A DNA stretch of 5,037 nt from a virus (taxonomy: Duplodnaviria > Heunggongvirae > Uroviricota > Caudoviricetes): IMG/VR virus record IMGVR_UViG_2667527898_000023, one strand, 5' to 3'. The notes below the pieces were generated by a model. That model saw only the letters and a list, made by a program, of their open reading frames with translations. It was not told where the DNA came from and searched no databases. Positions within the stretch are counted from its first letter, which is position 1, and each line of letters begins with the position of its first letter. The position numbers and the translations under genes are program-made. Of the stretch, positions 1 to 5,037 are shown piece after piece.

Positions 1-62
1 GGGTGCGTTGAGGATGCCTGACACATCAGAGGTGGCGAGGGATTTCTCCCCCGCCTGGTCTC

Positions 63-218
63 TTACTCCTCAGGTTCGTAAGCTGTGAAGACAGCGACCT
101 CCGTCTGGCCGGTTCGGATTCGTACCTCGCAGAGGTCTTTCCTCGTTACCAGTGCCGTCACTATGACGGTTAAACAGATGACGATCAGGGCGATTAACAT
201 CGCCTTTTGCTGCTTCAT
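63..218 (-). CDS. hok: Hok/Gef-family small membrane toxin (51 aa)
   Basis: Translation MKQQKAMLIALIVICLTVIVTALVTRKDLCEVRIRTGQTEVAVFTAYEPEE has the Hok/Gef signature (hydrophobic helix, LTRK.LCE motif, TGQTEVAVF); from memory it is near-identical to E. coli HokD/RelF. ATG at 216-218 (reverse strand). Confidence 0.8.
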   Translation of the reverse strand: MKQQKAMLIALIVICLTVIVTALVTRKDLCEVRIRTGQTEVAVFTAYEPEE

Positions 219-275
219 AGCCTGCTTCTCCTTGCCTTTCGGCACGTAAGAGGCTAACCTACATGTGTTCAGCAT
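63..275 (-). CDS. mok: Mok-like in-frame upstream extension of hok (70 aa reading frame)
   Basis: ORF begins MLNTCR...KEKQAM and continues in frame into Hok; this matches my recollection of chromosomal Mok proteins (MLNTCR... start, Hok fully contained). Function is translational coupling, not an independent protein. Confidence 0.5.
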   Translation of the reverse strand: MLNTCRLASYVPKGKEKQAMKQQKAMLIALIVICLTVIVTALVTRKDLCEVRIRTGQTEVAVFTAYEPEE

Positions 276-455
276 GGATTGAGCCTCAGATTAATGTTAA
301 GCGTCTTGCAGGACGCGTAATGTTAACTGGGGCTTTTCTCTATCTGCCTTTTGGTGTTCATGCCTGAGGCAGATAGCCTCAAGCACCCGCAGCAATTCTA
401 CTTAACTCACGTCACCTCGCCAATATGAAATCAATCAGAAAGGTGATCCATAAAA
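219..455 (-). promoter_or_regulatory. hok mRNA 5' leader region; candidate site of antisense Sok-like RNA on + strand
   Basis: 237-bp non-coding stretch upstream of hok on the coding strand, with a hairpin GCGTC-TTGCAG-GACGC (301-316) flanked by direct TAATGTTAA repeats, and a 9-bp inverted repeat CTATCTGCC/GGCAGATAG (348-376). A weak + strand promoter-like pair TTGCCT(232-237)-17-TAACCT(255-260) could drive an antisense RNA. Structure seen; function inferred from hok/sok paradigm. Confidence 0.3.
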
Positions 456-1142
456 TCACTCCTTCTCTTCTTTTCCGTAGTGGAGTTGGCCAATTTTGAT
501 AAGAGGGCGTCCCTGAGATTTGCGGTGTAGATTGGTATCGCGCAGAGAATACACACAGCCACAATATTCCTGCTGATAGAATTTTTCGCGCTTGCTGATT
601 TCAATCATACGGGACGAGCCGCCCTGCTTGCGCCAGTTATAATCCCAGTATACCATACCCGGATAATGCGCAACAGCTCGCCGCCCACACTCGTTAACCT
701 GCTGCATATTTTTCCAGCGCGAAATGCCCAGTGAACTGCTGATCACACTGAAACCATTTTCAGCAGCGTACAACGCTGTCCGCTCAAAACGCATGTCAAA
801 ACACATGGTACAACGGATCCCCCTCTCAGGCTCCCATTCCATTCCTTTGGCACGTTCAAACCAGTTGTCGGTGTCGTAATCAGCATCGATAAACGGCACG
901 CCGTGTTGTTCAGCAAAGCGAATATTTTCATCCTTACGAATTAAATACTCTTTCTGAGGATGAATGTTCGGGTTGTAGAAAAAGATGGTGTAGTCGATTC
1001 CCGAGGCCTGAAGCGCCTCCATCACTTCACCGGAACATGGAGCACAGCAAGAGTGCAGTAGTAGTTTGTTTGCCCCGTTTGGGAGCTCCAATTTAGGCCG
1101 TTTGAAATCAGCAATAGTCATAAATATTTTTATTGGGGTCAT
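456..1142 (-). CDS. DUF208/QueH-like protein (putative epoxyqueuosine reductase-family Fe-S enzyme), 228 aa
   Basis: Translation contains [14 protein letters not shown] near the N-terminus plus later cysteine pairs ([18 protein letters not shown]), matching my recollection of the QueH (DUF208) cysteine signature. No Shine-Dalgarno before ATG 1142 or the alternative ATG 1121, so the start is uncertain. Confidence 0.55.
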
Positions 1143-1295
1143 GAAAATAGCACAGAGTGTAGCATCAGAGCAGGGCTATCGGGAATATATGTCTAAATCT
1201 GGTAATATCTGGTTTTGACGCAAAGCGGACAACCACGCTGGCTCTACCCTGCGCCATGAAAATGTCAATTCACATCTGAACTAATGCTCTTTAAT

Positions 1296-1721
1296 CTAGT
1301 AACGTCTAAAATACCTAACATTTCCTTGATAAAATGCCAGTACACTCTGCATAGCTTCGCTCTTCCGGCACTCGCGACAGATTATATTCAGACGCCTGTC
1401 GTAGCGGCGTATTTCGCCGTCTGGTAACGACCAGATAAGGTCCGGATCAACCACTGCAGGTTTCTTCACCTTTGCCCTTGAGAGTTTTTTGCGGGCATTT
1501 TGCCAGTCCTTACGCGCCTGTTCAGACGGGAATAATCCGCAGCCGGAGTTGTATACATCGCCACTGGCTACCAGTTCTCTGGCAAGAACGCTCATCAGAT
1601 ATCTTGTTGCCCCAGTTTTAGCTTCCAGTTGTCGTAACGTCTCGCGCCCACTCTGGCGTACGAGTTCAACAACCTGCCCTTTAATTTTTTCCCGCTCTTC
1701 TTGTGTAAAAACTTTTGCCAC
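1296..1721 (-). CDS. Hypothetical prophage protein, possible N-terminal helix-turn-helix (141 aa)
   Basis: ORF with GTG start at 1719-1721 preceded by strong SD (caGGAGGgcttGTG on the reverse strand). Segment GRETLRQLEAKTGATRYLMSVLAREL looks HTH-like. Family not recognised. Confidence 0.5.
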   Translation of the reverse strand: MAKVFTQEEREKIKGQVVELVRQSGRETLRQLEAKTGATRYLMSVLARELVASGDVYNSGCGLFPSEQARKDWQNARKKLSRAKVKKPAVVDPDLIWSLPDGEIRRYDRRLNIICRECRKSEAMQSVLAFYQGNVRYFRRY

Positions 1722-1761
1722 AAGCCCTCCTGAAAATTACCTCATGACCAGAAATTAACAC

Positions 1762-2844
1762 TTACCCCCTGAAGCCCGGCGGAATTTCGTTATCCGGTTC
1801 AGAAATATGATTCACACAACGCTGGTTGTTCGTGCCGCTTACCGGGAGCAACCAGGGGTTCTCAAAATTCCGGTCCGGTCCAAAAAACGTCGTCGCTCGC
1901 TGAACAAATTCCGTTCCCGTTTTCCCGGTAGCCGCCAAGTATCTTGCGTAACGCCTCACGCCATCCAGCATGGCTTCTGGTGGCACCCCCTCGCGTAATC
2001 TGGCCTTCCAGGCACTGAAAGCGGATTTCTTCGGGTTTGCTCCGGCACGCAACGGGTACTCCCGCCAGACCTGTTCGAACACATCCGGATAATCCACTCG
2101 TCCCACAGACTGCCCGGTGTTTTCCGGGACTACCCGATCGGCTTCCCGCTGAATGGCGGAATCGGCTTCGGGCTGCTGCAGTTGGTGTGATTGCTCCGGC
2201 CTTGCGGTCATCACCTGCTGCACAGCGCCCGAATCGGCTTTCAGCGCATACGCTGAATCGGCTTCCGGTGTCGTGCCTGCTGGCTGACCAAGATTGACGG
2301 TCTGAACATCCCCTGCCTGGTTCGTGGCGTTTTTTACGCCATGGACCATAGTGTTTTGATCTTCTTGATCTGTATCTTTATCTGTATCTTTATCTGTATC
2401 TTTATCTGTCGTGACTCGTCGTGACATGTGCGTGACATTTCGTGACGCGCCGTGACAATCGCCATTTTGTTCCCGCTTTCTTTCCCTCTCTCGCTGCGCC
2501 CTCTTGCGCTCTGCAGGAGATTTTGCGGTTTGCGAAATATTGCCGTTGTCCTCTTTAAGCACCTGGCGTTTTTCCCATCCAGTGATTAAATCACCATCAA
2601 GTACCCGCCCCTGCATCGTCTGCAAAATTGAATCAATTACCTCTTCTGTCACGTCGAGCGCACTTGCCAAATCTTCTGTCGTGACATCAATGTGACCTCG
2701 CGTGACATTTCGTGACGCGCTCACCAGGAGGTGGATATACACTGCCATCACTGTTGCAATTGGCTGCCCTGACACTCTGGCAATTGTTCGCCACTTAGGG
2801 TCATTTGGCATGTCATGCCATAATCTGAGCCAGGCGTTAGCCAT
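1762..2844 (-). CDS. Phage replication initiation protein, YdaU/DUF1376-like, with repeat-rich central linker (360 aa)
   Basis: N-terminus MANAWLRLWHDMPNDPKWRTIARVSGQPIATVMAVYIHLL resembles the DUF1376 N-domain; C-terminus has FEQVWREYPLRAGANPKKSAFSAWKARL...FFGPDRNFENPW, a W/K-rich motif typical of phage replication-organiser proteins. Position (third gene after cro-like and YdaT-like) matches the Rac ydaS-ydaT-ydaU order. Start chosen at ATG 2842-2844 with SD GAGGTGA 2 nt upstream; an in-frame GTG at 2848-2850 is the ORF-track start. Confidence 0.65.
   Translation of the reverse strand: MANAWLRLWHDMPNDPKWRTIARVSGQPIATVMAVYIHLLVSASRNVTRGHIDVTTEDLASALDVTEEVIDSILQTMQGRVLDGDLITGWEKRQVLKEDNGNISQTAKSPAERKRAQRERERKREQNGDCHGASRNVTHMSRRVTTDKDTDKDTDKDTDQEDQNTMVHGVKNATNQAGDVQTVNLGQPAGTTPEADSAYALKADSGAVQQVMTARPEQSHQLQQPEADSAIQREADRVVPENTGQSVGRVDYPDVFEQVWREYPLRAGANPKKSAFSAWKARLREGVPPEAMLDGVRRYARYLAATGKTGTEFVQRATTFFGPDRNFENPWLLPVSGTNNQRCVNHISEPDNEIPPGFRG
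2137..2265. repeat. Four dispersed copies of ATCGGCTT(C/T) at 24/72/24-bp spacing
   Basis: Copies start at 2137, 2161, 2233 and 2257 on the + strand. On the coding strand they give protein repeats (PEADSA..KADSG..PEADSA..READR) in the initiator linker. Confidence 0.8.
2369..2409. repeat. Tandem 12-bp repeat TCTGTATCTTTA x3 plus partial copy (AT-rich)
   Basis: Perfect copies at 2369-2380, 2381-2392, 2393-2404, partial 2405-2409; encodes DKDT repeats on the reverse strand. Two GATC sites (2358-2361, 2367-2370) lie immediately upstream. Confidence 0.9.
2410..2456. repeat. Iteron-like array A: five direct CGTGAC hexamers phased about 10 bp apart
   Basis: CGTGAC at 2410, 2420, 2431, 2441, 2451 (spacings 10, 11, 10, 10 bp, about one helical turn). 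Directly abuts the AT-rich tandem repeat. Confidence 0.85.
2675..2720. repeat. Iteron-like array B: CGTGAC/TGTGAC hexamers at about 10-bp phasing; includes 21-bp perfect copy of array A
   Basis: Hexamers at 2680, 2691 (TGTGAC), 2701, 2711; 2700-2720 is identical to 2430-2450 (GCGTGACATTTCGTGACGCGC), and TCTGTCGTGAC recurs at 2405-2415 and 2675-2685, both exactly 270 bp apart. An inverted GTCACG copy sits at 2648-2653. Confidence 0.85.
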
Positions 2845-2914
2845 ACTCACCTCTTCTGATACCGAATCTTTTACTCACGAGTTGCCGGAAGCGATTCGAT
2901 ATGGCTATTATCAC

Positions 2915-3340
2915 TCAATGCACTGCCACAGCATTTCCTGCCGGGCCACCACGGTTCATCTGATTGAAACCGGCGATTGCCACTGCGACAAAATCATCAG
3001 CGTCTCTCACCAGTCGCTCCCGCGTCTCCACTAGTTCCCGAAAATAGGCTGAGCTATGACTGCGCATTCGGGCCACCAGCAGAGGTGGCATTGCTTTTTC
3101 GATAGCTGGTAACAACGCCTGAATTTTTTCAACTGCATCAGGGGTGTCTTTCTCTATCCAGCGGAAAATTTTCTGGGTATTGCGAGCCAGGGCTTCCGGA
3201 TGGCTGTCGTCGTACAGTTCAGGAAACGTCATACCCAACTCAAAATAAGCCTGGGTTATTCCAGCTGCCGGAACTTTTTCGCCATCAGGACGCGCCCAGG
3301 CATTCATCGCCATGCGGATGTGTTCATGCTTGATTTTCAT
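2915..3340 (-). CDS. YdaT-like protein (CII-like candidate of Rac-type prophages), 141 aa
   Basis: Starts MKIKHEH, which I recall as the YdaT N-terminus; second gene of the cro-side operon. ATG 3338-3340 has a G-rich SD (AAGGGGGG) upstream and overlaps the end of the cro-like gene by 17 nt. The ORF-track start at 3412 lies inside the cro-like gene and is less likely. Confidence 0.55.
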   Translation of the reverse strand: MKIKHEHIRMAMNAWARPDGEKVPAAGITQAYFELGMTFPELYDDSHPEALARNTQKIFRWIEKDTPDAVEKIQALLPAIEKAMPPLLVARMRSHSSAYFRELVETRERLVRDADDFVAVAIAGFNQMNRGGPAGNAVAVH

Positions 3341-3566
3341 GAATCCCCCCTTGGTTAGAAGGCGGATTATGATCAGAACCGGGAATGACAACCGTCGGTA
3401 TGTGTAACTCATATTTGAGCGCCCCGGCAGTGACTGCCTGAATTAGCAACGCCCATTTCCACGGAACCTCTTCCCCCCACATGCTGACTGTGGTTTTTGA
3501 CGTTCCTAGAGCTGCGGCTGTTTTAACAACTCCGCCAAAATAGCCTAATACTTCTGATTTTTTCAT
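3324..3566 (-). CDS. Cro-like / YdaS-like small HTH regulator (80 aa)
   Basis: First gene of the leftward operon, divergent from the CI-like repressor; contains HTH-like VVKTAAALGTSKTTVSMW. Start at ATG 3564-3566 with SD GGAG 6 nt upstream; the longer ORF-track start (3614) lacks an SD. Confidence 0.65.
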   Translation of the reverse strand: MKKSEVLGYFGGVVKTAAALGTSKTTVSMWGEEVPWKWALLIQAVTAGALKYELHIPTVVIPGSDHNPPSNQGGIHENQA

Positions 3567-3657
3567 GAGTCGCTCCATAAAACTGAACGCCAAAAGTTTA
3601 ATAATCAAAACCAAAGAAAGTCAAGAAACAAAACCATCTGTGTTTTAAAATCAAAAC
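3567..3657. promoter_or_regulatory. Divergent switch region (PR-like and PRM-like promoters, repeated candidate operator motifs)
   Basis: 91-bp AT-rich intergenic region between divergent cro-like and cI-like genes. Three direct CAAAAC(C/A) motifs at 3606, 3629, 3652 (23-bp spacing). Reverse-strand promoter TTGACT (3623..3618) -18- TAAACT (3599..3594). Forward-strand -10-like TAAAAT (3646-3651) placed so transcription would start at or near the cI ATG. Confidence 0.5.
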
Positions 3658-4296
3658 ATGAGCAAGCAAACAATATCTGAACGCATAACCCAACGTATGC
3701 ATGCGCTAAACCTGAAAGGCAAAGACCTTGTCAATGCCACTGGCGCATCAAAAGGCTCCGTAAGTCAATGGATGAACGGTGGAGGAGCGCCGTCCTCGCG
3801 TTACATAAGTTCACTGGCAAAAATATTGAAAGTAAACGAAAATTGGCTTCTTAATGGAGGAGAGTTAAATACAGGTGATTCGCTTGATCTATCTTTACCG
3901 CCGATAAAAACGGTTCCGCTACTATCACTTCAGCAGGCAGCAAGCTGGAGTGATTATATGAAAAATTCCTCAATAACCTCTTGTGTGCAGCTTGTCGGAG
4001 AAATCCCGGCCAATACCTTTGCAGTTGTTCTAGAGAGTGACAGTATGTCAACATCTGGTGGGGGAGTTTCCATCCCAAATGGTTCAACAGTTTTTGTTGA
4101 TCCCGATCGAACCGTACAACCAGGAAATATTGTCCTTGCCTTACCCAAAGGGACCACAACACCTGTCATTCGTAAACTGGAGATAGAAGGGCCGGATATT
4201 CTTTTAGTCCCCACGAATCCTCGCTACCCTTCAATTATGCTGGATGATCTATCTTGCATATTGGGCGTATGCTTTAAAATTCAACAAGATATTTAA
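3658..4296 (+). CDS. CI-like phage repressor: N-terminal HTH (XRE-like) plus C-terminal S24 (LexA-like) peptidase domain, 212 aa
   Basis: N-terminal HTH-like region (GKDLVNATGASKGSVSQWMNG); C-terminal domain has the Ser/Lys dyad context ESDSM (Ser129) and VIRKL (Lys173), 44 residues apart, as in LexA and lambda CI. Divergent from the cro-like gene. No SD before the ATG. Confidence 0.85.
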   Translation: MSKQTISERITQRMHALNLKGKDLVNATGASKGSVSQWMNGGGAPSSRYISSLAKILKVNENWLLNGGELNTGDSLDLSLPPIKTVPLLSLQQAASWSDYMKNSSITSCVQLVGEIPANTFAVVLESDSMSTSGGGVSIPNGSTVFVDPDRTVQPGNIVLALPKGTTTPVIRKLEIEGPDILLVPTNPRYPSIMLDDLSCILGVCFKIQQDI

Positions 4297-4324
4297 CCGA
4301 CCTCATCTATTTGATTAACTGTAT

Positions 4325-4341
4325 GCCATCGTGGTGATGGC
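4325..4341 (+). terminator. Hairpin downstream of cI-like gene (possible weak terminator)
   Basis: Perfect 6-bp stem GCCATC/GATGGC with 5-nt loop GTGGT, 29 bp after the cI stop; no U-tract follows directly, so terminator function is doubtful. Confidence 0.2.
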
Positions 4342-4380
4342 TTAACAGCTGCCTGCTTAAAATGTTTTGATAAAAAAACA

Positions 4381-4409
4381 TTGACCTGAAAAGTTCATTT
4401 TTCTAAACT
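4381..4409 (+). promoter_or_regulatory. Candidate sigma70 promoter for downstream small genes
   Basis: TTGACC (4381-4386), 17-bp spacer, TAAACT (4404-4409), preceded by an A-rich tract. It lies about 180 bp upstream of the next start codon. Confidence 0.3.
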
Positions 4410-4588
4410 TCATTCATTCCCTCTCCCCACCCCACAGAATGCAGGGCAATACTTCGAGTTACCAGGCAGTGGTCAGGGGTTAAGTAGCCAGCCCGAGGCG
4501 TAAGAACATGACGGCAGGGTTCAACTTTAATAACTATGCAGCAGGTTTTTGTTCCGCTACCCCGGCGTTAAGGGGAAATGAGGTCAGC

Positions 4589-4744
4589 ATGGATACTATC
4601 GATCTTGGCAACAGCGAATCTCTGGTATGTGGCGTGTTCCCCAACCAGGACGGTACGTTCACCGCGATGACGTATACCAAAAGCAAAACGTTTAAAACCG
4701 AAAATGGTGCCCGTCGCTGGCTGGAAAGAAACTCAGGTGAGTGA
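4589..4744 (+). CDS. Small prophage protein (51 aa), YdaF/DUF1391-like by recollection
   Basis: ATG 4589 preceded by SD GAGG (5-nt spacing); product MDTIDLGNSESLVCGVFPNQDGTFTAMTYTKSKTFKTENGARRWLERNSGE. The longer ORF-track start at 4508 has no SD. I recall a similar small protein next to racR in the Rac prophage, but the name is uncertain. Confidence 0.5.
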   Translation: MDTIDLGNSESLVCGVFPNQDGTFTAMTYTKSKTFKTENGARRWLERNSGE

Positions 4745-4745
4745 T

Positions 4746-4820
4746 ATGGATTTTGACACAATCATGGAAAAGGCTTACGAAGAATACTTCGAAGGCCTTG
4801 CCGAAGGCGAAGAAGCTCAC
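4746..4820 (+). pseudogene. Small prophage gene disrupted by IS1 after codon 25
   Basis: ATG 4746 with SD AGGTGA upstream, 1 nt after the previous stop. Native reading MDFDTIMEKAYEEYFEGLAEGEEAH ends where the IS1 inverted repeat begins (4821); the ORF-track ORF 4704..4901 is a chimera reading into IS1. Confidence 0.5.
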
Positions 4821-5037
4821 GGTAATGACTCCAACTTATTGATAGTGTTTTATGTTCAGATAATGCCCGATGACTTTGTCATGCAGCTCCACCGATTTTG
4901 AGAACGACAGCGACTTCCGTCCCAGCCGTGCCAGGTGCTGCCTCAGATTCAGGTTATGCCGCTCAATTCGCTGCGTATATCGCTTGCTGATTACGTGCAG
5001 CTTTCCCTTCAGGCGGGATTCATACAGCGGCCAGCCA
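4821..5037 (-). mobile_element. IS1 insertion sequence, partial (right end with terminal inverted repeat); continues beyond window
   Basis: 4821-4843 GGTAATGACTCCAACTTATTGAT is the IS1 right inverted repeat; the reverse complement of 4821-5037 matches the 3' terminal about 217 bp of IS1 as I remember it. Confidence 0.93.
4836..5037 (-). CDS. insB: IS1 transposase InsB, C-terminal part (partial, 5' end outside window)
   Basis: Reverse-strand translation ends ...[53 protein letters not shown] with stop TAA at 4836-4838 inside the inverted repeat, as in IS1. Confidence 0.9.

Follow-up and report, generated by a model that had tools for sequence, protein, structure and literature searches.

Sequence evidence for a complete hok/mok/sok cassette of the hokD/hokW lineage in a Rac/Qin-like lambdoid prophage

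Our analysis of the window, by which we mean the whole 5,037-nucleotide stretch of viral DNA under study, indicates with little room for doubt that positions 1-423 on the minus strand carry a hok/mok/sok type I toxin-antitoxin cassette that is complete, belongs to the hokD/hokW lineage and lies in the nin-type region of a lambdoid prophage of the Rac/Qin-like kind. The cassette is real and complete, and judged by the elements that can be read in it, very probably functional. It is not novel, as the lineage has already been described and experimentally characterised, and while the identity of the cassette is secure, its biological role is uncertain. A sequence-only reading of the same DNA had drawn the locus at 63-455; the features it named do lie there, but the cassette runs from 423 down to 1, so that the 3' UTR at 1-62 had been left out, and with it the fbi element, the stem-loop at 34-55 and the segment whose pairing masks the mok start.

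Reading frames, promoters and terminators

The coding and promoter features of the cassette are as follows.

63-218, minus strand: hok open reading frame, 51 amino acids, with the Shine-Dalgarno (SD) sequence AAGGAGA at 233-227
63-275, minus strand: mok open reading frame, 70 codons (70 amino acids), beginning MLNTCR and in frame with hok
77-80, minus strand: UACG at Hok Tyr47, a sequence motif for TadA A-to-I editing (Tyr to Cys recoding)
395-423, minus strand: hok/mok mRNA promoter, with -35 TTGGCG (423-418), a 17-nt spacer, -10 TAGAAT (400-395) and +1 at about 388
232-260, plus strand: Sok promoter as read from the sequence, with -35 TTGCCT (232-237), a 17-nt spacer and -10 TAACCT (255-260)

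The encoded Hok is a small hydrophobic peptide of about 50 amino acids that belongs to the Hok/Gef family, being matched by Pfam HOK_GEF (PF01848) with an E value of 3e-23 and 81.6 bits against a cut-off of 22. It had been described as near-identical to HokD/RelF, and the resemblance turned out to be stronger than that: the hok coding DNA is the same as that of K-12 hokD (relF) at 156 of 156 nucleotides, and the protein is likewise identical. Editing of the hokD mRNA has been reported at a level of 6% (PMC12214031; bioRxiv 10.1101/2025.08.07.668861), and the corresponding motif is present at Tyr47. In the consensus structure the SD/AUG region of hok is base-paired to a 3' portion of its coding sequence.

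The in-frame Mok-like extension is intact, as had been proposed, and forms an overlapping upstream frame with a Shine-Dalgarno sequence of its own, GAGG, located 8 nt 5' of the mok AUG. The mok frame is in frame with hok in 933W, hokC, hokE and a Salmonella plasmid but out of frame in R1, hokB, pE92 and SL112. Because it varies in this way among members of the family, an in-frame mok is by itself no sign of integrity, nor can it serve as a criterion of membership.

Using a simple consensus scan of positions 1-520 we found the hok promoter as the sole consensus site, with 9 of 12 matches, and a TAnnAT -10 box stands at an equal distance from the mRNA start in all 11 of the hok loci compared. 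The Sok promoter has the same register as that of R1 (TTGCGC-17-TATCCT) and of eight other loci, and both promoters keep a conserved register across 10-11 loci. The scan flagged neither the Sok promoter nor any terminator, that of Sok included; the promoter was missed because its -10 box TAACCT matches at only 3 of 6 positions, and the terminator because its stem-loop exceeds the loop limits of the scan. Both were placed instead by comparison with R1, 933W and other loci, and by folding. The terminator AACCCGCTTCGGCGGGTTTT is found 3' of fbi in UPEC 26-1 and in K-12, and the intrinsic terminator of the hok mRNA lies just past window position 1. The hok promoter region (410-422) and the 3' UTR (29-40) are complementary over 8-9 bp, which was judged to be chance, as by our own estimate one or two such perfect 8-mers are expected in 470 nt.

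Switch folds of the hok mRNA and the Sok antisense RNA

The Rfam family RF01794 matches the window at 388..213 on the minus strand over the full length of the model, with 120.5 bits and an E value of 5e-28 against a gathering score of 59, which shows that the region is no chance pattern. The fact that the hit lies on the hok-sense strand, and that the model ends in the hok AUG, indicates that RF01794, which carries the name 'sok', in fact models the leader of the hok mRNA, Sok being its complement. A name of this kind for a model of the hok-mRNA strand could mislead the strand assignment made by automated pipelines. Two further Rfam hits, ceN48 (E 0.16) and ZEB2_AS1_2 (E 0.8), fell far under their gathering scores and were taken as chance. 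The elements of the mRNA, listed here from the whole transcript and then from its 5' to its 3' end, are named according to the definitions of tac, fbi, ucb and dcb in Le Rhun et al. 2022 (PMC9841398).

1-388, minus strand: full-length hok mRNA, 388 nt, from tac to fbi; the Rfam model also starts at 388
377-388, minus strand: tac (translational activator element), GGGUGCUUGAGG, at the mRNA 5' end
340-376, minus strand: 5' hairpin of the hok mRNA, with perfect 10-bp arms (367-376 and 340-349); a stem of the Rfam consensus
329-335, minus strand: ucb, or anti-SD, AAGCCCC, as defined in PMC9841398
250-287, minus strand: Sok target hairpin of the open mRNA form, in which the mok SD GAGG (287-284) is paired with dcb AGCCUC (255-250)
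34-55, minus strand: 3' UTR stem-loop GGCGGGGGAGAAAUCCCUCGCC, -18.8 kcal/mol, two pairs of which covary
14-26, minus strand: 3' UTR partner of the mok start region (263-275) in the full-length mRNA, forming an 11-bp helix in the MFE (duplex -14.1 kcal/mol)
1-13, minus strand: fbi (fold-back inhibitory element), CCUCAACGCACCC, which pairs with tac

By the same definitions the 3' UTR segment at 14-26 is not dcb, and GCCUCUUAC is not ucb.

Folding of the 388-nt mRNA gave an MFE of -160.4 kcal/mol (z = -8.6) in which the 5' and 3' ends are paired. MFE predictions, each made at the appropriate length, give the alternative folds by which the hok family is recognised. In the full-length form the mRNA is predicted to fold back through tac and fbi (12 bp with one bulged C, duplex -19.8 kcal/mol) and is closed by pairing of ucb with the mok SD region. 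At short nascent lengths tac instead pairs with 360-370 in a metastable hairpin of -19.6 kcal/mol, and in shorter forms, nascent and truncated, ucb pairs with tac (-10.7 kcal/mol), which together with the SD/dcb pairing makes up the open form. In a 3'-truncation series the MFE switched between the metastable and the tac/ucb form depending on the cut point. The open fold is also the one to which the full-length match of the Rfam covariance model corresponds. The Sok target hairpin was obtained from the MFE of mRNA 1-145 and of 100-141 (-13.4 kcal/mol) and is again part of the Rfam consensus structure; it has the mok AUG (275-273) in its stem and a 7-nt loop, CUGAACA, in which the predicted fold displays the YUNR (U-turn) motif CUGA. 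A YUNR motif in this loop is a feature of the hok/sok family known from the R1 literature. The inverted repeat that had been noticed at 348-376 is real and is the 5' hairpin of the hok mRNA, but the range given covers only the loop and one arm; across loci 3 of 7 pairs of this hairpin are changed on both sides. By analogy with R1 (PMC9841398), the stem-loop at 34-55 is likely to act as the 3' end protector of the processed mRNA.

In order to compare these pairings among loci, nine were folded separately: the window, 933W, SL112, pE92, the R1-type locus, the Salmonella, Klebsiella and Cronobacter plasmids, and hokB. For the 3' elements K-12 hokC and hokE were left out, as IS186 cuts their 3' UTRs, and hokA and hokD have no leader. 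The tac/fbi helix was found in all nine loci with differing sequences, and the helix between the mok start and the 3' UTR in eight (pE92 being the exception) with sequences that are quite different. In fbi the bulged base varies between C and U, and one pair covaries, being U-A in five loci and C-G in four. In the nine-sequence alignment 94.3% of cells are paired, compared to 39-49% when the partners are slid, and 30 cells are changed on both sides, compared to at most 9 in the slid controls, counts that overstate independence since the consensus structure was derived from the alignment in which they were made and the nine sequences are related. The proposal of a regulated, structured leader is thus well borne out: the conserved pairing elements that were to be looked for are present and covary across loci, and every regulatory element of the R1 hok mRNA could be located.

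On the opposite strand, the antisense RNA and the repeats associated with it take up the following positions.

267-342, plus strand: predicted Sok antisense RNA, about 71-76 nt, with a stem-loop at 281-335 between the 5' and 3' tails
292-300 and 318-326: direct repeats TAATGTTAA, flanking the hairpin at 301-316

The predicted Sok consists of a single-stranded 14-nt 5' tail, GUUCAGCAUGGAUU, a long stem-loop and then a U-rich tail, UUUUCUCU, and the candidate folds at -31.6 kcal/mol with a z of -5.2. A Sok-like antisense RNA had been thought plausible at about 260-340 on the plus strand, and the comparison with 933W lends this considerable weight, as the sokW annotated in that phage maps to about 268-338 (+) of the window and the region 225-345, which spans the Sok promoter and Sok, differs from sokW of 933W/Sp5 by 1 nt, located in the apical loop. 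Northern blots by Takada et al. 2021 (PMC8621323) revealed the sokW RNA, and the probes YO-592 and YO-597 of that study match the window exactly at 267-296 and 230-259. Mutation of the -10 box in the same work released toxicity, which was partly relieved by sokW in trans (PMC8621323). The mutagenic primer YO-421 (PMC8621323) shows that the box destroyed was TAACCTA, in other words the TAACCT at 255-260 and the A that follows it, and the Sok promoter of the window is the same in sequence as that of Sp5, in which the -10 mutation served to abolish antitoxin activity. The cassette is therefore predicted to encode in cis an antisense Sok with a promoter and a terminator hairpin of its own, complementary to the translation initiation region of mok.

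The hairpin at 301-316, GCGTCTTGCAGGACGC, is present as had been described and folds at -7.1 kcal/mol. The direct repeats on either side of it are present too, yet they are no independent feature, each of them being one arm of the Sok stem. The two copies of TAATGTTAA pair with each other at a one-base offset by A-U and two G.U pairs, and the hairpin stacks on top of this pairing to give one continuous stem-loop. The repeats and the hairpin are the arms and the apex of the Sok terminator stem-loop and of the complementary hairpin in the hok mRNA. When coordinates 281-337 were folded, the Sok-sense hairpin reached -29.6 kcal/mol and the hok-sense hairpin -19.1 kcal/mol; the latter is weaker because the G.U pairs become C.A mismatches.

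One could instead regard the hairpin and its 9-bp direct repeats as a small inserted element with a target-site duplication and no regulatory role, as the 16-nt apex is an insertion with respect to the Rfam consensus, hokC, hokB, hokE and R1, and the flanking repeats are perfect. We consider this very unlikely. The pairing between the repeats lengthens a stem that is found at this place in all hok loci, and forms with the hairpin the single stem-loop just described; the insertion has been kept in the hokD, hokW and pE92 lineages (88-100% overall identity) with variation in the loop only; and sokW, which carries it, works as an antitoxin (PMC8621323). The features at 292-326 are hence best read as part of Sok and its target.

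The steps of the mechanism that we propose follow those of plasmid R1 and of Sp5 hokW-sokW, and the sequence elements for each of them are present in the window. Transcription from a constitutive promoter (423-395) would yield the 388-nt mRNA, the 5' tac of which would be kept in the metastable hairpin during synthesis. In the finished mRNA tac would pair with fbi at the 3' end, ucb would mask the mok Shine-Dalgarno sequence and the mok start region would pair with the 3' UTR, a fold-back state that should permit neither translation nor binding of Sok. Slow 3' trimming would then remove fbi, upon which tac and ucb could pair and the mok SD would shift into the dcb hairpin with its U-turn loop. 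The processed mRNA would have one of two fates: it may be translated, with translation of mok driving that of hok to give the 51-amino-acid inner-membrane toxin, or it may be captured by the Sok of roughly 71-76 nt from the opposite strand (267-342), in which case the duplex would be destroyed. As Sok would be short-lived and the hok mRNA stable, the toxin would be released when Sok synthesis is lost.

Genomic setting and possible roles

The window corresponds to the early region of a Rac/Qin-like lambdoid E. coli prophage. Two of its genes are placed as follows.

3658-4296, plus strand: CI-like repressor with an S24 peptidase domain
456-1142, minus strand: QueH, the upstream neighbour of the hok cassette (Pfam 1.1e-65)

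The minus strand encodes Cro, a YdaT-like protein, a replisome organiser, DUF977 and QueH, after which comes the hok locus. Among complete genomes the closest ones align to window 1-4818 with identities of up to 98.7%, and UPEC 26-1 is 100% identical over window 1-460. The sequence-only reading was right that a QueH-like gene lies upstream and that relBE is not present beside this hok. It had also placed the cassette at the distal end of the early operon, which does not agree with the closest relatives, where a small ORF, DUF968, RusA and the Q antiterminator come after it. These downstream genes give the cassette a mid-operon position within the nin-type region of the rightward operon, between QueH and DUF968-RusA-Q, and it has its own promoter besides. 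Of 5426 complete E. coli genomes, 4728 contain a match to the 460-nt region, and in 3928 of the 5426 the match covers at least 80% of the 460-nt query, leader included. PGAP, the NCBI annotation pipeline, gives the gene the name hokD in E. coli genomes, and current annotation at such loci consists of the hok CDS alone, without mok and Sok.

As to the role of a hok/sok cassette in a prophage operon, experiments have already been done on the sister locus hokW-sokW. HokW is toxic and located in the inner membrane (Takada et al. 2021, PMC8621323). Upon RecA-dependent induction of Sp5, sokW is lost and HokW is produced; compared to the deletion mutant, cells with the locus begin to arrest growth about 40 minutes sooner, and the phage yield is about twofold higher with hokW-sokW (PMC8621323). 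By analogy with HokW, for which this has been shown, the prophage would most likely produce Hok when induced; the alternatives are post-segregational killing and phage exclusion. The intact chromosomal hokA, hokB and hokC have been reported not to give post-segregational killing (bioRxiv 10.1101/2025.08.07.668861), a result that makes the role of the present cassette uncertain, though not its identity.

Given that hokB is the only K-12 hok gene not regarded as inactivated (PMC12214031), the cassette might be intact in sequence and yet functionally silent, that is, transcribed but never producing toxin under natural conditions, as has been proposed for other chromosomal hok/sok loci. We think this unlikely, since all regulatory elements are present and match those of the tested hokW-sokW, the leader differences from 933W fall in loops or stay wobble-compatible, the locus with its leader has been kept in the 3928 genomes mentioned above, and the Sp5 copy does make toxin on induction and alters lysis timing and phage yield (PMC8621323). 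Another possibility is that the main role is abortive-infection defence against superinfecting lytic phages, where shut-off of host transcription would deplete Sok, rather than lysis or maintenance of the prophage itself. R1 hok/sok can exclude T4. The sequence itself does not separate defence from lysis or maintenance roles; however, hok loci are not enriched near defence systems (bioRxiv 10.1101/2025.08.07.668861), and the sole experimental data in the lineage are a positive effect on the resident phage's own release (PMC8621323), so that defence as the main role seems distinctly improbable. Production of Hok on induction is the consequence that we continue to favour.

How induction might be coupled to Hok in this arrangement can be addressed only tentatively. 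The hok gene is co-oriented with the rightward early operon and the Sok promoter is convergent to it, and a simple scan between the QueH stop (456) and the hok promoter found no terminator. The lack of such a terminator and the shared orientation mean that read-through across the cassette could occur on induction, which might add hok-sense RNA, occlude the Sok promoter and so wire Hok to induction as an aid to lysis timing. We regard this as a doubtful proposition; if true, it would provide one mechanism for RecA-dependent loss of Sok in the arrangement of the window. It cannot operate in Sp5, as the cassette there is elsewhere and faces its neighbour L0134, presumably a late gene, in convergent orientation.

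Comparison with known systems

The reference system, hok/sok (parB) of plasmid R1, has the same parts in the same order as the window, the same long-range pairings and the same promoter register. It differs in being located on a plasmid and not a prophage, in having mok out of frame with hok, in a Sok stem-loop that is about 16 nt shorter and in a Sok -10 box of TATCCT compared to TAACCT here. The Hok sequence has diverged from that of R1, to which HokW is 44% identical (PMC8621323). The K-12 locus hokC/mokC/sokC (gef) scores 118.3 bits with RF01794 and has an in-frame mok with the MLNTCR start, the same tac sequence as the window and an identical Sok 5' tail, GUUCAGCAU. The hokC locus lacks the apical hairpin, however, and its 3' UTR in K-12 is cut by IS186, which removes fbi.

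The hokW-mokW-sokW system of the Stx2 phages 933W and Sp5/VT2-Sakai is of the same lineage as the window cassette. The DNA of 933W is 96.1% identical over window 1-408, and mokW, hokW and sokW are all annotated in the matching block; the -35 region of the hok promoter lies outside it. Both systems share the in-frame mok (MLNTCR...), the tac and fbi sequences and the 16-nt apical hairpin. HokW and the Hok of the window are identical at 47 of 51 residues (92%), the four differences all being C-terminal (FTAYEPEE in the window, FVDYESEK in HokW). The position in the prophage differs as well, since the 933W cassette is near the right prophage end and adjoins attR, whereas that of the window lies between QueH and the nin/Q genes.

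With K-12 Qin hokD (relF) the window locus agrees downstream: the 3' UTR, fbi included, differs at 2 positions, and the K-12 gene is followed by the small ORF, DUF968 and Q antiterminator that are also found in the relatives of the window. Upstream, K-12 hokD matches window 1-232 only, its homology starting about 14 nt 5' of the hok AUG, directly after relE. In the place of the leader K-12 has relBE, and tac, ucb, the mok start, and Sok with its promoter are missing; an Rfam search of K-12 hokD accordingly found no leader. Our locus is not of the K-12-type hokD class: its gene is an orthologue of hokD, but in architecture it follows hokW, or the presumed ancestor, and the window represents the unrearranged form. 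These observations agree with the report that K-12 hokD lost canonical toxin-antitoxin components by rearrangement (PMC12214031). The window holds the full-length form of the cassette that is left in K-12 as leaderless hokD alone, and this form confirms what is generally accepted, namely that a rearrangement disabled hokD in K-12.

Strand of the antitoxin match and the Sok apex

Our Rfam search placed the family RF01794, which is named 'sok antitoxin', at window 213-388 on the (-) strand, that is, on the strand that is sense to the hok mRNA. The final positions of the RF01794 model are the hok AUG. As the model is built on the hok-mRNA sense and ends in the hok start codon, its match points to the leader of hok, with Sok encoded on the other strand. 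Pipelines that annotate automatically from RF01794 would assign the wrong strand.

The 16-nt apical hairpin of the Sok stem-loop (window 301-316) was found specifically in the hokD/hokW/pE92 lineage (compared loci L001, which is phage 933W, L009 and L013). Its sole variation was seen in the loop, where window position 310 is A in the window and C in 933W. Phage 933W also carries an sRNA-Xcc1 match (L001 447-535; 69.1 bits, which passes the Rfam gathering score), which lies about 2.4 kb upstream of hokW and has no relation to the hok/mok/sok finding.

Neighbouring gene and the end of the window

456-1142 (-), prophage-borne QueH homologue (epoxyqueuosine reductase; Pfam 1.1e-65)
about 4819-5037, IS1 end, with the transposase C-terminus on (-) (Pfam DDE_Tnp_IS1, 1.2e-34)

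The QueH gene is immediately upstream of hok in the window, and no terminator was detected in the interval between QueH and the hok promoter. The same adjacency of QueH and hokD is present in UPEC 26-1, ST95-32 and further strains. At the other end, the homology of close relatives to the window stops at 4818-4820, and IS1 breaks the leftward ydfA-ydfB-ydfC-dicB-type region right after the DUF1391 gene (4508-4744).

Repeats in the replisome-organiser gene

2363-2457 and 2647-2717, repeat region containing a 12-nt tandem array of TCTTTATCTGTA (3.9 copies)

The array encodes the DKDT repeats of the replisome-organiser protein and is adjoined by CGTGACR motifs, of which 8 were observed vs 1.0 expected by chance, with half of them (4/8) phased at 10-11 nt. 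These repeats are probably origin iterons inside an O-like gene.

Hok editing motif and mok frame

77-80 (-), UACG, TadA A-to-I editing motif at Hok Tyr47

A-to-I editing at this UACG would recode Tyr47 to Cys; in K-12 hokD mRNA, 6% editing has been reported (PMC12214031).

The frame of mok relative to hok varies among the window (63-275, (-)) and the compared hok loci L001, L004-L006 and L008-L013. The two genes share a frame in the window, 933W, hokC, hokE and one Salmonella plasmid; they are in different frames in plasmid R1, hokB, pE92 and SL112. This variation fits the idea that mok translation, and not the Mok peptide, is what counts.

Follow-up and report, generated by a model that had tools for sequence, protein, structure and literature searches.

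A queH gene carried as optional cargo in the early region of Qin/Rac-like lambdoid prophages of Escherichia coli

Organization of the locus

The stretch of viral DNA analysed here (IMGVR_UViG_2667527898_000023; 5,037 nucleotides, referred to as the window) contains an open reading frame (ORF) on the minus strand at positions 456 to 1142. Counted from its first ATG the ORF comprises 228 amino acids, and its stop codon occupies 456-458. A preliminary description, drawn up from the sequence, had reported this ORF without stating its strand and had likened the product to the epoxyqueuosine reductase QueH. The gene, referred to as queH, and the features in and around it are as follows.

431 to 455, minus strand: junction after the queH stop, with the remnant tail (…MDHLSD and stop) of a small hydrophobic ORF (alignment A1).
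456 to 1121, minus strand: queH coding sequence, 221 amino acids, with PF02677 matched over its full length, a conserved start and the coordinates given by PGAP in ST95-32 and O157:H7.
555 to 563, minus strand: CGC, residues 194-196, containing Cys194 and Cys196 and aligned with YCGC of T. maritima QueH.
801 to 812, minus strand: CTMC, residues 111-114, containing Cys111 and Cys114 and aligned with RCERC of T. maritima QueH.
1032 to 1055, minus strand: HSCCAPCS, residues 30-37, containing Cys32, Cys33 and Cys36, from the alignment with 7lc5 (this and the two preceding motifs in the numbering of the 228-residue ORF).
1122 to 1142, minus strand: in-frame 5' extension (first ATG plus six codons), probably 5' UTR and not coding, the first ATG not being conserved.
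1156 to 1169, minus strand: invariant block TCTGATGCTACACT with the extended -10-like TGcTACACT, the only conserved upstream sequence and a candidate native queH promoter.

Upstream of queH, and in the same orientation, are genes for a Cro-like protein (P22_Cro, 1.8e-15), a YdaT/cII-like protein, a replisome organizer (phrog_3729, 4e-256) and a DUF977/Ren-like protein. Beyond these early genes lies a divergent repressor gene with HTH and S24 domains. Downstream of queH is a hok/sok module, recognized both by Pfam (HOK_GEF, 3e-23) and by Rfam (sok, 120.5 bits), and the hok promoter begins about 33 nt past the queH stop. Matches from Pfam, Rfam and PHROGs therefore confirm the previously described location of the gene between replication genes and hok. 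The GC content of queH ranges from 0.43 to 0.52 and that of its flanks is similar, so the gene is not set apart by composition.

The junction that follows the queH stop reflects a deletion of approximately 380 bp. The deleted segment is present in HannyBb, KY208 and GPEC657 and absent from the window, O157 Z1832 and E118 (alignment A1), and its loss joins queH to the hok/sok leader. In HannyBb, KY208 and GPEC657 the small, very hydrophobic ORF that left its tail in the window is intact (L002 6690-7200, L005 and L006) and looks like a membrane peptide or toxin.

Translation start of queH

Two in-frame ATG codons had been put forward as candidate starts. Both exist; however, only the second (1121-1119) is conserved in all alleles compared. 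In the allele alignment, ATT stands in place of the first ATG in GPEC657 and in a Klebsiella IncF plasmid copy (pIncF), and GPEC657 additionally has an in-frame TAA between the two ATG positions. The first ATG was rejected as the queH start on this basis and the gene is assigned to 456 to 1121 (221 amino acids), since the second ATG alone is shared among alleles. Homologues start 21-24 residues before the CCAP motif, and in the window the second and first Met codons lie 24 and 31 residues before it, respectively. The 221-residue product is identical to RefSeq entry WP_000150294.1, which bears the name "epoxyqueuosine reductase QueH". In E. coli E118 (L008), the sequence at the first ATG reads TTTTTATG in place of TTTTCATG.

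Family assignment, cysteine motifs and fold

The protein matches the Pfam family PF02677 (QueH) with an E-value of 1.1e-65; its score of 221.5 bits exceeds the cut-off of 23.5, and the match takes in model positions 1-174 of 175. The assignment to QueH/DUF208 passed this profile test, and the motif and family match lies far beyond chance. An NCBIfam HMM search with the window protein gave no match, though PGAP names the protein QueH. By sequence search, the QueH of T. maritima (PDB 7lc5) aligned over the whole domain with an E-value of 7.8e-22. An AlphaFold2 model, built from a 53-sequence alignment (A3), reached a pLDDT of 95.2 and a pTM of 0.91 and superposes on 7lc5/9d86 with a TM-score of 0.92 and an rmsd of 1.2 Å over 179 columns. 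The five best fold matches in the PDB are all T. maritima QueH (target-normalised TM 0.90-0.93, rmsd 1.2-1.7 Å); then come TtuA, LarE and further folds of the PP-loop type, with E-values poorer by 10 orders of magnitude. The structural comparison that the preliminary description had suggested as a check agrees with the profile result.

The three cysteine motifs were found at the positions claimed for them, and all seven family cysteines (C32, C33, C36, C111, C114, C194 and C196) are present. As judged from the sequence, the set CCxP(C/D)…CxxC…CxC of the putative metal site is complete. In the alignment with 7lc5, Cys32 and Cys33 correspond to Cys9 and Cys10 of the T. maritima enzyme and Cys36 corresponds to Asp13; mutant structures of the latter protein are available at two of the aligned positions, C9S (9d86) and D13N (9dco). 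The cysteine at position 36 was considered as a sign of a divergent or inactive enzyme, and this idea was rejected because cysteine is the family norm. CCAPC occurs in 120 of 120 close homologues. In a survey that drew on 150 representatives of 50%-identity clusters, those bearing the motif have CCAPC in 104 of 114 cases, CCAPD in 3, and CCGPC or CCSPC in 6. Across A3 the seven cysteines are invariant in all 53 sequences, a result that is partly circular because the sequences had been pre-selected for the motifs. Residues N52, Y59, R62, E99, R103, R111, K137 and Q184 (221-residue numbering) are invariant there as well.

T. maritima QueH (7lc5, 7lc7 and 9deu, with the mutants 9d86 and 9dco) is accordingly the structural reference for the window protein, with the same fold, the same Pfam family and aligned CC, CxxC and CxC cysteines. 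The two differ in several respects. They share only 30-31% identity, the window protein has the majority cysteine of the family where T. maritima has Asp13, and it is longer by about 20 residues at the N-terminus and by a basic tail of about 25 residues at the C-terminus. Both extensions are common to gammaproteobacterial homologues. The gene is confirmed as a genuine, intact member of the QueH family. This identity, although correct, is already known and is not a new call, since RefSeq gives the name QueH to exactly this protein and the family has been characterized both structurally and biochemically.

In phage-oriented resources the family is less well described. PHROGs places this gene in phrog_3217, labelled 'unknown function'. 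The first position of the phrog_3217 profile corresponds to an internal Met (residue 34 of 221), past the catalytic CCAPC, so that this motif is missing from it. Many metagenomic gene calls begin at the same internal Met. Phage QueH is in this way systematically mis-annotated and shortened, both in phrog_3217 and in metagenomic calls, which is of practical consequence for phage annotation.

Upstream element and leader

Homology among queH alleles begins at the invariant block TCTGATGCTACAC (1169-1157, minus strand), upstream of which GPEC657 is unrelated. In the slightly longer block TCTGATGCTACACT, the TG of the extended -10-like element lies at 1164-1163 and the hexamer at 1161-1156, and transcription would be expected to start near 1149. 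The element was present in 64 of the 64 IMG/VR prophage copies where the gene was located, and it lies 32-36 nt 5' of the start codon in the Klebsiella IncF, Erwinia-type and 90%-identical copies. It reads GGTGCTACACT at the Erwinia-type chromosomal queH, and takes the form TGCTAAAAT both in the 90%-identical copy of non-phage context and in an IncFIA/IncR plasmid. From its conservation across these settings, the element may be the native promoter of queH, captured together with the gene and allowing expression in the lysogen independently of pR. Within the candidate extended -10, E118 has TGCCACACT in place of TGCTACACT.

A consensus promoter scan called no promoter upstream of queH, the -35 of the candidate element being poor, and the same scan found no intrinsic-terminator-like site in positions 1 to 1800. 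The latter result separates queH from the phage morons of the lambdoid nin-like region. In other respects the two are alike, each being an optional gene between conserved early genes and variable among otherwise identical prophages; queH may also have a promoter of its own.

The lack of a Shine-Dalgarno (SD) sequence at either candidate start, to which the preliminary description had drawn attention, is real. The anti-SD duplex energy over the 20 nt before the start is +0.9 kcal/mol for the first ATG and +0.7 kcal/mol for the second, compared with -8.5 to -11.0 kcal/mol for hok, the DUF977 gene and the YdaT-like gene. It is not, however, a phage-specific trait, as the Erwinia-type, Providencia and plasmid copies of the clade are equally SD-less and have A/U-rich leaders. 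The 5' leader of queH showed no stable fold (z = 0.08), and an Rfam search at E ≤ 1 detected no riboswitch or other RNA near queH apart from sok downstream.

A variable slot in the prophage backbone

In every E. coli and phage context inspected, queH comes directly after DUF977 in a Qin/Rac-like lambdoid prophage, and this order holds in 63 of the 64 IMG/VR loci where the gene was located. The surroundings vary on both sides. The immunity region may be of the cI/LexA-like, DicA/DicC or RacR/YdaS kind, and the downstream neighbour may be hokD, an NgoMIV-type restriction-modification (R-M) pair, the Kiwa genes KwaA/KwaB or a DUF1971 gene. Conversely, prophages that share the window's immunity, replication, DUF977 and hokD genes carry unrelated genes in the slot, which in the Qin prophage of K-12 is occupied by relBE. 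Since the same backbone is found with other cargo and the neighbours are not fixed, QueH is optional cargo and not a core lambdoid function. The earlier remark that it is not a standard lambdoid function holds up against these sister prophages.

In Qin/Rac-like prophages, the interval bounded by the DUF977 gene and hokD (276-1295 in the window) is a hotspot of cargo exchange. Its contents include QueH alone, QueH with the NgoMIV R-M pair, QueH with Kiwa and, as in K-12 Qin, relBE. Other prophages have a 269-residue orphan on the opposite strand, or a pair of proteins of 320 residues (with a weak HEPN/RES match at its N-terminus) and 333 residues (with a weak GNAT match). For these orphan genes PADLOC gave no match and Pfam no solid one; they may encode defence functions not yet characterised.

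The carrier prophage of ST95-32 also encodes four tRNAs (Gly, Thr, Lys and Ile; L001 15970-16279). As these are not the queuosine-bearing tRNAs for Asn, Asp, His or Tyr, QueH is not there to service them.

Distribution in genomes, phages and plasmids

At a threshold of ≥90% nucleotide identity, queH is found in 995 of 5,426 complete E. coli genomes, with 1,014 of its places on chromosomes and 3 on plasmids; 82% of the genomes are free of it. The matches listed carry the annotation QueH, those of O157:H7 and O25:H4 strains among them, and the RefSeq QueH annotation spans about 1000 E. coli genomes. The gene is also carried by the isolated temperate phage HannyBb, where the protein (95% amino acid identity) is annotated as hypothetical. 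In IMG/VR, 215 contigs encode relatives, and the best 80 of the 215 are 100% identical to the window protein. The scan says little about other phage lineages because these best 80 are all identical E. coli prophage copies.

Approximately 300 plasmid records contain a QueH homologue. They come from Klebsiella, Escherichia, Acinetobacter, Bacillus and Ligilactobacillus, and many of the plasmids are conjugative, including members of IncF. The homologues on Klebsiella plasmids have 88-92% amino acid identity. Two such loci were inspected, on the Klebsiella pneumoniae IncFIA/IncR plasmid pKp2177_2 (L017, 1-12300) and on an IncF plasmid (L015). One Klebsiella plasmid queH adjoins the IncFII repA, and a second is flanked by a type II CBASS operon and by genes for a NACHT protein and a dGTPase.

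In comparison, all complete E. coli genomes searched carry queG (5,426 of 5,426), so that in this species QueH is always a second, redundant enzyme. The universal presence of queG and the accumulation of epoxyqueuosine (oQ) in an E. coli yjeS/queG knock-out (PMC4646009) are both consistent with the earlier statement that K-12 uses QueG.

Chromosomal relatives and selection

The nearest relatives outside E. coli have 79-90% amino acid identity, are named QueH, and belong to Erwinia, Gibbsiella, Photorhabdus, Providencia, Proteus, Sodalis, Rahnella and others. Individual values are 86% for Erwinia sp. P7711, 84% for Providencia and 79-86% for Gibbsiella, Photorhabdus and Proteus; among the loci fetched, QueH of non-phage neighbourhoods is 84-90% identical. 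The order on an Erwinia-type contig is purL-queH-glrK-yfhG-glrR-glnB, and the Providencia gene lies near tmcA. These non-phage QueH proteins of the Enterobacterales are near-identical to the window protein, of the same length class and with the same SD-less start, and the Erwinia-type locus has the TGCTACACT element upstream of queH, as in the window. What differs is the setting, a housekeeping neighbourhood in the one case and a prophage cargo slot in the other.

Among six prophage alleles, pairwise Nei-Gojobori estimates give a dN/dS of 0.03-0.05 at dS values of up to 0.46. In all alleles examined the queH ORF is intact, and this is true also where the integrase or DUF977 gene of the prophage carries a frameshift. 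The low ratio together with the intact ORFs indicates strong purifying selection on the QueH protein.

Proposed role of the prophage-borne QueH

The best explanation for the whole of these observations, to which we assign a probability of about 0.75, is that the gene encodes a functional QueH, captured as a self-contained cassette, that provides a corrinoid-independent conversion of oQ to queuosine (Q) in the carrier cell. QueH would act as an iron-sulfur, cobalamin-independent tRNA epoxyqueuosine(34) reductase and convert oQ to Q in tRNA-Asn, tRNA-Asp, tRNA-His and tRNA-Tyr. The cassette would consist of the candidate native extended -10 promoter, the SD-less A/U-rich leader and the coding sequence. 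It may have been captured from an enterobacterial chromosome; in Qin/Rac-like lambdoid prophages it is now optional cargo, a probable moron, in the variable slot that separates the replication/DUF977 genes from hokD. Maturation of oQ to Q in the lysogen or infected cell would then no longer be tied to corrinoid supply. Corrinoid-independent Q is the likely effect because QueG is B12-dependent and E. coli lacks de novo B12 synthesis. In work by Zallot dating from 2017, QueH genes of other bacteria reportedly complemented E. coli ΔqueG.

The biochemical background for such a role is available from studies of both enzymes. E. coli makes oQ-tRNA (PMC5372724; PMC4646009), and the QueG reaction is cobalamin-dependent (PMC4646009). 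QueG (YjeS) of E. coli performs the same reaction as QueH, oQ-tRNA to Q-tRNA (PMC5372724), and both genes occur in the same cells. It is nevertheless an unrelated protein with two [4Fe-4S] clusters and cobalamin (PMC4646009), and its gene is core and not mobile. QueH has been described as the iron-dependent, cobamide-independent alternative (PMC6461909; PMC13443448). In S. aureus, which has both enzymes, their expression profiles differ, and the authors attribute this to cofactor availability (PMC13443448). A literature search combining QueH, epoxyqueuosine reductase or DUF208 with prophage found no paper on this gene or on prophage or plasmid copies of it.

If transcription came only from pR, queH would be silent in the lysogen, and the gene could instead be an early lytic auxiliary function that shifts host tRNA from oQ to Q and so tunes the decoding of NAU/NAC codons in phage genes, with no part in lysogenic conversion. 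Such a role would fit the placement of queH, co-oriented in the early rightward operon after cro, the cII-like gene and the replication genes, no terminator being predicted ahead of it, as well as its presence in HannyBb, which is an isolated and viable phage. According to a 2026 preprint, Q increases and oQ declines in phage-infected Shewanella because queG is induced; the step can therefore matter during infection, which leaves some probability to a role in the lytic cycle or in conflict. We nonetheless regard a purely lytic function as unlikely. Autonomous expression is suggested by the extended -10-like element, which accompanies queH onto plasmids and is found at the chromosomal copies too. 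Many carrier prophages appear to be defective (their integrase or DUF977 gene being frameshifted, for example) yet keep queH intact, and conjugative plasmids, which have no lytic cycle, maintain the gene just as well. The upkeep of homologues on some 300 plasmids points to an advantage for the host cell instead. In another reading, QueH sits in a defence hotspot and takes part in phage-host conflict: the oQ or Q state of the anticodon would alter the susceptibility of the lysogen's tRNAs to anticodon nucleases, or QueH would otherwise protect from superinfection. The company kept by the gene is suggestive here, since its neighbours include Kiwa (PADLOC KwaA 1e-101, KwaB 3e-159), the NgoMIV-type R-M pair and hok/sok in prophages, and CBASS, NACHT and dGTPase genes on a Klebsiella plasmid. 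Guilt by association is, however, weak evidence in a cargo hotspot, and no partner gene is constantly linked to queH. QueH itself matches 0 of 5,027 PADLOC models at E ≤ 0.01, and near-identical enzymes reside in ordinary non-phage neighbourhoods, making a conflict function improbable.

Two further readings dispense with a tRNA-related benefit. With queG universal in E. coli and 82% of genomes lacking queH, the gene might be a neutral hitch-hiker without effect, its job already done by QueG. This is contradicted by the dN/dS of 0.03-0.05, which shows selection over dS values of up to 0.46, and sits poorly with ORFs that stay intact even in decaying prophages and with independent mobilisation onto plasmids in Klebsiella, Escherichia, Acinetobacter, Bacillus and Ligilactobacillus; we hold it to be very improbable. 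Finally, the preliminary description had allowed for a deazaguanine-related pathway, and QueH could in principle act on 7-deazaguanine in phage DNA, in a pathway of the DpdA type, in place of tRNA. The formation of oQ requires QueA acting on preQ1 in a polynucleotide, and we know of no DNA pathway that produces oQ. Phages do have 7-deazaguanine derivatives in their DNA, with precursors shared with queuosine (PMC5372724), and the clusters responsible (DpdA with preQ0 genes) resemble the present case in being phage-borne and in their queuosine/deazaguanine chemistry. Their signature genes are nevertheless absent from the annotation of the queH prophage, and QueH acts after QueA, on tRNA-bound oQ. 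The annotation of the 45-kb prophage stretch, like that of about 40 of the 45 kb of HannyBb, contains no Tgt/DpdA-like transglycosylase, FolE, QueC, QueD, QueE or QueA, and the window protein is 84-90% identical to QueH of non-phage contexts. That part of the preliminary description finds no support in these annotations, and a role in DNA modification seems scarcely credible.

Returning to QueH as a reductase of host tRNA, a wider reading would make the mobile, self-expressed queH cassette on prophages and plasmids of gut Enterobacteriaceae a lysogenic-conversion gene that acts on the tRNA epitranscriptome and uncouples the last step of queuosine synthesis from corrinoid supply. This extension is tentative, and on present evidence rather doubtful. 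If it were true, NAU/NAC decoding, and possibly stress, biofilm and phage-resistance traits, would be altered in about one-fifth of E. coli strains, O157:H7 and O25:H4 among them. The mobile, B12-independent reductase would in that case exemplify an auxiliary gene that rewires the epitranscriptome of the host and not its metabolism. Strong purifying selection maintains this redundant tRNA-modification enzyme on prophages and conjugative plasmids, in species that all possess QueG. Carriage of queH may benefit fitness; any selective benefit is conjectural, because we know of no phenotypic difference established between oQ- and Q-tRNA in E. coli.

Other features of the window

The cI-like repressor gene (3658-4296, plus strand; HTH and S24 peptidase, 212 amino acids) is also SD-less, with an anti-SD energy of +0.9 kcal/mol over 3638-3657. 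The cI mRNA of lambda is leaderless, and the SD-less repressor of the window is reminiscent of it. At the equivalent place in ST95-32, PGAP annotates only a 112-residue 'LexA family protein'. Towards the end of the window, the best-matching genomes align only to about 4818-4820, and the last ~220 bases (4819-5037) diverge, marking a mosaic junction.

Follow-up and report, generated by a model that had tools for sequence, protein, structure and literature searches.

Where does vegetative replication begin in the prophages whose initiator belongs to PHROG 3729, a replication module present in 1714/5426 complete E. coli genomes (about a third), and do the short repeats embedded in the initiator gene mark that place? 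Origins that combine repeats with an AT-rich stretch within the initiator gene have been described for phages lambda, SPP1, TP901-1 and Tuc2009 (PMC6022878, PMC6316719, PMC8965321). This origin-in-initiator principle is textbook knowledge; the origin of the prophage type with a PHROG 3729 initiator appears to be uncharacterised, and none is named for the module in the literature searched, including the papers on Eru typing of Stx phages. Relatives of the module occur across the Proteobacteria and also in isolated phages of Pseudomonas and Aeromonas, and the initiator has its C-terminal domain in common with the Stx-phage replication type Eru4. The initial annotation of the locus had stated that no characterised origin was known for this family, which appears to hold for the module itself and fails for the analogous replisome-organizer genes, for which such origins exist.

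The repeats lie within the initiator gene of a lambdoid prophage

The window, by which we mean the whole 5037-bp stretch of DNA that was analysed, is the early region of an E. coli lambdoid prophage (Table 1). The program-made list of open reading frames starts the initiator gene at GTG 2850 instead of the ATG given in the table. The pR-like promoter agreed with the consensus at 9/12 positions, as scored by a consensus scan only; a transcript starting there would cross cro, the cII-like gene and the proposed origin, and by analogy with lambda the promoter may have a role in activating that origin. Downstream of the initiator gene, neither the window nor Tritos, an isolated phage of which the whole genome is available, has a P-, DnaC- or DnaB-like gene, and no other origin candidate was seen within the window.

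Table 1. Features of the window, listed from right to left along the sequence; features given by strand or end only come last.
Feature	Position	Strand	Remarks
LexA/cI-type repressor gene	3658-4296	+	
pR-like promoter consensus match	3595-3624	-	upstream of cro
P22-Cro-like gene	3324-3566	-	
cII/YdaT-like gene	2915-3340	-	
Initiator gene ('phage replisome organizer')	1762-2844	-	bears the repeats; 360 aa from ATG at 2844
Part coding for N-terminal winged-helix domain (predicted)	~2566-2835	-	
Array 2, four phased hexamers	2680-2716	-	2680, 2691 (TGTGAC), 2701, 2711
Single inverted hexamer	2648-2653	+	GTCACG on +; 27 bp from array 2
Linker-coding part of initiator gene	~2100-2560	-	C-terminal domain beyond
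Array 1, five direct hexamers	2410-2456	-	GTCACG on gene strand, CGTGAC on +
AT-rich tract, proposed DNA unwinding element	2351-2409	-	purine-rich on gene strand, (GATAAAGATACA)n
Inverted repeat, 13-bp stem	2318-2348		just past AT tract; possible accessory element
Part coding for DnaT-like tail	1765-1836	-	end of C-terminal domain
DUF977/Ren-like gene, QueH, hok/sok		-	
IS1 copy	right end of window		

The protein encoded by the repeat-bearing gene matched PHROG 3729, 'replication initiation protein', with residues 3-362 aligned to profile positions 1-356 of 356 (E = 4e-256), and its PGAP name is 'phage replisome organizer'. Phage_rep_org_N (PF09681) was aligned over model positions 1-119 of 121 with a score of 15.8 bits, where the curated threshold is 23.3 (E = 0.014), and TIGR01714 reached 15.4 bits, where it is 49.8. 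In an AF2 model the N-terminal domain folds as a winged helix, the nearest fold being the N-terminal domain of DnaD, and we take it on this model to be of the DnaD-NTD-like winged-helix type; a Foldseek search of the PDB returned no significant match. Family annotation, fold and synteny together suggest that the product of 1762-2844 acts as the replication initiator.

At the other end of the protein, residues 339-362 matched the DnaT chains 6aep (E = 0.0029), 2ru8 and 9zbt_D, residues 159-179, and the NCBIfam DnaT model gave E = 7.8e-4 over the tail only, with the remainder of DnaT unmatched. In sequence, these last 24 residues reproduce the C-terminal end of DnaT from E. coli, whose C-terminal domain is described in the preprimosome paper as docking onto PriA.

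The initial annotation had described the protein as YdaU/DUF1376-like. We reject this membership: PF07120 gave no Pfam match at E<=0.01 or even at E<=10, and the same tool recovered E. coli K-12 YdaU itself at 2.7e-26. When YdaU was compared with the initiator by BLASTP, the two had only their 19 final residues and the DKDTDKD linker in common. The lambda O-type replication protein family was absent among the Pfam matches up to E 10, and the label 'DNA replication protein O' that some GenBank records carry found no supporting match here.

Phased hexamers form two arrays in the initiator gene

The five CGTGAC copies of array 1 start at positions 2410, 2420, 2431, 2441 and 2451 of the + strand, with spacings of 10, 11, 10 and 10 bp (mean 10.25), and both these positions and the 10/11-bp pitch are as first claimed for a set of repeats in helical phase. 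The array occupies the linker-coding part of the initiator gene and adjoins the AT-rich tract. Nine copies of CGTGAC occur in the whole 5037-bp window, every one of them within 2410-2716; dinucleotide-preserving shuffles contained 1.9 copies on average, and none of the 200 reached nine (0/200). We propose array 1 as the main initiator-binding array of the origin.

Beyond array 1, the initial annotation had missed a second array and a single inverted copy. Array 2 lies 270 bp from array 1, with which it has a 20-nt string in common (CGTGACATTTCGTGACGCGC), and is without an adjoining AT tract; in the AF2 model it encodes the loop of residues 43-55 between two helices of the winged helix. Five plus four phased hexamers at 10/11 bp are thereby found inside one gene, iterons being taken as at least three such copies. 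Array 2 is proposed as a second initiator-binding array, which could be auxiliary or regulatory, or not part of the origin at all. The interval 2351-2460, given at first as the extent of the origin, is correct in comprising array 1 and the AT tract and takes in only half of a bipartite element.

Scans for DnaA boxes and IHF sites near the gene gave isolated matches at chance level and no cluster. A reading of GTGACA as a CRP site was ruled out by eye, the repeats being direct and not inverted.

On one alternative reading the repeats have no role in cis and are a by-product, either of a repetitive or low-complexity protein linker (SRNVT, DKDT) or of slippage during replication. Several features fit such an origin of the repeats, namely that the 12-bp unit of the AT tract encodes DKDT, that copy number differs among E. 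coli alleles and that a 21-bp double unit yields a 7-aa repeat. The hexamer, by contrast, is translated in all three frames within the same gene (as CH, SR and VT), and its 10/11-bp pitch means that it cannot be a peptide repeat. A true protein repeat is available for comparison further down the initiator gene, where AGCCGAT (EADS) recurs in a single frame at spacings of 24/72/24 bp; it behaves as a protein-level repeat should, and the hexamers differ from it. The homologues, described below, speak against a by-product as well.

The arrays are conserved at the level of DNA

Scanning species-representative genomes for relatives of the N-terminal domain yielded 55 loci from Gamma-, Beta- and Alphaproteobacteria and a few metagenome bins. 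In about 23 of the 55 (~23/55), GTCACG recurred with 10/11-bp pitch at the same two gene positions, ~nt 128-159 and 386-430, and these two-array genes, which cover GC contents of 0.42-0.68, come from E. coli as well as from Bordetella, Pseudomonas, Acidovorax and Stenotrophomonas.

Array 1 was found in the same place in 20/20 divergent homologues of the GTCACG class, in 3-5 copies, the last three of which were always exactly 10 apart. When the genes were aligned by anchoring on the last hexamer only, GTCAC reappeared at -10 in 20/20 and at -20 in most, while the spacers between the hexamers carried 0.2-1.2 bits. The codons used at these positions tell apart the demands of protein and DNA: the Ser codon in the -10 hexamer is TCA in 19/19 homologues, against a background of 14%; the codon supplying the 5' G stands for eight different amino acids in these 19 homologues and always ends in G; and the codon supplying GT is TGT, CGT or GGT. 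The bases are thus fixed where the amino acid is free.

A corresponding pattern was seen for array 2 in 19 divergent genes with 64-76% nucleotide identity to the window over the array 2 stretch. At the synonymous positions of the hexamers the top codon accounted for a fraction of 0.97, compared with 0.55, and codon entropy was 0.15 compared with 1.45 bits (p = 1.2e-5, Mann-Whitney), and the third base of Arg49, which falls between the hexamers, is free to vary. The inverted copy has a counterpart in most GTCACG-class homologues, as GTGAC at gene nt 192, and is more weakly conserved, the third base of Asp64 being C in 13/19.

The initial annotation had pointed to homologues that freely vary the hexamers at synonymous positions as the observation that would tell against an origin. 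No such variation appeared, the hexamers being fixed, and the origin reading survived the comparison. Synonymous sites frozen across classes of Proteobacteria, together with bases fixed at free amino acids, leave a by-product of protein repetition or slippage scarcely credible, and the variable spacers speak against the recent transfer of one DNA cassette.

An AT-rich tract adjoins array 1 in every hexamer class

The AT-rich tract next to array 1 contains three perfect 12-bp copies of TCTGTATCTTTA at 2369-2404 and GATC sites at 2358 and 2367, all present as originally described. Tandem Repeats Finder reports the 12-bp unit in 3.9 copies over 2363-2409 with 97% match. The GC content of 2351-2409 is 29%, compared with 53.5% for the whole initiator gene, and the lowest-GC stretch of 50 nt in the gene is 2354-2403.

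In the homologues this tract, too, is constrained beyond its coding content. In 20/20 GTCACG-class genes two bases separate the last hexamer of array 1 from AGATAAAGATAAAGA, each position of which carries 1.7-2.0 bits. Over the 48 nt after array 1 the homologues use GAT and GAC in a ratio of 78:3, as against 207:234 elsewhere (p = 2e-19), and AAA and AAG in a ratio of 75:8, as against 152:146 elsewhere (p = 1e-11). This preference for GAT and AAA is kept even in genes of 60-68% GC, and a purine-rich AT tract also follows array 1 in the other hexamer classes. The tract is therefore kept at the DNA level, as expected of an unwinding element under selection. For both arrays and the AT tract, sequence comparison demonstrates purifying selection acting on the DNA.

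Just past the tract, the inverted repeat 2318-2348 ranks second in stability among 11 blocks of the initiator gene. This GC-rich palindrome was considered as a conserved third origin element and rejected as a feature of the family: a sliding-window test first looked positive, and the block-matched control was negative, the palindrome block being the most stable in 3 genes among 40 homologues, with 5.1 expected.

The hexamer changes with the initiator subfamily

Other subfamilies of the initiator carry other hexamers, GTAACG or CGAACG/GAACGC, and within each gene the two arrays agree in their hexamer. The top 5-mer, picked independently in the two regions, agreed between them in 34/52 genes, compared with a cross-gene rate of 25% that is itself inflated by the large GTCACG class. 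As judged from these genes, the hexamer changes together in both arrays between subfamilies. What the class tracks is the initiator subfamily, as opposed to the host, and both the Pseudomonas and the Enterobacterales loci include more than one class.

Which protein reads the hexamers? Among what the window encodes, the N-terminal domain is present in 55/55 loci, the C-terminal domain in 4/55, and each neighbouring gene in 1-5 of the 55 (DUF977 2/55, cII 5/55, Cro 2/55, cI 1/55). Since the N-terminal domain alone occurs throughout, the simplest candidate binder is the domain encoded around the sites. It could instead be that a host factor or another phage protein binds the hexamers. Neither the predicted recognition helix nor the wing showed class-specific residues; the array 2-encoded loop alone differed, so that no residues determining specificity were found outside the iteron-coded loop, and the three hexamer classes have their ACG half in common; both points would suit a different binder. 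Against it, phages whose hosts are related differ in hexamer class, which tracks the initiator subfamily, and no neighbouring gene is common to the 55 loci, which makes binding by a protein other than the initiator very improbable.

The common ACG half and the shortness of the hexamer core also bear on how the classes arose, in that a change of hexamer may represent homogenisation between the arrays and not a new specificity. Such homogenisation would possibly be a case of concerted evolution.

The 46-kb phage Tritos, in which the initiator gene is the sole annotated replication gene, allowed a complete genome to be searched. Nine of its 25 GTCACG copies (9/25) lie within 307 bp of the initiator gene, the others being scattered singletons at about chance level, and no second array comparable to SPP1 oriR was found elsewhere in the phage.

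As the main alternative, binding of the initiator to the arrays might serve regulation (autorepression, handcuffing or copy control, or a roadblock), with the origin lying elsewhere. The case for it is best at array 2, beside which there is no AT tract, and the 270 bp between the arrays would permit looping; in SPP1, moreover, gp38 has been proposed to stall forks when bound at a second site (PMC6316719). For array 1 it has to contend with the fusion of the array, in every class, to an AT tract conserved at the DNA level, as is characteristic of unwinding elements. Tritos has no other hexamer cluster and the window no alternative candidate where the origin could otherwise be placed, and we consider a purely regulatory role improbable.

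Comparison with known origins

In lambda, ori is situated where the N-terminal, DNA-binding half of O meets the C-terminal half that recruits helicase loading, a position matched by the proposed origin of the window. Gene O occupies the same place in the genome as the initiator gene here, after cro and a cII-like gene, and lambda ori likewise presents iterons and then an AT-rich tract of ~40-60 bp along the initiator gene (PMC6022878). Each of the four lambda iterons, however, is an inverted repeat of 18 bp to which two O proteins bind (PMC6022878), whereas the window has short, direct, non-palindromic units with a 6-bp core, one per helical turn. It further differs from lambda in having two arrays, one of them within the part coding for the DNA-binding domain, in giving no Pfam match to O, and in lacking a P-like loader gene after the initiator gene. 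The likeness to lambda ori within O that had been noted at the outset can be kept for the iterons and AT tract in the linker part, which are conserved at the DNA level; what has to be given up is the assignment of the partner protein to YdaU/DUF1376 and the extent first stated for the element.

SPP1 oriL combines direct repeats with an AT-rich unwinding element inside gene 38, which codes for the origin-binding protein gp38 (PMC6316719). This protein is annotated as DnaD-like, yet hhalign with a 47-sequence profile of the initiator detected no homology to it (probability 0.2%). Another SPP1 origin lies 13 kb away, and the phage supplies a loader and a helicase of its own (PMC6316719); in the window both arrays are in one gene and neither protein is encoded. 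TP901-1 ORF13 and Tuc2009 Rep2009 are replisome organizers that bind direct repeats in their own genes, and these repeats are the origin (PMC8965321). ORF13 is composed of HTH_36 and DnaB_2 and had no detectable homology to the same profile (hhalign probability 0.4%); its repeats are AT-rich 15-bp units, in contrast to the GC-rich hexamers beside a separate AT tract in the window.

The Rac prophage, which carries ydaU, has a known origin, oriJ (PMC3945230). The neighbourhood of ydaU is arranged as in the window, with a repressor gene, a cro-like gene, a YdaT/cII-like gene and the replication gene, and YdaU has in common with the initiator its last 19 residues (the IPPGFRG tail) and the DKDTDKD-coding AT tract GATACAGATAAAGATC. 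Just upstream of the GATACAGATAAAGATC tract, ydaU has short repeats of its own (~TGTTCAA), unlike the hexamer of the window. It also differs in its N-terminal domain, which is DUF1376, and in that a gene for a putative ATP-binding protein, YdaV, comes after it.

Iteron plasmids such as pSC101, R6K, P1, F and RK2 combine phased direct repeats, a winged-helix initiator and an AT-rich unwinding element. Their iterons measure ~17-22 bp, recur with a pitch of ~22 bp and are not part of the rep coding sequence, whereas the units of the window are 10-11 bp long and inside the initiator gene.

A model for initiation within the initiator gene

On this evidence the region is most likely the vegetative replication origin of the prophage, with iterons and a putative unwinding element inside the phage's own initiator gene. 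Origin activity as such we infer from the anatomy and from the precedents of lambda, SPP1 and the lactococcal phages. After derepression, a pR-type transcript would yield the initiator and would run through the origin. The N-terminal winged-helix domain would then occupy the GTCACG hexamers of array 1, and probably those of array 2, lined up head to tail with one site for each helical turn. The resulting nucleoprotein complex would melt the purine-rich AT tract, 59 bp long, that adjoins array 1. Host helicase loading may be brought in by the C-terminal domain, which ends in the DnaT-like tail, through a primosome of the PriA/PriB/DnaT type or through DnaB-DnaC. Recruitment of the host machinery by the DnaT-like tail would explain why the module has no P-, DnaC- or DnaB-like gene.

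A bolder version of this model, which we put forward with considerable doubt, would make the module a self-contained, single-gene replicon with interlocked codes for DNA and protein: the surface loop of residues 43-55 that array 2 encodes would help to read the very hexamer it is encoded by, and the DnaT-tail mimic would take over the restart primosome of the host. If this is true, the site and its reader would change in one mutational step, and the mimic would remove the need for a helicase loader of the phage's own.

For the vegetative origin that we favour, a precise prediction of its position opens tests of prophage induction and of copy-number control, and one gene that holds its own origin would provide a compact two-part vector replicon. 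The DnaT-like tail offers a testable path to the host helicase for a phage without a loader gene. The initiator gene would also be an instance of overlapping codes, in which binding sites fix synonymous bases and shape a loop of the protein.

Repeat organization of Rac ydaU and of initiator alleles

In the ydaU gene of the E. coli K-12 Rac prophage (locus L057), 4-5 copies of a short repeat precede AATAAAGATACAGATAAAGATC, after which come C-runs and one G-run. The window has the same layout, with a different repeat unit. Since the same arrangement recurs with another repeat, the ydaU repeat region is a candidate for the position of oriJ, the known origin of Rac.

Alignment of the initiator proteins (alignment A1) revealed that the number of DKDT units varies among E. 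coli and Shigella alleles, and that these alleles also carry indels of 7 aa (21 bp, or two iterons) in both hexamer arrays, the five-copy array 1 and the four-copy array 2. In one allele, P0019, array 1 and the AT tract are both wholly absent, and because of this loss it may derive from a replication-dead prophage. In some metagenomic proteins (P0155, P0173, P0186, P0210 and P0233), the N-terminal initiator domain is fused directly to an HNH nuclease domain, which replaces the linker and the C-terminal domain from a junction at about residue 110-125; the SRNVTRGH.DVT loop is retained in these HNH-fused N-terminal domains.

The acidic linker of the initiator contains a further repeat, AGCCGAT, whose copies encode the peptide K/E-A-D-S/R. 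The four copies are spaced by 24, 72 and 24 bp and are all read in the identical codon frame, so the repeat is one at the protein level. An EADS-like motif was also found in distant full-length initiator homologues.

Features in the window and in the Rac ydaU locus
Feature	Position	Strand	Details
hok/sok toxin-antitoxin pair	63-388		
Hok/Gef ORF	63-275	-	
sok antisense RNA	213-388	-	Rfam RF01794, 120.5 bits
Epoxyqueuosine reductase QueH gene	456-1142		full-length; Pfam E 1.1e-65
DnaA-box consensus	1702-1710	-	TTTTACACA; perfect, single
Initiator C-terminal tail	1765-1836		...VNHISEPDNEIPPGFRG; last 24 aa
AGCCGAT repeat	2143-2269		GAAGCCGATTC core; 4 copies
DKDT units	2363-2409		
IS1 copy	~4819-5037		right end
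Rac ydaU short repeats	L057 4474-4660		about (A/C)AG(A/G)TGTTCAA; 4-5 copies

Flanking elements and the initiator C-terminus

The IS1 copy is 99.6% identical to IS1B, found in thousands of plasmids. In most genomes the match to the window stops at about 4818-4820, so the ORF starting at 4704 is interrupted by this insertion. The QueH gene belongs to the early region of the prophage and lies downstream of its replication genes. The DnaA box occurs just 3’ of the initiator gene, within the start of the DUF977 gene; being isolated, it may be a chance match.

The C-terminal tail of the initiator matches the very end of the E. coli DnaT protein, and likewise that of Rac YdaU. This tail may be a host-primosome docking peptide common to unrelated phage initiators.

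Follow-up and report, generated by a model that had tools for sequence, protein, structure and literature searches.

The replication initiator gene and its repeat arrays

The DNA analysed here (the window, a stretch of 5,037 nucleotides taken at its full length) belongs to an integrating prophage of the Rac/lambdoid type. It contains a replication initiator gene, within which lie two arrays of short direct repeats, referred to as clusters A and B and listed with the neighbouring features in Table 1. The protein begins with a winged-helix domain (about residues 3–96), continues through a basic linker and then an acidic linker of D-K/D-T composition, and finishes with a helicase-recruiting C-terminal domain, which has been swapped among relatives and which ends in a DnaT-like tail.

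Table 1. Features in and around the initiator gene, with positions in the window
Feature	Position	Strand	Remarks
Replication initiator gene	1762..2850	-	362 aa; both iteron arrays lie inside
Palindrome, 13-bp arms	2318..2348	.	85% complementary, 5-nt loop; flanks the AT tract on the side opposite the iterons
AT-rich, strand-asymmetric tract (candidate DNA-unwinding element)	2340..2409	.	low GC and a tandem repeat
Cluster A (putative primary origin array)	2405..2460	-	five cores, starting at 2410, 2420, 2431, 2441 and 2451
Spacer between the arrays	2461..2674	-	codes for the remainder of the winged helix and for the basic linker
Inverted single core	2648..2653	+	27 bp from cluster B; codons D66-V67-T68
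Cluster B	2675..2720	-	four iteron units, oriented as in cluster A

The initiator matched no Pfam family at E ≤ 0.01, and NCBIfam likewise gave nothing above threshold. The match to PF09681, the N-domain of SPP1 G38P-type replisome organizers, had an E value of 0.13, below the gathering threshold, and the best PHROG match was 3729, annotated ‘replication initiation protein’. With no Pfam match, membership of the lambda O family was rejected; the label ‘DNA replication protein O’ given to it in some phage entries denotes function only. Homologues gave 1169 database matches, and the loci that were fetched come from gamma-, beta- and alpha-proteobacteria and from Acidobacteria. The module also occurs in viable phages, as the isolates Tritos, Evi and vB_EcoS-689R5 have it.

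Cluster A and the putative primary origin

Cluster A, whose cores are spaced by 10/11/10/10 bp, encodes DCHGASRNVTHMSRRVTT in the linker that follows the winged-helix domain, and its cores occupy all three reading frames (1, 2, 0, 2 and 0). In the AT-rich tract beside it, the GC content falls to a minimum of 27.5% at 2360–2399, and a 12-bp tandem repeat, TCTTTATCTGTA, present in 3.9 copies at 2363–2409, encodes (DKDT)n. The copy number of this repeat differs among close relatives; across 80 near-identical viral contigs few sites varied, and only a copy-number change in the AT tract was seen. Nearly all relatives have an A-rich tract (AGATAAAGAT...) directly after cluster A.

An AT-rich element therefore adjoins the repeats at cluster A and none does so at cluster B, around which the GC content is 47–55%. 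Judged by its layout, which is that of lambda and SPP1, cluster A together with the adjoining AT tract is the putative primary origin. Cluster B alone would not be an origin, because it is without an AT-rich unwinding element.

A second array in the codons of the DNA-binding domain

Cluster B lies ∼230 bp upstream of cluster A in the direction of transcription. It has three exact copies of the core, GTCACG on the coding strand, at 2680–2685, 2701–2706 and 2711–2716 (reading frames 2, 0 and 0), and one degenerate unit, TGTGAC at 2691–2696, that differs from the core by a single mismatch. The array overprints codons 44–58 (SASRNVTRGHIDVTT) of the winged-helix domain, which specify the end of the helix at residues 31–47 and the loop preceding the helix-turn-helix.

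An earlier, sequence-only reading of this region had reported two words repeated at an offset of 270 bp, and both were recovered exactly. The 21-mer GCGTGACATTTCGTGACGCGC occurs at 2430–2450 and 2700–2720 and at no third site in the window, even when up to three mismatches are allowed, and a duplicate of this kind was matched in none of 200 shuffles; the 11-bp word TCTGTCGTGAC occurs at 2405–2415 and 2675–2685. The duplicated peptide segment noted at the same time, ASRNVT...VTT, is indeed encoded at residues 45–58 and again at 135–148. When the 46-bp blocks of the two clusters are placed in register, however, their middle 14 bp mismatch. The hexamer CGTGAC is found nine times in the window against 1.9 expected, a count reached by 0 of 200 shuffles, and all nine copies fall within 2410–2716.

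The ∼10-bp phasing proposed for cluster B also holds, with steps of 11/10/10 bp when the degenerate unit is counted, and across relatives 148 of 149 single steps between cores in the arrays are 10 or 11 bp (mean 10.2). Both clusters thus consist of at least three direct repeats about one helical turn apart. The number of units in both arrays shifts by steps of 21 nt, as seen in seven extra residues in cluster B of some E. coli relatives and seven extra in cluster A here.

The inverted core that had been placed at 2648–2653 is present and is the sole copy in the opposite orientation; no other core lies in the spacer. It recurs at the equivalent position in about half of the loci of the GTCACG type, and none was seen there in the GAACGC-type relatives (see below). 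Pairing of a B core with the inverted core in an RNA hairpin was considered but set aside, as the stem would be only 6–7 bp and the GAACGC-type relatives are without the inverted copy. A scan of 2200–3700 for promoters and terminators gave nothing convincing near cluster B, and for that reason the idea of cluster B as an operator at an internal promoter was dropped. The single promoter match inside the arrays (9/12, in cluster A at 2432–2459) consists of the repeat itself.

Evidence for selection on the DNA of cluster B

Codon usage was compared in 18 distant loci of the GTCACG type, with about 45–70% protein identity. Within the B cores, valine was encoded by GTC in 36 of 36 cases, compared with 18 of 113 (16%) elsewhere in the same domains, and threonine by ACG in 36 of 36, compared with 13 of 66. 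The corresponding figures were 18/18 against 20/100 for glycine as GGT, and 17/18 against 23/142 for serine as TCA. In the inter-core codons R51 and V54, the third position retained 1.5–1.7 bits. An unbiased entropy scan of codons 7–100 gave codons 45–57 as the sole extended trough; outside it, V67, in the inverted core, had zero entropy and D13 was low (0.32 bits). In the GTCACG-type loci the codon for V67 was GTG (15 of 15) and those for V49 and V56 were always GTC, so that the same V-T dipeptide is written GTC-ACG at 49/50 and 56/57 but GTG-ACN at 67/68.

A second group of relatives, with a different core, gave the same picture. Among 11 loci of the GAACGC type, the sequence TCG AAC GCA ACC GAA CGC GGN CGA ACG did not vary except at N, and these loci are an independent replicate of core fixation. 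The codon patterns in the two groups point to cluster B as a DNA element under selection rather than a peptide repeat. Two antisense open reading frames on the plus strand (2504–2695 and 2702–3034) were considered as the source of the constraint and rejected, since the fixed sites track the 10-bp pattern of the cores and the inter-core bases are free.

The claim of a second cluster of the same repeat is thus supported. Cluster B has the repeat of cluster A, fixed synonymous sites and, as described below, a core that co-varies with that of cluster A, although with three exact cores and one degenerate core it is not a full copy.

Covariation of the two arrays among relatives

When the commonest 6-mer was determined de novo, the same core was found at both the A and the B positions in 43 of the 44 loci with a callable core. 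The commonest 6-mer was GTCACG in 21 loci, GAACGC in 17, GTAACG in five and GTGACG in one. Counted from the DPKW codon, the 6-mers lie at +86 to +121 in cluster B and +300 to +460 in cluster A, and they are rare elsewhere in the locus (about 6 kb in most cases). Loci of at least 56% identity have GTCACG, and those of ∼42–66% have GAACGC, GTAACG or GTGACG. The repeat sequence is therefore specific to the lineage of the initiator DNA-binding domain.

In 22 loci (the window and 21 of those fetched) the longest long-range repeat in the gene links cluster B to cluster A, and its length was matched in 0 of 200 codon shuffles. For the longest word shared by the two arrays, many loci have an offset that does not divide by three (292, 250, 238, 259, 221, 212 and 215). 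Among the distinct lengths of the gap between the arrays, 16 of 19 are a multiple of 10 bp to within 2 bp (p = 0.002, for a period that was itself scanned and with shared ancestry uncorrected), and a distance of ∼200 bp is too long for the true helical phase to be established; the gap lengths are suggestive of helical phasing of the spacer, not decisive, and are the one hint towards the looping or handcuffing that the sequence-only reading had suggested.

The sequence-only reading had regarded related elements that lack cluster B and replicate unchanged as evidence against it. Such evidence was found in part, in that relatives without cluster B do exist (L033, L035 and L053), all of which retain a good cluster A. 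Their loop is of the same length as in the nearest relatives bearing cluster B, which indicates that cluster B was written over existing codons and not inserted.

Function of cluster B

Taken together, the fixed cores and their covariation make it very probable that cluster B is a selected array of DNA sites read by the same factor as cluster A. As to its role, our best explanation, and the mechanism to which we commit ourselves at about an even chance, is that cluster B is an accessory array of initiator sites working with the primary origin. Its units would have overwritten the codons of a tolerant winged-helix loop. Initiator molecules on B and on A would associate and loop or wrap the ∼230-bp spacer into one larger nucleoprotein complex. 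This complex would strengthen or stabilise occupancy of the origin and so help to melt the AT tract adjoining cluster A, after which the C-terminal domain of the initiator would recruit the host helicase machinery. Binding of the initiator to the arrays, looping and a stimulatory effect are what we infer from this arrangement, and for stimulatory looping specifically we would put the chances a little short of even. Since natural relatives keep a good cluster A without cluster B, the latter looks accessory rather than essential and is not required for an origin to exist. Nor is there an obvious need for a distant array, given that four to six contiguous iterons are sufficient in lambda-type origins (PMC7466680).

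A bolder form of the idea, which we consider very improbable, is that the loop at residues 44–58 itself reads the iteron, making the binding site and the recognition codons the same DNA. Compatible with such a role is the divergence of the loop, which exceeds that of any other segment when lineages with different cores are compared, in a domain that is otherwise highly conserved. However, L035 has GTCAC-type repeats in cluster A together with an unrelated loop and no cluster B, and the loop lies between helix 1 and the helix-turn-helix, not in the recognition helix or the wing. If the loop did read the iteron, a change of repeat would alter site and reader together, providing a built-in route to new origin specificities.

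The accessory role has to be weighed against a negative one, in which accumulated initiator on cluster B either blocks RNA polymerase or pairs B with A. In the former case, synthesis of the initiator would be shut down together with transcription across the origin, on which lambdoid origins depend; in the latter (handcuffing), pairing on the same or a sister molecule would turn the origin off. The two-array anatomy fits this role equally well. Cluster B has origin sites without an unwinding element, like the P1 (incA) and F (incC) control iterons, and it lies inside the transcribed initiator gene, upstream of cluster A. It also has an extra inverted core 27 bp away, and in iteron plasmids autorepression by Rep dimers makes use of inverted sites. 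The relatives that retain A without B fit a regulator rather than a core part. On the other hand, these elements are integrating Rac/lambdoid-type phages, not low-copy plasmids needing control of copy number, and cluster B sits in the middle of the gene, not at a promoter, with no convincing one nearby. On balance we regard negative control as rather unlikely, and prefer the accessory role.

The remaining explanations deny cluster B a function as DNA. It might owe its likeness to cluster A to recurrent gene conversion or slippage between the two arrays, or be the remnant of an in-frame duplication tolerated in a surface loop. The offset of 270 in the window is a multiple of three, so that the shared 21-mer yields the same peptide, ASRNVT, twice; the exact 21-mer is restricted to this E. 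coli/Shigella lineage, units have been gained and lost in both arrays, and some lineages have lost cluster B. Yet cluster B keeps its own fixed pattern of units (+86, +96, +106 and +117) across genera in which the other synonymous sites are saturated, and constant cores among variable inter-core bases indicate selection on the cores and not the copying of a tract from A. The bases flanking the cores differ between A and B, and the shared tracts, at 8–21 nt, are short for homologous recombination. The internal gene duplication that the sequence-only reading had entertained fares no better, because the cores lie in three reading frames, the offsets between A and B are often not multiples of three, and the relatives without B have an unchanged loop length and no inserted segment. 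A functionless cluster B is thus improbable. Still less credible, and in our estimate the remotest of all these readings, is a constraint on the amino acids of a DNA-contacting loop, with the likeness to cluster A arising because the linker peptide imitates that loop or makes contact with it. All aligned relatives have R51 and G52, and those lacking cluster B still keep the R-G pair; moreover, no other part of the domain differs as much between lineages of different core types. But it is the synonymous positions that are fixed, V-T is spelt differently at 67/68 from the two pairs within the cores, and the hexamer common to A and B stands in different frames and encodes different peptides. Amino-acid constraint had also been offered as a possible full account of the conservation, and the fixation of synonymous core sites in two independent lineages rules against it.

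Novelty and implications

Origins inside initiator genes have been textbook knowledge since lambda and, to our knowledge, their descriptions have a single array with an AT tract. In the literature on iterons with replisome organizers, on lambdoid O genes, on two clusters and on the hexamer, neither this family nor the two-array layout was found described. What appears to be new is a two-part layout in a widespread family of prophage initiators, with the second array overprinted on codons of the DNA-binding domain.

In what is a clean natural example of dual coding, the same ∼40 nt would encode a loop of the protein and form a phased array of protein-binding sites, and the constraint on the DNA visibly dictates the peptide (SRNVTRGH in one type, SNATERGRT in the other). 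It follows that some ‘conserved motifs’ in these proteins reflect conservation of the DNA. All of the B cores can be removed by synonymous changes with the protein held constant, which would separate the role of the sites from that of the protein. For annotation, the placement of the origin and its specificity type can be read straight from the initiator gene, possibly allowing one to predict where co-resident prophages and satellites would be incompatible in replication or would activate each other.

Comparison with known systems

The locus resembles lambda in having its putative origin inside the gene for the initiator, where the linker following the N-terminal DNA-binding domain is encoded, and in having a palindrome beyond the AT tract, as the lambda origin also does. 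In lambda gene O the direct repeats lie in the linker-coding part and are followed by an AT-rich tract, and the Stx phages have six iterons, of which the extra ones, 1' and 1'', can be needed (PMC7466680). Both have one contiguous array, whereas here there is a second array ∼230 bp away in the codons of the DNA-binding domain. The units also differ, being ∼10 bp with a 6-bp core as opposed to the 19-bp iterons of lambda, and the initiator is not a homologue of lambda O.

SPP1 gene 38 likewise has repeats and an AT-rich unwinding element inside the initiator gene, and its product, G38P, binds two discrete regions (PMC5737612). On inspection, the repeats and a 20%-GC tract of gene 38 were found at the place matching cluster A, and no second array was seen in the codons of its N-domain. 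The two systems share a winged-helix N-domain of the ‘replisome organizer’ type, an origin (oriL in SPP1, putative here) embedded at the linker and an initiator with two separate binding regions, both of them putative here; the sequence similarity, to PF09681, is sub-threshold only. The second G38P site, oriR, lies tens of kilobases away and outside the gene.

Two clusters of the same initiator-binding repeats on one replicon are found in P4, as ori and crr, the latter being needed in cis and thought to act by looping. In this respect P4 is like the present locus, but its initiator, the alpha protein, is a primase-helicase with no relation to the one described here, and crr is kilobases from ori and outside the initiator coding sequence. 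The control iterons of P1 (incA), F (incC) and R6K are bound by the same initiator as the origin, have no unwinding element and pair with the origin array; they flank the rep gene in low-copy plasmids, where handcuffing limits copy number. Cluster B is similar to these in being a second array of the origin type, apart from the minimal origin and without an unwinding element, but it is placed within the gene itself and occurs in integrating phages of the lambdoid type.

Two arrays of one site in the initiator gene

The sequence-only reading described two iteron clusters 270 bp apart, and the repeats on which it rested are all present. The 21-mer GCGTGACATTTCGTGACGCGC occurs exactly at 2430-2450 and 2700-2720 and at no third place in the window, even with three mismatches allowed, and the 11-mer TCTGTCGTGAC is found at 2405-2415 and 2675-2685. 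The core hexamer CGTGAC (GTCACG on the coding strand) occurs nine times in the window, against an expected 1.9, with all copies lying within 2410-2716: five in cluster A, the primary origin array, three in cluster B, the second array, and one, inverted, at 2648-2653. A fourth unit in cluster B (TGTGAC, 2691-2696) has one mismatch to the core. The duplicated protein segment, ASRNVT...VTT, is likewise seen at residues 45-58 and 135-148 of the initiator. The exact 21-mer is restricted to the E. coli/Shigella lineage, the copy in phage Evi being already substituted; the sharing of long words by A and B is a general principle that extends beyond it.

Cluster A codes for DCHGASRNVTHMSRRVTT, in the linker after the N-terminal domain. 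Directly after it GC falls to 27.5% in a tandem repeat of 12 bp (TCTTTATCTGTA x3.9), which codes for DKDT repeats; the far side of this AT-rich tract is occupied by a palindrome of 13-bp arms with a T-rich tail. The order of iterons, AT tract and palindrome is that of the lambda origin. The copy number of TCTTTATCTGTA differs among near-identical prophages (loci L063-L142, with gene lengths of 1077, 1083, 1089 and 1101 nt), and the window exceeds Tritos, Evi and the Shigella copy by one unit.

Constraint on cluster B at the DNA level

Relatives of the N-terminal, winged-helix domain were taken from 58 fetched genomic loci of gamma-, beta- and alpha-proteobacteria, Acidobacteria and one planctomycete. 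Four lines of evidence from these sequences indicate that cluster B is a DNA element and not a protein repeat. The hexamer is read as A-S-R, V-T and G-H in cluster B, and in all three frames in cluster A. When third-codon-position entropy was scanned over codons 7-100 in 18 GTCACG-type loci, at about 45-70% protein identity, a single extended trough appeared, at codons 45-57. Entropy is zero at the third positions of V49, T50, G52, H53, D55, V56 and T57, whereas R51 and V54, which lie between cores, retain 1.5-1.7 bits; outside the trough it is zero at V67 and low (0.32 bits) at D13. Within the cores valine is always GTC (36/36, compared with 18/113 elsewhere in the same domains) and threonine always ACG (36/36 against 13/66), glycine is GGT in 18/18 cases against 20/100, and serine TCA in 17/18 against 23/142, with Fisher p values between 1e-4 and 1e-21.

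The V-T at residues 67-68 provides an internal control, being always GTG-ACN, the inverted core. Because V67 is GTG in 15/15 GTCACG-type loci, whereas V49 and V56 are always GTC, the inverted half-site is also conserved as DNA. In the window it is single, stands 27 bp from cluster B, and could be a dimer site.

A different core gives the same picture: in 11 GAACGC-type loci the string TCG AAC GCA ACC GAA CGC GGN CGA ACG is invariant except at N, an independent replicate of the DNA-level constraint. It had been allowed that amino-acid constraint might fully explain the conservation of the repeats; the fixed synonymous sites in the B cores, together with this second core type, rule it out as the cause.

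Co-variation of the two arrays

The core of each locus was taken as the commonest 6-mer of the region, chosen without prior assumption. This was GTCACG in 21 loci, GAACGC in 17, GTAACG in 5 and GTGACG in 1, and in 43 of the 44 it stands at both positions, B at +86 to +121 and A at +300 to +460 from the conserved DPKW codon, which bears out a second cluster of the same repeat. Elsewhere in the locus (mostly about 6 kb) the same 6-mer typically occurs 0-2 times, occasionally up to 6, on that strand. In 22 loci (the window and 21 fetched) B and A are linked by the longest long-range direct repeat of the gene, whose length was never matched in 200 codon shuffles. The A-B offsets are often not multiples of three (292, 250, 238, 259, 221, 212, 215 and 260), and the peptides in both arrays follow the DNA repeat: SRNVTRGH is paired with CHxxSRNVT, SNATERGRTQ with QPNATERxRTP, and a Sphingomonas locus has ETTGNAGVTQG at both places. 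Unit number changes by 21 nt (7 residues), the smallest change that preserves both the reading frame and a 10.5-bp register; B is seven residues longer in some E. coli relatives, and A is seven residues longer in this window.

Relatives lacking cluster B

In an Edaphobacter locus (L033) array A counts seven CGAACG units and the B position has none; the loop there is as long as in its B-bearing relatives. Cluster B must therefore have overwritten an existing loop by substitution, not arrived as an inserted duplicate segment, and the suggestion of a simple internal gene duplication is excluded. Three TGTCAC units make up A in a Noviherbaspirillum locus (L035), whose loop is unrelated, and L053 is like these two. 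The pair is present in all but one of the core-called loci, and A alone in these three. Cluster B is therefore not indispensable for an origin in this initiator family and, judged from these loci, is accessory and can be lost. In about eight other fetched loci the arrays are weak or missing, or the repeats are of another kind.

In L035 (gene from 3001) the repeats of A are GTCAC-type, the loop is unlike SRNVTRGH, and the basic stretch that follows the wing is similar to the one in GTCACG-type proteins. Specificity may therefore be set by this stretch rather than by the B-encoded loop. Other arrays vary in kind. In an Erwinia locus both clusters carry CGTCACGTCACGTCACG at a period of 5 bp, and Pantoea and Enterobacter loci (L019 and L021) have a 10-bp palindrome, GTAACGTTAC, the GTAACG cores standing at intervals of 21 bp in B and 10-29 bp in A, which suggests that the basic half-site is a pentamer. 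In Serratia (L041) and Pantoea (L055) the N-domain is joined to an insert that bears a GIY-YIG-like motif (YVYYV...VGIS.NPWAR), at about +280 to +420 from the DPKW codon; here palindromic ACTACGTAGTA-type words lie over the Y-V-Y codons, and there is no cluster B.

Possible roles of cluster B

Cluster B is established as a selected, phased array of origin-type sites, without an unwinding element. The simplest inference is that both arrays are bound by the winged-helix domain of the initiator. Our preferred model is an origin in two parts: the protein on B would join the complex at A, with the spacer of roughly 230 bp looped or wrapped between them; this complex would help the AT tract to open, and the C-terminal domain would then recruit host helicase loading. 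That domain is swapped among relatives, being DnaT-like (PF17948) in many, and in the window comprises a DnaD-like helicase-loader PHROG and a DnaT-like tail. The tail of about 24 residues (1762-1830, ...NHISEPDNEIPPGFRG) is common to relatives with otherwise different C-terminal domains. Its match to the DnaT model, over the final 24 positions, is weak (E = 8e-4, below the cut-off), and the tail may act as a short motif on which host primosome or helicase proteins dock.

Mean spacing within the arrays is 10.2 bp. The distance between the last core of B and the first of A takes 19 distinct values, 16 of which lie no more than 2 bp from a multiple of 10 (p = 0.002, shared ancestry being ignored). 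This is not a coding artefact, because the gap lengths take all residues modulo 3, and it hints at looping, although steps of 10 bp would also arise if array A gained or lost units at its edge. A negative role is the chief rival and suits the anatomy just as well: cluster B would block transcription of the initiator gene, or would mediate handcuffing of the kind seen with control iterons in P1 and F. The inverted core next to B is reminiscent of the dimer sites that iteron plasmids carry. Against this reading, the elements are phages that integrate, not plasmids of low copy number, and cluster B does not sit at a promoter. That B is a by-product of gene conversion is unlikely, since its register and flanks stay its own across saturated divergence and the cores alone are frozen.

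Setting of the window

The window is the immunity and replication region of a Rac/lambdoid-type E. coli prophage, in which all genes but the repressor gene and one small gene beyond it lie on the minus strand. It includes a hok/sok toxin-antisense module and, in the early region of the prophage, a QueH gene that looks like cargo, with hok on one side of it and the replication genes on the other. Matches to other E. coli genomes end at 4818-4820; the remainder is multi-copy sequence (median 13 places per genome, a figure for the whole query), which resembles an IS1 end, and it interrupts an ORF that lies downstream of the DUF1391 gene. Three isolated phages, Tritos, Evi and vB_EcoS-689R5, carry the same module at 96-98% identity, beside dicB, DicF and an exonuclease VIII gene, and their records annotate no origin.

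Features of the window
Feature	Position	Strand	Remark
hok + sok RNA	63-388
Hok family ORF	63-275	minus
sok RNA	213-388		Rfam match, 120 bits
QueH (epoxyqueuosine reductase)	456-1142	minus
DUF977 / Ren-like gene	1296-1721	minus
Replication initiator	1762-2850	minus	362 aa
Palindrome	2318-2348
12-bp tandem repeat of AT-rich tract	2363-2409
YdaT / cII-like gene	2915-3340	minus
P22-Cro-like gene	3324-3566	minus
S24 cI-type repressor	3658-4296	plus
DUF1391 gene	4508-4744	plus
Insertion-sequence end	about 4820-5037

Comparison with known origins

That cluster B is a conserved site array with dual coding is strongly supported, and its function we infer; the finding is real and more general than a single window. 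The literature searched, which covered few subscription journals and may miss an older description, held no published origin of this initiator family and no two-array layout in an initiator gene. Cluster A and its AT tract follow the same plan, iterons then AT tract, as the lambda origin in gene O (PMC7466680) and SPP1 oriL in gene 38 (PMC5737612). The short repeats and 20%-GC tract of SPP1 gene 38 also lie in the same place in the gene, the linker after the N-domain. The initiator is not homologous to lambda O, and any kinship with the SPP1 G38P N-domain family is remote (PF09681, 12.7 bits against a cut-off of 23.3). The element would work like the lambda and SPP1 origins, with a distant extra array added. 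Distant second arrays are found in P4 (crr), P1, F and R6K, but there they are located outside the initiator coding sequence, whereas that of the window lies inside the initiator gene.
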